The position numbers and the translations under genes were made by a program. From an uncultured Mycoplasmatota bacterium (GTDB lineage Bacteria; Bacillota_I; Bacilli_A; RF39; UBA660): a DNA stretch of 64,000 bases. The notes under the pieces are model-generated. The model was given only the letters and a program-made list of their open reading frames with translations. It had not been told where the DNA came from and did no database searches. This document shows positions 1 through 64,000 of this stretch, piece after piece (position 1 is the stretch's first letter; every line of letters begins with the position of its first letter). The DNA lies in assembly GCA_900546715.1 (NCBI GenBank), contig UREA01000003.1, forward strand, positions 11,189 through 75,188, in the 5' to 3' direction.

Positions 1-318
1 ATATGTTCTTTGGAGTAGGCCTGCCCCAAGCAAAGTTCCTCCGAAATACCTTACCACCACAATTAATTTATTATTTAAGTTCTTTGCCTCAAGTAAATTA
101 TATAAAGGCAGTCCTGCTGTTCCTTTAGGTTCTTTATCATCACTCTTACCCGCGGTATTATGAAACTTATAGGCATAAACAATATGTTTTGCCTTTTTGT
201 GTTCTTTCTTTAAGTCACTTAATAGAGTTTTTATTTCATCTAACTCATCAATTTCATAATAATAAGAAATAAATCTTGATTTTTTAACTATAATTTCTGA
301 ACTTTTTAATAATTTCAT
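1..318 (-). CDS. IMPACT/YigZ (UPF0029) family protein, N-terminal 106 aa; gene runs off the left edge
   Basis: Own minus-strand translation from the ATG at 316-318: MKLLKSSEIIVKKSRFISYYYEI...LIVVVRYFGGTLLGAGGL. This is the YigZ N-domain signature. It is absent from the ORF track because it is edge-truncated. Confidence 0.6.
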   Translation of the reverse strand, partial: MKLLKSSEIIVKKSRFISYYYEIDELDEIKTLLSDLKKEHKKAKHIVYAYKFHNTAGKSDDKEPKGTAGLPLYNLLEAKNLNNKLIVVVRYFGGTLLGAGLLQRTY

Positions 319-384
319 AACCATCACCAATATTATATCGTAAAACTCTCCAAATTTGTAGTATAATATTGTTAGGTGTTAATT

Positions 385-2175
385 ATGTTTAAAGAGAAAT
401 TAAAAACTATTCCTCATTTACCGGGATCTTATCAAATGCGTAATATTAACGGTAATGTTATTTATGTTGGCAAAGCTAAAGATTTATATAAACGCGTCAA
501 TAGTTATTTTAAAGGTACTGCCACAGGAAAAACAGCTATCATGGTTAGTGAAGTTGCGGATTTTACTTATATTACTACTTCTTCTGAACAAGAAGCATTT
601 ATTCTAGAACTTAATTTAATAAAAGAATATAATCCCAAATATAATATCTTACTAAAAGATGATAAAAGTTATCCTTATATTGAATATATTTCAAAACCTT
701 ATCCAAGACTTAAAGTATCTAGATACTTAAATATTCGTAAGAAAGATAAAAAGTTATTATTTGGACCATACCCTAATGCCTATGCGGCCCGTAAAATTGT
801 TGAACTTATCAATAGAATGTATCCCCTAAAAAAATGTGAAGGAATGCCTAAACATGTCTGCCTTTATTATCATATCGGTGAATGTCTTGGCTATTGTGAA
901 AAACATGTCGATTCAGAAAAACTTAAAAATATGGAGCGTGAAATATTAGACTTTTTAAAAGGTAATGATAAAATATTAATTGATAAAATAAATACAAAAA
1001 TTAAAGCTTATAGTGATACCCTAAATTTTGAAATGGCGAGAGACCTCAAAAAAGAATTAGAATATATTAGTGTTATTTTAGATAAACAAAAAGTTGAACT
1101 TCATGATTATATCAACCGTGATTGTATTGCTGCATATCTTGATGATGGCTTGGTATCTGTCCAAATACTTTTTCTTCGGAGCGGTAAAATTATCGGTGGC
1201 CACAATGATAAATTTTATTTAATTAGTGACTTTGCTGATGAAGTAAATACTTATATTTTAAATTTTTATTCTAAACATGAAATACCTAAAGAAATATTAG
1301 TTGAAAATATTATGAACAGTGAAATTTTAAGTGAATTACTTCATACTAAGGTCTATAATCCCCTAAAAGGAAAGAAGAAAAACTTACTTGATATGGCTAA
1401 GACTAATGCTAAAATTAGTTTGGAACAAGAATTAAAGATTATTGAGAGGGATGAGGCCAGAACAGTTGATGCAAATGCTAAATTAAAAGAATTACTCCAT
1501 TTAGATGTTTTAGATCGGATTGATGCTTTTGATAATTCTAATCTTTTTGGTTCCTACGCAGTATCAGGAATGGTAGTCTTCATTAATGGAAAACCCGCTA
1601 AAAATGAATATCGTAAATATAAAGTAAGTGTTGATAAAAATGATGATTATAATACTATGAAAGAAGTAATTTATAGAAGATATTATCGTGCTTTAGTAGA
1701 TAATCTTGTGATGCCTGATTTAATATTAGTTGATGGGGGAGAAAACCAAATTAGAGCAGCTAAAGAAATACTTGATGCTTTAAAATTAAACATTAAAGTT
1801 TGTGGTCTAAAAAAAGATAATCATCATAAAACTAGCGAGCTTGTTGATGGCGATACTCTAGAAGTAATCGATTTATCTCGTTATACTGATGTATTTCATT
1901 ATTTAACCCGTATTCAAGATGAAGTTCATAGATTTACAATTACCTATCATAAAACCTTACGTGATAAAGGAACAATAGCATCACTTCTTGATAATATTGA
2001 TGGAATAGGGAAGGTTAGAAAAAAAGAACTTATTAAAAAATATGGAAGTATTAAAAAAATGAGTGAAGCAAGTATCGAAGAATTATCAGAAATTATACCA
2101 GAAAATGTTGCAATTAATTTACATAAATACTTAAAAGAAAGGAGTGAAAATAAAAATAATGCATCGTCTTTATAA
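385..2175 (+). CDS. uvrC: excinuclease ABC subunit C
   Basis: GIY-YIG N-terminus (GSYQMRN..VIYVGKAKDLYKRVNSYF) and C-terminal HhH (IDGIGKVRKKELIKKYGS). ATG at 385 preferred over the GTG at 376. Confidence 0.95.
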   Translation: MFKEKLKTIPHLPGSYQMRNINGNVIYVGKAKDLYKRVNSYFKGTATGKTAIMVSEVADFTYITTSSEQEAFILELNLIKEYNPKYNILLKDDKSYPYIEYISKPYPRLKVSRYLNIRKKDKKLLFGPYPNAYAARKIVELINRMYPLKKCEGMPKHVCLYYHIGECLGYCEKHVDSEKLKNMEREILDFLKGNDKILIDKINTKIKAYSDTLNFEMARDLKKELEYISVILDKQKVELHDYINRDCIAAYLDDGLVSVQILFLRSGKIIGGHNDKFYLISDFADEVNTYILNFYSKHEIPKEILVENIMNSEILSELLHTKVYNPLKGKKKNLLDMAKTNAKISLEQELKIIERDEARTVDANAKLKELLHLDVLDRIDAFDNSNLFGSYAVSGMVVFINGKPAKNEYRKYKVSVDKNDDYNTMKEVIYRRYYRALVDNLVMPDLILVDGGENQIRAAKEILDALKLNIKVCGLKKDNHHKTSELVDGDTLEVIDLSRYTDVFHYLTRIQDEVHRFTITYHKTLRDKGTIASLLDNIDGIGKVRKKELIKKYGSIKKMSEASIEELSEIIPENVAINLHKYLKERSENKNNASSL

Positions 2176-3256
2176 ATTAGATGTTGATACCATAAGTGAG
2201 AATAATATTAAAACTGTTACCTTTTTAGATCCGGATTACATCTATATACCATATGAATTAGATACAAATTTAACTAAAATCCATAAAAATGAATTAATTA
2301 ATAGTTATAAATCAAGTATCAGTGGCTCTCTTGTTGGTCTTAAAATGGGAGTATTTAATAATATTTATAATAATGCTTTTATAATTGCTAATGATTTTAA
2401 AGAATTAGATGAAAAAAAGAGCAAAAAAATGAAAATAACATTTGATAATATTAAAAAAGTATTACTAGAAAATAACGAAACAAAGTTACTAAATAAATTT
2501 AATATAGATACAATTGATAATATCGTAGTAAGTGCTATTGACGATGAAATATATGTTTATAATAACATGTATTTGTTAAAAGAAAATGCTAATATTTATC
2601 TTGATTTAATTGATGAACTAAGAATGATTACTAAATGTAACAATAATTATTTGGTAATCAAAAACAATGAATCATTTATAATTGAGGAATGCCTAAATGT
2701 AATTGGAACTTACCCAAGTATTACTTTAACTTTAGTTGAAGATTTATACTTAATAGGTAAAAAACAATTTTTACTTGATAAATTAAATATTATTGGTAAT
2801 ACTTTATTTTTAAACATTACTGATATTGATAAAATATGTAAATATTTAAGATTAATTGATAATACCACTTCTCTTATAACAGTAACTGATAATTCTACAT
2901 GTAAAATAATTAGATGTAAAAAATATACTTTGCTAAGTGATATACTAGAGCATGCTTATCCTAAACTAAAGGAATATCATATAATCATTAATGGCTTAAT
3001 GACGGGTTTTGAAATAGATAATCCAGCATATTTTATTTTAACTGATGATATTACATCTATTCATTTACTAAAAAAATTACCTAAATATAATACTGAATGT
3101 TTAAATTGTGGCAAATGTACCCAAGTTTGCCCAGTTGGTGTTAATCCCATTAAAGGCATAAACTTGAGTAATTGCCTAGATTGTGGCTTATGTACCTTTT
3201 TCTGCCCAGCATCAATTAATTTAAGAGAAAAGATTAAAGGTGATAGTAATGAATAA
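2144..3256 (+). CDS. RnfC-like protein with C-terminal 2x[4Fe-4S] ferredoxin motifs
   Basis: Two CxxCxxCxxxCP motifs (CLNCGKCTQVCP, CLDCGLCTFFCP) at the C-terminus. The start codon is uncertain. The gene overlaps the uvrC end and is coupled to the next gene. Confidence 0.5.
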   Translation: MKIKIMHRLYKLDVDTISENNIKTVTFLDPDYIYIPYELDTNLTKIHKNELINSYKSSISGSLVGLKMGVFNNIYNNAFIIANDFKELDEKKSKKMKITFDNIKKVLLENNETKLLNKFNIDTIDNIVVSAIDDEIYVYNNMYLLKENANIYLDLIDELRMITKCNNNYLVIKNNESFIIEECLNVIGTYPSITLTLVEDLYLIGKKQFLLDKLNIIGNTLFLNITDIDKICKYLRLIDNTTSLITVTDNSTCKIIRCKKYTLLSDILEHAYPKLKEYHIIINGLMTGFEIDNPAYFILTDDITSIHLLKKLPKYNTECLNCGKCTQVCPVGVNPIKGINLSNCLDCGLCTFFCPASINLREKIKGDSNE

Positions 3257-4115
3257 AGTATATATTCATAGTAAAAATACCATTGATAAATATGTTTTAA
3301 AGTATATTTATGGTTTAATTCCATTAGTCTTATATGGAATATATAAAAATGGTATAATTTTATATAATGCTAATTTAATTAATTTTCTTAGTATATTTAA
3401 AGTATTATATTTAATAGTTATTAGTTTAATAATATATATTATATTTAGTATAATTACTAAAAGAAAATTAAAACTTAATTTAGAATTACTAACTATTTTA
3501 ATTATTCCTTTATTTATGCCATATTCCATTAATTTAATTATTTATAGTATATCTTTATTTGTTTTATTATTTATCAATCATTACTTATCTAAAATACTTA
3601 AATATAACAATATATCTTTTATTATATTAGGTATTATATTAGTATTAGTAATATTTAATAGTTATAATTATTTAAATCCAATAGAACAAACAAATAACTA
3701 TTCTTATTCATTTTTAGATTTATTATTTGGTAGAAATCCTGGAGGAATAGCAACTTCATCAATAATTATTGGTATAATTTTAATTATATACTATAGTATA
3801 TTTACAATTTATAAGCAAAATATAGCTATAAGTAGTATTATTGTCTTTTTATTATTGACAGCTATTTTAAATAATTTTAATATTAACTCTTTACTTAATT
3901 CTAATGCTATTTTGAGTTTTATTTTAATAGCACCAGAATTAAAAAATACTCCAGTATCTCTAAAAGAAACTATCATTTATGGTATTGTTGTTGGTATAAT
4001 TTCTGCTTTACTTTGTCAGTTTGTATCAATATACACAGGAGCTTTCATAGCAATATTTATAATAAGTTTGAGCTATAGCATTTTACACAAATTTGACAAG
4101 AACAAACATTTATGA
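3249..4115 (+). CDS. RnfD/NqrB-like polytopic membrane protein
   Basis: Multi-TM protein with a GRNPGGIATSSIIIGIIL segment resembling the RnfD G..G..GE(T/S)S motif. AAGGTG RBS before the ATG at 3249. Confidence 0.4.
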   Translation: MNKVYIHSKNTIDKYVLKYIYGLIPLVLYGIYKNGIILYNANLINFLSIFKVLYLIVISLIIYIIFSIITKRKLKLNLELLTILIIPLFMPYSINLIIYSISLFVLLFINHYLSKILKYNNISFIILGIILVLVIFNSYNYLNPIEQTNNYSYSFLDLLFGRNPGGIATSSIIIGIILIIYYSIFTIYKQNIAISSIIVFLLLTAILNNFNINSLLNSNAILSFILIAPELKNTPVSLKETIIYGIVVGIISALLCQFVSIYTGAFIAIFIISLSYSILHKFDKNKHL

Positions 4116-4248
4116 TATAATTAACCCATGTCAAAGGGGGTTTTTAAATTGACTATATTGATACTTTTTTTAATAAAAAAATACGGAAAAAAGGCTAAAA
4201 TACAGTAATAGTATTGCAAAAGCTAGTAATTTATAGTAAAATAAAATT

Positions 4249-4340
4249 ACATTGAGTTAATCAATGCTAAAAAGCGGTGATCCACAGCCATAAATGAGGA
4301 ATGAAAAAAGTTGACCAAAATATTAATTTTGGTCTATTTT
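4249..4340 (+). ncRNA. candidate small RNA (orphan promoter-to-terminator unit)
   Basis: TTGCAA (4214-4219), 17-nt spacer, TAAAAT (4237-4242). Terminator hairpin GACCAAAA/TTTTGGTC (4313-4334) followed by a T-run. Only a 9-codon ORF lies inside. Confidence 0.3.
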
Positions 4341-4437
4341 ATTATAGAGTATATTTTTTGTAAACTTATGCAAAAACACTTGCAAAATTGTGTGAAAAGT
4401 GGTAAAATAATCACGATTTTTAAATAAGGGGACAAAC

Positions 4438-6174
4438 ATGGCTTATATAAGTGAAGAAGAATTAAATAATATAAGAAGCAATGCTGATATTGTGGATGTA
4501 ATAAGTGATTACCTAGATTTAAAACAAAGGGGACGAAACTATGTTGCGGTTTGTCCTTTTCATGATGACCATTCTCCAAGTTTAGTAGTCTCTCGTGAAC
4601 GCCAAATGTTTACTTGTTTTACTTGTAAAACCAGTGGTAATGTATTTTCATTTGTTATGAAATATGAAAATGTCTCTTTCCCCGAAGCGGTTCAAACTGT
4701 TGCTAAAAAAATTGGCTATACTTTAAAAGGAGACTTTAATAATTTTAAAGAAAGTAAATATAAAAAAGAATTTGAAATAATGGATTTTACAACAAAATAT
4801 TACTCAAATAATATAAATACATCATCAGGTATAAATGCTTTAAAATACCTAGAAGATCGGGGAATAACTAAAGATATAATTAAAGAATTTAATATTGGGC
4901 TTGCTCTTGATAAAAAAGATGACTTATATAATATTTTAATTAAGAAAAATTATTCTTTAGAAGATTTATCAGATTTGGGTTTAGTTAATAAAATTAATTT
5001 AAATGTTTATGATACCTTTATAAATAGAATAATGATACCTATTGAAAACTTACAAGGTAATGTAGTAGGTTTTACTGGGCGTATTTATAATGGTGAAGAA
5101 GACACTGCCAAATACTTAAATACCAAAGAAACTAAAATATTTAAAAAGGGAAGTATCCTATTTAATTATCACAATGCTCGTAATGCTATTAGAGAGACCA
5201 AAGTTGTTGTTGTAGTTGAAGGTAATATGGATGCAATAACATTAAGCTCTAAAGGCATTAAAAATGTTGTAGCTCTAATGGGTGTTGCAATGTCACAAGT
5301 GCAAATAGATACATTAAAAAAATTAAATGTGCCCATAATATTAATGCTTGATAATGATTCTGCGGGCCTTGATGCAACTCTTAAAAATGGTGAACTTTTA
5401 AGAAAAGCAGGAATAGATACTAGAGTTGTTAGGTTGAGTGGTGCAAAAGATCCTGATGAATACATTAGAGCTAAAGGAGTAGATGCTCTAAAAGATAACA
5501 TTAAGCATGCGATAAGTTTCCTAGATTTTTTACTTGAACATTTAAAGCAAGATTTGGATTTAAATAATATAACAGACTTAAAAAAGTATATAAATAATGT
5601 AATTTCTCATATAAATTACGAAGATGACTTGACAAAACAGCTAATTATATCTAAAATAAGCAAGGATTATCTTATTGATGAACAAATTCTCATCGGAGAA
5701 TTAAATATAAATCCGAAGAAGGAAGTTGTTAAAAAAGAAGAAAAGAGAGAAGTAATACCTAAAGTAAGCAAATATCACAAAGCCGTAAGTAAAATACTTT
5801 ACATGATGATGCTTGATAATAAATATATTACAATATATAAAAATAAACTTGGGTATTTTAAAGAAAAAATTGAAAGGGTTGTTGCTAGTGAGATAGTATA
5901 TTATAATAGTGAACATGAAAATATTAATATTGCAGACTTTATTACTTATATAACAAATAATGAAGAAATAAGTAATTATGTAAGTAAAATAATAAGTGAA
6001 AATAAGAACACTACAGATAGTGTTTCAGAGTTTAATGATTGTGTTGATGCAGTACTTAAGATACTAAAAGAAGATGAAATAAAAGAATTAAAGAGTAAAA
6101 TAGTAAAAGAATTAGATATGGATAAAAAAGTTGAGTTAATGAATAAACTCATGGAATTAAAGAAGGAAGTGTGA
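4438..6174 (+). CDS. dnaG: DNA primase
   Basis: Zinc-ribbon [19 protein letters not shown] and a TOPRIM segment ([17 protein letters not shown]). Confidence 0.95.
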
Positions 6175-6176
6175 AT

Positions 6177-7283
6177 ATGAACGAAATAAAAACTTTAGAA
6201 GAAAGAGAACAAAGTTTAATTGAAAAAGGTAAAAAGAAAGGTTTTATAACTTATGAAGAATTAGCTTTAGAATTAAAAGGCCTAGATATTGATAGTGATG
6301 CCCTAGATAATTTATATAATAAGTTAGTTGAAGCAAATATTTCTGTTGTAACTGAAGAAGATGTAGATTCATCAACTGGAGAAGTAAAAGTAAAACCTAA
6401 AGAAGAAGCGGAAGAAATTATTTTAGATGATGAAGATATCACAAAAGACATGAATATCAATGACCCCGTTAGAATGTATTTAAAAGAAATAGGTCGTATT
6501 TCTCTTTTATCAAGTGACGAAGAAATGGAAATATCTCAAAGAGTTGCTGCTGGGGATGAAGATGCTAAAAGAATTTTAGCCGAATCTAACCTTCGTTTAG
6601 TTGTATCAATTGCAAAACGTTATGTAGGTCGTGGTTTACTTTTTCTTGATTTAATTCAAGAAGGAAATATTGGTTTAATGAAAGCTGTTGAAAAATTCGA
6701 CTATGACAAAGGTTATAAATTCTCAACTTATGCAACATGGTGGATTAGACAAGCAATAACTAGAGCTCTAGCAGATCAAGCAAGAACTATTCGTGTTCCT
6801 GTTCACATGGTTGAAACAATTAATAAAATGTCTCGAGTTCAAAGACAACTTACTCTAGAACTTAACAGAGAACCTAGTGCTGAAGAAATAGCTGAAAAAA
6901 TGAAAGTTCCTGTAGATAAGGTAAGAGAAGTCATGAAAATAAGCCAAGAACCGGTTTCTCTAGAAACACCAATCGGGGAAGAAGAAGATTCCCATCTTGG
7001 AGATTTTCTAAAAGATGAATCAAGTCTTTCTCCAGAAGAATATACCGAAAATGAAATATTAAAAGAAGAAATAAAAGAAGTATTAATGTCTCTTCAAGCA
7101 AGAGAACAAGAAGTACTAGAGTTAAGATTTGGTTTAATCGATGGAACTTGTCATACTCTTGAAGAAGTAGGTAAGAAATTTAATGTAACAAGAGAAAGAA
7201 TTCGTCAAATTGAAGCTAAAGCTCTAAGAAAATTAAGACATCCTTCTCGTGCTAAAAAATTAAAGGATTTCCTAGAAGAATGA
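6177..7283 (+). CDS. sigA: RNA polymerase primary sigma factor
   Basis: Regions 2-4 are recognisable: [60 protein letters not shown] before the ATG at 6177. Ends at TGA. Confidence 0.95.
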
Positions 7284-7882
7284 AACTTCCTGATAGATTA
7301 CAAACTATTGTAGATTTAGTACCAAAAAACAGTAAAGTAATAGATATTGGAACGGATCATGCATACGTTCCAATCTATTTATATTTAAATAATATAACAA
7401 AAAATATTACAGCAACAGATATATCAAGTAATGTTTTAAAAAGTACATACAATAATTTAAAAAAATATAATTTAGAAGATAAAATAAAATTAATTCAAAG
7501 TAATGGCTTCAAAAACATTACAGAAACCTATGATTTAGCCATTATTGCAGGAATGGGTACTCATACTATAATAGATATATTAAAGACTAAAAACTTACCT
7601 AAAACCCTTATTATATCAAGTAATAATGATCATCATATATTAAGAGAACATCTAAATAACATAAATTATAAATTAGATAAAGAAATAGCAATACTTGACA
7701 ATAATAAATACTATTTAATAATGTATTATGTTTATGGTAAAGAAAATTTATCAAAAGAAGAAATATTATTTGGTAAATCAAATAATAATGATTATTATAA
7801 TTATTTATCTAATTTATATTCTAAATACCCTAAATATAAAGAATATTTAGAATTATTGGAAAAATACCGGAGCAGATTGTGA
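7280..7882 (+). CDS. trmK: tRNA (adenine22-N1)-methyltransferase
   Basis: [10 protein letters not shown]...[15 protein letters not shown] motif. Conserved dnaG-sigA-trmK order as in Bacillus. ATGA overlap with the sigA stop. Confidence 0.75.
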
Positions 7883-8137
7883 TTCATATGTCACAGTCTT
7901 TTTTTCTTCTGGAGTAACTTCAATAGTAGTCTTATTATTACTTGTACTATTACTTGTATTATTACTATTATTATTTACTTTTAATTCTTGTAATACACTC
8001 ATTACTTTTCTAGCACTACCTATCATTGGTTTTATTTCCCTATAAAGGGGAATAGCTTGATTAATTATACCAAGGCCTTTTGATATACCTCCAAGAACAC
8101 TAGATAGAGTAATACCACTTCTTACAGCTCCAAACAT
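7853..8137 (-). CDS. small hypothetical protein, possibly YqfQ/VrrA-like
   Basis: 94-aa ORF with an N-terminal GGISKGLGIINQAIPLYREIKP segment and an Asn/Ser-rich linker. Its position after trmK matches the Bacillus yqf region. Confidence 0.35.
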   Translation of the reverse strand: MFGAVRSGITLSSVLGGISKGLGIINQAIPLYREIKPMIGSARKVMSVLQELKVNNNSNNTSNSTSNNKTTIEVTPEEKKTVTYESQSAPVFFQ

Positions 8138-8180
8138 AGATTATCACCTATAAAATTATATGCATAAAAAAAGAAATATG

Positions 8181-8414
8181 TTATAAAATTCCTCCATATT
8201 TTCTTTCTATTCCTCTATATTGTTCTTGTGTAATTTTACCAGATATTAATAAGTTTTTAGCCCAAGATTCTATTCCGTCATAACAAGAATAGTACCAAAT
8301 AAAATCATTTTCCTTATCATATTTTTCCAAATCTTTAATTTCTTCCTTCATACCCTTAGGCAATGATTCTTCATCAAACACAATAGAATCATCAATAAAA
8401 TTTCGTTCACTCAT
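8181..8414 (-). CDS. small acidic hypothetical protein
   Basis: 77-aa ORF (MSERNFIDD...) directly downstream of the XRE gene on the same strand. Confidence 0.45.
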   Translation of the reverse strand: MSERNFIDDSIVFDEESLPKGMKEEIKDLEKYDKENDFIWYYSCYDGIESWAKNLLISGKITQEQYRGIERKYGGIL

Positions 8415-8467
8415 TGTAATCACTCCTTGCTAAAATTATAGCAAAAAAGTATTAAAAAAGAAATAAC

Positions 8468-8662
8468 TTATGCTATTTCTTTAATTATTTTAACAACATC
8501 TTCGCAACTTATCTCAAGTATTTCAATAAGTAGTTTTAATGTCTTTAAACTAGGTCTACTTTCACCACTTTCAATTCTTTGTACTTGTCTAGGTGTAATA
8601 TTTAAAAGTTCTGCTAGTTCTTCTTGAGTAATATTCTTTTTTATCCTATATTCTTTTAGCAT
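8468..8662 (-). CDS. XRE-family helix-turn-helix regulator
   Basis: ITQEELAELLNITPRQVQRIESGESRPSLKTL is a canonical Cro/C1-type HTH. Divergent from the surface-protein gene. Confidence 0.85.
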   Translation of the reverse strand: MLKEYRIKKNITQEELAELLNITPRQVQRIESGESRPSLKTLKLLIEILEISCEDVVKIIKEIA

Positions 8663-8683
8663 TCTAAATCACCTAGACATATA

Positions 8684-8786
8684 ATGTCATATATTAACTT
8701 AAACTTCCACGACATTTTGTGTCAATTTTTTATTGACATCAAATGTCATATGAAATATAATTAGAATATAGACGCGGAATGTCGTG
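8684..8786. promoter_or_regulatory. divergent promoter/operator region between the XRE gene and surface-protein paralog 1
   Basis: Perfect TTGACA (8733-8738), 17-nt spacer, TATAAT (8756-8761) facing the + gene. ATGTCATAT occurs at 8684-8692 and 8743-8751. A perfect 9-bp inverted repeat CACGACATT (8708-8716) / AATGTCGTG (8778-8786) is also present. Confidence 0.55.
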
Positions 8787-8795
8787 AGGTGTGAT

Positions 8796-10553
8796 ATGAA
8801 GGAGAAAAAAATAATATTAATTGGAATAAGTAGTGTATTTGTAATGGCTTTACTAATTACAACATTAACACTTACTTTAGGTGGTGATAATGATAATGTA
8901 TTATTAAGCGATAATGCAAATGATAAAAATTTAATTAACAATTCATTTTTAACCTTAATGTTAGAACAAAGTGATGGAACATATAAAGAATCAACTTCTA
9001 ATACATGGCCAAGTGGTAATTATGCTTTTAATGAAACATTAAGCAGGTGTGAAAATGGGGGAGAACTAAAGTGGGATAGAGAAAAAGGCATAGTAAATCT
9101 ACTTAGTAATAAATCAGATGCTTGTTATGTATATTTTGATTTATATAATGCAGTAGAAATTACTGATGTAAATACAACAAAAACAACAAATAGTGTTACT
9201 CTAACAGTAACAGTAGAAGCAGGAGAAAATCCAATAGCAACATATTATTTTAGTATGGATGGTGGTAATAGTTATCAAGAAAGTAATACCAACACTTATA
9301 CATTTAGTAATCTTGATAATGGAACAACATATACTTTTCAAGTGTATGTTGTAGATACAGAAGGTTATGAATCAAATGAAGAAGTAATAGAAGTAACTAC
9401 AGATAACTATGTAAATCCTGTTGTTAATAGTGTAACAGCAACAAGTGTAACAAATAATACAATAACAGTAAGTGTATCAGCAAGTGCGGGAACAAATGCA
9501 ATAGGAACATATATGTATTCCATAAATAATGGTTCATACACAAGTTCAAGTAGTAATACTCATACATTTAGTGGACTTTCTGCCGGAACAAGTTATACAA
9601 TAAAGGTAAAAGTAAAAGATACAAACAACATAGAATCAAGTGAATATACAATAATCACAAAAACAGAAGATACAGTATTATTAGCAGATTATATAAAGAG
9701 TAAATATACAAGCCAAAGCTCAAATGGACTTTATTATCATACAAGTTCACTAGCAAATTCAGCAGGAGATAATAGCTATAGGTATGCCGGAGCAAATCCA
9801 AATAACTATGTGTGTTTTGGTTCAAGTGCAGCGACATGCCCAAGCAATAATCTGTACCGAATAATTGGTGTTTTTGGAGATGAAGTAAAATTAATCATGG
9901 CAGATTATCCAACAACGAGTCAAACAGGAACAATAGGAGCATATTTTGACACATATTCAAGGGTAGGATTGAGTTCTAGTAATTATAAAGGAAATCAAAG
10001 CTTATCATCAGTAGGAACATATTATTGGAATCGGAATCCAAGCGGAAGCAATACATGGAGTAGTAGCAGTTTGGTAACAACAAACTTAAATACAACATTT
10101 TTAAATAATATAAGTTCGATATGGAGAAACAAAATAGCTGACAAAACGTGGTTTGTAAATGGATATGGTACATATAATGCAACTCCAAAAGAATTTTATA
10201 ATGCAGAAAGTAGTGGAACGACATGGAGTGGAAAGGTAGGATTAATATATGTAAGTGATTACGGATATGCAGCAAGTAATAGTTTATGGTCAACAATTAT
10301 GGGTTCTTATTATAAATCGTCAATAACAAGTAATAATTGGATGTATATGGGATTAGACGAATGGACAATTTCCCGGTGTTCTAGTAGTAATAGCTATGCA
10401 TACCGAGTAAATAATTCTGGCAATGTATACTACCATTACAGTGATTACTTGTATTACCGATATTATGCTATCCGTCCTTGTTTCTACCTCATCTCATCAA
10501 CTCAATATGTCAGCGGATCAGGAACTCAATCTGACCCAATTCGCATAAATTAA
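8796..10553 (+). CDS. membrane-anchored surface protein, paralog 1 (N-terminal TM, two FN3-like repeats, C-terminal lectin-like/DUF6273-like domain)
   Basis: GAGGTG RBS and ATG at 8796. Repeated about 90-aa modules (ITV.V.ASAGTN..TY.YSINNGSYTSSSSNT.TFSGLSAG.SY). C-terminal pattern NNWMY.G..EWTISR...RV...G.V....IRPCFYL...SGSG..DPIRIN. Confidence 0.75.
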   Translation: MKEKKIILIGISSVFVMALLITTLTLTLGGDNDNVLLSDNANDKNLINNSFLTLMLEQSDGTYKESTSNTWPSGNYAFNETLSRCENGGELKWDREKGIVNLLSNKSDACYVYFDLYNAVEITDVNTTKTTNSVTLTVTVEAGENPIATYYFSMDGGNSYQESNTNTYTFSNLDNGTTYTFQVYVVDTEGYESNEEVIEVTTDNYVNPVVNSVTATSVTNNTITVSVSASAGTNAIGTYMYSINNGSYTSSSSNTHTFSGLSAGTSYTIKVKVKDTNNIESSEYTIITKTEDTVLLADYIKSKYTSQSSNGLYYHTSSLANSAGDNSYRYAGANPNNYVCFGSSAATCPSNNLYRIIGVFGDEVKLIMADYPTTSQTGTIGAYFDTYSRVGLSSSNYKGNQSLSSVGTYYWNRNPSGSNTWSSSSLVTTNLNTTFLNNISSIWRNKIADKTWFVNGYGTYNATPKEFYNAESSGTTWSGKVGLIYVSDYGYAASNSLWSTIMGSYYKSSITSNNWMYMGLDEWTISRCSSSNSYAYRVNNSGNVYYHYSDYLYYRYYAIRPCFYLISSTQYVSGSGTQSDPIRIN

Positions 10554-10576
10554 TAAAATTTAACATAATTTAACAT

Positions 10577-10603
10577 AACTAATTGTAATTAGTTGTGTTT
10601 TTT
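10577..10603 (+). terminator. rho-independent terminator after paralog 1
   Basis: AACTAA/TTAGTT stem followed by GTGTTTTTT. Confidence 0.5.
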
Positions 10604-10636
10604 GATATACTTAATTATAGTAAAGGATAGGTTAAT

Positions 10637-12229
10637 ATGTTAGAGATAACTCAAGATGATAAAAAACTGAAACAAAAGAATCATACAAGTTTTACAGAAG
10701 TATTTAGAATGATTTATATAATTATATATAACATATTTTATTTTGCCATTTTAGGGGCTAAATTTGTTTTTGTAGATATATGGGTTACATTATTTACTGG
10801 AGCAAGTTATCAAGTAGATAGAACTTATCAAAAAACTAAAAAACACTTTGAGTCAGAAGAAGAAAAAATATATGAAATGACTAAAAGCAAAGCTAAGAAA
10901 CAAAAAATATATAAATATAATGCTAAAACTCTAGCTAAACTTGAAGAACAAAAGAAACAATTACTTCTTGATTTACAAACTGCTGGAGCAACAAGAAGTA
11001 AAGTACCTCACATCTATCGTTATAAAGCGAAAGATAAGAATGGACGAATTATAACTGGTACAATGAATGGATATTCTAAACTAGATATTAATTCTTATTT
11101 ACTTAATGAAGGCTATGATGTATACGAAATAAAAACAACACCATTTTATGATTTTATGTATCAAAAATCAGGATTTTTTGGAACTCCAAAAATGTCTACC
11201 AAAGATCTAATATTTTGGTTAACTCAATTATCAACCTATATTAAAGCTGGTATAACATTAAGTGAAGCCGTAAAAATACTTACTAATCAAATGGGTAAAA
11301 ACAAATCACGCAGAGATGCATTTAAAGCTATTTCATATGAACTTACTTTAGGAGAATCTTTTTCTAATGCCTTAGCTAAACAAGGTAACATGTTTCCAGC
11401 ACTTTTAATTAATATGATTAAAGCTGCTGAAGCAAGTGGTACACTTATAGAAACATTAGATGATATGTCAAATTATTACTCAGAAATTTATGAAACTAGA
11501 AAACAAATGGTTAGTGCTATGACTTATCCTGCAATAGTAATGGTTTTTTCAATTGCAGTTATTATATTCATATTAGTATATGTTGTACCACAATTTACAC
11601 AAATTTATGCAGAAAATGATGCACCAATTGCAGGTATTACCAAAATAGTTATAGATGCTAGTACCTTTATTAAAAATGAATGGTATATTATTTTAGCTAT
11701 TGTTGTATTAGTAATTGTAACTATTGTTGTATTATATAAATATGTAAAAGCATTTAGGACCTATATGCAAGTCTTTTTAATGCATTTACCAGTTATTAAA
11801 GATGTTATCATTTATAATGAAATGACTATATTTACGAAAACATTTGCATCCCTGCTTCGTAATAATGTCTTTATTACTGATAGTATGGATATTTTAAGTA
11901 AAATAACTAATAATGAAATATATAAAGCGATTCTTTATAAAACTATTAATAATATAGTTAAAGGTGAAAAAATATCAGAAGCTTTTAAAGATCACTGGGC
12001 AGTACCTGATGTTGCTTATTACATGATAGTTACTGGTGAATCAACCGGAGATCTAGCAACAATGATGCAAAAGGTAAGTGAATATTATCAATTATTACAC
12101 AAAAATATAATTAATAATTTAAAAGCATTTATTGAACCCGTTATGATTGCCTTTTTAGCGGTAGTTGTTGGGTTAATTATAATTGCAGTAATTGTACCAA
12201 TGTTTGGTATGTATGAACAAATTCAATAG
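10637..12229 (+). CDS. type II secretion/type IV pilus platform protein (GspF/PilC/ComGB family) with an extra N-terminal region of about 125 aa
   Basis: YRYKAKDKNGRIITGTMNGYS..LLNEGYDVYEI N-domain. Two repeats of the GspF fold (AGITLSEAVKIL, GEKISEAFK) and 3 TM segments. The extension carries a hydrophobic segment and a Lys-rich coiled region. Confidence 0.8.
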   Translation: MLEITQDDKKLKQKNHTSFTEVFRMIYIIIYNIFYFAILGAKFVFVDIWVTLFTGASYQVDRTYQKTKKHFESEEEKIYEMTKSKAKKQKIYKYNAKTLAKLEEQKKQLLLDLQTAGATRSKVPHIYRYKAKDKNGRIITGTMNGYSKLDINSYLLNEGYDVYEIKTTPFYDFMYQKSGFFGTPKMSTKDLIFWLTQLSTYIKAGITLSEAVKILTNQMGKNKSRRDAFKAISYELTLGESFSNALAKQGNMFPALLINMIKAAEASGTLIETLDDMSNYYSEIYETRKQMVSAMTYPAIVMVFSIAVIIFILVYVVPQFTQIYAENDAPIAGITKIVIDASTFIKNEWYIILAIVVLVIVTIVVLYKYVKAFRTYMQVFLMHLPVIKDVIIYNEMTIFTKTFASLLRNNVFITDSMDILSKITNNEIYKAILYKTINNIVKGEKISEAFKDHWAVPDVAYYMIVTGESTGDLATMMQKVSEYYQLLHKNIINNLKAFIEPVMIAFLAVVVGLIIIAVIVPMFGMYEQIQ

Positions 12230-12241
12230 GGAGTTTTATTT

Positions 12242-12997
12242 ATGGCAGTATTAATGTTTATTTTAGGAAGCATAATGGGATCTTTTTACTATTGTATAGG
12301 TATAAGACTTCCCAAAGGAGAAAATGCTTTAACCTCTAGAAGTCATTGCGATAATTGTGGTTACACTTTAAAATGGTATAATTTAATACCTCTTTTTTCT
12401 TATACCTTCCAAAAAGGAAAATGTACTAAATGCCACAAAAAAATTTCTAGTGGTCACTTTTGGTGTGAACTAGCTACATCTCTTTTGTTTATGCTTACTA
12501 GTCTTTATTTTCCTATTGGTTACAATTTTTTTGTTGGTTTAATAATTAGTTCTTTATTAATAATTATATTTGTAAGTGATTTTAAATATATGATAATTTT
12601 AGATTCACCTTTAATTATATCTAGTATTTTAATAATCATTTTAAAATTTATATATTATGATCCAATAGATGTATTAATTAGTTTAATTAGTGGTTTATGT
12701 CTATTTTTAGTCATGATTTTAATCTACAAACTAGGAAACTTCGCTTTTAAAAAAGAATCTCTTGGTGGGGGAGATATCAAATTTTCTTTTTTAATGGGTT
12801 TAATACTAGATTTTAAAATTGGTTTAGTAGCTTTAGTATTATCAGTATTTTTAGCATTACCTTATGCTGTAGCCTCATTAGAGCTCAAAAAAAATAGTGA
12901 ATTTCCCTATGGTCCATTTTTAGCTGGAGCCTTATTTATAGTATTCTTTCACTATGATAAATTTGTCTTATTAGTAGAGTTTTTATTTAATTTCTAA
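12242..12997 (+). CDS. prepilin peptidase (A24 family)
   Basis: N-terminal Cys motif CDNCGYTLKWYNLIPLFSY...CTKCHKKIS and the catalytic-Asp motifs (FVSDFKYMIILD, GGGDIKF). Confidence 0.85.
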   Translation: MAVLMFILGSIMGSFYYCIGIRLPKGENALTSRSHCDNCGYTLKWYNLIPLFSYTFQKGKCTKCHKKISSGHFWCELATSLLFMLTSLYFPIGYNFFVGLIISSLLIIIFVSDFKYMIILDSPLIISSILIIILKFIYYDPIDVLISLISGLCLFLVMILIYKLGNFAFKKESLGGGDIKFSFLMGLILDFKIGLVALVLSVFLALPYAVASLELKKNSEFPYGPFLAGALFIVFFHYDKFVLLVEFLFNF

Positions 12998-13086
12998 ATA
13001 ATATAAACAAGTATTCCCGCAACAACACTACCAACCATTAATAAAAGCATAATCCAAACAGCAATCTTTTGCACTTTTTTATTCAT
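12994..13086 (-). CDS. 30-aa hydrophobic peptide (candidate small membrane protein)
   Basis: Own translation MNKKVQKIAVWIMLLLMVGSVVAGILVYII, preceded by an AAAGGAGAAAAAC RBS. Convergent with the pilD stop and overlapping it. Confidence 0.35.
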   Translation of the reverse strand: MNKKVQKIAVWIMLLLMVGSVVAGILVYII

Positions 13087-13165
13087 GTTTTTCTCCTTTC
13101 AAAATTAACTATTAATAATTTATCATATTTTCACCATTTTTTCAATATAATTAAGTGGTGATAAT

Positions 13166-13744
13166 ATGTGGACAAGCTTAAATAAAAAAGTATTTCTTTT
13201 TATTAGTATTATCTTAATTATTGGACTAACCTCCGGCATATTATTTTTAGTTTTCTTAAATGAAGCTAGTAAAGAAATCATATTTTTAAATATTAATGAT
13301 TATTTACAAAACTTAAATAATTTTACTTTTAATAATATTTTTATGGATATTATAATATTATCTAGTTTAATTATTTTATCAATATTTATTATAGGTATAC
13401 CTATATCAGTATTTTTTATCTTTTTTAATGGTTTTTCTTTAGGATTTGTCATTGCTAGTTTAAGTGCTATATTTGGTTTTAAAGGTTTTATTTATAGTTT
13501 AATATATTTAATATTAAATAAGTTAGTTTTTATATTTTTCTTATATTTTCTATGCTTAGCATTATATAAAATAGTTCTAATTATGTTTAAAAATTTCATT
13601 CATAAAGAAAAAATTAATCGTGATGAAATAATTCATTTACTAAAAAAAATTGGTTTATGTTTACTTATTATATTAATTTATGATCTAATTTTATATTTCT
13701 TTGGTAGTAAAATCATTAGTTTATTTAACTTTTTTATTTTCTAA
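13166..13744 (+). CDS. SpoIIM-like (DUF95) polytopic membrane protein
   Basis: 192 aa with about 5 TM segments. Size and topology resemble stage II sporulation protein M; this is a weak call. Confidence 0.35.
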   Translation: MWTSLNKKVFLFISIILIIGLTSGILFLVFLNEASKEIIFLNINDYLQNLNNFTFNNIFMDIIILSSLIILSIFIIGIPISVFFIFFNGFSLGFVIASLSAIFGFKGFIYSLIYLILNKLVFIFFLYFLCLALYKIVLIMFKNFIHKEKINRDEIIHLLKKIGLCLLIILIYDLILYFFGSKIISLFNFFIF

Positions 13745-13784
13745 TCTTTATTTTTACTTCTATTTAAGGTATACTATAGTAGTG

Positions 13785-14897
13785 ATGTTTATGGAAAAAG
13801 TTATCGTTGGTGTAAGTGGGGGAGTAGATTCAGCAGTTGCTTTAATCCTCCTAAAAAAAGAAGGTTATGACGTTGAAGGCTTATTCATGCGTAATTGGGA
13901 TAGTACTATTAATAATGATTATTTAGGTAATCCCAACAATTTAAATGATATATGTCCTCAAGAAAAAGATTATAATGATGCCCTAGAATTGTGTAACTCT
14001 CTTGGTATAAAATTACATCGAGTTGATTTTATTAAAGAATACTGGGACAATGTTTTCACTTACTTTTTAGAAGAACTAAAAAAGGGGAGAACACCAAACC
14101 CTGATATGCTATGTAATCGCTATATTAAATTTGATTTATTTGTGAAACATGCCAAGAAACTTGGAGCTGACTTTATTGCAACAGGACATTATGCCAGAAT
14201 TAAGGACGGTAAATTACTTCGAGCAGTTGATTTAAATAAAGATCAAACTTATTTTCTAGCAGATGTTAAACCCGAAAATCTCCGTAATGTTTTATTTCCC
14301 ATCGGCGATTACACTAAAGAGATGGTAAGAAAAATTGCTCTAGATTATAATTTAAATGTAGCTAAGAAAAAAGATTCTACTGGAATTTGTTTTATTGGTG
14401 AGAGAAATTTTCAAAAATTTACTCAAAATTACTTAAAACCTAATCCTGGGGATATATTAGATGTAAAAACTAAAGAAGTAATCGGTAGACATAATGGGCT
14501 CATGAATTATACTATTGGTCAAAGAAGAAATGTTGGTATTAGTGGTTATCAAGATAGACACTATGTTTGTGGTAAGGATGTCGAAAAAAACATTTTATAT
14601 GTCGCTTTTGGGGAAGATAATGAATATTTAGAAAGTGATGCCTGTTTAATTGAAAATGTTAATTTTATCTCGGGACTACGCCCAACATTTTGTACCGCTA
14701 AATTTAGGTATCGAGATTTAGATCATCCAGTTGAACTTGAATACCTTGAAAATAATGAAATAATGGTCAAATATAGTGGTAAAGCATCTAGCGTTACCCC
14801 CGGACAAGCTTGTGTTTTATATCTTGGTGAAGAATGTTTAGGTTGTGGTTTTATCAAAAATGTTTATAAAAATAATGAGAAACTATGGTATTTGTAA
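13785..14897 (+). CDS. mnmA: tRNA 2-thiouridine(34) synthase
   Basis: PP-loop VIVGVSGGVDSAV plus NPDMLCN, ATGHYAR and KDQTYFL motifs. Start at ATG 13785 or 13791. Confidence 0.95.
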   Translation: MFMEKVIVGVSGGVDSAVALILLKKEGYDVEGLFMRNWDSTINNDYLGNPNNLNDICPQEKDYNDALELCNSLGIKLHRVDFIKEYWDNVFTYFLEELKKGRTPNPDMLCNRYIKFDLFVKHAKKLGADFIATGHYARIKDGKLLRAVDLNKDQTYFLADVKPENLRNVLFPIGDYTKEMVRKIALDYNLNVAKKKDSTGICFIGERNFQKFTQNYLKPNPGDILDVKTKEVIGRHNGLMNYTIGQRRNVGISGYQDRHYVCGKDVEKNILYVAFGEDNEYLESDACLIENVNFISGLRPTFCTAKFRYRDLDHPVELEYLENNEIMVKYSGKASSVTPGQACVLYLGEECLGCGFIKNVYKNNEKLWYL

Positions 14898-14967
14898 AAC
14901 TGGACTTGATTTTAAGTGTAAAGTTATGTATAATTGATGTATAAGTAAAGTAAAGGAAAGTGAAATT

Positions 14968-15738
14968 ATGAACAAATTAAATGAAATATTACAAGAATTA
15001 GGCTTATCAAAAGTAAAACTGGCTAAATATTTAGGAGTATCAAGACAAATGGTTTATAACTATTTAGTCTTAGATAGTTTAGATAAATGGCCAAAAGAAA
15101 AGAAAGTTTTATTATTAGAATTACTAGATATTAAAGATACTAGTGAAGAAACCCTAAATAATTTAGTAGTAGATACGGAATATTTAATGGGAGTTGAAAA
15201 AAGATTAAATTCTTCAATTAAATCTGGCAACCGTTTTGAAACAGGAATAGATTTTTCTAATCTAACCAAAGACAAGAAAACTCTACTTAATGATTTTATC
15301 TTCTTATTAAAGGAAAAATTAGAAGATGGCGATGATTCAGATATGGCTGCAATTAAATATACTTATTATTTATTACAAGCTATGGATAATATCCCTGAAG
15401 CTAAATACTTTTTAGGTTATATGGCCAAATCAAACGGTTTTATTAAACCTGATGAAAATGCCTTTGATGCTGACAAACAATTTGTTTTTGAAGGAATTTT
15501 ATATACAGCCCTAACTTTATATAATAATGGTGGAGCTAGCAAAAGTAGACTTGCTGATAAACACCAAAAATTTATTGAAGAAATTGAACAAAAAAATGAA
15601 GATAAATTAAGTCGTACACAACAACTAAATACAGTTAAAGTTCAAGCTTTAAAAGAATTAGGTTATGACTCAATAGATTCTAGTAATGCAGCTGAATTTT
15701 TTGAAAAAATAGCAGAAATTGAAGCTAGAAAGTTATAA
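14968..15738 (+). CDS. HTH-domain protein (N-terminal XRE-like HTH, helical C-terminal region)
   Basis: LSKVKLAKYLGVSRQMVYNYL HTH. TTGATT, 17-nt spacer, TATAAT promoter upstream. Confidence 0.6.
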   Translation: MNKLNEILQELGLSKVKLAKYLGVSRQMVYNYLVLDSLDKWPKEKKVLLLELLDIKDTSEETLNNLVVDTEYLMGVEKRLNSSIKSGNRFETGIDFSNLTKDKKTLLNDFIFLLKEKLEDGDDSDMAAIKYTYYLLQAMDNIPEAKYFLGYMAKSNGFIKPDENAFDADKQFVFEGILYTALTLYNNGGASKSRLADKHQKFIEEIEQKNEDKLSRTQQLNTVKVQALKELGYDSIDSSNAAEFFEKIAEIEARKL

Positions 15739-15745
15739 GGTGTAT

Positions 15746-16555
15746 ATGAAGAAGAAAAGTATTAAGAAAAAAGATTTAATTACTATAGGTATCATTATTA
15801 TTGTATTACTTATCATATTACTAGCAATATTTCTATTTAAAGGTCAAAAATTAGATACTAATCGTACATTAATTAATAATTTATATAATTATTTAGGAAG
15901 TAATGATTTAGAAATTTGTAATGGTCTCCAAGTTTATAGTGATAAGGAAGTAAATTACGATTCTCTAGATAATAAAACCCGTTTATGTACCGCATATAGA
16001 TTATTAGATGATGAAAACATAAGCGTAAAAGAATATGAAGAAACAGAAGATGAAACTTGTAATATAAATGAAAATATCACTTATGCTACAGATAATTATG
16101 ATAGTGATAAATGTAGTGTAGAACAAATTAGTAAAGATGATTTAAACAATAAATACAAAGAAATATTTGGCAAAGATATAAGTGATGAAAGTGAATTTTC
16201 TGTTAATTATAACACAATTTGTTATAGTGATGAAGATAATTATTATTGTGGCCTTGCTGAGTCTTATACCAAAACTTTCGGAGCAGAACCACATACCTAT
16301 CGAACAATTAAAGATGCGTATAAAAAAGGTGATGAAGTAATAATATATGACTATTTCTTAAAAATAGTTAATGGTGAATGTTACAATTCTTATGTTAATG
16401 GTACAACCAATAACAATTGTACTAATGAACTTCCTGAAGAGGAAGAAGATTATAATATTGATTATGATTTTTTAAAGAAATATGGCACACTTTATAAGCA
16501 TACATTTAAACAATCTGGTGATACCTATTATTGGGTATCTAGTATTCCTGAATAA
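15746..16555 (+). CDS. bitopic membrane protein with Cys/Asn/Tyr-rich ectodomain
   Basis: AAGGTG RBS and ATG at 15746. Lys-rich N-tail plus a single TM segment. Terminator hairpin GTAAAG/CTTTAC with a T-run follows. Confidence 0.6.
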   Translation: MKKKSIKKKDLITIGIIIIVLLIILLAIFLFKGQKLDTNRTLINNLYNYLGSNDLEICNGLQVYSDKEVNYDSLDNKTRLCTAYRLLDDENISVKEYEETEDETCNINENITYATDNYDSDKCSVEQISKDDLNNKYKEIFGKDISDESEFSVNYNTICYSDEDNYYCGLAESYTKTFGAEPHTYRTIKDAYKKGDEVIIYDYFLKIVNGECYNSYVNGTTNNNCTNELPEEEEDYNIDYDFLKKYGTLYKHTFKQSGDTYYWVSSIPE

Positions 16556-16645
16556 GTAAAGATAAAAATTCTTTACTTTTTTAATGATTTTTTTAAAATA
16601 TAATGTTATAATAGAAATATAATTAAGATATGGAGTGTATAGTTT

Positions 16646-18511
16646 ATGAATGAAGAAAATAAGAATAATTTAGAAAGTGCTTCAAATAATGAAGTACTAA
16701 ATGGAGGAGAAACTTTAGAAGTTAATCAAACTAAAGCAAGTACAGAAGAAAGCATTAATAATACAAATTTAAATGAAATTGCAGCACCAGGAACAACACT
16801 AGGAGTTAATCCTCCAAGTGAAAATACTAGTCCAAATAATAATGAAGTAAAACCTAAAAACAATAAAAAGAAAATAATAATTATTATAAGCATCATTATC
16901 GGAGTAATACTTCTAGCAATTATTGCTTTATTTGTCTATATTAAAGTAAGTTTTAATGCCGGTAAATATTTAGATGAAAAGCTAGAAGAATTTACAACAG
17001 GAGTTAATGAAGTATTTAGTGCCTTTAATTTAAATAGTAATTCTGATGATGTAAGATATCAAGGAACACTTAAAGCTAATACCAATATTGCCCAATTTAC
17101 AGGAATAAATAATGCTACAATTGATTTTACAGCCAATTATTCATTAGTAGATAAAATAATTGATCTTAATTTTGATGTTTTAAATGTTGATACAAGTATT
17201 TTAAATGGTGAATTATATTTAAATGAAAATAGACTTGTATTAGATTCCAATATTTCTGATACCCCTTTATATATGGATATAACATCTACAACAGATACTG
17301 CAATCTCTCAAGAAGAATTAATGAATGTTTTAAATGATGCTAATTATTTTATTAATAAATTTGCAACATTTATCGCAAGTGCTCTAAAAGAAACTGCTCT
17401 TACCACTAAAATAGATGGTTTAACTGCCAAATACACTTATGAAGTAAATGATAATAATAAAGATGAATTTGCTAATAAAATGAATGAATTAATTGGCAAT
17501 GATACTGAATTTAAGAGCATTTTGGAAGAATTACTAGGAGAAGATGATCCTACAGTTAAAGCTGATAATATTGAAGATTTTACTTTCTATATTGAAACTA
17601 AAATACCTTCAGGAGATGTTCAAATATTTTTTGTAGTAATCGATAAAGAAACAATTATGAGTGGGGAAAGAATAGATGATAATACCCTAAGAATTTATAT
17701 TGGAGAAGATTATGAATTTGATATTATTACTAAGGGTGATGAAGTAACTATTAATTGGGAAATTGATAGCGAAAATACTTTAAATATCACATATAATGAA
17801 AAAAGTGGAGAAATAAATGGAACAATTGTAAGTGATGATACAACAATAGCCATTAACTCCAATAAAAAAAGTGATAATGAAGCAGAATATACTATATCAT
17901 TAACTGATAATTATTTTGATACCTTAATAGAAGCATCATTTACTAAAAATAACAATAATTTAGTAGGTTATTTATTAATTCAAGAAGAAAGTGAAGAAAT
18001 AAAAATAGACTTTGATGTAACTCTTACAACTGGTAATGATTTTGTAAGTGAAAAAACATTTGATAATGCCGAAGATATTAATAGTTTAACTTTTGATGAA
18101 CAAGCCCAAATTGAAGCTAATTTACAAGATGCTTTAGCAGTATTTTTTGGAGATTTAATCGCTAACACAAATCAAGATGAATTTTTAGGTGTTGCAAGCA
18201 CTTTAATTGATGATGCAAGTGCTTATCTAATGACTCAAAGTATATTAAATCCATCATTTCTTCCAAGTAATGATGGCGATACAACTTGCATTACAGTAGA
18301 TGAATTAATTGCTGAAGGATACACAGATGTAACTAATGAATATAGCGGCAAAATTGAAATTACTAAAAATGGTAATCTTTACGATTATAAAATATCTTTA
18401 ACTGATGGCCAATATATGTTATTAAACCAAGAATCATATAATATTACTAGTAATTATCTAGAAAACTATGATGCTACCAGATTTAATCAAGAATATTATA
18501 CATGTAGTTAA
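16646..18511 (+). CDS. large membrane-anchored surface protein (621 aa)
   Basis: Low-complexity N-terminal region, one TM segment (IIIIISIIIGVILLAIIALFVYI) and a long acidic ectodomain. Confidence 0.65.
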   Translation: MNEENKNNLESASNNEVLNGGETLEVNQTKASTEESINNTNLNEIAAPGTTLGVNPPSENTSPNNNEVKPKNNKKKIIIIISIIIGVILLAIIALFVYIKVSFNAGKYLDEKLEEFTTGVNEVFSAFNLNSNSDDVRYQGTLKANTNIAQFTGINNATIDFTANYSLVDKIIDLNFDVLNVDTSILNGELYLNENRLVLDSNISDTPLYMDITSTTDTAISQEELMNVLNDANYFINKFATFIASALKETALTTKIDGLTAKYTYEVNDNNKDEFANKMNELIGNDTEFKSILEELLGEDDPTVKADNIEDFTFYIETKIPSGDVQIFFVVIDKETIMSGERIDDNTLRIYIGEDYEFDIITKGDEVTINWEIDSENTLNITYNEKSGEINGTIVSDDTTIAINSNKKSDNEAEYTISLTDNYFDTLIEASFTKNNNNLVGYLLIQEESEEIKIDFDVTLTTGNDFVSEKTFDNAEDINSLTFDEQAQIEANLQDALAVFFGDLIANTNQDEFLGVASTLIDDASAYLMTQSILNPSFLPSNDGDTTCITVDELIAEGYTDVTNEYSGKIEITKNGNLYDYKISLTDGQYMLLNQESYNITSNYLENYDATRFNQEYYTCS

Positions 18512-18562
18512 AAACTATAGCCAAATCAATAATAATTTGCTAAAATAATAATAGTGATTGTT

Positions 18563-19555
18563 ATGAATGATGAATTATTAATTATAATACCATTAAATAA
18601 AAATAATGAATTAAAAATAGAAGATGCATTAATTAAACTTAATGCTTTTTCTAATGTCTTAATCCTAAATTATTCTAATAATGAAGAATTAATCAAGAAA
18701 TTAAAAAAAGATTACACAATACTAAATGAAGTAGGGGAAAAGAATTCTAAAGAAATAATCCAATATTGTCTTGATAATTATAAAAATATAAAAGCCATTA
18801 CTCCCATAAGCAATTTAAATGCAGCAGACATAGAAGATATAATTAATGCTAGTAAATCAGCAATAAATAATCCAAATAGCTTTATAGTAGGAGTAAAAGA
18901 TAAAAGTTTTATCAATATAACTAATAAATTTACTATTTTCTTATATAAATGTTTTTTTAATTATAATATAAATGATTCATCGAGTAGTATTACTTCTTTT
19001 AGTAAAGATCTTGCTCAAAAACTAATACATATCAATACTGTTTCTAATAACTTTTTAATTACTTAAATAGAAAATAATATAGATATTAAAGAAATACGTG
19101 TTAAAACTATCTATCAAAAAAACAAAATAGAAAATACTAATATACTTAATAGTATTAAAAGAATATATAATAATTTTTTCAAATATTTTTTAAAATTATT
19201 TATTCCTTATGTCCTAGGTTTATTAATTTTCTTAATAACGTTTTACTTTATTAATTCTTCAAATGACTTAATATCTTTAGTAATAACTAATATTTTATCA
19301 GGCATAATAAGTATAGTAGTAAATATAATTATGAATTATACAAATATATACCATCATAATACTTTAGGTAATAATTTTATTTATATTTTCAAAAAATTAT
19401 TAAAAACCTTAATCGGAGGCTTCTTCATATATATATTGTATAATTTATTAAATATAAATTTATTGTTAAGTAAAGTTATTATAGATATAATACTTACTAT
19501 AATATTTTATTTAATATTTAAGAATGTAGGTTTTAAAGATGAAAAAAAGAATTAA
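18563..19555 (+). pseudogene. bifunctional GT2 glycosyltransferase/GtrA-family gene interrupted by one in-frame TAA
   Basis: ORFs 18554..19066 and 19331..19555 share a frame. My translation of 19067-19330 continues it (IDIKEIRVKTIYQKNKIENTNILNSIKRIYNNFFKYF... then TM segments). The only break is the TAA at 19064-19066. Confidence 0.6.
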
Positions 19556-20165
19556 TATTATTTTAATTGTTGTTTTAACTATCATTTTATTAATTGAAAT
19601 CATTTTAGTTAAACTAAATGTTTTTAATAGTATTGATGATTTAATTTATTCTCATGCTACTAGCATTATAAATAATTTCAATACCACTATTTTTAAAGGA
19701 TTTAGCTTTTTAGGAACCGAAATATTTATAATACTTTTTTGTTTAATAAATATAATAATAAACAAGAGTAGGGGAGTAGCAATTACAATCATTGTTCTTG
19801 GCTCTACCCTATTAAATCAAGCATTAAAAATAATTATAAGAAGACCTAGACCAGATATAAATCCTTTGGCAATAGAAAAAAGTTTTAGTTTTCCAAGCGG
19901 ACATACAATGATCATGGTTGTAATTGGAGGAATATTAATTTATTTATTATGGCTAGGAAAGGGGAGTAGACTCAAAAAAATATTCTTAACTATTATAATA
20001 TCATTGGTGGCTTTAACAGTTATGTTTTCAAGAATTTATTTAGGAGTACATTATTTTAGCGATATAATTGGTGGTATTACCTCTGGTTTATTATTTCTAT
20101 TTATCAGTTATTACTACTACACATTTAAATTTAAAGTCCCCTACTACCCAGGAAAGAAAAAATAG
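19539..20165 (+). CDS. PAP2-family phosphatase (undecaprenyl-diphosphatase type)
   Basis: KIIIRRPRP, PSGHT and SRIYLGVHYFSDIIGG acid-phosphatase motifs. Confidence 0.85.
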   Translation: MKKRINIILIVVLTIILLIEIILVKLNVFNSIDDLIYSHATSIINNFNTTIFKGFSFLGTEIFIILFCLINIIINKSRGVAITIIVLGSTLLNQALKIIIRRPRPDINPLAIEKSFSFPSGHTMIMVVIGGILIYLLWLGKGSRLKKIFLTIIISLVALTVMFSRIYLGVHYFSDIIGGITSGLLFLFISYYYYTFKFKVPYYPGKKK

Positions 20166-20171
20166 GGTATA

Positions 20172-20250
20172 TATATCCTTATTATATATAAATATAAGGA
20201 TTACGCGCGTATTATATCCTTATTAAAATATAAATAAGGATAATAATTAT
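20172..20250. repeat. twin hairpins flanking a TACGCGCGTA palindrome
   Basis: ATCCTTAT...ATAAGGAT, then TACGCGCGTA, then ATCCTTATT...AATAAGGAT, in a convergent intergenic region. Confidence 0.5.
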
Positions 20251-20482
20251 AAATCATTTTTAATAAATAATAAATTAATAATTCATATTAAATTTAATTT
20301 TAAAATTTATAATTTATAATTTGATATTGCATAGATATCAGATAATTATAGTTAAGAAAAGAGATTAATTAAATTAAAGCATTAAAATAAGCCATAAAAT
20401 CAGCTATTATTTAACAAAATAAAGTTTTAAATAATATATATTATGTTAACTAAATTATGGAAACAAAAAAGGAATATATTCA

Positions 20483-21421
20483 TTATCTCCTTTTATTTTT
20501 AATATTTATAACTCTTTTAGATATTTTATAATGATCTAATTTATTTGTAAATGTTATTGTATCCATTTGCATTGGACATAAATGATTAAATGGATGCAAC
20601 ACTTTCGGAGCACATTCTTGAATTTTAGTGATACCACCACTTATTAAAAGTGATGTACCAGTATTTAATACTCTATATCCCCTAGCCTCTTTAGGAAATA
20701 TCTTCTTTTTTGGACTAATTATCCCAAAAGTAAAGTTACCAAAACCAAAAGGAATACAACCATCATGATTATGTCCACTAATTAATAAGTCATAATCTCG
20801 TAATAACATATTATTTTTTTCTAATTTAGCATATTCTGGTGAGTGAATTAAACCTATTTTTATTATGTCTTTAGGAAGGTTTTTATATAATTTGGGATAG
20901 CTTTTAAAATCATTAAAAAATACTTCTAAATCTTCATATGATTCATTATTATAATAATATTTAAGAGTTTCTTTATAACCCATAAATAATACTTGATTAT
21001 CTTGATATAACTTATTATCTAATAAATAAACATTATTAATACTAGTAACTTTTTCCCAAAATGCTTTATTATTCTCTATACTATATTTGTTATTCTTATC
21101 CTTATTTTTATTAATAAAATCATGGTTTCCTAAAATAATCATAGTTGGAGCTACAACAGCTGATGATGCAATTAGATCTAATAATTGTTCTTGTATTTCT
21201 TTATTTTCCAATTCTTTTGGGGTACTAACAAAATCTCCTAAAAATACATTATAATCGGCCTTTTCTTCTTTTATTTGCTTTTTTATAGCAGTAATCTTTA
21301 TTTTATCCACTGATTTACTTAAATGTATATCCCCTAGAGCAACAACTTTAAAATCATTTTTAACATTTTTATTATATAATGTTATATCTCTTATTTGTAA
21401 ATAATGATCTACTAAACGCAT
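20483..21421 (-). CDS. metallophosphoesterase (calcineurin-like)
   Basis: ALGDIHLS, FLGDF, LGNHDF and SGHNHDG motifs. Confidence 0.85.
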   Translation of the reverse strand: MRLVDHYLQIRDITLYNKNVKNDFKVVALGDIHLSKSVDKIKITAIKKQIKEEKADYNVFLGDFVSTPKELENKEIQEQLLDLIASSAVVAPTMIILGNHDFINKNKDKNNKYSIENNKAFWEKVTSINNVYLLDNKLYQDNQVLFMGYKETLKYYYNNESYEDLEVFFNDFKSYPKLYKNLPKDIIKIGLIHSPEYAKLEKNNMLLRDYDLLISGHNHDGCIPFGFGNFTFGIISPKKKIFPKEARGYRVLNTGTSLLISGGITKIQECAPKVLHPFNHLCPMQMDTITFTNKLDHYKISKRVINIKNKRR

Positions 21422-21464
21422 TACAATATCTCCTTACAAACTGCATTATAACAAATAAAATTTA

Positions 21465-22217
21465 TTAAAACAATACTATATTAATTAATACTAAAATTAT
21501 TCCACTGATTAAACCTAAATATAATATTTTGTTTTCCTTATATTTTAGTGCTTTAGGAATTAATTCTTGAATAGCTAAGGTAATCATTAAACCCGCAACA
21601 ATAACAAGAATTATACTAATCATCATATCAGTAATATAGTTCTTTAAGAATATAAATGCGAGCATTGCTCCGATAGGTTCGGCAATTCCCGACAGAAAGG
21701 CTTTTTTAAAAGCTTCCATCTTACTTCCTGTTGCATAATATATTGGCACAGCTATACTAATTCCTTCAGGAATATTATGAAGCATTATGGCTACACTTAA
21801 TTTAATACCTAAATCTATACTTTGATAACTACTTAAGAATGTCGCAATACCTTCGGGCAAATTATGAAGTATTAATACTATCATATTAAGTATTCCGAGC
21901 TTATATAAATCTTGTTTTTGCTCTTGTTTATTTATAAGAGTACTCATAAAAGTAATAACTATATAACTTATTATAAAAGCAATTACAAGCAAAAGAACTG
22001 ATTTAGATAGACCATAAACTCCAAAATAGGCAAAAAAAGATTCGGGAATTAAATCAAATATTGATATACCAATCATTACTGATGCCGAGAATGCTAGACA
22101 AAAAGTAATAAATTTATTTATTTTAGCGGAATCTATTTTAAAAAATATTATTAATGCTCCAAGGCATGTAGAAAGACCTGCAATAGTAGATATAAGTAAA
22201 GGTATCAATACTTGCAT
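21465..22217 (-). CDS. zupT: ZIP-family zinc transporter
   Basis: HNLPEGIA and HNIPEGISIAVP motifs; 8 TM segments. Confidence 0.8.
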   Translation of the reverse strand: MQVLIPLLISTIAGLSTCLGALIIFFKIDSAKINKFITFCLAFSASVMIGISIFDLIPESFFAYFGVYGLSKSVLLLVIAFIISYIVITFMSTLINKQEQKQDLYKLGILNMIVLILHNLPEGIATFLSSYQSIDLGIKLSVAIMLHNIPEGISIAVPIYYATGSKMEAFKKAFLSGIAEPIGAMLAFIFLKNYITDMMISIILVIVAGLMITLAIQELIPKALKYKENKILYLGLISGIILVLINIVLF

Positions 22218-22231
22218 AAATTCCTCCTTAT

Positions 22232-23114
22232 TTAAAGTATATTAAAAAAAGACAAGTTTATGATGCTTGTCTTTAACATAATACAAGTATTATTCCTTAA
22301 ATAATCTAAATATTCCCTAAATTCTTTATTATCACTCTCTACTTGTAAAACAAAATTAATTCTTCCTATTAAAGTATTAATATATTTATCTTAATTGTTA
22401 TATTTAATAAAGGAACTTGGTCTTTTACTACTATTTAAAACTCTAATTTTATCATAATTAAGTTTAAAATGATATTTTTTTAGCAGATTTCTTACTATAA
22501 CTATAAGATCATTAGGATTAAAATCACCAGAGAATATTAAATCATCAGAATATCTAGTATAACTTATATTTAAATTATCACAACACTTACCTACTTCTTC
22601 ATCAAAACTTCTTAAAATTAAATTAGAAATATAAGCTGGTTGGTGTTCCTTGTGGTAGTTCATTATTATACATACAGATATTAGTAAGTAAAATACCTAT
22701 CTTTTTAGGATATAGTGTTTCATTAAAACAAGTATTATATACCATATTAAAATTAATACTAGGAAAGAAATCTTTAATATCTAATTTTAAAATAATTCTT
22801 TTATTAATATGAACTTTAGCATTATCCACTAAACTAATTCCCTTTTGATAAGCGGTTGCATACCTAGATACTCTCATTTCTTCTAATATGTTTTTTAAAA
22901 TATTTCGCTGAACAGTTTTAAGTAAGTTACTTGGTTCATAAATTGTTCTAAAACTACCGTTTTTCTTGGAAATTTCAAAGCTTATATAATTAGCATCTAA
23001 ATTATTAGACAAATAATATAATATTTTCTTAACCTTTTTTATATCATTAGTTTTAAGCAAATTAAAAGAAAGTAAAAATTCATCATACATTTTATCAGTT
23101 AAATGTTTCCACAT
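22232..23114 (-). pseudogene. retron-type reverse transcriptase, disrupted (one frameshift, one in-frame TAA)
   Basis: LPQGTPTS, then a frameshift near 22640, then AYISNLILRSFD ... YTRYSDDLIFS (YxDD). The frame stays open past the TAA at 22391-22393 (DKYINTLIGRINFVLQVE...). GGAAGTG RBS before the ATG at 23114. Confidence 0.7.
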
Positions 23115-23130
23115 AATTTTCACTTCCTTT

Positions 23131-23271
23131 AAAAGCAATACTAAATATTATAAATATGGAAATGTACTTTACATAACGCAGTTATGGGTAGTTACATTGG
23201 AATATTTATGCGATATATTTACTAAATCTCCACTTAAACGACTCGTTTAAATATAGGACGCTATTGCTTTT
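23131..23271 (-). ncRNA. candidate retron msr-msd non-coding RNA
   Basis: 10-bp inverted repeat AAAAGCAATA/TATTGCTTTT (23262-23271 and 23131-23140) brackets about 120 nt. Inside are hairpins TTAAACG-AGT-CGTTTAA and AATGTA..CATAAC-TGC-GTTATG..TACATT. A G follows a1. The 3' arm abuts the RT RBS and a TATAAT lies upstream. Confidence 0.5.
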
Positions 23272-23291
23272 TCAAAAATATTATAAAAGCT

Positions 23292-24899
23292 TTATTTTTT
23301 ATTTTCAATACTAGATTTTATAAATGAATCAAATAATGGATGGCATCTTGTCGGACGACTTTTAAATTCCGGATGAAATTGACAAGCTATAAAATGGGGG
23401 TGATTATCAAGCTCAATTATTTCTACTAAATTAGCATCGGGATTAATACCACTTATTACTAAGCCATTTTTCTCTAATATTTCTTTATAATTATTATTAA
23501 ATTCATAACGATGTCTATGACGTTCTAATATTTCATCACTTTTGTAATCTTTATAAGCAAGTGTTCCTTTTTTTAAACTACATTTATAATTACCAAGTCT
23601 TAAGGTTCCACCTTTATTGATGATTGCTTTTTGATCAGCCATTAAATCAATTACAGGATTTTCTGCCAATTCATCAAATTCTCTGCTACTTGCATCATTT
23701 ATGCCACAAACATTACGAGCAAACTCAATTACTGCTATTTGCATACCTAAACAAATACCTAGGAATGGCACTTTATTTACCCTGGCATAACGACAAGCAT
23801 TAATCATACCTTGCGTTCCTCTTGAACCAAAACCACCAGGAATAATTATGCCACTAGATTTTTTAAATACTTCTTTTAAATTTGTTTTTACATCTTCTAG
23901 TGATTCACTATCTACCCATTTAATATTAATTTTGGTATTATATTTATAACCAGCTGATTTTAGTGCCTCTTTAACAGAAAGATAAGCATCTTCCAGTTCT
24001 GTGTATTTACCAACTAAAGCTATTTCAATTTCCTTATCCAAATTGTTTACTCTATTTATTAAATCTTCCCAATTACTTAAGTCACTTTTAGTAATTTTTA
24101 AATTGAATTGCTTTAAAATTATATCTTCAATATGTTGTTTATGAAAATTAATTGGTATTTGATAAATATTAGCTTCATCCTTAGCTTCAATAATATTTTC
24201 TTTAGGAATACTACCAAAAAGAGCTATTTTTTCTCTTACATGAACACCTAATTCTATTGGTGCTCTAGTAACAATAATATCTGGTTGAATACCAAGTCTT
24301 CTTAGTTCAATAATACTATTTTGTGTAGGTTTAGTTTTAAGTTCATTTGAGCCATATAAAAATGGTACTAAAGTGGTATGAACAAATAAAGAATTATTAA
24401 TACCCGCCTCTAATCTAAATTGCCTTAAAGATTCCATCATAACAGCTGATTCAATATCTCCAACTGTACCACCGATTTCGGTGATTACTATATCTGCTCC
24501 ACTGCTAGTCCCCGCTTCATAAATTTTATTTTTAATTTCATTAGATATGTGAGGTACAATTTGAATAGTTGCCCCCAAATAGTCCCCTACTCGTTCTTTT
24601 TCAATAACACTAGAATAAATCTTGCCATTAGTGATATTTGAAGTATAATTTAACTCTTCATCAATAAACCTTTCATAATGCCCTAAATCAAGATCTGTTT
24701 CACAGCCATCAGCAGTCACAAATACCTCACCATGTTGAATTGGTGACATAGTACCAGGATCCACATTCATATATGGATCAAATTTCTGCATAAATACTTT
24801 ATAACCTTTAGCTTTTAAAAGTAGTGCAATACTTGATGCTGTAATACCTTTACCAAGCCCTGAACAAACACCCCCAGTTACAAATACATACTTTGTCAT
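23292..24899 (-). CDS. pyrG: CTP synthase
   Basis: MTKYVFVTGGVCSGLGKG start plus GICLGMQ and QFHPEF glutaminase motifs. ATG at 24899 preferred over the upstream track start. Confidence 0.95.
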   Translation of the reverse strand: MTKYVFVTGGVCSGLGKGITASSIALLLKAKGYKVFMQKFDPYMNVDPGTMSPIQHGEVFVTADGCETDLDLGHYERFIDEELNYTSNITNGKIYSSVIEKERVGDYLGATIQIVPHISNEIKNKIYEAGTSSGADIVITEIGGTVGDIESAVMMESLRQFRLEAGINNSLFVHTTLVPFLYGSNELKTKPTQNSIIELRRLGIQPDIIVTRAPIELGVHVREKIALFGSIPKENIIEAKDEANIYQIPINFHKQHIEDIILKQFNLKITKSDLSNWEDLINRVNNLDKEIEIALVGKYTELEDAYLSVKEALKSAGYKYNTKINIKWVDSESLEDVKTNLKEVFKKSSGIIIPGGFGSRGTQGMINACRYARVNKVPFLGICLGMQIAVIEFARNVCGINDASSREFDELAENPVIDLMADQKAIINKGGTLRLGNYKCSLKKGTLAYKDYKSDEILERHRHRYEFNNNYKEILEKNGLVISGINPDANLVEIIELDNHPHFIACQFHPEFKSRPTRCHPLFDSFIKSSIENKK

Positions 24900-24917
24900 A
24901 AAATCCTCCATAAATAA

Positions 24918-24984
24918 GAAAAACACACTGGGAGATACCAGTGTGGCTCTATTTAAGTATATCACTATTTTTTACACTTCTCAA
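24918..24984 (-). promoter_or_regulatory. pyrG promoter plus leader terminator (attenuator candidate)
   Basis: TTGAGA (24979-24984), 17-nt spacer, TATACT (24956-24961). Then the 8-bp hairpin CACACTGG/CCAGTGTG (24924-24945) followed by GTTTTTC, only about 20 nt before the pyrG RBS. Confidence 0.5.
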
Positions 24985-25576
24985 TAAAATATTGAAATAT
25001 TTTTTTACTATATTCATCACTTAAATCTTCTGGATGCCATTGTAGCCCTAATATAAATGTTTTATTAGGAATGTGTATTGCCTCAATTATTTTATCATCA
25101 CGGCTTTTTGCATCAATCAAAAAATTATCATTTAAATTAACAGTATCATTATGTCTACTATTAACGATTATTTTATTACTACCTAAAATATCGAAAAGTA
25201 TTCCCTTATTTATAGTTATTTCATGAACATATTCATCTTTACTTTGATGTTTACTATTACCAATGGCTATACAATTATCTAATACATTACCAAATTTATC
25301 CATTGATGCAATTAACTGCATACCCGCACAAATACCTAAAGCTGGTATATCATTAATATACGCATATTTTAATATCTTTTCATCTAATTCTTCCCATGAA
25401 GATCCTCCAGGAAAAATAAAGCCAGAAAAAACGCTAAAATCCATATCACTTAAAATAAGCAAAGGTGTTCCACCAGACTTTATAACATAATCTACAATAC
25501 TTTTATTTACTTTTAAAATATCTCTATCATCACTTTTTATAGTGCGGCAAGTAATGCCAATTAATGGTTTATTCAT
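24965..25576 (-). CDS. class I glutamine amidotransferase (peptidase C26, PuuD-like)
   Basis: GICAGMQL nucleophile elbow and LQWHPE motif. Confidence 0.8.
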   Translation of the reverse strand: MNKPLIGITCRTIKSDDRDILKVNKSIVDYVIKSGGTPLLILSDMDFSVFSGFIFPGGSSWEELDEKILKYAYINDIPALGICAGMQLIASMDKFGNVLDNCIAIGNSKHQSKDEYVHEITINKGILFDILGSNKIIVNSRHNDTVNLNDNFLIDAKSRDDKIIEAIHIPNKTFILGLQWHPEDLSDEYSKKIFQYFIEKCKK

Positions 25577-25662
25577 ATTATCAAATCCTTTCTAAATATT
25601 ACCAATTATTTTATGATTAATTATTTTTATTTGTACCATAATAGTACTGGGAGGAAAATATA

Positions 25663-25785
25663 ATGAGTAAATCAAGAAGTTCAGCTAGAAGTAATGCAAG
25701 AAACAATTCTAAAGCTTCTAGTTCAAGTAGTGCAAGAAGTAAAGCACGTAATAATGCAAATGCTCGTAACGAAAACTGTAATTAA
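25663..25785 (+). CDS. 40-aa basic low-complexity peptide
   Basis: Own translation MSKSRSSARSNARNNSKASSSSSARSKARNNANARNENCN. GGGAGG RBS 7 nt upstream. Below the ORF-track length cutoff. Confidence 0.4.
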   Translation: MSKSRSSARSNARNNSKASSSSSARSKARNNANARNENCN

Positions 25786-26687
25786 TTAATTCCATTTTCT
25801 TTATGAGCTCGAGGATGATGATTATAATCTTCCTCGATTTTTTTATTGCTCAAATGACTATATATTTCCGTTGTAACTAAATTCTCATGTCCTAATAATT
25901 CTTGAATAACTCTTAAATCTGCACCATTATTAAGTAAGTGCGTTGCAAAAGAATGCCTTAAAGTATGTGGTGAAATATCTTTATTTATATGAGCTTCCTG
26001 AGCTAACTTCTTAAGTATCTTAAAAAATCCTTGTCTACTTATTTTATTACCGTCTTTATTTATAAATACATAATTACTGGTTTTAGTTTTTAGTAAAAAC
26101 CTCCGATATTCATTTATGTATAAAGTTAAAAATTTTATTGCGGTATCACCAAGTGGCACAATTCTTGTCTTTTTGCCTTTGCCAAGTACTCTTATAATAC
26201 ATTCATCAAAATCTATTTGATTGAGCTCTAAATTGGTAAGTTCACTTATTCTAATTCCTGTTGCATATAATACTTCAAGCATTGCTTTATTACGATAATC
26301 AACTGGTTTAATAAGTCTTATATCAAGTAGTTTATCTATCTCTTCATCAGTTAAATAATTAGGCAGTTTCTTCTCAAGCTTTGGAGCTTTAATACTATCA
26401 CAAGGATTACTATTAATCTTTTTATTAAAGATCATATAATTATAAAATGAATTAAAAACCGACAAATAATGAGCTTTAGTTTTAGTACTGGCCTCTACAT
26501 TTAATAAAAAATTTCTTATATCATCACTATTTAAACTTAAGGCATCTTTCCTAGTCTGTTCTAATAACATTAATAAATTTTCTCCATAAGAATCTATAGT
26601 ATTATCTGATAATCTTCTTTCATATTTTAAATATTCTAAATAATATACAACATTTTCATCTTTAATATTTTCAATTATATTTTTCAT
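25782..26687 (-). CDS. xerD: tyrosine recombinase XerD-type
   Basis: ATGIRISEL, HTLRHSFATHLL..GADLRVIQELLGH....TTEIY and a terminal HPRA. Confidence 0.85.
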   Translation of the reverse strand: MKNIIENIKDENVVYYLEYLKYERRLSDNTIDSYGENLLMLLEQTRKDALSLNSDDIRNFLLNVEASTKTKAHYLSVFNSFYNYMIFNKKINSNPCDSIKAPKLEKKLPNYLTDEEIDKLLDIRLIKPVDYRNKAMLEVLYATGIRISELTNLELNQIDFDECIIRVLGKGKKTRIVPLGDTAIKFLTLYINEYRRFLLKTKTSNYVFINKDGNKISRQGFFKILKKLAQEAHINKDISPHTLRHSFATHLLNNGADLRVIQELLGHENLVTTEIYSHLSNKKIEEDYNHHPRAHKENGIN

Positions 26688-26771
26688 ATTATCACAATAT
26701 AATTATACATTATTTTTAAAAATTTTGCTATAACTATTTACATATGGTAATTTCTTTGGTATAATTTAATC

Positions 26772-26911
26772 ACTGGTGGATATAATATATATGTAGATAT
26801 TATATCTACTACGGGACTGATAACCCTAGTCTTTACTAGTTTGGTTTGAGGTCCTGACCCGTGTTGGCACATGTGAGCCGCTGTAAAAAGCAACAGTTAA
26901 GTTGCTTTTTT
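26772..26911 (+). ncRNA. unclassified structured small RNA, copy A
   Basis: TTTACA (26737-26742), 17-nt spacer, TATAAT (26760-26765). Conserved core 26813-26858: GGGAC..AACC-CUAGU-CUUU-ACUAG..GGUU..GUCC. Terminator GCAAC/GTTGC followed by T6. Confidence 0.55.
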
Positions 26912-26916
26912 ACATG

Positions 26917-27587
26917 TTATAATCTCTTGTTTTCTAAATCATTCAGCATTTTTCTTATTTCAGGTATTTCAAAAAAAACAGTTTCATTTTTAGAAAATGG
27001 GATTTTTCTTTTGAATTTGTAATCAAATTTATCTATAAAAGTAAGCATATCAGCAATTTGAAAAAGTCTTTCTTGAACTTTATCAAATTCAACTATATGT
27101 TCATAATTATTTAAAGTAGAAAAAACATTGTCAATAATATTGCCTAATATCTTTTGCCCATTATCATAATATACTATAATGTTTTTAAACTTATTTAAGT
27201 ATTTATGGTGTTTAATAATAAGTTTGTTTAACTCCATAGCTATTTGTTGTTTTAATATTTTGTCATTATTAGTATATTTCTTATTAATAATTACCGAACA
27301 TATTTTTATAGGCAATTTTCGGGTAAAATGATGTAATGATCTATATATATTTTTTTTCTTGTTATAATATCAAAATTTTTATAATCGCCTTTATGTCTTA
27401 CCAAATCTCCCATATGTATCATATTAGTATAACCAATAGATTTTAGTCTGTTTTCAAAATCATGCAAAAAATTATCTATGTTAATACTTGTATCATAAAA
27501 TACCATAGATACTACATATAATTCAGAAGAACCCTGTTCAAAACCAAATTCTCCACTTTCATCAATATAAATTTTTAGTTTTTTCAT
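26917..27587 (-). pseudogene. DUF3800-family gene split by a -1 frameshift in an A8 run
   Basis: KIYIDESGEFGF N-motif and QIADMLT C-motif. Adding one A to the A8 run (about 27351-27358) fuses ...ITRKKNIYRSLHHFTRKLPIKICSV... into one protein of about 223 aa. TTGCAA, 17-nt spacer, TATAAT promoter upstream. Confidence 0.6.
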
Positions 27588-27753
27588 AAGCTGATCTCCA
27601 AAATCAACCTTCCCCACATATCTCTAAAAGTTTCTTTCTCTAAACAACATTATATAATATTTTTTTTGAGTTTGCAAATAGAAAAAATACCATTTAGAAA
27701 ATTTTTAAAACAAAATTATTTACAAATGGTAATTGTTCTAGTATAATTTAATT

Positions 27754-27873
27754 ACTGGTAGATTAAATCAACTCCGGGACTAATAACCCTAGTCTTTACT
27801 AGTATTGGTTTGAGGTTCCGACTTCTGTAGGCATTAAATGCTACTTTAAAAGGCAACCGTTTGGTTGCTTTTT
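27754..27873 (+). ncRNA. unclassified structured small RNA, copy B (paralog of copy A)
   Basis: Same promoter architecture (TTTACA 27719-27724, TATAAT 27742-27747). Same core at 27776-27822, with GUUCC replacing GUCCU in the closing helix. A different downstream hairpin, and terminator GCAACC/GGTTGC followed by T5. Confidence 0.55.
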
Positions 27874-27948
27874 GAATTGTAATTTTGTAAAATCACTATA
27901 AAACTCTGTTTTTTTTACTAAATCATGGTATAATTTAATAGTGATGTT

Positions 27949-29148
27949 ATGGAAATTTTAGCAGATATATTAAGACCTAAAAAACTAGATGATGTTGTAG
28001 GTCAAACTCATTTAGTTGGTGATAATAAAATTATTAGTAATCTTGTTAAAAACAAGAAAATTTTTTCAATGATTTTCTATGGTAAACCAGGGATTGGTAA
28101 AACTAGCCTAGCGGTAGCTATAGTTAGTGAACTCGGCATTAGATATAAAATGCTTAATGCAACAGTAAATAATAAAGCTGATTTTGATGTATCTATAGAA
28201 GAAGCAAAAATGTATGGCGAATTAGTTTTAATAGTAGATGAAATTCATCGAATGAACAAAGATAAACAAGATTTACTTTTGCCTTACATTGAAAATGGAA
28301 CAATTATTTTAATTGGCATAACTACATCTAATCCATATCATAAAATTAATCCCGCAATTCGGAGTAGATGCCAAATATTTGAGCTTCATGAACTTACTAC
28401 AGATGATATAATTATAGGATTAAATAAAGGTGCAAAAAAATTAGAAAATATTAAAATAGATAAGAAAACATTAGAATATATTGCAACTCTTGCTAGCGGT
28501 GATTTAAGATATGCTCTAAATTTATTAGAAATGGCTTATTACTCTACAAGTGATGGTGAGGTTTCTGTAGAAACGATTAAAACGATCAATTCCAAACCAG
28601 TATTTTTTCATGATAAAAATGAAGATGGCCATTATGATGTTTTAAGTGCTTTGCAAAAATCAATCCGTGGTAGTGATGTTGATGCATCTCTTCACTATCT
28701 TGCCAGATTAATTGTAGCAGAAGACTTAGATAGTATTTACCGGCGTCTTTCTGTAATTGCTTATGAAGATATTGGTATGGCTAATCCGGGGATTGGTCCA
28801 AGGCTTATGGCAGCAATTTCGGCTTCAGAATTAGTAGGACTTCCTGAAGCAAGAATTCCTTTAGGACAAATAGTAACTGAAATGGCCCTATCTCCTAAAA
28901 GTAATAGTTCGCACCTAGCTTTAGATGAGGCCTTAAATGATATTTATAAAGGAAATACTGGCAATGTTCCGGGTCATATTAAAACAAATTCTAAAGATTA
29001 TTTATATCCCCATAATTATCCTAATTCTTGGGTTAAACAACAGTATTTGCCAGATAACTTAAGAACTCGAAAATATTATCAACCAAAAAATAATAAAATA
29101 GAAAATAATTTAAATAAATTACATGAAGAAATGAAGGAGGAAAAATGA
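27949..29148 (+). CDS. rarA: replication-associated recombination protein A
   Basis: Walker A GKPGIGKTS, Walker B LIVDEIHR and the MgsA C-terminal HYDVLSALQKSIRGSDVDASLHYLARL. Confidence 0.95.
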   Translation: MEILADILRPKKLDDVVGQTHLVGDNKIISNLVKNKKIFSMIFYGKPGIGKTSLAVAIVSELGIRYKMLNATVNNKADFDVSIEEAKMYGELVLIVDEIHRMNKDKQDLLLPYIENGTIILIGITTSNPYHKINPAIRSRCQIFELHELTTDDIIIGLNKGAKKLENIKIDKKTLEYIATLASGDLRYALNLLEMAYYSTSDGEVSVETIKTINSKPVFFHDKNEDGHYDVLSALQKSIRGSDVDASLHYLARLIVAEDLDSIYRRLSVIAYEDIGMANPGIGPRLMAAISASELVGLPEARIPLGQIVTEMALSPKSNSSHLALDEALNDIYKGNTGNVPGHIKTNSKDYLYPHNYPNSWVKQQYLPDNLRTRKYYQPKNNKIENNLNKLHEEMKEEK

Positions 29149-30119
29149 AAATTAGTGTAATTGGCACAGGGGCTTATGGTTTAGCTATTGCCTTATCTTT
29201 AGCTAAAAATGGTAATGAAATAATGATGTGGACAGAAAATCCTAATAAAGAATTGGAATTTAAAGAAACAGGCAAACTAGCATCAATTTTACCAAATGAT
29301 ATACCATATAATATTAAAATATCTTCATCTTTTGAAGAAGTGCTTAAAAATACTAAATTAATTTATATTGTAACAACTAGTAAATATATTGCTAGTGTTT
29401 GTGATGGAATACTTCCCTTTTATAAAACAAGTATTCCGGTATGTATTGCTGCCAAAGGATTAGAAGAAAGTTCTCTAGATTTACTTTCCAACATCGTCCA
29501 AAAAAAACTTAAAACAAAAAACATTGCAGTAATTTCTGGACCAACATTTGCAATTGATATGGCCAATAATGAACCAGTTGCTCTCGCTTTAGCTGCAAAT
29601 AATGCTAGAACTAAAAATTTAGTTTTACAAACTCTCCCTGGAGATACATTAAAACTTCGTCATACTAATGACCTAATAGGCATTCAATTATGTGGATCAG
29701 TCAAAAACATTATTGCTATTGCATCAGGCATTTTAGAAGGCTTAGGTTATAGTGATTCTTCAAGAAGTTTTTTAATAAATGAATCATTACATGATATTAA
29801 ACATATTATCAAATACTTAGGAGGTAATCCTAAAACTATCTTATCTTTTGCAGGTATTGGAGATTTAATGCTTACTTGTTCTAGTAAAAAAAGTCGAAAT
29901 TTTTCTTTTGGTTATGTTATAGGTAGTACTAAAAACAAAGAAAACATTGAAGAGTATTTAACGAATAACACTGTTGAAGGTTATTATACCCTAGAAACCG
30001 TTTATAACCTGTTAAAGAGGAAAAAGATTAATATTGAATTAATCAATGTTATATATGACATTGTCTACAAGTTTGATAATCCCGAAATACTTGCTAAATT
30101 TCTTATAACAAAAGAATAG
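29145..30119 (+). CDS. gpsA: NAD(P)H-dependent glycerol-3-phosphate dehydrogenase
   Basis: ISVIGTGAYG Rossmann start and GSVKNIIAIASG motif. Confidence 0.9.
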   Translation: MKISVIGTGAYGLAIALSLAKNGNEIMMWTENPNKELEFKETGKLASILPNDIPYNIKISSSFEEVLKNTKLIYIVTTSKYIASVCDGILPFYKTSIPVCIAAKGLEESSLDLLSNIVQKKLKTKNIAVISGPTFAIDMANNEPVALALAANNARTKNLVLQTLPGDTLKLRHTNDLIGIQLCGSVKNIIAIASGILEGLGYSDSSRSFLINESLHDIKHIIKYLGGNPKTILSFAGIGDLMLTCSSKKSRNFSFGYVIGSTKNKENIEEYLTNNTVEGYYTLETVYNLLKRKKINIELINVIYDIVYKFDNPEILAKFLITKE

Positions 30120-30127
30120 CCATTAAG

Positions 30128-30799
30128 CTATTCTTCTTTTATAATATCATTAATTACATAATATGCTAAGTATAAACCTGCAACAGCTGGTGGAAATATA
30201 CTTGATGCCACAATCCTATCATTATTAAGAGGCATATCACTAGCATAAACAACAGGTATATCTAAATCAATTTCTTCTTTTCTTAGCATTCCTCTTAATT
30301 TCTTAGCTAAAGCATCGTTTTGAGTATTCTCTAAAGTTGTAATAACTACACCAGTTGGATCTAATCTTTTACCAGTACCTAGGGCACTAATAATTTTAAC
30401 ATTATTTTCTTTAGCATATTTAATCAAGGATACTTTAGCATCTAAATCATCACAAGCATCAATAATATAATCGGAATATACTAAATCCTTAACATTATCT
30501 TTAGTTACTCCTTCACTAATCCCTTTTATTTTTATTTCCGGATTAATACTCTTCATTCTTTTTATAGCTTCTTTAACTTTATAATGTCCAATATTATTAG
30601 TATTACTAATTATTTGTCTATTTAAATTACTTAAGACAAATTTATCATTATCATAAATAGTAATATTATTAATACCACTTCTAACCAAAGCTTCTAAAGC
30701 TATACCACCAACTCCACCTACTCCAACTAAAATAACTTTAGTCTTATTAATCTTTTTTACATTTTCTTCACCAATTAAACTAATTAATCTCTCATCCAT
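30128..30799 (-). CDS. tcdA: tRNA threonylcarbamoyladenosine dehydratase (ThiF/YrvM family)
   Basis: VILVGVGGVGG and NLNRQ motifs. Confidence 0.8.
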   Translation of the reverse strand: MDERLISLIGEENVKKINKTKVILVGVGGVGGIALEALVRSGINNITIYDNDKFVLSNLNRQIISNTNNIGHYKVKEAIKRMKSINPEIKIKGISEGVTKDNVKDLVYSDYIIDACDDLDAKVSLIKYAKENNVKIISALGTGKRLDPTGVVITTLENTQNDALAKKLRGMLRKEEIDLDIPVVYASDMPLNNDRIVASSIFPPAVAGLYLAYYVINDIIKEE

Positions 30800-30822
30800 A
30801 CAAACTCACTTTCCAAAATAAA

Positions 30823-30992
30823 ACCTAGAAGGTAGCTGCGTAGATAAAAACCCGCTCTCAGCAGGTGGGCATCACATGACCTACTTTAGGATCCTTATGC
30901 ACTTAATGGATAAGTCTTCTACACCATAGATCAATTAGATTCCCGTATATCATATTTAGTCGGTTTTATAATGACAGGCTACCTTACTAGGT
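30823..30992 (-). ncRNA. ssrS: 6S RNA candidate
   Basis: TTGCAA, 17-nt spacer, TATAAT (-10 at 30999-31004). Locally GC-enriched, about 170 nt. The ends pair (ACCUAG.AAGGUAGC with GCUACCUU.CUAGGU, then AUAAAACC/GGUUUUUAU), giving a rod with a large central bubble and a terminal arm. It sits next to the yrvM/tcdA homolog, as B. subtilis bsrA does. Confidence 0.55.
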
Positions 30993-31054
30993 AATTTAAT
31001 TATATCAAATTTATTATATCTTTGCAATAATTTTAAATTAAAAAGAAGCATAAT

Positions 31055-31864
31055 TTATGCTCCTTTTAAACTTAATAAACTTTCAATATCTACTATATCC
31101 ATAGCAACATAATTATTCATAGCTTTTGTTACATTTGCAACCCAACTAGGTTTAGCAATTTTTACTCCAGCCTCATTATATGTTGGATTATATATTCTAC
31201 CAATTGATTCAACAGTTATAAGACCTTTACCAAAATATCCTTCACTTAACAATTTGATATATGAATATATTCCGTATTCAATATTTTTATATCTGATTAA
31301 TCCCCCACCAGACATACCACCAAAGATATTGTTTTTATTTAACATACTTTTAGCACTATATCCAGATTCAATTTCAGCAATTGCAGCAGCTATACTAAAA
31401 TCTACATTACCATAATAATCACAGAAATACTTAATTAAAGCAACCATATATTCTTTACTCGGATTACTTGTATTAAGTGAATTATCAAATAATTCTGGAT
31501 TACTTTCTTCTAGAGAAATCAAATAATTAAGTAATATATCATCTATATTCTCAGCATTAAGCAAATTAAGTTCTTTAAAATTTTCTTTTAATTTATCTAT
31601 AAACACATTATTATCAATTTGAAACATATTACTCATAAAACTAATAGTTTCTTGATTTGTATTAAAGAAAATATTTAATATTTCTTCTTCACTTAATATT
31701 CTACTGGTCTCGGGAACCTCCGCATCGACATTATAACTAATTGAATGAACAATCATTTCATCCTTATTTATATAATGATGCATTGTCAAACTAAATGTTA
31801 AAAGAACTGCCCCAATCGATAGTAAAATTAATCCCTTTTTATTCTTTTTTATATATTCTTTCAT
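31055..31864 (-). CDS. membrane-anchored GH73-type N-acetylglucosaminidase
   Basis: N-terminal TM segment; AAAIAEIESGYSAKSMLNKNNIFGGM with a catalytic-Glu context. Own TTGCAT, 17-nt spacer, TATAAT promoter. Confidence 0.6.
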   Translation of the reverse strand: MKEYIKKNKKGLILLSIGAVLLTFSLTMHHYINKDEMIVHSISYNVDAEVPETSRILSEEEILNIFFNTNQETISFMSNMFQIDNNVFIDKLKENFKELNLLNAENIDDILLNYLISLEESNPELFDNSLNTSNPSKEYMVALIKYFCDYYGNVDFSIAAAIAEIESGYSAKSMLNKNNIFGGMSGGGLIRYKNIEYGIYSYIKLLSEGYFGKGLITVESIGRIYNPTYNEAGVKIAKPSWVANVTKAMNNYVAMDIVDIESLLSLKGA

Positions 31865-32012
31865 ATTATTATTATACTCTCCTTTTCAAAAGTATGCATC
31901 TATTATAGCACATTTTGATAAAAAATGCAAATCAGCACGAACAAACGTATCCTTTGCATCAAATAATTAGGGTCATATCGTAATATGACCCGTTTTAATA
32001 TTTTTATCTATT

Positions 32013-33845
32013 TTATGCCATAGTTATATCTGGTATATCACTAAGTGGTGTATTATCCCCTACTGGATTTGGTGTAACTGTGCTGCTCGCCTGTGGTTGT
32101 AATCTCCAGCAAGCGGATACATCACAGTTAGATGAATATGGCATTGGGTTTGGCATTTCCATTTTAACAATCATTGGTATTTTAAAGGCTCCACCAAAAC
32201 AAACACAATTACCAGGTTGTAATACTTTTTGTTTATCTAGAATATCTGCTGAAATATTTGGAAGCATTTCGCCAATATATTTAATATCAAGTGGGTGAGT
32301 CATCTTAAATATCAAGAAATTATTACACTGAGCAATAACTGTATCAGATATTTCTACTGGTCTTTGACTAATAATATCAAGAATTACCCCATATTTTCTT
32401 CCTTCTTTAGCAATACGATCAAAGATATTATAACCAAGTAAGAATGTATCATTATCTTTTTGAATATATCTATGAGCTTCTTCTAAAAATAAATGGAAAG
32501 GTATTGTAGCTCTTTCACTTCTACCTTTAGAAAAATCAAATATCATTCTTGAAAATATCTTAACAAATACTTTAGCATATATATCATCAACATCTTCTAA
32601 ATTAATATTTATTATTTGGGCTTTTCTAGCTCCATTGGCAACTAATGATGATATATAATTTGGTAGTGTTACATATTCACTACTAAAGAATCTATTTAAT
32701 TTACTATTAATAATCGAATTTAGTCTAACTTTCAAAATTGTGGCATCATCATGTAAGTTTTGATTATGTTGAAATCCTTCACTAATTAAAGTAAATTCTA
32801 GGGCTGCCGCAAAATCCTTCAGTGAATATGCGGCCTTCTCCGGTTCTTTAATTGAATCTAAGTCATCATTAATTTTACTTAAAATATAATTAGTAATTAG
32901 TACTGATTCTCCAAAATTACCATTAGAATCTATTTCAAAACATTCACTTAAAGTTCTAGTATATCCAAGCCCCGGTATTACTGAATCAAAATTAAATTCT
33001 GGTGTATGACATACTTCAATTATTGTAAATATTTCATTTTTCTTGCTAGCTACTGTTTCATTTGAAAATAATACTGCAAGTAAAGCTTTAGCAATTAAAT
33101 GATTTTTATATTGATTAGCTTCTTCACTATTAGTTGAAAATATTTTAGCAAGTTTAATAGTATGTTCAATTATTGGTAGTTGGGCATGATCACTTGCTTG
33201 AAATAATAAGGCAAAATCATCTAATGTAAGTAGATTTACAGGAATACTTAATGGAATATCTGTATCATCTTGGGGATTCGTTGTAATAAATTTATAACAA
33301 TAATTAGGATTTATTTCATTAAGTTTTCCAAAAGCATTTTTATATTCCCCAAATGAATCAAAGATAAATAAATTAGCATTATATTGGACATTAAACTTAG
33401 AATTAAAGATATTTTGAATAATTCTAGCCACCCCACAAGATTTACCAGAACCAGAGTTACCAAATATTGCTAAGTGATTAGAAAACAAATTATTAATATT
33501 TGGACATATCTTAAATCCTTTATAAATAGCACTTTCTCCTAAAACAAAGCTTGATTCATCATAGGTACCAACAAGTTCCATTAATTCAGCTTGATTAATC
33601 ATTCTTATTTTACTTGTTAAAAGCGGCTTTCTTAAAACCCCATTTACATACTTACCATTAATATATTCTCCTAAAAATCTTATTTTAATAACTTGACTAC
33701 CAAGTTCAAATACTTCTCCAAGAATTCTTTGTTCTCCTTCTTCAAATATAACATTTAAATTCATTAAATCAGCAGCACTAGCTTCTGTATTTAAATTTTC
33801 TACATGAGCTTCACTATCACCAATATAAACTATTTTTCCAAACAT
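32013..33845 (-). CDS. HerA-type (FtsK-HerA superfamily, DUF87) ATPase
   Basis: N-terminal HAS-barrel-like region (GKIVYIGDSEAHVE...ILGEVFELGSQVIKIRFLGE). Walker A FGNSGSGKS, Walker B HLFLEEAHRY, and EGRKYGVILDIISQRP. Confidence 0.8.
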   Translation of the reverse strand: MFGKIVYIGDSEAHVENLNTEASAADLMNLNVIFEEGEQRILGEVFELGSQVIKIRFLGEYINGKYVNGVLRKPLLTSKIRMINQAELMELVGTYDESSFVLGESAIYKGFKICPNINNLFSNHLAIFGNSGSGKSCGVARIIQNIFNSKFNVQYNANLFIFDSFGEYKNAFGKLNEINPNYCYKFITTNPQDDTDIPLSIPVNLLTLDDFALLFQASDHAQLPIIEHTIKLAKIFSTNSEEANQYKNHLIAKALLAVLFSNETVASKKNEIFTIIEVCHTPEFNFDSVIPGLGYTRTLSECFEIDSNGNFGESVLITNYILSKINDDLDSIKEPEKAAYSLKDFAAALEFTLISEGFQHNQNLHDDATILKVRLNSIINSKLNRFFSSEYVTLPNYISSLVANGARKAQIININLEDVDDIYAKVFVKIFSRMIFDFSKGRSERATIPFHLFLEEAHRYIQKDNDTFLLGYNIFDRIAKEGRKYGVILDIISQRPVEISDTVIAQCNNFLIFKMTHPLDIKYIGEMLPNISADILDKQKVLQPGNCVCFGGAFKIPMIVKMEMPNPMPYSSNCDVSACWRLQPQASSTVTPNPVGDNTPLSDIPDITMA

Positions 33846-33854
33846 AATATTCTC

Positions 33855-34313
33855 CTATTCTACAATAAATTCTCTATCTCCCATAATAAAATTTCCTAAA
33901 ACTCCATCATCTATGGGTATAAAATACATAAGTATTTCATCACTATCTTCTATTACCTTATTTACATGATAAGTTAAATTAATCTGTGTATCCAACACTT
34001 CTACTTCAATTTCATCATAAAATTCTAATGTATCATCATAATTAATAAAATCTACAATATAATCATTAGTATTTAAATCATTTGCAGTTAAGAAAACTAA
34101 TTCATGAATATCATAATCTGCCAAAAAAGCTACATACTCTTCATATGTTTTAATCAATGTTGGATTATAATAAGTATTATCATCTTTTTTTATAACAATG
34201 CCTTCCACTACTTCTCTATAACTATTGCCTCTAGTACCTAAATAAATCCCTAAACAAGCGGCCCCTAAAACAATTATTATAGCAAGCGTCGTAATAAATA
34301 ATCTTTGTCTCAT
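33855..34313 (-). CDS. bitopic membrane protein (about 152 aa), HerA-operon gene 2
   Basis: MRQRLFITTLAIIIVLGAACLGIYLG TM segment. ATGA overlap with the upstream gene and a 9-nt gap with an AGGAG RBS before the HerA gene. Confidence 0.65.
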   Translation of the reverse strand: MRQRLFITTLAIIIVLGAACLGIYLGTRGNSYREVVEGIVIKKDDNTYYNPTLIKTYEEYVAFLADYDIHELVFLTANDLNTNDYIVDFINYDDTLEFYDEIEVEVLDTQINLTYHVNKVIEDSDEILMYFIPIDDGVLGNFIMGDREFIVE

Positions 34314-35077
34314 AAAATCTCCGTACCAATCCAATTATAATGATCATTATTAATAATAAAACTACTTCTATAACTTACTCTTCTTCTAGTTAAATGTTTA
34401 TTAATATATTCATCTAATGTTAAATTATCTTCATTTACATCATTACTATTAAATTCCAATAACACTTCCTCATATAAACCATTACTATATACTTTATATT
34501 CTACTACTCCATCAATACTCTCTTCACTATAAAAAAGTATACTTTCATCTAAATATATTTTATCATCACTTATGCTAATATTTTCTATATCTCTATCAGC
34601 TTTATAAAGTATTCCTTCATAATCAAGTATATTACATACATATTCTTGATTTATATATTCACAATTATTCTTTCCATTTACATTAAAACTTTCATTTACT
34701 ATTATTTTATCATTTCCATACATATTACTTACAATGTTAATAAGTTCATTACTATCAATTTTACTTTCACTTACACTATACATTCCTTTAGTAAGCAATA
34801 TCTTATTATCTATATCTTTTATAGTTACTAACTTATCTTGATAAGAACTTTTATACTCTTTATTATTTACAGTAACATATGGTATTAAATTCTCAAGTTC
34901 TAAACTTAAAGAATCTACTCCTCCATCAAAATTAACAACTGTATTAATATCCATATCACTACTATCTTTATTAATCCAATTATTAACATAAAGCAATATA
35001 CAAATAACCAATAACAATATAAATATAATAAATCCCAGTATTATATTTTCTTTTCCTTCTTTAGTATCATATTTCAT
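34310..35077 (-). CDS. bitopic membrane protein (255 aa), HerA-operon gene 1
   Basis: Single N-terminal TM segment (IILGFIIFILLLVICILLYV) and an Asn/Asp/Tyr-rich ectodomain. Extended -10 (TGTTATACT) upstream. Confidence 0.65.
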   Translation of the reverse strand: MKYDTKEGKENIILGFIIFILLLVICILLYVNNWINKDSSDMDINTVVNFDGGVDSLSLELENLIPYVTVNNKEYKSSYQDKLVTIKDIDNKILLTKGMYSVSESKIDSNELINIVSNMYGNDKIIVNESFNVNGKNNCEYINQEYVCNILDYEGILYKADRDIENISISDDKIYLDESILFYSEESIDGVVEYKVYSNGLYEEVLLEFNSNDVNEDNLTLDEYINKHLTRRRVSYRSSFIINNDHYNWIGTEIL

Positions 35078-35142
35078 TTATATCACCTATTCTTTAATAA
35101 AAGTATAACACAAAACCTATATTTAAGTAAATAATGTATTGT

Positions 35143-35196
35143 AAAAAAACTGATAAACTATCAACTTTTAACTTTGACATATTTATCAGTTTTTAT
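35143..35196. terminator. bidirectional terminator between paralog 2 and the HerA operon
   Basis: ACTGATAAA/TTTATCAGT stem flanked by an A-run and a T-run. Confidence 0.45.
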
Positions 35197-35262
35197 TTTA
35201 ACATTTATATTCTTTGAAATTATATATTTTTAAATTAATTTATAAAAATTTACACACTTCTA

Positions 35263-35515
35263 TTGACAAGGTCTCCATTCGCTCTAAAATTCACCCCGCT
35301 CGCCTGGACCGCAAGGGCCCTAGACGAGCAATGTCCTAGCCTCAATTCACACGAATCGGGTCAGTGGACAAGCCACTTCCCGATGCATATGTTATCGAAG
35401 ATGTTAGATAAAAGACTGGCCGCACGCCGTGCGAATTGCTCACTGTACTGTCAGAGACATCGCCAGCGGAATCCACTCGAAAGGCAGCAGTCGAAACGTA
35501 CGAATCGCGGGAAAT
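35263..35515 (-). other. GC-rich recoded cassette covering the last 57 codons of paralog 2 plus about 80 nt of 3' flank
   Basis: Hand count gives about 55% GC against a background of about 27%. Codons switch to TCG/CGC/GCC/GGC/CGG/CCG right after the conserved EWTISR. AT-rich sequence resumes abruptly at 35262. Confidence 0.8.
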
Positions 35516-37036
35516 AGTCCATTCTTCAGAACCTAAGTACATCCAATTATTGTCTCTAACAGTGGTTGAATCATAACTACTTAATCCTGTTGTCCAATTA
35601 CTATTACTTGCCGCATATCCGTAATCACTTACATACATCAAGCCAATTTTGGCACTATATGTTGTACTACTTGAGCTACTTCCTACTTCGTAATTGTATG
35701 CTGCTTTTGGTGTTCTTATTCCATTTGAATATATCATTCCTCCTACTTTCCAGTTTGTTGTTGCTATCTTATTTTGCCATGTACTACTTAATCCACTTAT
35801 ATATGTTCCATTTAATGTCCCTGTATTTAATGTACTACTACTCCATCTATTAATTCTACTTGAGTTTGATCCACTCCAATAGTAGTTTCCTATACTTGTG
35901 TTTTTGATTAGTTTTACTTGATTGCCAAATACTCCTATTATTCGATACAAATTATCACTTGGACATGTACTTGCAGTACTTCCAAAACAGACATAATTAT
36001 TTGGATTTGCCCCGGCATATCTATAGGAACTATCACCTGCTGAATTAGCTAAACTACTTGTATGATAATATAGTCCATTTGAGCCTTGGCTTGTATATTG
36101 ATTTTTTATACATGTTGCTAAATTTGTGCCAGTATTGCAAATATATGTTACACTTTCTGTTTCGGCATTTATTGTATATACATTTGAATCTACTCCATTG
36201 GTATCTTTTACATATACTCTTATACTATAATTTTGTCCAGCACTTAATCCACTAAATGTATAGGTATTTGAGCTTGAACTTGTATAACTTCCATTATTTA
36301 TTGAATAATAATAGTTTTGAATATTGTTTGTTCCTCCACTTGCATTTACACTTACCGTTATTGAATCATTACTTACACTTGTTGCTGTTACACTGTTTAC
36401 TGTAGGATTTACATAGTTATCTGTTGTTACTTCTATTGTTTCTTCATTTGATTCATATCCAAGTGTATCTTTTGCATACACTTGGATAGTATATTCATGA
36501 TTCATCGTTAAATTACTAAATATATAACTTGGTGTACTACTTTCTTGATAACTGTTTCCCCCATCTATACTAAAATAGTATTTATCTACAGGATTTTCTC
36601 CTCCAGATGTAGTTATTGTTACAGTTATACTATTATAAGTTTTTGTAGATTCTACATTACTTATTTGTACTACATTATATAAATCAAAATATACATAACA
36701 AGCATCTGATTTATTACTTAATAATTCTACTATACCTTCTTCTCTATTCCATCTTAGTTCTCCACCATTTTCACATCTACTTAATTCACTATTAAAAGCA
36801 TAATTTCCACTTGGCCATGTATTAGTTGTTGATTCTTGATATGTTCCATCACTTTGTTCCAACATTAATGTTAGAAATGAATTATTGATTAAGTTTTTAT
36901 TGTTATTGTTGTTAGCCATAAAATTGTTTTGATTATTATTTTTAATCAACATAAAACAAATTATTGTTATTAACATAATTATAAATATACTTCCTATCAA
37001 AATTATTTTTTTGTGATTTTTTACCTTTTCCATCAT
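35342..37036 (-). CDS. membrane-anchored surface protein, paralog 2 (TM, two FN3-like repeats, lectin-like C-domain)
   Basis: Collinear with 8796..10553 over the N-domain, both FN3-like repeats and the C-domain scaffold (YRYAGANPNNYVCFGS, NLYRIIGVFG, GLMYVSDYGYAAS, EWTISR, RPVFYL, DPIRVN). AGGAG RBS. Confidence 0.8.
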   Translation of the reverse strand: MMEKVKNHKKIILIGSIFIIMLITIICFMLIKNNNQNNFMANNNNNKNLINNSFLTLMLEQSDGTYQESTTNTWPSGNYAFNSELSRCENGGELRWNREEGIVELLSNKSDACYVYFDLYNVVQISNVESTKTYNSITVTITTSGGENPVDKYYFSIDGGNSYQESSTPSYIFSNLTMNHEYTIQVYAKDTLGYESNEETIEVTTDNYVNPTVNSVTATSVSNDSITVSVNASGGTNNIQNYYYSINNGSYTSSSSNTYTFSGLSAGQNYSIRVYVKDTNGVDSNVYTINAETESVTYICNTGTNLATCIKNQYTSQGSNGLYYHTSSLANSAGDSSYRYAGANPNNYVCFGSTASTCPSDNLYRIIGVFGNQVKLIKNTSIGNYYWSGSNSSRINRWSSSTLNTGTLNGTYISGLSSTWQNKIATTNWKVGGMIYSNGIRTPKAAYNYEVGSSSSSTTYSAKIGLMYVSDYGYAASNSNWTTGLSSYDSTTVRDNNWMYLGSEEWTISRDSYVSTAAFRVDSAGDVSDSTVSNSHGVRPVFYLTSSITYASGSGLSTDPIRVN

Positions 37037-37086
37037 TTTTTATCACTCCTAAAATTTTTACCATACCCTATTTTTTCCCATTCTAC

Positions 37087-37119
37087 AAAAAAAAAAAAAA
37101 AAATCAACCTTTCGGTTGA
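37087..37119 (-). terminator. rmuC terminator with a 17-nt T-run
   Basis: TCAACC-GAAA-GGTTGA followed by T17 (A17 on the + strand, 37087-37103). Confidence 0.7.
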
Positions 37120-37279
37120 AATTTATACAATTTTTTGACGGGAGCCAAAAATTGTGAAACTAAAATTTTGTTTTACTGCTTTAGTTTGACTCCTACTTAA
37201 AACTTTATTTTTCTATTTTTATGTTTTTTAAATTTTCGTTGATTTCTTTAGCACAAGTTTTTTGGAAAAAAAGAAATAG

Positions 37280-38371
37280 CTAGGTATTAACTATTTCCCT
37301 CTTTTCTTTATTTTCTAATAATTTATCGACATCAACATTATTAATAGAATCAAATCTCTTAGTAATTTTTTCACTGGTTGTACTTAGTTCATCAATACTT
37401 TGATTGACAGTTTTAACACTTCTTGATAATTTATCCCAACGATCTTTAAATCTGGTAAATTCTATACTTAGTTTACTTAATTCTTCATGAATAATCTTCG
37501 TATATTTATCTCGTTCCATATTTTTTAGAATCATACTAATTATTGATAATGTAGAAATTAAAGTTGTAGGTCCGGTGATCCACACCCTTTTATTATAAGC
37601 ATAATTTATTAAATCAGGGTGATAAGCATTAATTTCCGCAAATAGTGCTTCAGCTGGTAAAAACATGATAGCTTCATCTGATGTTTCACCAGGAATTATA
37701 TATTTTTCAGAAATATCATTGATATGTTTTTTAACATCAGCCACAAATAGCTTTTCGGCTTGATCACGGATTTGTTTATCTTTAGTTTTATCAGTCATTC
37801 TTTGATAGTTTTCTAGTGGAAATTTAGAGTCAATTGCAATAGTTCCAAGTGGTGCTGGAGCATATAAAAGAGCATCAACTATAGCACCATTAGAAAATTT
37901 ATGTTGAGTTTCATAAATACCATTTCTTGAACCAAAGGCATTATTTAAAATATATTCAAGGTTTACTTCCCCAAAAGTTCCTCTAGTTTTTTTATCAGTT
38001 AAAACATTTTGCAGTGATATAATTTCTCCATTTAGACTATCTATTTTCTTTTGAGCTTCATCAATTTTAGATAAACGCTCTAACACATCCATAAATGTTT
38101 TATTACTCTTCTCAAAATTCTTATCTAATCTTTCATTAACAGTATCACTAATAAGAGTTAATTTTCTTTCAATTTTCTCATTTAATTTTTCAAAATCAGT
38201 CATTAAATCTTTTGAAAAGCTAAATTTAAAATCTCCAATTTCTTTATTGATATTAGCTTCAAAATGCCCAATTCTCTCCATTAAATCATTATTATTTTGT
38301 CTTCTTACTAAAAGTACTATTAATAAAATAATAACTAATACCAGTAAACCAATTATTATATATTCTATCAT
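37280..38371 (-). CDS. rmuC: DNA recombination protein RmuC
   Basis: N-terminal TM segment, long coiled coil, and a C-terminal nuclease-like region (AIDSKFPLENY, MFLPAEALF). Confidence 0.85.
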   Translation of the reverse strand: MIEYIIIGLLVLVIILLIVLLVRRQNNNDLMERIGHFEANINKEIGDFKFSFSKDLMTDFEKLNEKIERKLTLISDTVNERLDKNFEKSNKTFMDVLERLSKIDEAQKKIDSLNGEIISLQNVLTDKKTRGTFGEVNLEYILNNAFGSRNGIYETQHKFSNGAIVDALLYAPAPLGTIAIDSKFPLENYQRMTDKTKDKQIRDQAEKLFVADVKKHINDISEKYIIPGETSDEAIMFLPAEALFAEINAYHPDLINYAYNKRVWITGPTTLISTLSIISMILKNMERDKYTKIIHEELSKLSIEFTRFKDRWDKLSRSVKTVNQSIDELSTTSEKITKRFDSINNVDVDKLLENKEKREIVNT

Positions 38372-38373
38372 TT

Positions 38374-39693
38374 CTATCTCCCTACATAATCATCAATACA
38401 AAATATAGCATAGATTGGTACTGATTTAATTTTAGTTTTCTCATCATATCCAAAATTTTTAGTACTTATTCTAATTGCATATTTTGGCTTGTATAAATCT
38501 ATATATTTAGTTAAACTTTTTGATGTAACATTTTTATTAGCTTTTACTTCCATAGGAATAATTCCATCTTTAGTATAAAGTAAAAAATCTATTTCATAAT
38601 CATCATTTCTCCAATAATAAAGATTATATTTTTTGCATACTAATTGATTAGCCACATAGTTTTCAGCAATTACTCCTTTATATAGGGATATATTATCCGT
38701 TAATATATCACTAAGAGAAATATTTAATTTATAATTAAGAATTCCTACATCACTTAAATACAATTTAAATGCATCCGTATCAACAAAACCTTCAAGAGGA
38801 ACTTCTGGTAATTTAACCGCTTTGGCTTGTAAAACCAAATTACTTGCTAAAAGCCAATCTAGAGCTGATTCGTAATCTCTACTTCTAGCATTACTATCAA
38901 TTTTGGAATATTGAAACTTATTACTAAGATTAGAAAGTTGGTTAGGTAAAGAATCATAAATACGTGATACTTTTAATGATTCAGCATTATTTTTTACATA
39001 TTTTTGCATATCATTAAAATATCCTTCAACAATACTGGGAATAATATTAGTATTATATTTAATGTAGTCCTTATTAACATCTAACATGTTTTGAATTGAT
39101 TCAGGCATTCCTCCAGTTATTAGATAGATACGATACAAATTTAGAGCTTTTTCATGAACGGGATTAGATACAGCTTTGTTTTCGGCATAACATTTATTAA
39201 ATAATTCTATCATGTTATTTTCTCCCATCGCCCACAAAAATTCTTCAAAATCCATGGGATACATATTAAGCATTGCAACTTTACCAACTGGGAAAGCTTT
39301 TTTTAATCTTTTTAATTTTAATCCTAGTAATGAACCAGCACAAATTATATGCATTTTGGGATGTTCTTCATTAAAATACTTAAGTTCGGAAATTAATTCT
39401 TCACTTTCTTGTATTTCATCAATAAAAAGACAAGTATCATCTCCCTCTAATTCACTATCAAGTAATACCTTCAATTGAAGAAACTTTTCATCAGAAGTAA
39501 AATTTGATTTATATAAATCAATTATATTATCTTGAGAGAACAAATTTACATAAACAACATTTTTATAGTTATTTTTACAAAATTCTTTAATTATATAAGT
39601 TTTTCCACATTGTCTTACTCCCATAAGCATTAAAGGTTTGGCATTTAAAGTATTTTTCCACTTTATAAGTTCATCATATATTTTTCTTTTCAT
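38374..39693 (-). CDS. AAA-family ATPase with DUF4143-type C-terminal domain
   Basis: Walker A GVRQCGKT, Walker B CLFIDEIQ, and a C-terminal EIDFLL...IPMEVK restriction-endonuclease-like motif. Confidence 0.75.
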   Translation of the reverse strand: MKRKIYDELIKWKNTLNAKPLMLMGVRQCGKTYIIKEFCKNNYKNVVYVNLFSQDNIIDLYKSNFTSDEKFLQLKVLLDSELEGDDTCLFIDEIQESEELISELKYFNEEHPKMHIICAGSLLGLKLKRLKKAFPVGKVAMLNMYPMDFEEFLWAMGENNMIELFNKCYAENKAVSNPVHEKALNLYRIYLITGGMPESIQNMLDVNKDYIKYNTNIIPSIVEGYFNDMQKYVKNNAESLKVSRIYDSLPNQLSNLSNKFQYSKIDSNARSRDYESALDWLLASNLVLQAKAVKLPEVPLEGFVDTDAFKLYLSDVGILNYKLNISLSDILTDNISLYKGVIAENYVANQLVCKKYNLYYWRNDDYEIDFLLYTKDGIIPMEVKANKNVTSKSLTKYIDLYKPKYAIRISTKNFGYDEKTKIKSVPIYAIFCIDDYVGR

Positions 39694-39745
39694 TTTATAC
39701 TCACCGTTTTTATTTTAGCACTTTTTGCTTCTTTTTTCAATGGAT

Positions 39746-39825
39746 TTCACGTTTTTCCTACTCTTTTACACCAAAATTTTCACGTTTTTTCCAAGTTTTT
39801 TAGTCAAAATCTTCACGTTTTTCCT
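39746..39825 (-). repeat. three direct repeats GGAAAAACGTGAA at exact 33-bp spacing
   Basis: + strand TTCACGTTTTTCC at 39746, 39779 (one extra T) and 39812. Two copies extend to CAAAAT(T/C)TTCACG. They fill the asnB-to-ATPase intergenic region. Confidence 0.7.
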
Positions 39826-39828
39826 AAT

Positions 39829-41658
39829 TTAAGCATTTGCCACTTCTTTAAAAAACACATCATACCACTTTAGAAAGCAATAAACTGTCCATATTTTACG
39901 ATAATTATCTTTTTTATTATTTTTATGTTCTATTAATAATTTGTTTAAAAGTTTAGTATTAAAATAATACTTCGCTATTTCACTATTTAATGTGTTTTTT
40001 ACTTCTTCATAAACATCATCATCTTTAATCCATTCCCGAATTGGCACCGGAAAACCTAATTTTTTCTTTTTATAAGCTTCAGTTGGTATAACCTCTCTCG
40101 CAGCTTCTCTTAGGGCTACTTTGGTATTTTCTTTAGTAACTTTATATTCGATAGGTAGAGTTTTTGCAACATTAAATACACACTTATCAATAAATGGCAC
40201 TCTTCCTTCTAGGCCACTTGCCATAGTCATACGATCAGCCTTAAGCAAAATATCTTTCATAAGCCAATAATTTATATCAATTGCTTGCATTTTTTCAATA
40301 TCCGTAAAATTACTATATTCCGCGTATGTTTCTTTTGTTACATCAATTCCCCTTAAAGGATATTTGTTTTTTAATACTTTACGAGCCATTTTTTCAGAGA
40401 AATTTCTATTTACTCCAATATAATAGTTTTCAGGTCTTTCCCCTCTTCTAATTAAGAAATTTACCCCTTTAAACTCCGGCAATAGTTTCGCAATATTACT
40501 TAAAAAATGTCTGATAAAAAATGGTAATTTATTATAAAAGCCCATATCAACATCATAACGATATATATTATATCCACCGAAGAATTCATCAGCTCCTTCA
40601 CCAGATAATACTACTTTTACATCTTTACTTGCAAGTTTTGCCACAAAATATAGAGAAATTGCAGCAGGATCACTAGTTGGTTCATCTAAATAATAAAATA
40701 TATCACTTAAACTATTCATATATTCATCCTTAGTTATAACATGGCTTTTATTAGTAATACCTAATTTTTCAGCTAAATCTTTAGCGTAAGTTATTTCATC
40801 ATATTTAGGAATATCATAACCAACAGTATAAGTTTTATTTGGTTTAGCAAGTGATACTATATAAGATGAATCAATTCCACTAGATAAAAATGAACCAACT
40901 TCTACATCACTAAGTAAATGATGATTTACTGAATCTTTCATAACATCAGCTATTTTTTCTACGGCTTCCGCAAATGTTTGATTCTCTTCTTTAAAATCTA
41001 ATTTAAAATATTTATCAATTGTTATATTTCCATCTTTAAATAGTAAACTAGATCCCGCATCTAAGCGATACACTCCCTTAAAAAATGTTTCATTTGTTGG
41101 AACAAAGCTAAATTCTAGATATGCTTGCATTATTGCTTCATTAAATTCTTTTTTAAAATCTGGTAAATCTAAGAATGCTTTTATTTCTGATGCAAACATA
41201 AATGTATCATTCATATAAGCATAATATAAAGGCTTTATCCCAAAGTTATCCCTTGCTAAAAATAATTCTTTGCTATTTTTATCATAAATAGCAAAAGCAA
41301 ACATACCACGCAAATGTTTTGGTAAATCAGTATGCCACTCTTCAAAGCCGTGGACTAATACTTCAGTGTCACTTGTAGTTGTAAAGGTATGTCCAAGATT
41401 TAATAATTCTTCTTTTAATTCTTTATAGTTATAAACTTCACCATTATAAACAATTATAACGCTCTTATCTTCATTAAACATCGGTTGATTACCAGTAGAT
41501 AAGTCAATTATGGAAAGTCTGCGGTGAGCAAGTGCTATATCATCATCAATAAAATATCCTTCACCATCAGGTCCTCGATGTTTAATACGCTCACTCATTT
41601 TAGTAATTAATTCTTTCTTTTCTTCCCGTTTTGTTATAATTCCTGCAATTCCGCACAT
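39829..41658 (-). CDS. asnB: asparagine synthase (glutamine-hydrolysing)
   Basis: Ntn start MCGIAGI and SGGIDSS PP-loop. The start is set at the Met preceding the catalytic Cys. Confidence 0.9.
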   Translation of the reverse strand: MCGIAGIITKREEKKELITKMSERIKHRGPDGEGYFIDDDIALAHRRLSIIDLSTGNQPMFNEDKSVIIVYNGEVYNYKELKEELLNLGHTFTTTSDTEVLVHGFEEWHTDLPKHLRGMFAFAIYDKNSKELFLARDNFGIKPLYYAYMNDTFMFASEIKAFLDLPDFKKEFNEAIMQAYLEFSFVPTNETFFKGVYRLDAGSSLLFKDGNITIDKYFKLDFKEENQTFAEAVEKIADVMKDSVNHHLLSDVEVGSFLSSGIDSSYIVSLAKPNKTYTVGYDIPKYDEITYAKDLAEKLGITNKSHVITKDEYMNSLSDIFYYLDEPTSDPAAISLYFVAKLASKDVKVVLSGEGADEFFGGYNIYRYDVDMGFYNKLPFFIRHFLSNIAKLLPEFKGVNFLIRRGERPENYYIGVNRNFSEKMARKVLKNKYPLRGIDVTKETYAEYSNFTDIEKMQAIDINYWLMKDILLKADRMTMASGLEGRVPFIDKCVFNVAKTLPIEYKVTKENTKVALREAAREVIPTEAYKKKKLGFPVPIREWIKDDDVYEEVKNTLNSEIAKYYFNTKLLNKLLIEHKNNKKDNYRKIWTVYCFLKWYDVFFKEVANA

Positions 41659-41800
41659 TTTATCCACCCAAAACCTTTCTATAATAATCATTTTGCATAA
41701 TATATCTACTCATAGTAATTTTATTAGATACTACACTATTCATATATTTGATATAATCTTCACCTACATCAATGCCATCTTTAGCAACAAAATCACCAGT

Positions 41801-43630
41801 TCAAGCATAGTATGTTCCTTTATCGCTTACCCAAGAAGAATTACCAAATATGGCTAAACCTGGTTCAGTTGATAAAATATCTTTACCAATAATCAATCTT
41901 GAATCATATTGTACTCCAAACAAATTATATATTGTAGGTAGAACATCTATTTGACTACCAACTTTATCAATTTCTATTGTTTCCATTTCACTATTCCATA
42001 AAATGAAATTACTTCTATTTACCTCAACTACGCTATCTTTTTCATAGCTAGATATTTCATTTACTTCATCAATAGATAAATAATATGGATAATGGTCACC
42101 CACTAAAGCTATAACAGTATCTTCAAGCTCTCCGGCAGCATCAAGACGCGCAATTAACAATTCTAGAGCATCATTAAGTTCTATTTGGGCTGCTAGATAA
42201 GCAAGTGGTTTTTCCGAATACTCAAGGCCTGCAACATCATCTTTATGTTTTCTTGCCATTGCACTATAATTAAATCCATAATCCCCATGTCCACTAACAG
42301 TTACATAATAAACCATAAATGGCTCTTCACTATTTATATAATCATCAAATGTTGCATCAATCATTTCTACATCTGATTCCGGCCACTCTTTACAATTAAT
42401 ACGTTCTTCTAAACCATTGCGACAACCTAAGTAATTATCAAAACCTAAAGCTGCTAAGTATTTATGACGACTTTGGAAAGTATAAGTATGATCATGATAA
42501 GCATATGTATTATAACCTAAATTTTGAAAAGCTGTAGCCAATCCAAAAGGATAATAATTTTCGCCACTTTTCCATGGTGATAAGAAACCTGAAGCGGCTA
42601 CTAAGCCAGTTAGTTCTTGGAATTCCCCACCAATAGTACTACTTATTGTTGGTGTATAAAAATTATTAAATTTAAAACCACTATTGACAAGTTTATAAAG
42701 TGTTGGAGTTAAATCTTCTCTAACTGCAATTTCATTAAATGATTCTGCCATAAATAGTATTAAATTCTTACCTTCAAAATACTTAGTATATTCATTTTGC
42801 AAAGTACCAGATTCATTTTTAAAATATTCATGCATTTGTTTAATTGTACTATTACTTTCACTAGCAATTAAAGAATCAAAATCAATATCTAAATTATTAT
42901 ATTCATAAACTATAACTGGTTCATCTGGCTCTTCTTTAGAGTCACTATCATCTTCATCATAATAGTCATCTGGATCAATTATACTAATTTTTTCTTCAAA
43001 ACCAAAAATATTCCTTTGTAAATCCAATCTAAATGCATTAAGTACTCCTAGTTTCTTTATATTAAGTTCATTATTACTCACATTATAATAAAGCTCATAA
43101 GCGGAATTAATACTATCCTTATTAATATTTAAGCATAATATAAATATTACAAATACAGCTATAGCAGATCCTAATTTTATTAAATTAAATTTCCAATTTA
43201 CTTTTCTAATTGCAAAATATCTATTAAATATTAATAATAAAATAAATGGCAAGAATAATAACAATACTCCAAAAATATTTTGTAAAATAACTTTTATTCC
43301 TTCACTATAAAATGTAAGAACTTGATCTGTTGCTCCCAAAAGTGATAAATCAAAATAAAAACCAAACATTTTAAATACACATAGTTGTAAAGCATAAATA
43401 AAGCACATAACCCCAACCAATATAAAAAATAATATTTTATTCGTTTTATTATTTCCAAAACCTACTATAAAACTTATAAAACATGCTAAAAACAAATTAT
43501 ATAAACTACTATATAATAAGTTCATACTAAATATTTCATTACTTGTAAATAATCTAAATACCAATTCTAAATAAGTAAAAATTATAAAACAAGTTACTAT
43601 TACATTTATCTTTTTCAATTTAAACTTCAT
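41801..43630 (-). CDS. LTA synthase family protein (5 TM segments plus sulfatase domain), apparently truncated by an in-frame TGA
   Basis: N-terminal polytopic region and a sulfatase-type ectodomain (LILFMAESF, VSGHGDY). 46 further stop-free codons follow the TGA and end 1 nt before asnB. Confidence 0.75.
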   Translation of the reverse strand: MKFKLKKINVIVTCFIIFTYLELVFRLFTSNEIFSMNLLYSSLYNLFLACFISFIVGFGNNKTNKILFFILVGVMCFIYALQLCVFKMFGFYFDLSLLGATDQVLTFYSEGIKVILQNIFGVLLLFLPFILLLIFNRYFAIRKVNWKFNLIKLGSAIAVFVIFILCLNINKDSINSAYELYYNVSNNELNIKKLGVLNAFRLDLQRNIFGFEEKISIIDPDDYYDEDDSDSKEEPDEPVIVYEYNNLDIDFDSLIASESNSTIKQMHEYFKNESGTLQNEYTKYFEGKNLILFMAESFNEIAVREDLTPTLYKLVNSGFKFNNFYTPTISSTIGGEFQELTGLVAASGFLSPWKSGENYYPFGLATAFQNLGYNTYAYHDHTYTFQSRHKYLAALGFDNYLGCRNGLEERINCKEWPESDVEMIDATFDDYINSEEPFMVYYVTVSGHGDYGFNYSAMARKHKDDVAGLEYSEKPLAYLAAQIELNDALELLIARLDAAGELEDTVIALVGDHYPYYLSIDEVNEISSYEKDSVVEVNRSNFILWNSEMETIEIDKVGSQIDVLPTIYNLFGVQYDSRLIIGKDILSTEPGLAIFGNSSWVSDKGTYYA

Positions 43631-43741
43631 AAAACCACCAATATATAAATATTATACCACTATCTTTAAATTTTATATATATTTATCTATTAATTTGACA
43701 TTCTTAAAAGTCAAAAAGAACCCTATAACTAGAGTTCTAAA

Positions 43742-45100
43742 TCACTTTATAACCATTACTTTATTATCTTTAATTATAAAATAATCATTTATATAACTTT
43801 TTAATAATGGATAAATTGTATTTTCATATTCTAAATAACCAATTTCTATTATTTCTGGTGTATCAAAACTTAAAAAACTATTACTTATTTCTTCTAAATA
43901 ATTTAAGTTATCACTTAACTTATCTTTATTCATAAAATTACTTACATACACTTTATCACTAGAATTAACTAATATTACATAATTTAATCCATCTTCATAA
44001 ACCACAAAATTATAAGCATCCATATTAAACTTAATATTATCTCCCGTTTTTAAATTAGTTATATTAAGTTTATTATTTTCTATAAACAATTTATAATTAT
44101 AAATATAATTTTCATCATTAACATAATTTATAACAAATTCATCTTCTACAAAATAAGTCATTTTTCCATTATTTATATCTATTTCTTCGTAATTATAACA
44201 AATTTGTTTATCCATTATTTCACTTGGAGCTAAATAAGAAGTTATAAACATCGCAAGTATTGCCACAACTATAATTTGAGTAACTCTTCTTTTAGTATTT
44301 GCATCATTCTTAATATTTAAATAACTATAAGCAATATAAATAATTGCAAATAATACTGAAATAATTAAGGTGATAATATTAACAATCATAGCAACATCTG
44401 TATTATTAGCACAATCTTTATAACTATTTACTTCACCAAGCAATACTGAAAAATCATAAAATGAATGTAAAAACACTAAACTCCAAATATTTCTTGATGC
44501 ATAGTATACCGAACAAAATAAAATACCAATAGCACTAGTTTGAATAACTTGCATAAAACTTGTAAATAAATCTTGTCCTGATAAAGCATTTACTAAGTGA
44601 AACAATCCAAATAAAAGGCCACTTATTAAAATGGTTATTAATGCACCTTTCTTGCCTTCGCCAAATCTATCCATCACTTCATTTTGGAGCCATCCTCGGA
44701 ATATAAATTCTTCAGCAATACCAATAGCAATACTAACTAACACTAAACTAATAAAATTAGGTATACTTAAATTACCATCAATTATTAACTCTCCCCCATT
44801 AACAAGTAACATAATAACAGATATTACAAGTATTGGCATACCCCTTTTTATTCCCACAATAAAGTTTTCTTTCTTACTCCATATCTGCGGCCACAATTTT
44901 CTAACAGAAATAACTATTATTGCAAATAAAACAATAACTATCTCCGAAATTAACATTGTATTATATTTACCATAAAATAAGGCATTATAAATTAAATTAG
45001 CAAACATACCACCATAAATAGTATATAGACCAACTAACAATAACAAAATAATTGCGATAATTCCAATAAATTTAAACAAATCTTTATTCTTTTTAAACAT
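43742..45100 (-). CDS. CPBP-family intramembrane glutamic endopeptidase with C-terminal extra domain
   Basis: EEFIFRGW, FGLFH and FLHSFYDF motifs. Confidence 0.8.
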   Translation of the reverse strand: MFKKNKDLFKFIGIIAIILLLLVGLYTIYGGMFANLIYNALFYGKYNTMLISEIVIVLFAIIVISVRKLWPQIWSKKENFIVGIKRGMPILVISVIMLLVNGGELIIDGNLSIPNFISLVLVSIAIGIAEEFIFRGWLQNEVMDRFGEGKKGALITILISGLLFGLFHLVNALSGQDLFTSFMQVIQTSAIGILFCSVYYASRNIWSLVFLHSFYDFSVLLGEVNSYKDCANNTDVAMIVNIITLIISVLFAIIYIAYSYLNIKNDANTKRRVTQIIVVAILAMFITSYLAPSEIMDKQICYNYEEIDINNGKMTYFVEDEFVINYVNDENYIYNYKLFIENNKLNITNLKTGDNIKFNMDAYNFVVYEDGLNYVILVNSSDKVYVSNFMNKDKLSDNLNYLEEISNSFLSFDTPEIIEIGYLEYENTIYPLLKSYINDYFIIKDNKVMVIK

Positions 45101-45819
45101 TAGAAGCCCTCTACATTAGTATATATTTCTGATACATCATCAATATCATCAAGTAAATTATAAAGTTTAGTAAATATTTCCAAATCTTCCCCTTCTAAAG
45201 TAATACGCTCATGAGGATACATTCCTACTTCATCTATTATATAATCAATATTAGGAATTAATTTTTCTAATTCATCTTTTACACTGTTCATATCTCCAGG
45301 TTTTAAAGTAATAGTAATTTCCCCATTATCACTTTCAATATCATTAATTTCAATACCAGCATTAAGTAATGTATCAAATACTTCTTCTTCAAAATCACAC
45401 TTAAAAGAAATAATTCCCGCATGATCATAATTATAAGCTACTGAATTAGTTACCCCTAAACTTTTATTTACTTTATTAAAAGCTGCTCTAACCATACCAA
45501 CTGTTCTATTAACATTATCAGTTAAACATTTAATTATTAAAGTTGCAGCTCCAGGTCCAAACCCTTCATAAATTACTTCATGATAATCTTCTCCACCAGC
45601 ACCCTTTGCTTTATCAATAGCTCTATTGATAATATCACTTGGAACTTGGCTTTTTTTAGCTTTATCCACTAATCTTTTTAAACTTGGATTAGCTAGAGTA
45701 TCTGCTCCGCCCTTTTTAGCAGCTAGATAAATTTCTTTAGCAAAAGTTGTATAAATCTTCCCCTTTGCAGCTCCTGTTTTTTGAATACTTGCTTTTCTTA
45801 CTTCATAAGCTCTTCCCAT
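45100..45819 (-). CDS. yebC: YebC/PmpR-family DNA-binding regulator
   Basis: MGRAYEVRKASIQKTGAAKGKIYT start and YEGFGPGAATLIIKCLTDN. Confidence 0.9.
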   Translation of the reverse strand: MGRAYEVRKASIQKTGAAKGKIYTTFAKEIYLAAKKGGADTLANPSLKRLVDKAKKSQVPSDIINRAIDKAKGAGGEDYHEVIYEGFGPGAATLIIKCLTDNVNRTVGMVRAAFNKVNKSLGVTNSVAYNYDHAGIISFKCDFEEEVFDTLLNAGIEINDIESDNGEITITLKPGDMNSVKDELEKLIPNIDYIIDEVGMYPHERITLEGEDLEIFTKLYNLLDDIDDVSEIYTNVEGF

Positions 45820-45837
45820 TAATTAAACATCTCCTTC

Positions 45838-47184
45838 TTAAAAATAATAATATGTTGTATCATAATCTAATGTAACCCCTTTTAATTTTACCATTTCTTC
45901 AATGGTAACAAAAGCATAACCATCACGCTCTAGCTCCCGCATGGCCATTAGTGCTCCTTCAACTGATTCGGTATATATATCATGCAGTAATACTATTGCT
46001 CCATCATGAGCGCTTTCCAGTATCTTATCTTTTATTAAATTACGGTCCTTTAATTTCCAATCTTCCGTATCAATATCCCAATTTATTATATGCATATTAG
46101 CATATGTTTTTATATGATCATTAATATTTCCATACGGAGGACGGAGTATATTAGGTCTAATACCAATTACTTTTTCTATTTCTTCATTTGCCATATTAAT
46201 CTCGGATAAAACATTAGCATCATCAAGTAACAATAAATTTAAATGATTATAGGTATGTGATCCAATTTGATTACCTTCAACGTACGCTCTTTTTAATACT
46301 TCACTATTACTAGCAACTCTACTTCCTAAAACAAAGAAAGTAACTCTGGCATCAAATTCTTTTATTCCATCAAGTAACCTAGAAGTTGTTTTTGTATTAG
46401 GGCCATCATCAAAAGTAAAAGCGATTAACTTTTTACCTTCAAACTCACTTAAATCTCTTTCAGTTTGTTTAGGATAAGTAATATCTGTAACTAATGAATC
46501 ATCCATATATTCACTCTTTAATATACCTTCTAATTTTTCATAAGGAATAGTTAAAGTTATTTCCCCATCTGCCCAACTAGCCACTTGATAAGGGGGAAAA
46601 GTAATATTTAAGCCACTTTCACTAAAATAAAAATATTTATAATTACTATCACTTTGACTTATACCTCTTTTAACCCATTCTTCATCTAAAACAATATCTT
46701 TTTCTTTAGCATAATTATATAAACTTTCTAAAACAATTGGCTCAATATTAGCACCTTGAACTAAAATATCGGAAAAATTGATATATTCCTCTTTTTCTAA
46801 ATCATAAACATAAGACTCATCTTCTCTAGTATAATGGGCTCCCCCAGTATAAGCAAAAGATAAGGCATGAATGCTTGCAACATTATTATATTTATTATTT
46901 TTAACATTAATAATCAAATTATATTTACTAGTTTCTACTTTACCTGATTTATCAACTATATCAACAAACTGTTTTCTCTTATCCCTTACAAATTTACTAA
47001 CATTTTCATCTAATGCCGCAATACCAGTTTTATCATAATCTATTTTAATATCATAAAATTCATTAGATTCGATTTTTTCAATACTTAAATCAGTCTTATT
47101 TTTATAATAAATAATTAAAGCAACAATAGCAATTATTAATATTAAAGCAGCAACTACAATTTTTCCTACTTTAGTTAACTTCAT
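45838..47184 (-). CDS. PdaC-like polysaccharide deacetylase (TM, DUF4163/DUF3298-like region, NodB domain)
   Basis: FTFDDGP, GSHTYNH and LLHD NodB motifs. N-terminal TM segment. Confidence 0.75.
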   Translation of the reverse strand: MKLTKVGKIVVAALILIIAIVALIIYYKNKTDLSIEKIESNEFYDIKIDYDKTGIAALDENVSKFVRDKRKQFVDIVDKSGKVETSKYNLIINVKNNKYNNVASIHALSFAYTGGAHYTREDESYVYDLEKEEYINFSDILVQGANIEPIVLESLYNYAKEKDIVLDEEWVKRGISQSDSNYKYFYFSESGLNITFPPYQVASWADGEITLTIPYEKLEGILKSEYMDDSLVTDITYPKQTERDLSEFEGKKLIAFTFDDGPNTKTTSRLLDGIKEFDARVTFFVLGSRVASNSEVLKRAYVEGNQIGSHTYNHLNLLLLDDANVLSEINMANEEIEKVIGIRPNILRPPYGNINDHIKTYANMHIINWDIDTEDWKLKDRNLIKDKILESAHDGAIVLLHDIYTESVEGALMAMRELERDGYAFVTIEEMVKLKGVTLDYDTTYYYF

Positions 47185-47193
47185 TATTCACCT

Positions 47194-48237
47194 CTACAAA
47201 AATTGCATTTTTTTAACAAAATTATATACTCCATAATCTTTATCTAACTTTTTTACCTTTTTTATTACCTTCATTGAACTATATACTTCATAATAACTAA
47301 AATCCTCTTTATCCATTACATATTCTAAAGCTTTTAAAACTAACTTTTTCTCATTAATAGTTCTAAATAATTTTTGCATTTCTTTTAATTTCTTTTTACT
47401 GACTTTTCTTATTAAAAAACGATAATAACTATCACTTTTATTTTTAAAAATATATTTATAACCATCAAGATTCTTCACAATTTTTAAAGTATCATAATAC
47501 CCCATTAAAATATTTTCTCTGACTCTACTCTCATTGATATTAATAATACTTCCAAGTTTTCTTGATGGCTTTATCACTATTACTTTGTCTTTATCCTTAT
47601 ATTTTCTTCTAAATCCGATAGCATCAAGATCAACGACATAAACCTTATCATAACCGCGATTAATTAAAGCATTCGCTGGAGCATAATCATAAAATCCACC
47701 GTCGAGATAATAATTATCATCGATTAATTTCTCCATTTTAAAAATCGGCAAATAACAACTAGCCATCAAATAATCAGTAAGTTTACCTTTCTTTATATCT
47801 TCTTTAAACACATAAATCGGTTTAAAATCTTTAGCTCTAACTGTAACCAGTCCAAAATCTTTTTTGCTTTTAAATAGTGATTCTTCTAAATTTAGGCTAT
47901 TAACAGTATTTATTAAATTATCAGTACTTATCCCTTTATTTTTAATGATTTTCACAATATCATTAAATCCCGCTTTAATAATTTTTAAATCAAATTTATC
48001 ACTATTAGCTAGTTTAATAAGTTCATCACTAAAACCAAAAATCTTTCCAATCTCTGTCGTTTGCCAAAATTTTAATAATTCTTTACCTCTATTAGATGCC
48101 AGCATGGCTGCATTAAAAGCTCCGATAGATGAACCAGTAAAACCATCTAGTTTTATATGGCTCTTCCTAAGTGCTAAATATACTCCCACCTGATAAGAAC
48201 CACGAACACCTCCACCACCTAGAACTAAACCTGTCAT
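47194..48237 (-). CDS. patatin-like phospholipase
   Basis: GGGGVRG oxyanion motif, GSSIG nucleophile and DGG motif. Confidence 0.8.
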   Translation of the reverse strand: MTGLVLGGGGVRGSYQVGVYLALRKSHIKLDGFTGSSIGAFNAAMLASNRGKELLKFWQTTEIGKIFGFSDELIKLANSDKFDLKIIKAGFNDIVKIIKNKGISTDNLINTVNSLNLEESLFKSKKDFGLVTVRAKDFKPIYVFKEDIKKGKLTDYLMASCYLPIFKMEKLIDDNYYLDGGFYDYAPANALINRGYDKVYVVDLDAIGFRRKYKDKDKVIVIKPSRKLGSIININESRVRENILMGYYDTLKIVKNLDGYKYIFKNKSDSYYRFLIRKVSKKKLKEMQKLFRTINEKKLVLKALEYVMDKEDFSYYEVYSSMKVIKKVKKLDKDYGVYNFVKKMQFL

Positions 48238-49151
48238 GATTTATCCTTAATGAGTATTTTAGCTAAAAACTTAGAAACTTTTCTCTTTCTTGTACTTATT
48301 TTTAATACCCTTAAATATTCATTTAAACTACTATTACGAAAATTTATAATATTCTCTAAATCATCTTTATCACTACATACCGGACTATAATAATTTTTAT
48401 CTAAGAATATTCTACTTAACACATATTTAAAAGTTAAACCCGTAGATAAAACAATCTTATTAAGTAAAGATTCATATAAAATGCTTTCACTAGCACATAC
48501 ATTAAAAGTCTTTTTATTAAGTTCATCAGTATACTTAATTCCCTTAACAAATGCATATGCACAATCTTCTTTAGTTATATAATCTACTATACTGTTCTTT
48601 TTAACATGATACATAAATGGTTCTTTTAAAGGATTACTTAAAACTAAAGGAATTCGATATATTGTATATCTTTTTAATTTGTCCTTTATTAACATTTCCG
48701 TTTCATATTTAGCTTTTTCAAAATAATCATGTTCATCTAATACAATTTTAGATTTAACACTAGGATTTTCCATTTCCTTATACATACTTGTGGTTGATGC
48801 ATAAAACAAATGACACTTCGGATTATAATAACTTATTGCTCTAATTATATTTTCGGTACCATTATAATCAATAATCCTAGCAAGTCCCTTTTTCATATTG
48901 GAAAGCGGTGGCAACGCCGAAGCTAGGTGAATAATTATATCTTGATCTTTAACTAAAGCATCAATCAAAACATTATCATTTACATCACCATATAAAATAT
49001 TTATTCTTCTTTTATATTTCTTCAATTTTTTTATTACATTTTTATTTCTTAAATCCAGGGCAGTTATTTCATATTTACCTTCAACTAGCAAATATTTAAT
49101 TACTTGGATACCTATACTACCTGCAGCACCTATAACTAAAACTTTTTTCAT
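48234..49151 (-). CDS. NAD-dependent epimerase/dehydratase family protein
   Basis: VLVIGAAGSIG Rossmann motif. Confidence 0.7.
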   Translation of the reverse strand: MKKVLVIGAAGSIGIQVIKYLLVEGKYEITALDLRNKNVIKKLKKYKRRINILYGDVNDNVLIDALVKDQDIIIHLASALPPLSNMKKGLARIIDYNGTENIIRAISYYNPKCHLFYASTTSMYKEMENPSVKSKIVLDEHDYFEKAKYETEMLIKDKLKRYTIYRIPLVLSNPLKEPFMYHVKKNSIVDYITKEDCAYAFVKGIKYTDELNKKTFNVCASESILYESLLNKIVLSTGLTFKYVLSRIFLDKNYYSPVCSDKDDLENIINFRNSSLNEYLRVLKISTRKRKVSKFLAKILIKDKS

Positions 49152-49162
49152 AAAACACATCC

Positions 49163-49870
49163 TTATATTAAGTTAATAATTATTAATAAAATTACACCTA
49201 TAATTATACCATAAATCGTTGCCTTTTGTCTTATATTTTCGCGTATTTCCTTAAATAATTCAAATAACAATATATGAAGCAACATTCCCATAGAAATAGC
49301 TAGTACAACTCCTTGTAAAAATTCATCAATATTTCCAAAGAAAAATACTACTAAACCTCCGAGAAATGCTGATATAACTAATAAAAATACCAACAATTTA
49401 TTTTTTGTGCCAGCAATTTGAAAACCAAATGGCAAATTGTGTAAACCAACACCTATAAGCATAAGTGTGCCACTTCTAATACTCTCTAAACTAATACTAT
49501 AAAGAGCCATACCTTCAATTAAATTGTGCATAGATAAAGCTAAAATAGTAATTGTACTAACATGTTCTAATCTATCTTTATGTTCCTTTGTAGCCTCATC
49601 ATGATCATGGTGTTTATGATGATGATGGGGTATTAACTTATCAATTAAAAATAATAAAACAAAGCCTAAAATTACAAAAACAAATAACCAAGCATTATCT
49701 TGTTCAATTAATTCTGGAGCTAAATCAAAAACAATTAAACCAATAATAACCACCGCCGCACAAGATATCGCAGCAACAGTAAGTTCATTTTTATGTTTAA
49801 CAAATTTATATATAATTATGCCCACTAAATAAAATAAACCACTTAAAAATGTTAATAATAATGCATTCAT
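49163..49870 (-). CDS. ZIP-family metal transporter with His-rich loop
   Basis: HHHHKHHDHDE loop, and HNLIEG and HNLPFG motifs. Confidence 0.75.
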   Translation of the reverse strand: MNALLLTFLSGLFYLVGIIIYKFVKHKNELTVAAISCAAVVIIGLIVFDLAPELIEQDNAWLFVFVILGFVLLFLIDKLIPHHHHKHHDHDEATKEHKDRLEHVSTITILALSMHNLIEGMALYSISLESIRSGTLMLIGVGLHNLPFGFQIAGTKNKLLVFLLVISAFLGGLVVFFFGNIDEFLQGVVLAISMGMLLHILLFELFKEIRENIRQKATIYGIIIGVILLIIINLI

Positions 49871-49948
49871 AAAGCACTCCCTCTCAACTACAAATCTATT
49901 ATAGCACAAGACAAAATAGAAAAAAAGAATAACTAGGTTATTCCAAAG

Positions 49949-50263
49949 TTATTTCAAAAATTCTTCTAAATCAAAATCATAACAATTAATTTTTTGTTTA
50001 CCATCTATTAAATATAAATTATTATCTATTATTTCATATACTACATTACTTCTAGGCACACTAAATAATAAATCTAAATCTGGTGGTACATATGTTCCAA
50101 CTCCCCAGATAGGATTACCTCTATTAATATCATAAAATACTAATAAATTTTTTTCAGTTAGTACAAATATTGTTTGCAAGTATTCATTACCAATTTTGAC
50201 ATTTACATCTCTTGCTTCTTTAAATATCGATTCATGTGTTTCTTTAAAATCATAATTATACAT
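49949..50263 (-). CDS. small cytoplasmic hypothetical protein (104 aa)
   Basis: ORF followed by the terminator GAATAAC/GTTATTC with a T-run. Confidence 0.5.
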   Translation of the reverse strand: MYNYDFKETHESIFKEARDVNVKIGNEYLQTIFVLTEKNLLVFYDINRGNPIWGVGTYVPPDLDLLFSVPRSNVVYEIIDNNLYLIDGKQKINCYDFDLEEFLK

Positions 50264-50272
50264 AATTTTTCC

Positions 50273-50551
50273 CTAATATAACATATTTAAACATAAAATA
50301 ATTATACAAATAATTATAACTAATAATATCATAATTATTTTTACTTTTTTATCTTGCTTTTTATATATTTTATAATATATTACTCCCAATATTGCTATAA
50401 TTGTTGCTATGATAATCTTAAGCCATGCTACACTAATTAAATTTTTTATGAATTTTTCATTTGCTCTTAGAGTTAAACCAGTACAAAATGATAAATATAA
50501 ATATGTTATTATAAACACTAAAATAAATAAAATTATATTTTTCTTTTTCAT
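50273..50551 (-). CDS. small membrane protein (about 92 aa)
   Basis: Start at MKKKNIILFIL, abutting the upstream stop. Three hydrophobic segments. Confidence 0.5.
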   Translation of the reverse strand: MKKKNIILFILVFIITYLYLSFCTGLTLRANEKFIKNLISVAWLKIIIATIIAILGVIYYKIYKKQDKKVKIIMILLVIIICIIILCLNMLY

Positions 50552-50865
50552 TTTAAAATCCATAACAATAGTAGAAATATTATTAAAATAATCCATAAAC
50601 AAAAATAAGACCTTGCAAAGTTACGAAGATTAATATTAGTAACTCCCCCCAAAGCAAAAACAATTAATATTATCCAACCAAGAATTGGAATTGCAAAAAG
50701 AACTTGATAACCAAAATATCCCCACATAGTAATAGGTTTATACTCATCTGGTAAATTTTCCTCATTAATTAAATACTTATTAATATTACTTTTTCGCACA
50801 TTACCACAATTATAACAAATTTCTGATCCTTTTTTCATTTTACTTCCACATTTTTCACAATACAT
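50548..50865 (-). CDS. zinc-ribbon membrane protein
   Basis: CEKCGSKM...CYNCG zinc ribbon followed by 2-3 TM segments. Confidence 0.6.
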   Translation of the reverse strand: MYCEKCGSKMKKGSEICYNCGNVRKSNINKYLINEENLPDEYKPITMWGYFGYQVLFAIPILGWIILIVFALGGVTNINLRNFARSYFCLWIILIIFLLLLWILK

Positions 50866-50888
50866 TTTTATTTTTCCCTCCTATTTAT

Positions 50889-51188
50889 TTAATCAATATA
50901 TTGATATATTTTTTGCATATCTTCTTTACTAATTTTCACTATTATATTATTAATGACTATACCAGGAAATCCAATATCTTCAATTATATTTTTATCATCA
51001 ATAATTTTTACCGTTTCATATTTAAAATCACCTTCACTAGATAACTTATTAACTTCCATTATAGTTGCATCACTCAAAGAATCTACAACCTTTTTAATTC
51101 TTTCATACGGTGAAAATTGTTTTAAAGTTAAAATACTTACAATAAACAAAATTATTATTGTTATCACCAATATTATTCTTTTATTCAT
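50889..51188 (-). CDS. small signal-anchored protein (99 aa)
   Basis: N-terminal TM segment followed by a short ectodomain. Confidence 0.5.
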   Translation of the reverse strand: MNKRIILVITIIILFIVSILTLKQFSPYERIKKVVDSLSDATIMEVNKLSSEGDFKYETVKIIDDKNIIEDIGFPGIVINNIIVKISKEDMQKIYQYID

Positions 51189-51203
51189 TTTTTCATAATC
51201 TAC

Positions 51204-51662
51204 CTACAAATTAAATTCAACAAGTATATATTTTTTATCTGAAAAACTATTTCTGACAGTTTTTATCAAACGATATCTACTTGTTAAAGTCCCATATATT
51301 TTTTCCCAATTTATTTCCATTATTAAAATATTATCTTCATTTACTTCATATCCTTCCATAGTTGTTACCACATTATTTTCTAATTTTTTTAATTCAACCC
51401 ATTTATTATTCTCATATCTTTCTATACTATAATCTTTTCCATATGTATTATCATTATTACTTAGATCAGTAATAATAACTTTTGTCCCAGTATTTGTCAA
51501 AGTGTCATCCATTATTTCCATCGTTACATTTTCTGCTAAATTTTCTTTTGCATATTTTCCTTCGTTTAGATAATTATTATTTTTATCGAACAGCAAAACT
51601 ATAATCACAAATAAAATTATACAAATAACTACAATCAAAAATCTTTTTTTATAAACTTTCAT
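51204..51662 (-). CDS. small signal-anchored protein (152 aa)
   Basis: N-terminal TM segment followed by an ectodomain. Confidence 0.5.
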   Translation of the reverse strand: MKVYKKRFLIVVICIILFVIIVLLFDKNNNYLNEGKYAKENLAENVTMEIMDDTLTNTGTKVIITDLSNNDNTYGKDYSIERYENNKWVELKKLENNVVTTMEGYEVNEDNILIMEINWEKIYGTLTSRYRLIKTVRNSFSDKKYILVEFNL

Positions 51663-51735
51663 TAACTACCTCTTTTTCTTAACTATATATTACCATTATT
51701 CTTATAAAAAGAATAGCAAAACTTTCTTGCTATTG

Positions 51736-54375
51736 CTATTCATTAATTAAATTTATTGGTCTTTTTTTAGACAAATGAACTATTGGTATAATTAAACTAA
51801 TTAAAATAACTCCAATGATTGATATTAAAATAATAAATATAGTATTTTCATTAAAAACTAAAGGACGAAGATAAAAATATACTTCTTTAGTTATATAATT
51901 ATTAACAATATTTATACTTAGTATTGCTAGTATATTTGCAAGAATAAAAGTAATAATTCCAATAATCAAGCTTTCTAAAATAAAGATATTAACTATTTCT
52001 TTTATTCTAGCACCCAGTGCTCTAAGTAAACCTATGTTTTTCTTATAATTACTTATACTAGCACTTATAAATAAAGTAAATAAAATTATTGCAAATAAAG
52101 ATGCCCCAATAACTAGATATATAGAAATATCTTCAATACTTTCTACAATACCTTCTACATCTTTTATTTTTTCACTAAATTTAGTTTCTATTTTATAATT
52201 ACCAGATTTTTTGCTAAAATCATTAAATAATTGTTCTAATTTATCTTCATCATTTATATTAGTTTTAATGCTTATAACAAGTTCATTAGGTAATATATAA
52301 TCTTTTATTGTATTATAGTTTATATAATTAATTATATCTTCAAATACTACCCCAACAATTTTTAAATCAATATTATTTATTTCTTTATCTGTAAAATGTG
52401 TCTCATCTTTTATTTGTAGTGTATACAAGTTACCTATAATACTACCATGATCATTCATATAATCTATATAATAATTTTTAGTTAATTCATTAATATCTAT
52501 CTGTTCTACTTCTGGTATTTCTTCATAATCACATATACCATAATTTATACAGTTATTCATCTGTTCTTCTAATAATTTATTTCTCTCTTCTACTAATTTG
52601 TCATATTCTTCTCTTGCTTCAACTAAAGCATTCATTAAACCTTGAGTTAAATCACTACCATAATAATCTTCTAAAAACATTTGAGAAACTATAACTTCAT
52701 TATCATTTAAAGAATTACTTTTAACAAAATTCGCTCCATCATAATATTCAATTTCTTTATCTATTACGCTATAATTAGTAGCTAAATAGTAATTGTCATT
52801 ATTATAAATATTTGCTAAATTAAAAACTGTATTACTAATAGTATTATTTGAAGCAAAATCGCTATTTTTAAAAAATTCATCATTAATCACAAAATACACA
52901 GAATTATTATAATTACTTGCAAATTCTTTATATAAATTACTTTCTTTATATTCTTCATCTTGTATATCTTTATTTATAAGATCTTTATATTTACTTAAAT
53001 TATAATCTTTAATTATTCCTGATATTGTAACATAGGTACTTGATAAACTTAAATTTTTACCAATTAACTCATTAATACTATCTACTTCCATCTGATAAAT
53101 TGGATAATTTCTATCTTCATCATATGTATTAAAAGATTTAGCCACTAATTGTTCTGCAAAATACTCTGGAATTAAAACCTCTCTTGGATTATTTGGAACA
53201 TTACCTATTATATCTAAATCATTCATATCATCCTTACTATAAGTTACAAAATAAGGAGTACTATTTAAATCAACATTATAATATGCCGAATATTCTAATT
53301 CATTTACAAAATCTAGGCTCATACCAAAAGAAAAGTTTTCTATAGAATTATTAGTATATAAATAACTTATTTTTTGATAATTATCTAATTTATTAGTAAT
53401 TTCTAATACATCACTATCCGTTAATACCATATTCAAATTAATATTATTAGTATTAAAATTACCTTTACTAAAATTTATATTTGTTTCATTTTCATAAATC
53501 ATTGCTTCACTATGCATTCTAGCTACATCAAAATTAAATAAACTCATTGAAAAACCCAATAAAGCAAAAGCAATACTAGCCAAAATTGCCGTTATACCCG
53601 TTCTTATTTTTTTCTTTTTTAATATTCCTAAAGCTAATTTTACTTTACTACTAAATTTTATATAATGTTTTTTTAAACTTAATTCCCTATAAATACTATT
53701 TACATTTCCAATATTATTTTGAATTATTTTACCATCTTCTAATCTAACTATAGCATCAGCATAAATTTGGGCTAAAGCTTCTTCATGACTTACAACAATA
53801 ACTAAATGATTCTTAGATATCTTTTTTAATATATCAAATATAATTTTACTATTTTCACTATCCAAGTTACCTGTTGGTTCATCAGCAAGAATCACACTTG
53901 GACTTTTAATAATAGCTCTAGCAATTGCCACTCTACCCTTTTCTCCACCAGAAAGTTCATTTATCTTTCTTTTACCATAGCCACTTAAACCTAAATCATT
54001 TAATAAGTTATCAACTTTTCCTTTAATATCTAATACATTCTTAGCATTAATACATAACTCTATATTATCATAGACATTTAACTCATCAAATAAATTAAAT
54101 TCTTGAAAGATAAAACCAATATAATTATTTCGATATCTAGTTAAAAGTTTATCCCCCATTTTATTTATATTAGTTCCATTTACTAGTATTTCACCACTAG
54201 TTGGTTTATCAAGTAAACCAAGCAAATTTAAAAGAGTCGATTTACCACTACCACTACTACCTAATACAAATACTAATCCTTTATCAGGAAACTTTAAAGA
54301 TATATCATTTAAAGCAATGGTATCACTAGCCTTTTTTGATTTATAAATTTTTGTAACATTTCTTAACTCTATCAT
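51736..54375 (-). CDS. fused ABC ATPase / FtsX-type permease (MacB-like)
   Basis: Walker A GSSGSGKST, signature LSGGEKGRVAIARA, Walker B ILADEPTGNLD. Large ectodomain and C-terminal FtsX TM segments. Terminator GAATAGCAA/TTGCTATTC follows. Confidence 0.85.
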   Translation of the reverse strand: MIELRNVTKIYKSKKASDTIALNDISLKFPDKGLVFVLGSSGSGKSTLLNLLGLLDKPTSGEILVNGTNINKMGDKLLTRYRNNYIGFIFQEFNLFDELNVYDNIELCINAKNVLDIKGKVDNLLNDLGLSGYGKRKINELSGGEKGRVAIARAIIKSPSVILADEPTGNLDSENSKIIFDILKKISKNHLVIVVSHEEALAQIYADAIVRLEDGKIIQNNIGNVNSIYRELSLKKHYIKFSSKVKLALGILKKKKIRTGITAILASIAFALLGFSMSLFNFDVARMHSEAMIYENETNINFSKGNFNTNNINLNMVLTDSDVLEITNKLDNYQKISYLYTNNSIENFSFGMSLDFVNELEYSAYYNVDLNSTPYFVTYSKDDMNDLDIIGNVPNNPREVLIPEYFAEQLVAKSFNTYDEDRNYPIYQMEVDSINELIGKNLSLSSTYVTISGIIKDYNLSKYKDLINKDIQDEEYKESNLYKEFASNYNNSVYFVINDEFFKNSDFASNNTISNTVFNLANIYNNDNYYLATNYSVIDKEIEYYDGANFVKSNSLNDNEVIVSQMFLEDYYGSDLTQGLMNALVEAREEYDKLVEERNKLLEEQMNNCINYGICDYEEIPEVEQIDINELTKNYYIDYMNDHGSIIGNLYTLQIKDETHFTDKEINNIDLKIVGVVFEDIINYINYNTIKDYILPNELVISIKTNINDEDKLEQLFNDFSKKSGNYKIETKFSEKIKDVEGIVESIEDISIYLVIGASLFAIILFTLFISASISNYKKNIGLLRALGARIKEIVNIFILESLIIGIITFILANILAILSINIVNNYITKEVYFYLRPLVFNENTIFIILISIIGVILISLIIPIVHLSKKRPINLINE

Positions 54376-54460
54376 TTTACCACCTTTAATTCTTCTACTA
54401 TAATAATATCATAAAATAAGAAAAAAGAATAGCAAACCTTATAACTTCTTTATTAAAAAA

Positions 54461-54940
54461 TTAAACATATTCTTCTATAATCGCTTTTAAACAGATTTCA
54501 TCTGTTTTTGGTGATTCATATTCCGGAGCAAAACAAAAATATATATTATCTTTATTATTTAATAAATCATTTATTATATTATTATGATTTTTATCATCTA
54601 TAATATAAACCGTATTAAAATTGATTTGATTACTATCTAACATAATCCTATCTTTATTATTACCAATATATATTCTTATTTGATTATAATAATTTATTGA
54701 ACAAGTATTTAACTCTTTATCTTCAATATTTATAGATTCAACCATAAAATTAAAGGAATCTTTATAATTGCTATCAACAATTATTCCACTACCAACAAAA
54801 CCTATTCCTTCTTCTATTTCTAAGTTTATAGAATAAAACTTAATTTTAGATTTATGTAAAACAACCAGAAATAATATTAATATTATCAAAAATAACAAAA
54901 TTAATATAAATATTTTATATTTTTTTAATATCTTTTTCAT
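54461..54940 (-). CDS. signal-anchored protein, tandem paralog 1
   Basis: Shares GSGIIVDSNYKDSFNF...CSINYYNQIRIYIGN...DLLNNKDNIYFCF with the adjacent gene. Confidence 0.6.
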   Translation of the reverse strand: MKKILKKYKIFILILLFLIILILFLVVLHKSKIKFYSINLEIEEGIGFVGSGIIVDSNYKDSFNFMVESINIEDKELNTCSINYYNQIRIYIGNNKDRIMLDSNQINFNTVYIIDDKNHNNIINDLLNNKDNIYFCFAPEYESPKTDEICLKAIIEEYV

Positions 54941-54952
54941 TAAACACCAACC

Positions 54953-55420
54953 TTAATTACTTTCAATTATATAGGCTTTCAAACAAGATTCATTTATTGT
55001 TTCATTTTCTTGAGAAAAACAAAAATATATATCATCTTTATTATTTAATAAATCATTTACAAGTTTATTATGATTATTATCATCAACATAAATTGTATCA
55101 GCATTTATTTTAGTTGTATCTAATATTATTCTTTCTTCATTCCCGATGTAAATTCTAAATTGATTATAATAATCTATTGAACAATTTACAAGCTCGTTAT
55201 TTCTAGGAATTAAAGATTTTACAGTGAAACTAAAGGAATCTTTATAATTGCTATCAACAATTATTCCCCCACCAACAAAACTTATAATCTCTTTATTACT
55301 TTCATCTAAATGAAGCATATAAAACTTAGGTTTGGATTGGAATAAATAAAATATTAAAGTTACTATTAGACAAATTAATAAAATCAATATTATCCAAAAT
55401 ATTTTCGTATTTTTTTTCAT
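54953..55420 (-). CDS. signal-anchored protein, tandem paralog 2
   Basis: GGGIIVDSNYKDSFSF...CSIDYYNQFRIYIGN...DLLNNKDDIYFCF. Confidence 0.6.
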   Translation of the reverse strand: MKKNTKIFWIILILLICLIVTLIFYLFQSKPKFYMLHLDESNKEIISFVGGGIIVDSNYKDSFSFTVKSLIPRNNELVNCSIDYYNQFRIYIGNEERIILDTTKINADTIYVDDNNHNKLVNDLLNNKDDIYFCFSQENETINESCLKAYIIESN

Positions 55421-55591
55421 TAACTACCTCATTTCTTAATTACATATTATCATAAATAGTAAAAAAATAATAGCAAGAGTTACTTGCGAAAATAAATTAT
55501 ATGTCATATCACATTATTAATTATTTTTGTAAAAATATTTTTATTACTTTTAGAGTAATTTGTTACATTTTTAAATTTATAATCTTTTTCC

Positions 55592-56023
55592 TCAATTATT
55601 TATTTCCATTATTTTTAATAAATTATAAATATCAACATAATAATATCGATTAATGTCTTTAAATACAATCCACCCAAAATCATAATTATATTCTTCATCA
55701 AAAAAAGCATAAATATCTATTTCAGTAATAATTTTATTGTTATTATACATAATCATTGTATATCTAGGTCTACTATAATAAATAACATCATCATCTGGTA
55801 TTTCTGTACTATTTTTAATAATATCAATAATATCCGCTATTTTATTTAAATCTTCAATTAACAAATTTTTTTCGCTATCAAAATTATTACGGAGCAAAAT
55901 TTTATCAGTTTTTTCAATTTTGTCAAAAATTGTTAAATTATGATTAATAATTATCCATACTATTCCAAATACTATGAAAGTCAATAACAAAACACATATA
56001 AACTTTATACCTTTTTTCTTCAT
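55592..56023 (-). CDS. signal-anchored protein (143 aa)
   Basis: N-terminal TM segment. Terminator GCAAG/CTTGC follows. Confidence 0.5.
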   Translation of the reverse strand: MKKKGIKFICVLLLTFIVFGIVWIIINHNLTIFDKIEKTDKILLRNNFDSEKNLLIEDLNKIADIIDIIKNSTEIPDDDVIYYSRPRYTMIMYNNNKIITEIDIYAFFDEEYNYDFGWIVFKDINRYYYVDIYNLLKIMEINN

Positions 56024-56118
56024 AAATTATTCTCCTCATATATTATTAATAACATAAAACACATAAAAGATTAACAAGATTGGTTAACTTGTTAATCTCC
56101 TATTTTCTAATATATCAT

Positions 56119-57309
56119 CTAGTAAGTCGTAACTCCAAAAGCTGAAACTATGCTTGAAGCTCTAGTAAAATTCATGTCTCCTCCACCAGCTGGACCGCCT
56201 TGTACTATTCCAGCCGTTTGAAATTTTACCGGCAAATTACCAGTGCCAGTAATTTTAACCACTATTCCACCGCTATCACCATGTGTAGCATAAATGCTTG
56301 TTTTAACTAAACCTGTGAGTCCACCAGATCCTGATGCATTTTCACCTTCTATATATCCGTAAGTATAATAAGAATATGCTCCAGATTTACCATATAATTG
56401 TCCTACAACAAATGAAGTCACAGGAGTATTATTAAGTGGAGCAGACAATACAAGACCAACTGGATTATTATATAAAGCATTAATTATCGTAGTGCCAACA
56501 TTCAAATCAATCCACGCAGCATCAACATTACCAGATCTACGATATTTTTTTACTGTACCAAAAACTGGAACAACTTCATTAACACCAGAGACACAATGTG
56601 CAGCAGTAACAAAACCATCAGCACTATTTAATTTAGCCCTAAAACCTATTGAACACCCTAATGTAGGTATTCCTTCTCCAGATTTAAAACTTGCATAATC
56701 AACTATATTCCTAGATTCAGAAAAATGTATTATAGGAGAATCAATCACATTCTTTTTGAAACTATTTATTGATTCCATAGAATAATCTTTCAACTCAACA
56801 ACTACTCTATTATTAACTATATCATCATAGTATGCATCAATATAGCCATTCTCATAATTTTCTGAATAATACTCTTCCAAAACATCAATCACATCATTAA
56901 TTTCATTATATGAATTTTCTACATATTCTATTCTAGCGGTTTTATCAACAGAAAGTATATTTTGAAATAAATCATAGCTAGATGCTTGAGATTTTACTTT
57001 AGTTGGTTCAGCATCTTTTAAAACTTGAATAACTACATTATTATCATTTTTATCAATATAAAATCCTCCAATATAATCGGGATATTCAGTAATATTTTTT
57101 TGAGTTTTTAAATTGTTATTTCTTATTATAGATTGCATTTTCTCAATATTTTGAGCTGAAGCTGTATTTTTTTGTATTTTTTCTTTATAATTGTCTCCTA
57201 AGAATTCTTTTAAACCGACTTCAATAGTTGATGCCTTAACAAAAAATTCAGGCAACAATAATATACACAACAAAAAAACAATCATAGTTATTTTTAAAAT
57301 TTTCTTCAT
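56119..57309 (-). CDS. secreted S1-family serine protease (streptogrisin/alpha-lytic type) with pro-region
   Basis: Signal peptide, TAAHC (His) and GDSGG (Ser). CSIGFRA is typical of S1E enzymes. Confidence 0.8.
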   Translation of the reverse strand: MKKILKITMIVFLLCILLLPEFFVKASTIEVGLKEFLGDNYKEKIQKNTASAQNIEKMQSIIRNNNLKTQKNITEYPDYIGGFYIDKNDNNVVIQVLKDAEPTKVKSQASSYDLFQNILSVDKTARIEYVENSYNEINDVIDVLEEYYSENYENGYIDAYYDDIVNNRVVVELKDYSMESINSFKKNVIDSPIIHFSESRNIVDYASFKSGEGIPTLGCSIGFRAKLNSADGFVTAAHCVSGVNEVVPVFGTVKKYRRSGNVDAAWIDLNVGTTIINALYNNPVGLVLSAPLNNTPVTSFVVGQLYGKSGAYSYYTYGYIEGENASGSGGLTGLVKTSIYATHGDSGGIVVKITGTGNLPVKFQTAGIVQGGPAGGGDMNFTRASSIVSAFGVTTY

Positions 57310-57420
57310 AAATTTTCCCTTTCTTTCTTTTTTTTACTATTATTTTTTAAAAATATTATCATTAAAAATTATACTACTATTTTACCACCCTATCATTTCT
57401 TTAATGTGCACATAAACTCT

Positions 57421-58059
57421 TTATACATCAATCCATACTGGATTAATACTATCATATTTATTATTAATAGAACTACTATTAAAAACTATATTACCATTAC
57501 TTAAATAATAATTTTGTGATTCACTAAGAGAGACATTGCTTTGAGCATGTCTATAGTTGCCAAATATTTTACCACTTCCATTATAATTTACACTTAATGT
57601 TAAATTATAATATATTGCATCATTAACTAAATTCATAGATATTCCAATACCATTATTAAATAATTTAGTATTTTGAGTTGTTTTATTATAATTAACTATA
57701 TTTGTTCCATCACTTAAAATTGCAAGTTGTTTTCCTAGTATTATATTAGTATTAAATGTTACATCATTACTCATTAATGCTATAACATCATAAGACTTAT
57801 ACTTGGGAGTTTTTTTCCATTCTACATTTAATATTACACTATTTCCTGATGAATTAATATACATTTTCTTATATTCCGTTTCTACAGGACTACTAAGCAC
57901 ACTTACTAAATCTACCAAATCATATTCTTCTTTACTTATCTTGCTTATAATATATTCATTATCTATATATGTAGTTTTATAATATGCCTCACTACTTATT
58001 GCCTTACATTCTGCCAGTCCAATTATAAACATAAATAATACAAATACTATTTTTCTCAT
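57421..58059 (-). CDS. secreted hypothetical protein (212 aa)
   Basis: Signal peptide MRKIVFVLFMFIIGLAECKA followed by an Asn/Tyr-rich region. Confidence 0.55.
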   Translation of the reverse strand: MRKIVFVLFMFIIGLAECKAISSEAYYKTTYIDNEYIISKISKEEYDLVDLVSVLSSPVETEYKKMYINSSGNSVILNVEWKKTPKYKSYDVIALMSNDVTFNTNIILGKQLAILSDGTNIVNYNKTTQNTKLFNNGIGISMNLVNDAIYYNLTLSVNYNGSGKIFGNYRHAQSNVSLSESQNYYLSNGNIVFNSSSINNKYDSINPVWIDV

Positions 58060-58146
58060 ATACTACTCCTCTAACTTCATACTATCACAAATAGCAAAAA
58101 AAGAATAGCAAAACTTACTTGCATTTTGCCATTCTTACTTGCACTA

Positions 58147-59202
58147 TTATTTTCCTATTATATTGTTTACTTCATTTTCCATTAAATTAACATAATTTTC
58201 ATAACCATCACATGACTCTGAATAACAATGCAATTCTTTATCTTTAATAAGATAATCAAAATTAATTATAAATTCATCGTTAACATTATTATAAATATAA
58301 CCACCAACATATTGATATTTTAATCTATATTCTAAATTTAAATTATTTTCATTAGAATAATATAAAATATCTGAATATAAATCATATTTAAAAGTACCAT
58401 TATCAACTTTTTTAATATAATTATTATTTTCTAATTTATAATCATTTTTAATAAGTATATCTTCTGTTATATCTACATTATTATTTAAATTATTATTTTC
58501 ACCTATACTTTTATTTTTAAAATAAAGTAATTTATCACTTTTAAATAACAAATTAAATTCTAATTTATAAGTTAATACTTTTTTTGAATCAGTTAAAGAT
58601 ATTAAATCTATATATACATTATTTATGTCAAAACCTTTATCAAAGTATTCCCCATAACCATAATGTTCATTTAATATAATAGAATCACTATAATTAGTTT
58701 CTATTAATAATCTAATGTCATCTTTATCTTTATAATATAATTTAACTTTATAATTATTTATATCATCATCTAACAAATTAATAGAACCAAGTTGTAAATA
58801 ATAATTAACATTAGACTTAATAAATATTCCATTAGTTATAGAAATATTATTATCATTAATAGCTAAACTATATACCTCAAGTTTGTTTTTATATCTTACA
58901 AGAAGTATCATAAGAATCATTACTAATAACAGAATAACTAAAAATGCTATTAAAAATTTATTCAATTTTCTTTTGCTCTTTTCTTCTTTATAACCTGTTA
59001 TTAAAAATTTTAATTCTAAAAAATCCAAGTCCAATACCTTACATAATTTCTCTATAGTTTCTAAATCAGGATTATTTATATCATTTTCCCAATTGCTTAT
59101 AGTTTGTCTACTAACATGTATTTTTTTAGCTAATGCATCTTGGCTTAAATTTTTCTTTTTTCTAGCTTCTAATATAATTTTCCCTATAATATTTTCTTTC
59201 AT
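58147..59202 (-). CDS. membrane-bound XRE-family regulator (HTH, TM, ectodomain)
   Basis: LSQDALAKKIHVSRQTISNWEN HTH, a central TM segment (FLIAFLVILLLVMILMILLV) and a 250-aa extracytoplasmic region. Confidence 0.8.
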   Translation of the reverse strand: MKENIIGKIILEARKKKNLSQDALAKKIHVSRQTISNWENDINNPDLETIEKLCKVLDLDFLELKFLITGYKEEKSKRKLNKFLIAFLVILLLVMILMILLVRYKNKLEVYSLAINDNNISITNGIFIKSNVNYYLQLGSINLLDDDINNYKVKLYYKDKDDIRLLIETNYSDSIILNEHYGYGEYFDKGFDINNVYIDLISLTDSKKVLTYKLEFNLLFKSDKLLYFKNKSIGENNNLNNNVDITEDILIKNDYKLENNNYIKKVDNGTFKYDLYSDILYYSNENNLNLEYRLKYQYVGGYIYNNVNDEFIINFDYLIKDKELHCYSESCDGYENYVNLMENEVNNIIGK

Positions 59203-59257
59203 AACTAACTCATCTCTTTTTTATTATACTATAAAACAACCCTAAAAAAAAGATTAC

Positions 59258-59476
59258 TTATTCTTTAAAAAGTAATCCAACATCTATTTCTAAAGCCTCG
59301 GCAATATCATATAAAGTTTGCACAGAAAAAGTATTAGCTACTTTTTCTGATTCAATCTGTCTAATAAAATCATAAGACAAATTTGTTTTTTCAGCAAGTT
59401 TAGATTGAGTCATATGCCTATCTTTTCTATATTTTTTTATATTACGCCTTATAACATCATAAATATTAACATTCAT
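59258..59476 (-). CDS. small XRE-family HTH protein
   Basis: MTQSKLAEKTNLSYDFIRQIES. Confidence 0.8.
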   Translation of the reverse strand: MNVNIYDVIRRNIKKYRKDRHMTQSKLAEKTNLSYDFIRQIESEKVANTFSVQTLYDIAEALEIDVGLLFKE

Positions 59477-59496
59477 CAATATATCACCAACAACTT

Positions 59497-59753
59497 TTAT
59501 TTTTTCATATTTACTTTTTTTGGCAAATTATGAGTTCCCACATCTTTAATTAATAAGTAAGGTTCTACTTCTAAACAGCTTGCAATAACATCAAGAGTAA
59601 TTATAGAAATATTCCTTTTAGCATTTTCAATATCACTAACATATCTTGGACTCAAATTACATTTCTCCGCTAACTGTTCTTGCGTATATTTAGCAAGATG
59701 TCTATAATATTTTATATTGTTTCCTAAATTTTAAAAATATTTTGTTTTTCCAT
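59497..59753 (-). pseudogene. small XRE-family HTH gene with a frameshift in an A4 run
   Basis: Own translation of a 77-codon open frame: NLGNNIKYYRHLAKYTQEQLAEKCNLSPRYVSDIENAKRNISIITLDVIASCLEV... It has no start codon. The ATG at 59753 (MEKQNIFK) is in another frame; one extra A at 59729-59732 would fuse them. Confidence 0.6.
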
Positions 59754-59779
59754 ATTATCACATCATTTCTTGTATAAAC

Positions 59780-60016
59780 TTATTTTTCAAATAATAACTT
59801 TATATCAATATTTAGCGCATCAGCAATTCTCCCAATAACTACTAATGTAAAATACTTATTAGGATTAGCACTTTCAATCTGGGAAATATAATGCATTGAA
59901 ACATCAATTGCATCAGCTAGTTGTTGTTGTGTCATATTAGCCCACTTTCTATATTTTCTAATATTTTTTCTAACTATATCATAATAATAGTAATCATCAT
60001 GCAAATTATAATTCAT
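59780..60016 (-). CDS. small XRE-family HTH protein
   Basis: MTQQQLADAIDVSMHYISQIES. Confidence 0.8.
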   Translation of the reverse strand: MNYNLHDDYYYYDIVRKNIRKYRKWANMTQQQLADAIDVSMHYISQIESANPNKYFTLVVIGRIADALNIDIKLLFEK

Positions 60017-60083
60017 TTATTAATCTCCTAACTTTTAGTTTAACAAAAAAACTGATTTTTCAAATCAGTATTTCACCTATATT

Positions 60084-60159
60084 TGGCGTCCTCGAGAGGA
60101 ATCGAACCTCCACTCTAACCCTTAGGAGGGGCTTGTTTTATCCATTAAACTACGAGGAC
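60084..60159 (-). tRNA. tRNA-Arg (anticodon CCU), CCA encoded
   Basis: Hand-folded cloverleaf. Acceptor GUCCUCG/CGAGGAC, D stem GUUU/AAAC, anticodon stem AGCCC/GGGUU with loop CUCCUAA, T arm GGAGG-UUCGAUU-CCUCU, discriminator G, then CCA. Confidence 0.85.
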
Positions 60160-60181
60160 CCATAAATATATTATCACAAAA

Positions 60182-61321
60182 TTACTTTTTATCCAACAAC
60201 TTATTTGTAAGTTCTAATATTTTTCTAGTTGATTCATTTTTAGTATTTTTAGCTAAATTTTCTTGCCATTTACTTATAATACTTGGATTATTTAATTGTT
60301 TTCCAACTGCCCGACACATTCCCCAAGCACCAATTACTTTTACACCATACTTTTTATGAGCAATATATTTAGCATTATATTTTTCTGGCCCCCCATTCCC
60401 CGGAATTAAAATCATTGGAACTCGCATGTCAATACATTCTGTTAAAGTTGCTCCCCCTGGTTTAGTAATTACAACATCTGTAACATTAAGTAAACTATAT
60501 ACATCAGTAACAAAACCTAAATCAGTTACATTACTAATATGTTCTTGTAACACGAATCTGCGACACTTTTCTTCAAGTTCTTTATTTTTACCACTAACAA
60601 ATATTAAGTTAATAGGATAATTTTTCTTAACCAAAGCTTTAAAATAATCAAAATTCTTTATTGATCCTGCAGTACCACCTCCAAAGAAAAGATAAGTCTT
60701 TTTTGTAGCATCTATATTATATTTTAAATATATCTCTTCTTTTGGGGCAACACTATCCATTTTCTTCCTATCAAAAGGAAGACCAAATGCATAAACTTTT
60801 TCACTAGGTACACCTTTTTTAATCATTACATTTTTAACAATATCATTAGCAACAATAAAGGCATCTTGTGATTTATGATCTTTATACCAATAACTATGTG
60901 TGACAAAATCCGTTACAACTGTCATAATATTAGCATTAGTTAAACCAAGTTTATTATAATAAGATGTAATATTTGAACCCGCAAAATGGGTAGATATAAC
61001 TATATCAGGATTAAAATCAACAATTTCCCCTCTTAACTTATCATTATCAAATAATCTTTTCATGTTTTTCATCTGATTTAGACAAGCTACTTTATTATTA
61101 GCAACATCATATATAAAATTAAATGTCTTATGAAATCTCTTCTTTATTATTAAATCAAAAGCTTTAATAGTAAAGCGCCCTAAAAAGTTCGAATATTTAG
61201 CAATATCCAATAACTTTATTTCATAGTCACTAAAATCATTAAAATAATTATAAATATTTTGTGCCATTGATTTATGACCTGAACCATAAGGAGCATATGT
61301 AATTAAAATTTTCTTTTTCAT
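60182..61321 (-). CDS. MGDG-synthase-family glycolipid glycosyltransferase (UgtP-like)
   Basis: ILITYAPYGSGHKSMAQNIY N-terminus and a GT28 C-domain (KPGGATLTE). Confidence 0.75.
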   Translation of the reverse strand: MKKKILITYAPYGSGHKSMAQNIYNYFNDFSDYEIKLLDIAKYSNFLGRFTIKAFDLIIKKRFHKTFNFIYDVANNKVACLNQMKNMKRLFDNDKLRGEIVDFNPDIVISTHFAGSNITSYYNKLGLTNANIMTVVTDFVTHSYWYKDHKSQDAFIVANDIVKNVMIKKGVPSEKVYAFGLPFDRKKMDSVAPKEEIYLKYNIDATKKTYLFFGGGTAGSIKNFDYFKALVKKNYPINLIFVSGKNKELEEKCRRFVLQEHISNVTDLGFVTDVYSLLNVTDVVITKPGGATLTECIDMRVPMILIPGNGGPEKYNAKYIAHKKYGVKVIGAWGMCRAVGKQLNNPSIISKWQENLAKNTKNESTRKILELTNKLLDKK

Positions 61322-61374
61322 AATTATCTCCATATTAATTATACTATAATGCCAAAAATAATTCTACTTAAATC

Positions 61375-61512
61375 TTATTCACTTAAAGCAACAGTTATAA
61401 CTTCATCACCTTCATTTAACTCACTAAACCGACTATTTATCAAAAATACCATACCTACAATCACTAAATAAAACAAAATTATTCCACTATACTTTTTTAA
61501 AACTTCTAACAT
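61375..61512 (-). CDS. 45-aa single-TM peptide, candidate SOS-induced factor
   Basis: Own translation MLEVLKKYSGIILFYLVIVGMVFLINSRFSELNEGDEVITVALSE. AGAGGT RBS. The promoter TTGACA, 17-nt spacer, TAAATT has the Cheo box as its spacer. Divergent from lexA. Confidence 0.5.
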   Translation of the reverse strand: MLEVLKKYSGIILFYLVIVGMVFLINSRFSELNEGDEVITVALSE

Positions 61513-61545
61513 ATTAATTACCTCTTTTCTAAAATTAATTTATCA

Positions 61546-61587
61546 CGAAAATATGTTCGTGTCAATTATAAATATAAACATTTGTTT
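61546..61587. promoter_or_regulatory. LexA (Cheo/SOS) boxes in the lexA divergent intergenic region
   Basis: CGAAAATATGTTCG at 61546-61559, one mismatch to CGAACNNNNGTTCG. A degenerate AAACATTTGTTT at 61576-61587 overlaps the lexA -35 TTGACA (61586-61591). Confidence 0.65.
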
Positions 61588-61632
61588 GACATTTTACATA
61601 AAGTATTGTAAAATTATATTGGAGGTATATAT

Positions 61633-62253
61633 ATGAAAGATATATTAACAAAAAGACAAGAAGAAGTCTTAACTTTTATAAAAAAATATAGTGCTGAACA
61701 TGGCTATCCCCCAGCAATCAGAGAAATATGTGATGGAGTTGGCCTAAGTAGTCCTGCAACTGTTTTTGTTCATGTTAAAAATTTAGAAAATAAAGGATAT
61801 TTAAAAACAGAAAACAATAAATTTAGAGCAATTGAATTATTAGTAGATAATGAATACATCGAAAAAAATGATGATGTAATTAAAGTTCCTTTACTTGGAA
61901 AAATTACTGCTGGAAGTCCTATTTTAGCAATTGAACAACCAGATGAATTTTTTGACCTACCGCAAGCTTTAATTCCTAAAAATGGTAATTGTTTTGTTTT
62001 ACATGTTAGTGGAACATCTATGATTAATAAAGGCATATATGATAATGACTATGTCATAGTAAAACGTCAAAACACTGCTAACAATGGTGATATCGTTGTT
62101 GCAATGACTGATGAAAATGAAGTAACTTTAAAAACATTTTATAAAGAAAAAGATCATATTAGATTACAACCGGAAAATGACACAATGGCTCCTTTAATCT
62201 TTGATAACATTACAATACTAGGAAAAGCGATTGGCCTATATCGTACCATTTAA
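61633..62253 (+). CDS. lexA: SOS repressor LexA
   Basis: N-terminal winged HTH (LTKRQEEVLTFIKKY..GYPPAIREI), an AG cleavage site (ITAGSP) and an S24 peptidase domain (VSGTSM...K). Confidence 0.95.
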   Translation: MKDILTKRQEEVLTFIKKYSAEHGYPPAIREICDGVGLSSPATVFVHVKNLENKGYLKTENNKFRAIELLVDNEYIEKNDDVIKVPLLGKITAGSPILAIEQPDEFFDLPQALIPKNGNCFVLHVSGTSMINKGIYDNDYVIVKRQNTANNGDIVVAMTDENEVTLKTFYKEKDHIRLQPENDTMAPLIFDNITILGKAIGLYRTI

Positions 62254-62280
62254 AAAGTGAATTACCAAAAATTCACTTTT

Positions 62281-63441
62281 TTATTTTACAAAAAATACAA
62301 TGTAACTTAAGAAAACAATGAGTAATATTAGAACAATCCAACCATTAACTTTATCTCGAGTTTTACTTTTATTTTCAATACCTATTGCCATAGAAGCAAG
62401 ATAACCTCCAATTAATCCTCCAATATGAGCGGCATTATCAACACCACTTACCATAAAACCCAATAAAAGATTAAGTACTATAACCGGAATAATTTGAGTT
62501 TTAATAGCTTCGCTCAAATATAAACGATAATGATATCCAAAATAAAGCAAAGCACCCATTAAACCAAATATTGCCCCACTGGCACCAACTGACACTATAT
62601 TAGCTTCATTAAAAATCAATGAAAGTAAATTACCACATATTGCACTAATTAAATTAACAAATAAAAATTTAAATTTACCAATAAATGTTTCTACTTGGGT
62701 ACCTATTATCACCAAAGAATACATATTGACAAGCAAATGAATTAAGCTAACATGTAAGAAAGCCGCACTAATAAGTCGCCAAACTTCTCCACTTTGAACT
62801 ATTAATAAATTGTTACCACCAAAATTAACTAAAGCATTAATACCAATATTGAAAAAATTATTGCTATTAATACCTAAAATAATATACATTACAACGCAAA
62901 TAAGTAATATTAATTTAGTCATAATAATTTTCTTTGGTGAAAATACTTTTTCAAATAATTTATTATCTTTATAAGTCTTTTCATTAATATCATGTGTTAC
63001 ATTAATTATTAAATCCAAACCATCTTTAGTATCTAACAATTCATTTTCCAAATTAGGAAAAATTTCTTTTAATTCTTTATTTTTTTTAATATCATTTAAA
63101 GAATTCACATTAATTGTTTCAATATTATTATATAATCTTGGCTCAACTTTTTTATCTAAATCCAAATAAATATTTAAGGCATTCATTTTAAAAGATAATG
63201 TCTTTTTCTTAATTTGTTTTATTATATGTTGAACTTTAAATAAATCAAATTTATATTGTTCATCATTAATAACCTTATTACAACTAATTCTAATAACTCT
63301 ATATGGTCCATCTAAATTTTCTAACCAAATTTCATCTTTTACTCCTTGAACATTTATTGGGGAATAATTCTCTTTAGTTACAAAATAATGGACTAAACTC
63401 ATCATAATTTGTTCATTCTTTCTTATAATTACTGAAGGCAT
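62281..63441 (-). CDS. rhomboid-family intramembrane serine protease with cytoplasmic N-domain
   Basis: GASGAIFGLMG (Ser) and AHIGGLIGG (His) motifs. Confidence 0.85.
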   Translation of the reverse strand: MPSVIIRKNEQIMMSLVHYFVTKENYSPINVQGVKDEIWLENLDGPYRVIRISCNKVINDEQYKFDLFKVQHIIKQIKKKTLSFKMNALNIYLDLDKKVEPRLYNNIETINVNSLNDIKKNKELKEIFPNLENELLDTKDGLDLIINVTHDINEKTYKDNKLFEKVFSPKKIIMTKLILLICVVMYIILGINSNNFFNIGINALVNFGGNNLLIVQSGEVWRLISAAFLHVSLIHLLVNMYSLVIIGTQVETFIGKFKFLFVNLISAICGNLLSLIFNEANIVSVGASGAIFGLMGALLYFGYHYRLYLSEAIKTQIIPVIVLNLLLGFMVSGVDNAAHIGGLIGGYLASMAIGIENKSKTRDKVNGWIVLILLIVFLSYIVFFVK

Positions 63442-63494
63442 ATACACATCTCCTCGCATTTTATTTTACAATAAATCATATATTTAGTAAAGAG

Positions 63495-63833
63495 GTGATA
63501 ATTTTGTTTTTCTATATACTTTACATTATTGCTTTAATCTGTATACTAATTCCCATATTAAAAATCATTAATTTTTATTTATTACGAGAAAACACAATCT
63601 TTCTTCTCCTTACTAATTACATATTAAATATTACTTCTGCAATATTTTTCGGCTACTTTAACAACTATTTATTTGCCCTTATTTTTATATTAGCACTTTT
63701 AATATTTTCTATTTTACTTATAAAAGAGTTTAAGAACATTCTCGGTTTTTACCAACTTTTATCTATTCCCTATCTTTTAGTAGTGTCTTTCTCTTTTGTT
63801 TATACTTTAATTATGTTCCTCCAAAATATTTAA
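63495..63833 (+). CDS. small polytopic membrane protein
   Basis: 112-aa ORF with four hydrophobic segments. The start codon is uncertain. Confidence 0.45.
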   Translation: MIILFFYILYIIALICILIPILKIINFYLLRENTIFLLLTNYILNITSAIFFGYFNNYLFALIFILALLIFSILLIKEFKNILGFYQLLSIPYLLVVSFSFVYTLIMFLQNI

Positions 63834-64000
63834 ATAATCTTGAAATTCTTTTGGTAAATCACATCTAAATTCTAGTTTTTCTTTAGTAATTGGATGAATA
63901 AATCTTAAATATTCTGAATGTAAAAATTGTCCAAATGCTGTACTTTCTTTCTTATTATAAACTGGATCATTATGTATCGGATAGCCAATATAAGCCATGT
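63807..64000 (-). CDS. RluA/RluD-family pseudouridine synthase, C-terminal end; gene runs off the right edge
   Basis: GYPIHNDPVYN...FLHSEYLRFIHPITKEKLEF is the conserved C-terminal block of RluD-type enzymes. Confidence 0.7.
   Translation of the reverse strand, partial: MAYIGYPIHNDPVYNKKESTAFGQFLHSEYLRFIHPITKEKLEFRCDLPKEFQDYLNILEEHN

Follow-up and report, generated by a model that had tools for sequence, protein, structure and literature searches.

A HerA-family ATPase conserved across an order of uncultured gut Bacilli, with lineage-restricted membrane-protein neighbours

To our knowledge, two kinds of bacterial HerA protein have been described, those paired with NurA in DNA end resection and those that act as the motor of SIR2 or DUF4297 anti-phage systems. 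In archaea, the Ced DNA-import system combines a HerA/VirB4-like ATPase with small membrane proteins. In the NurA-HerA systems (archaea, Deinococcus and Thermus HepA), nurA directly adjoins herA and often overlaps it, and the Thermus HepA gene is itself embedded among unrelated metabolic genes (PMC5448004, PMC9960219). TdtA of Thermus thermophilus, a hexameric DNA-donation ATPase of the HerA/FtsK superfamily encoded by ICETh1, is found partly in the membrane fraction in spite of having no signal sequence, and the same element encodes a restriction enzyme and a NurA-like nuclease (PMC5365140).

The locus described here lies in a stretch of 64,000 nucleotides that was analyzed as a whole (the window). 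It consists of three tightly packed, co-oriented genes on the minus strand, g1, g2 and a HerA-type ATPase gene (gene 3) (Table 1). The stop codon of g1 and the start of g2 share the ATGA at 34310-34313, and the g2 stop (TAG), overlapped by an AGGAG, is followed by 9 nt before the ATG of gene 3. The three genes are co-directional and are probably transcribed together. An earlier, sequence-only reading of this DNA had already described the tight coupling, a single N-terminal transmembrane helix in each small protein, ectodomains without a recognizable motif and, in gene 3, the Walker A GNSGSGKS, the Walker B LEEAHRY, the ISQRP segment and a Cys-containing C-terminal region, and all of these were recovered in our analysis.

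Table 1. Features of the g1-g2-gene 3 locus and its immediate flanks, in window positions
Feature	Position	Strand	Remarks
Gene 1 (g1), 255-aa single-pass membrane protein	34310..35077	(-)	ORF; N-terminus in, C-terminus out
g1 transmembrane helix, aa 11-31	34985..35047	(-)	Sequence and hydropathy; cytoplasmic tail of about 10 residues ahead
Gene 2 (g2), single-pass membrane protein, 152 aa from its ATG	33855..34313	(-)	Small alpha/beta ectodomain
g2 transmembrane helix, aa 5-26	34236..34301	(-)	Cytoplasmic tail of about 4 residues (MRQR) ahead
Gene 3, HerA-family (FtsK-HerA superfamily) P-loop ATPase, 610 aa, soluble	32013..33845	(-)	Pfam, PADLOC, profile
Walker A GNSGSGKS, aa 129-136	33438..33461	(-)	G129, G132, G134, K135 invariant in alignment A3
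Walker B region HLFLEEAHRY, aa 451-460	32466..32495	(-)	E455 nearly invariant, A457 invariant in alignment A3
EGRKYG (aa 481-486) and ISQRP (aa 492-496), ATPase core	32358..32405	(-)	Conserved
C-terminal motif PNPxPxSSNCDVxxxW	32106..32153	(-)	Family-wide; true end of the conserved fold
Variable Pro/Ser/Thr-rich 30-aa tail of gene 3	32016..32105	(-)	Locally high GC
Intrinsic-terminator-like hairpin, 9 bp stem and T-rich tract	31970..31991	(-)	Just 3' of gene 3; ends the g1-g2-HerA unit
Promoter-like sites upstream of g1	35246..35219 and 35131..35102 (within 35102..35246)	(-)	Not above chance expectation
AT-rich hairpin with T-run	~35140-35190		Sequence; probable terminator of the upstream Fn3-like gene
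TG-extended promoter-like site	31931..31902		Ahead of the GH73-like gene
269-aa membrane-anchored GH73-like putative peptidoglycan hydrolase	31055..31864	(-)	Downstream of HerA; separate transcription unit
564-aa membrane-anchored surface protein with Fn3 repeats	35342..37036	(-)	Pfam fn3 at 1.9e-08; upstream slot

Judged by its sequence matches, gene 3 is a genuine HerA-family protein. The Pfam DUF87/HerA central domain (PF01935) was detected (76.7 bits, cutoff 23.2, E = 3.7e-21), and also in all 10 of the distant homologues scanned. In PADLOC, the strongest match was the HerA model PDLC04102 at 355 bits (1.7e-106). All the nearest PDB matches are HerA proteins. The closest solved relatives come from the SIR2-HerA and DUF4297-HerA defence systems (9c1m, 8xau, 8wiv, 8yho and 8j4u), with E values that go from 3.5e-69, for 9c1m with the family profile, to 1.7e-51, and by profile gene 3 appears to share their layout throughout, a RecA-like core with both Walker motifs that follows a putative barrel at the N-terminus. 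Positions 15-567 of the family profile align end to end with residues 16-544 of the SIR2-HerA chain 8yho, N-terminal region included, and positions 42-215 with residues 63-238 of 8wiv. These alignments speak for an N-terminal domain of common origin, but the Pfam HAS-barrel model gave no match. The NurA-associated proteins belong to the same ATPase family (PDB 4d2i, 5.4e-49 with the family profile). Scores against the NCBIfam models stay far below the cutoffs for the defence type (HerA_antiphage_2, the top match, 171 versus 850; HerA_antiphage, 147 versus 800), the NurA-HerA type (HerA_Thermprot, 120 versus 800; helicase_HerA, 85 versus 970) and CedD (68 bits versus 600).

Beyond the Walker motifs, the alignment of the family (A3) has G482, K484 and G486 of the EGRKYG motif as invariant positions, with R483 nearly so. 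The Cys-containing C-terminal segment PNPMPYSSNCDVSACW (aa 565-580), in which P567 and W580 are invariant, corresponds to a family-specific motif that nearly every one of the 165 homologues compared has, and distinguishes this clade from the defence HerAs, as does the long disordered tail of many members. Past the conserved tryptophan, the tails of the homologues range from 1 to 423 residues with no conserved end motif. In the window, a GC-rich patch is located at 32041-32160. No transmembrane segment or amphipathic anchor could be discerned in gene 3.

The two small proteins g1 and g2 have no family match in Pfam, NCBIfam, PADLOC or PHROG. Fold searches with Foldseek, which together with HMM searches had been suggested for these proteins from the sequence alone, added only weak resemblances for g1 and none for g2. 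In g1, the ectodomain carries an invariant Cys pair (C139 and C148, alignment A1) and is beta-rich in its C-terminal half; its AF2 model (pLDDT 66, residues 150-255 confident) gave weak NTF2-like and ARC6-IMS matches in PDB, the best with E = 0.22. For the AF2 model of g2 (pLDDT 75, pTM 0.70), neither PDB nor BFVD contained a similar fold, the best E values being 1.9 and 0.18, respectively. C20 of g2 is not conserved and hence does not mark a lipobox. The cytoplasmic tails of both proteins are short, about 4-13 residues.

The surroundings of the locus are made up of housekeeping genes (CTP synthase, AsnB, an LtaS-like sulfatase, YebC, RarA, GpsA and 6S RNA), with RmuC and a PDC-S01-like AAA_14/DUF4143 ATPase (1e-144) also in the window and a tyrosine recombinase gene 5 kb from the ATPase, at 25782-26687. 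This recombinase is conserved and syntenic in 38 related loci, indicating an XerC/D-like enzyme rather than the integrase of an element. GC content is uniform save for two short patches. Directly upstream of HerA, homologues of the Fn3-like protein are found in three other loci (L008, L134 and L135), and in a fourth (L158) they are located downstream. The downstream neighbour had been read as a GH73 hydrolase with its own promoter. A distant GH73-like nature is backed by the family profile, which matches a phage cell-wall hydrolase (PDB 8yxk, 2e-7), and by an invariant E166 within an equally invariant ES/TG context, but the gene falls short of the Pfam Glucosaminidase threshold (18.7 bits versus 30.2, E = 0.003), as do the 11 of 13 family members that match with E <=0.01. 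The gene was found in 25 related loci, mostly downstream of HerA and in a few upstream (e.g., L023, L025 and L033). As to its promoter, a promoter-like site does lie ahead of the gene, but such sites are as frequent in the window as in shuffled sequence (53 versus 52.6 expected), so here and upstream of g1 they are consistent with the operon picture without being evidence for it. The tight packing of the trio has to be read in the same light. The coding density of the genome is 89%, and 19 of its 51 co-directional gene pairs have a gap of <=10 nt; unrelated pairs as close as RarA/GpsA (gap of -4 nt) and RmuC/AAA_14 (gap of 2) are found. Overlaps and gaps below 10 nt are frequent between unrelated genes here, and spacing is therefore uninformative about a functional link.

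Relatives of the ATPase number at least 563 in genome contigs and 518 in metagenome contigs, and all come from MAGs of low-GC gut Bacilli or "Tenericutes." We compared 163 loci carrying the gene, all from uncultured members of these groups. One ATPase gene is nearly always present per locus, and its conservation exceeds that of RarA, GpsA and ThiF of the same loci. The housekeeping genes around it differ from lineage to lineage, in the arrangements ftsY-ylxM-HerA-ffh, gatCAB-HerA-ThiF or HerA-dnaA-dnaN. ylxM is directly upstream in 58 of the 163 loci, with ftsY farther upstream and ffh downstream; about 36-40 loci have gatA and gatB on the upstream side, 47 have ThiF on the downstream side, and in several dnaA-dnaN follows. 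The ATPase is, then, a core gene of an order-wide "orphan" HerA clade of uncultured gut Bacilli. The absence of NurA, SIR2 and DUF4297 beside it, already noted from the letters alone, extends to every one of the 163 loci as judged from Pfam-annotated neighbours. For 148 representatives of the neighbour families, no NurA was among the best 25 of 135 families listed and no SIR2 or DUF4297 among the PADLOC matches listed, and neither Pfam nor PADLOC indicated SIR2 or DUF4297 for g1, g2, the Fn3-like or the GH73-like protein. Like the NurA-HerA systems, gene 3 is chromosomal and a housekeeping role in DNA maintenance is plausible; unlike them, it has no NurA-like gene alongside at any locus. Unlike the defence HerAs, which it resembles most in sequence, the clade has no adjacent SIR2 or DUF4297, is present across the order and is syntenic with housekeeping genes instead of patchy. 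It fits neither of the described bacterial groups and has no dedicated partner gene alongside.

The distribution of g1 and g2 is very different. HMM searches of the loci found their homologues in a single sub-clade, in which the ATPase is at least 76% identical, and lineages nested inside this sub-clade have lost g1, g2 or both. Only 109 homologues of g1 (all >=48% identical, and all devoid of Pfam domains) and 45 of g2 (all >=59% identical) were found. More distant loci have neither, and there the ATPase is preceded by ylxM, gatB or other housekeeping genes. Both proteins diverge 2-3 times faster than the ATPase. In one related locus (L009), for example, identities are 77% for HerA, 76% for RarA, 66% for GpsA and 53% for ThiF, and only 34% for g1 and 32% for g2. 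At the DNA level, the comparison of the window with a related locus (L006) shows 90-99% identity over HerA and 75-85% over g1+g2, with an abrupt break at the g2/ATPase junction; between strains, g1+g2 diverge as a separate cassette. The sequence-only reading had proposed that the two proteins tether HerA to the membrane. This finds no support, in view of their restriction to one sub-clade, outside which the synteny with ATPase homologues fails, the losses, the cytoplasmic tails of 4-10 residues, the faster divergence, the break at the junction and the fact that tight gaps are commonplace in this genome. Within the clade that carries both, the order g1-g2-HerA is kept down to 48% g1 identity, which fits a functional link or plain inheritance of gene order alike. 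We conclude that g1 and g2 are recent, fast-changing and dispensable neighbours of the ATPase and probably not parts of a new membrane machine.

The reading that we favour, with a probability of roughly 55%, is that of a composite locus, in which a conserved core HerA ATPase is accompanied by functionally unrelated, lineage-restricted neighbours. A deeply conserved ATPase gene would occupy a fixed chromosomal position with variable "slots" on either side, and in this genus-level clade the upstream slot would have acquired genes for surface proteins, the Fn3-like one, g1 and g2. The latter two would form a lineage-restricted, rapidly diversifying extracytoplasmic pair, each anchored by a single N-terminal helix, and they would be co-transcribed with the ATPase because a genome of such coding density packs unrelated genes together, not on account of a joint function. 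The ATPase itself is expected to form a soluble hexameric ring that, like other HerA proteins, translocates double-stranded DNA at the expense of ATP; that DNA is the substrate is suggested by homology to the solved HerAs at about 25-30% identity. Its role would be one of housekeeping DNA maintenance, such as end processing, recombination or chromosome handling, and a nuclease partner, if there is one, would be encoded elsewhere.

A different and unlikely possibility is that HerA is the motor of a membrane-linked machine that moves DNA or protein across the envelope, with fast-evolving single-pass partners (g1/g2, the GH73-like protein, a 141-aa family and others) swapped between lineages, for which Thermus TdtA, the archaeal Ced system and EssC could serve as analogues. 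A same-strand single-pass membrane protein adjoins HerA in 48 of 137 loci (35%, 18 sequence families), compared with a background of ca. 18% that comes from controls all close to HerA and from loci that are phylogenetically non-independent; in 23 loci (9 families) the coupling is tight, with gaps of <=30 nt. For an enzyme that handles DNA in the cytoplasm alone, such neighbours are somewhat commoner than expected, an excess that the composite-locus reading leaves unaccounted for. The persistence of the g1-g2-HerA order, the GH73-like gene that appears on one or the other flank depending on the lineage, and a large clade with HerA inside the SRP operon, ftsY-(small TM protein)-ylxM-HerA-ffh, point in the same direction. 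However, 65% of the loci have no single-pass neighbour, and in profile-profile comparison the neighbour families have nothing in common except the TM helix. The losses of g1 and g2, single or joint, come without any visible change in HerA conservation, and their independent divergence, their short cytoplasmic tails and the lack of a discernible anchor in HerA also speak against such a machine. As a HerA-like ATPase associated with the membrane, TdtA (PMC5365140) is the nearest precedent, but gene 3 differs in its conserved core chromosomal position, with no adjacent nuclease and no mobile-element features. Conceptually, the Ced layout of a HerA-like motor beside small membrane proteins is the same as the one originally proposed here, but g1 and g2, with a single helix and a large ectodomain each, are unlike polytopic, channel-like partners and are missing from most ATPase-carrying genomes. 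In its broader form, this idea would make the clade an unrecognized housekeeping HerA branch that, independently of NurA, SIR2 and DUF4297, powers envelope-linked translocation (DNA exchange or uptake, export or assembly of surface proteins), which we regard as equally doubtful. Such a branch would take in the embedding in the SRP operon in many lineages, the recurrent coupling to non-homologous single-pass proteins and the long disordered C-terminal tails of many members, and g1/g2 would represent an extracytoplasmic module in the form that it takes in one lineage, interchangeable with others.

Still less probable is an anti-phage defence module, with HerA as sensor or motor and with variable membrane proteins as effectors, by which an infected cell would be killed or arrested. 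In PADLOC, NCBIfam and PDB alike, the profiles do match defence-type HerAs best, and the flanks are variable, the window including the PDC-S01-like ATPase and RmuC. However, the NCBIfam scores are far under the equivalog cutoffs and no locus examined has a SIR2 or DUF4297 neighbour. Defence genes are typically patchy, with fast turnover. An ATPase that is order-wide, usually the sole copy per locus, in housekeeping synteny and conserved beyond RarA and GpsA shows the opposite pattern. Besides, the large ectodomains of g1 and g2 and the conserved disulfide-type Cys pair resemble surface proteins and not pore-forming effectors. As for an ATPase of VirB4/TraC or terminase type inside a conjugative or phage-derived mobile element, it is effectively refuted. 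In its favour are a weak conju_CD1110 match in NCBIfam (E = 0.0096), two matches in PHROG (phrog_7035, 3e-63, and a terminase family, 55 residues long) and the tyrosine recombinase gene nearby. Against it, the conju_CD1110 score is 14 bits versus a cutoff of 325, viral contigs have no relative above 35% identity, the recombinase is syntenic and XerC/D-like, the flanking genes are housekeeping and GC is nearly uniform.

A practical warning from this locus is that a functional link between genes is poorly supported by start-stop overlaps and joint transcription when the genome is compact and low in GC. The ATPase is strictly retained in genomes of about 1.3 Mb, so an important function is likely. 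Whether it lies in NurA-free DNA repair, in chromosome handling or in a membrane task, the role of this clade would widen the known functions of bacterial HerA proteins.

Gene 3, which lies downstream of the two genes for single-pass membrane proteins (g1 and g2), clearly encodes a HerA-family ATPase, as the sequence-only reading had proposed. It scores 76.7 bits against the Pfam DUF87/HerA central domain (cutoff 23.2), E = 1.7e-106 against the PADLOC HerA model PDLC04102, and all its significant PDB matches are HerA proteins. The motifs GNSGSGKS, HLFLEEAHRY, EGRKYG and ISQRP are present, together with a Cys-containing C-terminal segment. A profile made from the alignment of homologues had as best PDB matches 9c1m (HerA-DUF4297), 8xau (an ATPase-nuclease defence complex, with "ATP-binding protein" and "HerA" in its entry label) and the SIR2-HerA entries 8wiv and 8yho, the last of which it aligns with end to end. 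Judged by its domain and motifs, the protein belongs to the HerA family, and an N-terminal barrel is predicted from the alignment alone. No NCBIfam equivalog cutoff of the named HerA subtypes was reached (anti-phage HerA, 171 and 147 against cutoffs of 850 and 800; Thermoproteota HerA, 120 against 800; helicase_HerA, 85 against 970), and the ATPase is a member of neither the Ced-type (CedD, 68 against 600) nor the VirB4/TraC systems (VirB4-like CD1110, 14 against 325). Its homologues number in the thousands; the best 120 have identities of 79% or more, and those with names come from Candidatus Onthocola stercorigallinarum and "Bacilli bacterium" MAGs. A profile scan of a one-genome-per-species collection gave at least 563 relatives (the best 80 with 52 to 98% identity), and the carriers are all uncultured gut Bacilli, "Tenericutes" or Erysipelotrichaceae-labelled MAGs, one complete 1.34-Mb chromosome included. 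A second scan, seeded by relatives of 30 to 40% identity, added 80 metagenomic loci with 23 to 35% GC.

The Cys segment had been described as part of a C-terminal tail. It does exist, but it belongs to a family-wide motif, PNPxPxSSNCDVxxxW, that closes the conserved fold. Beyond this motif, homologues continue for 1 to 423 residues of low complexity and share no end sequence, so that the 30-residue tail in the window is a variable appendage. The same range of lengths and the lack of a common end motif led us to reject a partner-recruiting C-terminal peptide, as found in SSB or FtsZ. Many homologues have tails of up to 423 aa that are rich in Ser, Asn, Thr and Pro and apparently disordered, and others stop 1 to 6 residues past the motif. 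Pfam detected no additional domain in the C-terminal extensions of long homologues (829 to 943 aa), which consist of low-complexity sequence and thus offer no fusion clue to a partner.

Features of the window and of related loci (L numbers)
Feature	Location	Strand	Details
g1	35077..34310	-	ORF, 255 aa
g2	34313..33855	-	ORF, 152 aa counted from its ATG
Gene 3 (HerA)	33845..32013	-	ORF, 610 aa
g1 stop/g2 start	34310-34313		ATGA overlap
g1-g2 cassettes compared	window 33855-35077 vs L006:536-1764		DNA identity
6S (SsrS) RNA gene	30818-30996	-	Rfam 50.7 bits vs gathering score 46.4
Promoter-like site by 6S RNA gene	31027..30999		TG-extended
RmuC-family protein (363 aa, N-terminal TM helix) + AAA_14/DUF4143 ATPase	37280-39693	-	
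Fn3-repeat surface protein, two paralogues	8784-10553; 35342-37036	+; -	membrane-anchored
GC-rich block	35262-35525		ca. 260 nt
Long-tailed HerA examples	L078:4090-7122 (1010 aa), L124, L115, L082		proteins P0275, P0276, P0282
ca. 141-aa single-pass family	L053:9758-10192 and 9 further loci		clade without g1 and g2
HerA between ylxM and ffh	L110:6001-7743 and flanks; L121, L124, L150, L159, others		large clade
HerA upstream of dnaA-dnaN	L086-L090, e.g. L086:6001-10848		one clade

The description of the trio itself was correct: the open reading frames, the overlap of g1 with g2, the 9 nt between the g2 stop and the gene 3 start (with an AGGAG overlapping the g2 stop codon), the helices and the motifs were all confirmed. 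A hairpin lies directly 3' of gene 3, with a T-rich tract behind it, and the downstream gene, which encodes a 269-aa GH73-like protein, has its own promoter-like site, a good one with a TG extension. Such sites are no more frequent in the window than in shuffled sequence, so they are compatible with the operon picture without proving it. Close spacing is uninformative in this genome (the window has ca. 26% GC and is ca. 89% coding), because 19 of the 51 co-directional adjacent gene pairs in the window are 10 nt or less apart (14 overlap), including pairs with no functional relation (RarA/GpsA at -4 nt and RmuC/AAA_14-DUF4143 at 2 nt, for example).

Detectable homologues of g1 (109, at least 48% identity) and g2 (45, at least 59%) contrast with the thousands found for the ATPase. 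HMM searches located them only in loci with an ATPase at least 76% identical to that of the window, and in a neighbor-joining ATPase tree these loci fall in one clade. Within this clade, a nested group (L001-L005, L008, L134, L135 and L144, including "Firmicutes bacterium CAG:460") has lost both genes and shows gatB or an Fn3-like gene immediately 5' of HerA. Three loci kept g2 alone (L153, L157 and L162), one kept g1 alone (L011), and at L009 an additional 280-aa gene separates g2 from HerA. Searching from the g1 side, the order g1-g2-HerA was intact wherever g1 occurs, down to 48% g1 identity. Between L009 and the window, protein identity is 77% for HerA, 76% for RarA, 66% for GpsA, 53% for ThiF and 49% for the GH73-like protein, and it falls to 34% for g1 and 32% for g2. 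The window and L006, which share one species name, have a DNA identity of 90 to 99% in HerA and 75 to 85% in g1/g2, with an abrupt change at the g2/HerA junction, so that g1-g2 must diverge, or be exchanged, as a cassette separate from the ATPase gene. In protein searches, discrete allele groups appear (g2, 100% and then ca. 80%; g1, ca. 98% and then ca. 72%). The sequence comparisons suggest that g1 and g2, as surface proteins, undergo replacement of alleles or are under diversifying selection. Both genes are lineage-specific, dispensable and fast-evolving, and their pattern is that of variable surface proteins rather than of subunits co-evolving with a motor.

Each of the two proteins starts with a short basic tail (ca. 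10 residues in g1, ca. 4 in g2) and a hydrophobic helix (aa 11-31 and 5-26, respectively), so their bulk should be extracellular; two invariant cysteines in the g1 ectodomain are consistent with an extracytoplasmic location. Neither g1 nor g2 had a match in Pfam, NCBIfam, PADLOC or PHROGs. The structure search proposed for them, with AF2 models and Foldseek, returned no significant fold match. The g1 model is confident in its beta-rich C-terminal half only and gave weak, non-significant NTF2-like or ARC6-IMS-like matches (best E = 0.22); for that of the g2 ectodomain, which is fairly confident (pLDDT 75), neither PDB nor BFVD gave a match. The folds thus give no function for either protein.

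An undescribed, membrane-tethered three-gene system, the main proposal of the sequence-only reading, is not supported, given the restricted, dispensable and fast-evolving g1/g2 and their sharp break with HerA. A membrane-linked HerA machine of some kind is kept alive by the genes next to the ATPase: a same-strand single-pass membrane protein adjoins it in 48 of 137 loci (18 BLAST families), with a gap of 30 nt or less in 23 loci (9 families), against a background of ca. 18% for genes of at least 100 aa in the same loci and 0 to 23% for other conserved genes. The enrichment is mild, and the comparison is weak since the controls are all close to HerA and the loci are not independent of each other phylogenetically. 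We consider such a machine unlikely; the adjacent families are not detectably related beyond their TM helix. That they are divergent homologues of one partner was rejected by hhalign, in which the alignments among 16 families were all confined to this helix and no probability exceeded 24%. One family of ca. 141-aa single-pass proteins, found in a clade without g1 and g2, is translationally coupled directly 3' of HerA (gaps of -32 to +8 nt) and has no detectable similarity to g2. The GH73-like gene, in the loci that have it, is mostly downstream of HerA and upstream in a few.

To describe the neighborhoods, ORFs were called in all 163 loci, their proteins clustered and their positions tabulated relative to the ATPase. 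There are three recurring contexts. The first, identified from the gene sequences, is ftsY - (small protein with 2 to 3 TM helices) - ylxM - HerA - ffh, with ylxM directly 5' of HerA in 58 of the 163 loci; this arrangement is that of a large clade. The small membrane protein between ftsY and ylxM, of ca. 92 aa, is itself conserved (39 loci) and has no family match. The second, to which the window belongs, is gatC-gatA-gatB - (variable slot) - HerA - (variable slot) - ThiF-like, with GpsA and RarA next, encoded on the other strand. The third is HerA - dnaA - dnaN, and the clade in which HerA is immediately upstream of dnaA-dnaN has it in what is presumably the replication-origin region. Further neighbors are a housekeeping mix (among them acetate kinase, Fmt, RpoZ, EF-Ts, MetRS, EzrA and UvrC). 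NurA, SIR2 and DUF4297 were absent from every Pfam-annotated neighborhood and from the PADLOC/Pfam matches listed for 148 neighbor-family representatives, bearing out the earlier remark that the usual HerA partners are missing; the ATPase is a member of none of the NurA-HerA, SIR2-HerA and DUF4297-HerA systems, whose defining gene is not beside it. Viral contigs contained no relative above 35% identity. Shifting housekeeping contexts, no partner beside it and no such viral relative make the ATPase a core chromosomal gene, one that is not in a mobile element and not typical of defence islands, and for this reason a role as a defence module is improbable. A mobile-element or phage origin was rejected, with very little probability left to it, since the gene is surrounded in the window by housekeeping genes and a 6S RNA, and viral contigs contained no relative above that identity.

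Fn3-like surface proteins, too, occupy the slot holding g1/g2, as do, in the window, an RmuC-family protein and an AAA_14/DUF4143 ATPase that matches the PADLOC defence-candidate family PDC-S01 (1e-144). This pair is absent at the same position in related loci, so that the region upstream of HerA behaves like a variable region or insertion hotspot. Fn3-repeat homologues are directly beside HerA in L008, L134, L135 and L158, and the window has two paralogues. A GC-rich block (48 to 60% GC against 26% in the genome), occurring once in the window, extends from the last ca. 180 nt of the Fn3-like ORF into the first part of the intergenic region 5' of g1. It may represent foreign DNA, a recombination cassette or an undescribed RNA; it had no Rfam match at E ≤ 1, and its folding z-score was -1.68 on the minus strand (weak) and +0.94 on the plus strand. 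The 6S RNA gene, preceded by a promoter-like site, is located between the ThiF-like and GH73-like genes.

What is observed is a motif-intact, conserved HerA ATPase, core in its lineage, without an adjacent partner and with housekeeping neighbors that change between lineages. We give a probability of about 0.55 to a housekeeping DNA-maintenance HerA accompanied by a diversifying surface-anchored pair in a variable slot, and what the alternatives leave over goes to something else. By analogy with archaeal and bacterial NurA-HerA, SIR2-HerA and DUF4297-HerA structures (PMC9960219, PMC11514289, PMC11291478), the ATPase would form a hexameric ring, translocate double-stranded DNA and serve housekeeping DNA maintenance, and its nuclease partner, if any, would be encoded elsewhere or not be needed. 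In the simplest view, g1 and g2 would be a pair of diversifying surface-anchored proteins. The literature on this clade or on partner-less bacterial HerAs yielded only NurA-linked or defence-linked systems, which is weak evidence of absence as subscription journals are poorly covered. The nearest functional precedents, Thermus HepA and TdtA, are both NurA-linked. What is new is an order-wide clade of HerA ATPases whose annotated surroundings are free of the usual partners.

Follow-up and report, generated by a model that had tools for sequence, protein, structure and literature searches.

Diversity-generating retroelements (DGRs) are known systems that rewrite the binding site of a protein by error-prone reverse transcription. 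The reverse transcriptases (RTs) of this clade bear IGNxxSQ in the place of QGxxxSP, together with YxDD, and an accessory gene such as avd adjoins the RT gene. The region that varies is usually C-terminal, on a binding fold of the C-type-lectin or Ig type; its 3' end is an IMH with a GC-rich start, of which the template carries a similar but non-identical form (IMH*). In the DGR of the Bordetella phage BPP-1 (mtd VR, TR, avd, and brt; its type of mechanism is summarised in PMC5758913), the differences between the template repeat (TR) and the variable region (VR) are adenine-specific, the VR lies at the 3' end of a gene encoding a binding protein of the C-type-lectin fold, and a GC-rich inverted repeat is present downstream. 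GC-rich flanks are general in TR/VR pairs, and GC-rich inverted repeats downstream of the IMH were reported in 34% of the DGRs (Wu et al., 2018, PMC5758913). In the DGR of Treponema denticola (TvpA), as in other DGRs with remote targets, one TR and RT serve several VR genes located elsewhere. Legionella pneumophila and the other DGRs of the MutS-like (MSL) class, which is architecture D of Wu et al. (2018, PMC5758913), contain a small MutS-domain-I-like gene together with avd. The targets of the gut-phage DGRs (tentaclins; Faecalibacterium prophage DGRs) carry DUF6273, which was described as a C-lec-like domain carrying the variable regions of DGRs (PMC10743442).

In our study, a window of 64 kb (the whole stretch of DNA that was analysed) was found to contain a gene, paralog 2, whose segment 35416–35515 is, as judged from its sequence, almost certainly the VR of a DGR target gene. 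The mechanism is already known and no new mechanism is revealed by this locus; the compositional anomaly of the segment is explained by the known one. Like BPP-1, the locus showed adenine-specific differences from a template, a VR at the 3' end of a gene for a protein of predicted C-type-lectin-like fold and a GC-rich inverted repeat downstream, and the cassettes of its relatives contained Avd and an RT with the IGNxxSQ motif. Unlike BPP-1, the target is a chromosomal gene of an uncultured low-GC member of the Bacilli and not a phage tail-fibre gene, it stands alone in the window, and the cassettes of its relatives carry an extra MutS-like gene. As in T. denticola, VR-only targets and the template (TR-A, below) were found on different contigs of one MAG, whereas the RT lineage, the target architecture (here FN3 and DUF6273-like), and the host differ; in comparison with the remote-target DGRs, the distance of the window target from its putative DGR is known only as more than about 28 kb. 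The small MutS-domain-I-like gene is shared with the MSL class, whereas the gene order (here target-TR-MSL-avd-RT), the host phylum, and the target family are different. The variable domain is of the same kind as in the gut-phage targets, and here it is C-terminal in a cellular, membrane-anchored FN3 protein and not part of a phage receptor-binding protein. The coordinates of the features are given in Table 1.

Table 1. Features of the target gene, its 3' end and its paralog, with the evidence for each assignment (positions in the 64-kb window).
Feature	Coordinates	Strand	Evidence or description
Paralog 1	8784..10553	+	aligns with paralog 2 to the end
Target gene (paralog 2), 564 aa	35342..37036	-	ORF
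C-terminal domain, residues 297-564, predicted enlarged C-type-lectin-like / DUF6273-like fold	35345..36148	-	AlphaFold2, Foldseek
GC-rich tract, three parts	35263..35515	-	100-nt VR, 74-nt coding tail, 79-nt post-stop segment
Segment assigned as DGR VR, 100 nt, residues 508-540 (ISRDSYVSTAAFRVDSAGDVSDSTVSNSHGVRP)	35416..35515	-	gap-free alignment to TR-A
IMH	35409..35428	-	GC-rich core GGCGTGCGGCCAG identical to the TR end, then TCTTTTA; TR/VR alignment
Non-templated coding tail with stop (…FYLTSSITYASGSGLSTDPIRVN, stop)	35342..35415	-	74 nt, 42% GC, absent from the TR
GC-rich inverted repeat GCTCGTCTAGGGCC-CTTGC-GGTCCAGGCGAGC	35298..35329	-	folding: 13-bp stem, one bulge, 5-nt loop
End of the conserved 3' module (GGGGTGAATTTTAGAGCGAATGGAGACC…)	35263..35297	-	blastn of the loci against the window, downstream comparison

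Composition of the 3' tract and the template

The region 35263–35515 contained 52.6% GC, against 25.9% for the whole window. The remaining stretches of 253 nt had a mean of 25.7% GC (sd 4.8), with a top value of 40.7%. Adenine made up 19.8% of the coding (minus) strand of the region. The switch in composition started at the ISR codons of EWTISR (35515). The codons TCG, CGC, GCC, GGC, CGG, and CCG accounted for 12 of the final 57 codons of the target gene (211 per 1000), against 14.5 per 1000 across 45 ORFs of the window; the rest of the target gene contained them in 7 of its 507 codons. The tract was uneven, with 57% GC in the VR, 42% in the coding tail, and 57% in the post-stop segment. The GC-rich DNA continued for 79 nt after the stop codon (35342–35344), and its 3' edge was sharp because the next 200 nt (35063–35262) contained only 16% GC. 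An earlier note on this DNA had described the GC jump, the switch at EWTISR, the unusual codons, a GC-rich tract running about 80 nt past the stop, a sharp end at 35262, and about 19% adenine on the coding strand, all of which agree with these measurements. Its further observation, that the protein continues to align with paralog 1, also holds, since paralog 1 aligns throughout, to the very end.

On the contig of the closest homolog (L001), the variable stretch was found to recur 388 nt further downstream, measured from start to start, as an A-rich second copy. This copy was intergenic and 81% identical to the first. Sequence collections were scanned with patterns derived from the conserved non-adenine stretches common to the repeat copies. 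Among the species-representative genomes, four MAGs with the label uncultured Bacilli or uncultured bacterium were found to contain copies, one further repeat locus came from the metagenome contigs, and more copies were found on contigs encoding the associated RT; the viral contig collection, scanned with the TR/VR pattern, gave no match. The template repeat TR-A is 100 nt long, running ATTTCCCGCAATTCGGACAATTCG…GGCGTGCGGCCAGACC, and was identical in seven loci of related uncultured Bacilli (L001, L007, L008, L013, L028, L029, and L030).

Compared with TR-A, of which the copies used come from related genomes and not from the window, the window VR showed 20 mismatches, with 17 at the 32 template adenines and three at the 68 other bases (Fisher p = 5.5e-8). 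When eight distinct VRs were pooled, 121 of the 129 substitutions were at adenines of TR-A, and 29 of the 32 adenines varied among them. The earlier note had called for a second copy with mismatches confined to template adenines; a matching template with mismatches concentrated at the adenines does exist, in the related genomes. The number of non-adenine differences from TR-A was three in the window VR and zero to two in the other VRs, which suggests a cognate TR slightly unlike TR-A, or some drift after homing. The loci L028 and L029 have one RT protein and TR-A in common yet differ in their VRs, so that natural diversification with TR-A is recent.

Other templates were compared as well. The TR of L034 and L035, which matches the window VR in length, gave 18 non-adenine mismatches, far worse than TR-A, and the 103-nt A' alleles of the TR differ in length from the 100-nt VR. 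A second family of VRs (family B) was found in L016 and L008; the TR of L032, tried as their template, gave 28–29 non-adenine mismatches, and no template of these VRs was found among the TR alleles of the same RT family.

TR-A contained 44% GC and 32% adenine, whereas the window VR contained 57% GC and 16% adenine. The invariant codons of TR-A (TCC, CGC, TCG, GCC, TTT, GTG, GTC, GGC, and CGG) are devoid of adenine, and the variable codons are mostly AAY; the invariant codons avoid adenine so as to escape mutagenesis. The VRs are GC-rich because the adenines of the TR are replaced by random bases, which raises the GC content from 44% in the TR to 49–57% in the VRs. Since the randomisation of adenine raises GC, the apparent recoding of the 3' end is accounted for without a foreign donor. 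There are 17 randomisable codons, of which 11 are AAY; by arithmetic, about 1e16 peptide variants would be possible, and stop codons could not arise. In an AT-rich genome, a gene with a 3' block that is rich in GC and poor in adenine can be flagged as a DGR target even when the retroelement is out of view.

The course of events is modelled on the established DGR mechanism, from which the reverse transcription and the cDNA replacement are taken. The TR RNA would be reverse transcribed by an Avd-assisted RT with misincorporation opposite adenine, and the cDNA would replace the VR, with the IMH as its 3' boundary and the shared ATTTCCCGC as its 5' boundary.

Target protein and conserved 3' module

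The target protein was found to contain an N-terminal membrane anchor, two FN3 domains, and a C-terminal C-type-lectin-like (DUF6273-like) domain, with the VR in the C-terminal part of this last domain. The Pfam search of the protein gave only the two FN3 domains. The last 268 residues had more than 5000 homologs; among the homologs listed, the stretch from EWTISR to VRPxFYL was hypervariable and the scaffold S..AF.V..G.V…VRP was fixed. The AlphaFold2 model of the C-terminal domain had a pLDDT of 95.6, and the sole significant match found by Foldseek against the PDB was 9qa6 (E 3.5e-7); part of this entry is the IgA peptidase (IgAse) N-terminal domain from Thomasclavelia ramosa, described by its authors as an enlarged C-type lectin-like domain (PMC12237041). 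The best structural matches among viral proteins were DUF6273 proteins (TM about 0.5). The Pfam family DUF6273 (PF19789) was matched by 16 of 60 close homologs (best E 9.7e-8), and the PF19789 profile had no match above threshold in the window protein. By its modelled fold, the window protein would be a divergent relative of DUF6273 and not a formal member by sequence. A ligand-binding role of the C-terminal domain is predicted from the model. The PDB sequence search with the domain profile gave no matches, and the exact look-up showed that the window protein is not on record. The membrane-anchored FN3/lectin-like family would represent, as far as the sequences tell, hypervariable binding proteins of an uncultured, very low-GC lineage of gut Bacilli.

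The GC-rich core of the IMH (35416–35428) is common to the VR and the TR. The IMH* at the end of the TR reads ACCTTTA where the VR reads TCTTTTA. The earlier note had placed an IMH-like 3' flank beyond the variable region, whereas the IMH was found upstream of the stop by about 70 nt, in coding DNA at the codons for G-V-R-P. The coding tail that follows was 97–99% identical to those of L001, L002, and L010, while the upstream domain was just 71–78% identical in the same loci.

The inverted repeat, about 86 nt downstream of the IMH, was conserved in L001, L006–L013, L024, and L028, which are nearly all of the family-A loci. It was nearly invariant across the loci and hence without covariation. 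In BPP-1 the inverted repeat directly follows the IMH, whereas here it comes after the 74-nt tail. The hairpin was not scored as an intrinsic terminator, with no T-run after the stem. The homology of all of the related loci to the window stopped at about 35283–35287, beyond which the AT-rich DNA of the host resumes. The tail and the GC-rich hairpin are a conserved, non-templated module common to all targets of this DGR family, and they probably serve as a cis element for homing, as the end of the transcript, or as both. As the repeat is about 86 nt away from the IMH and not directly after it, a role of the hairpin in homing is one that we infer. The earlier note had also supposed, in its DGR reading, that the GC-rich tract after the stop was copied from a template. 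That reading stands for a target with its template outside the window, and it does not stand for the extent of copying, since templating is limited to 100 of the 253 nt and the post-stop tract is the hairpin module common to the target genes.

The retroelement in related genomes

Complete cassettes were found in L028–L030, in the order of target, TR-A, MutS-like gene, Avd, and RT. The exact TR-A was followed by about 430 nt of conserved non-coding DNA, a 124-aa MutS-domain-I-like gene, a 114-aa ORF in the position of Avd, and an intact 358-aa RT with IGNMTSQ and YMDD motifs. The arrangement looked for by the earlier note, a template beside Avd and an RT of the IGNxxSQ type, is therefore present in these three loci, with the motif IGNMTSQ. 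The same layout was found in L009 and L024–L027 with a 103-nt variant of the TR, and the adjacent VRs follow the adenine rule. The intact RTs of the complete cassettes of L024–L030 ranged from 358 to 373 aa and contained the IGNMTSQ and YMDD motifs, and the Avd-like genes of the relatives ranged from 114 to 122 aa. The small ORF of L009 matched the NCBIfam model DivGenRetAVD (NF033474) with an E of 2e-6, which is below the curated cut-off. The MutS-like gene of L009 matched Pfam MutS_I, and this gene is 124 aa long in the relatives.

The core of the DGR in the relatives was flanked by an FtsW gene and by an EssC-like FtsK_SpoIIIE gene. The copies of the TR without an adjacent RT adjoin ruvA or pgk; they were attached to paralogous targets and showed the same right-hand boundary. 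Truncated remnants of the TR were found in L006 and L011, and many members of the RT cluster were split fragments.

No copy of the TR was found in the 64-kb window by repeat finding, by blastn with a word size of 7, or by a scan for the same base or A at each position. This last scan gave only A-rich chance matches, with a maximum of 79 of 100 positions for paralog 2, and the same searches gave no TR match for paralog 1 either. Regex and tblastn searches found no DGR RT, Avd, or MutS-like gene in the 64 kb, and the FtsW/EssC-like neighbourhood of the relatives was absent from it. One RT signal was present in the window (22391–23138; YSDD at about 22550); it was rejected as a DGR RT, being frameshifted, truncated, and of the retron type (RT_Ec107-like, with a QGTPTS motif). 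Since none of these parts lies in the window, the target is non-adjacent, with any DGR more than 28 kb distant in one direction and more than 35 kb distant in the other. The window target is either served in trans over a distance exceeding 28 kb or recently orphaned.

Targets separated from their templates were also found among the relatives. In the MAG CALVKF, contig 15 (L008) contained TR-A, and a VR-only target bearing the same tail was found on a different contig, number 13 (L010); the tail of L010 was identical and was followed by a similarly short remnant after the hairpin. The MAG CALVIZ contained a full DGR (L009) and, on another contig (L006), a second cognate VR, which differed from its template at 17 adenine sites and three non-adenine sites. 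The cluster listing and four RT look-ups gave no sample shared between the RTs and the samples of the window's strain (ERZ28656931, SRR5579995, ERZ1310707/713/658). With its trans targets, RT-less template copies, and decayed VRs, the family could aid the study of how DGR targets are gained and lost.

Present activity and other explanations

The orthologous contigs were located through the neighbouring 255-aa gene. L014 was the only one that spans the VR, and its VR was identical to that of the window. Three contigs (L015, L017, and L018) end shortly after the gene, either at the hairpin or within about 180 nt beyond it. L016 was identical downstream of the IMH, and upstream it carried another VR family and a diverged domain. 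The junction in L016 may reflect recombination at the IMH or a chimeric join, as the contig has a coverage of 2.6x and the junction lies in a repeat common to the paralogs.

The VR-equivalent stretch of paralog 1 (10368–10480) contained 36% GC and was Tyr-rich. Its IMH-equivalent was degenerate (GCTATCCGTCCTTG), and no GC-rich hairpin was present. The stretch was identical in three closely related assemblies, whereas in another strain (L023) a GC-rich VR of a second family was found at the same genomic position. Paralog 1 is probably a former target which has drifted toward the composition of the host and is no longer diversified, and the contrast between the paralogs seen by the earlier note would follow from this drift.

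A similar fate could be supposed for the window VR, namely that a DGR wrote the segment once, that the RT and TR have since been lost or become inactive, and that the tip is now a frozen relic. The three non-adenine mismatches and the absence of a TR, RT, or Avd from the 64 kb make such a fossil possible. Decay is known in the family, as seen from the truncated TR remnants, the RT-less copies at ruvA or pgk, and the split RTs, and paralog 1 resembles a former VR that has drifted toward AT. The identity of the VR in L014 would fit a frozen tip but is uninformative, because the whole surrounding 2.1 kb is identical too. Against the fossil, the core of the IMH equals the end of the TR, the hairpin is intact, and the VR has kept its 57% GC despite a strong AT pressure, so that any loss of the machinery must be recent. 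In the relatives, VR-only targets occur in MAGs that have a TR or a full DGR on another contig, and the relatives' DGR stands in a neighbourhood that the window does not include. We regard a fossil as possible but rather doubtful. Homing is suggested to have been recent by the GC content, which has not eroded, and by an IMH and a hairpin that are still intact, and we consider it somewhat more likely than not that a DGR currently acts on the window copy in its genome.

The earlier note had offered, as its other reading, the replacement of the C-terminal tip by recombination with a homologous gene of a donor far richer in GC and without any retroelement. The tract has a composition and a codon usage foreign to the host, the 3' module is portable like a cassette (tails 97–100% identical, upstream domains just 67–78%), and L016 changes its sequence family exactly at the IMH. 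However, all of the loci bearing the module are themselves 25–34% GC. An intergenic template present in these AT-rich genomes agrees with the window VR at 65 of the 68 non-adenine positions, and the differences are specific to adenine, which is a bias that recombination alone does not predict; the junction in L016 lies in a repeat shared by the paralogs, on a thinly covered contig, and may be a chimera of the assembly. As the same scaffold is found in these AT-rich loci and the invariant codons of the template are free of adenine, a GC-rich donor is unnecessary, and we consider it very improbable.

In AT-rich genomes a GC-rich island is often an RNA gene, and the post-stop part does contain a stable hairpin, but a structured RNA gene embedded here, or an artefact of the assembly, can scarcely be entertained, since Rfam gave no match for 34800–36000 on either strand at an E of up to 10, the folding energy of the 96-nt flank was not unusual (z = -0.7), the reading frame is intact with the scaffold residues conserved among the more than 5000 homologs, and the same junctions were found in the independent assemblies L014–L018.

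With the window segment taken as the VR of a DGR target, the system in this lineage may have a distributed layout, made up of the VR-only targets, the RT-less TRs at ruvA and pgk, the truncated TR remnants, and the frequently split RT genes. We suggest, tentatively and as an unlikely rather than a favoured arrangement, that this lineage of the Bacilli runs a distributed DGR network and not a single compact cassette. The core of the network would be one unit of RT, Avd, and MSL beside the FtsW and EssC-like locus, and its satellites would be the RT-less TR copies on paralogous targets together with VR-only acceptors such as that of the window. The module of VR, tail, and hairpin would be a portable acceptor cassette, swapped between paralogs by recombination at the IMH; such an exchange is proposed because of the junction in L016 and the different VR families at orthologous positions. 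The frameshifts that are frequent in the A-runs of the RT gene could act as an on/off switch.

Complete cassettes, and RT-less templates

The complete DGR cassette (target-TR-MSL-avd-RT) was found to occupy a fixed chromosomal site in L028-L036, loci of related genomes, between an FtsW side and an FtsK_SpoIIIE side. An FtsW gene and a divergent HTH gene flanked it on one side, and the other flank contained an FtsK_SpoIIIE (EssC-like) gene of 1519 aa followed by many small ORFs, making this a type VII secretion-like neighbourhood. A conserved promoter-like element was present upstream of the TR in L001, L009, and L028, and the stretch separating the TR from the MSL gene contained one or two further copies.

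In our study, exact copies of the template repeat TR-A were also found at four loci (L001, L007, L008, and L013) where MSL, Avd, and RT were all missing. Downstream, these copies carried just ~150 nt of the normal spacer, and they shared the right-hand boundary …AGTGAAGTGTTG[A/G]AGG; they lay immediately upstream of ruvA in L001, L007, and L008 and of pgk in L013. These copies are RT-less "satellite" templates joined to a target gene. The truncated remnants in L006 and L011, located downstream of VR-tail-hairpin-promoter modules of otherwise normal appearance, are evidence for TR loss beside some targets.

Coordinates of the features in the window and in related loci (L)
Feature	Location	Strand	Remark
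Complete DGR cassette and neighbours	L028 4946-13954; L029-L036
Promoter-like element and small hairpin TTCCGCTGGTATAGCGGATA(A)TAATACTATACT	L001 1667-1705
Same element	L009 3445-3490, 3125-3165	-
Same element	L028 6750-6790, 7060-7140
TR-A copies without RT	L001 1732-2000; L007; L008 5480-5763; L013 11438-11730		Exact match to TR-A
Truncated TR remnant AATTTCCCACAATTCGAGTAATTCCAATTGATTAG…	L006 ~6720-6760
Truncated TR remnant AATTTCCCACAATTCGAGTAATTCCAATTGATTAG…	L011, ~330 nt downstream of VR	-
DGR RT of L009	1178-2121	-	Two ORFs, 137 aa and 176 aa
Retron-type RT pseudogene	window 22391-23138	-	PADLOC model matches, motifs
VR-equivalent of paralog 1	window 10368-10480	+	Within 8784-10553
Gene trio downstream of target gene	window 32013-35077	-
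Intergenic element …AAAAAGAATAGCAAAACTT.CTTGC, ~50-60 nt	window 51614-51730, 54391-54441, 55372-55487, 58067-58122

Variable regions in other strains

The orthologous contig L016 (1-1790) was compared with window 34300-36100. The identity was 100% from the IMH downstream (35400 to 34300), whereas upstream of the IMH each 100 nt contained 23-47 mismatches or gaps, and the VR of L016 belonged to a different family from that of the window. Either the sequences recombined precisely at the IMH, or the contig, with a coverage of 2.6x, is an assembly chimera.

The VR-equivalent of paralog 1 was rich in AT and Tyr, and its IMH was degenerate. At the same position in another strain (L023, 1-330), a GC-rich second-family VR with the IMH GCGGTCCGGTCAG was present; the T2SSF/PilC-like gene downstream of this position was identical in both.

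Interrupted reverse transcriptase genes

The DGR RT of L009 was broken at a site rich in A (…AAAATAATGAAAAAG…). Among the RT cluster members, many were fragments of 119-217 aa, present on several long contigs. The split RTs could represent recurrent frameshifts, assembly errors at A-runs, or a switch.

The window itself contained a retron-type RT pseudogene, in which a frameshift separated two ORFs, one of 171 aa and one of 90 aa, and the C-terminus was truncated; its top PADLOC model was RT_Ec107-like (E 1.8e-56 and 2.9e-25). It was rejected as a DGR RT because it contained the QGTPTS and YSDD motifs.

Other features of the window

Immediately downstream of the target gene, a conserved trio was found. 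Its first two members, ORFs of 255 aa and 159 aa (the latter annotated with 152 aa in the other assemblies), had no match in Pfam; the third encoded a 610-aa HerA-like DUF87 ATPase. All three were identical across several other assemblies (L014-L018). The four occurrences of the intergenic element were located upstream of minus-strand genes. The adjacent 155-aa and 159-aa ORFs at window 54461-55420 were tandem paralogs, with stretches of 80-86% identity.
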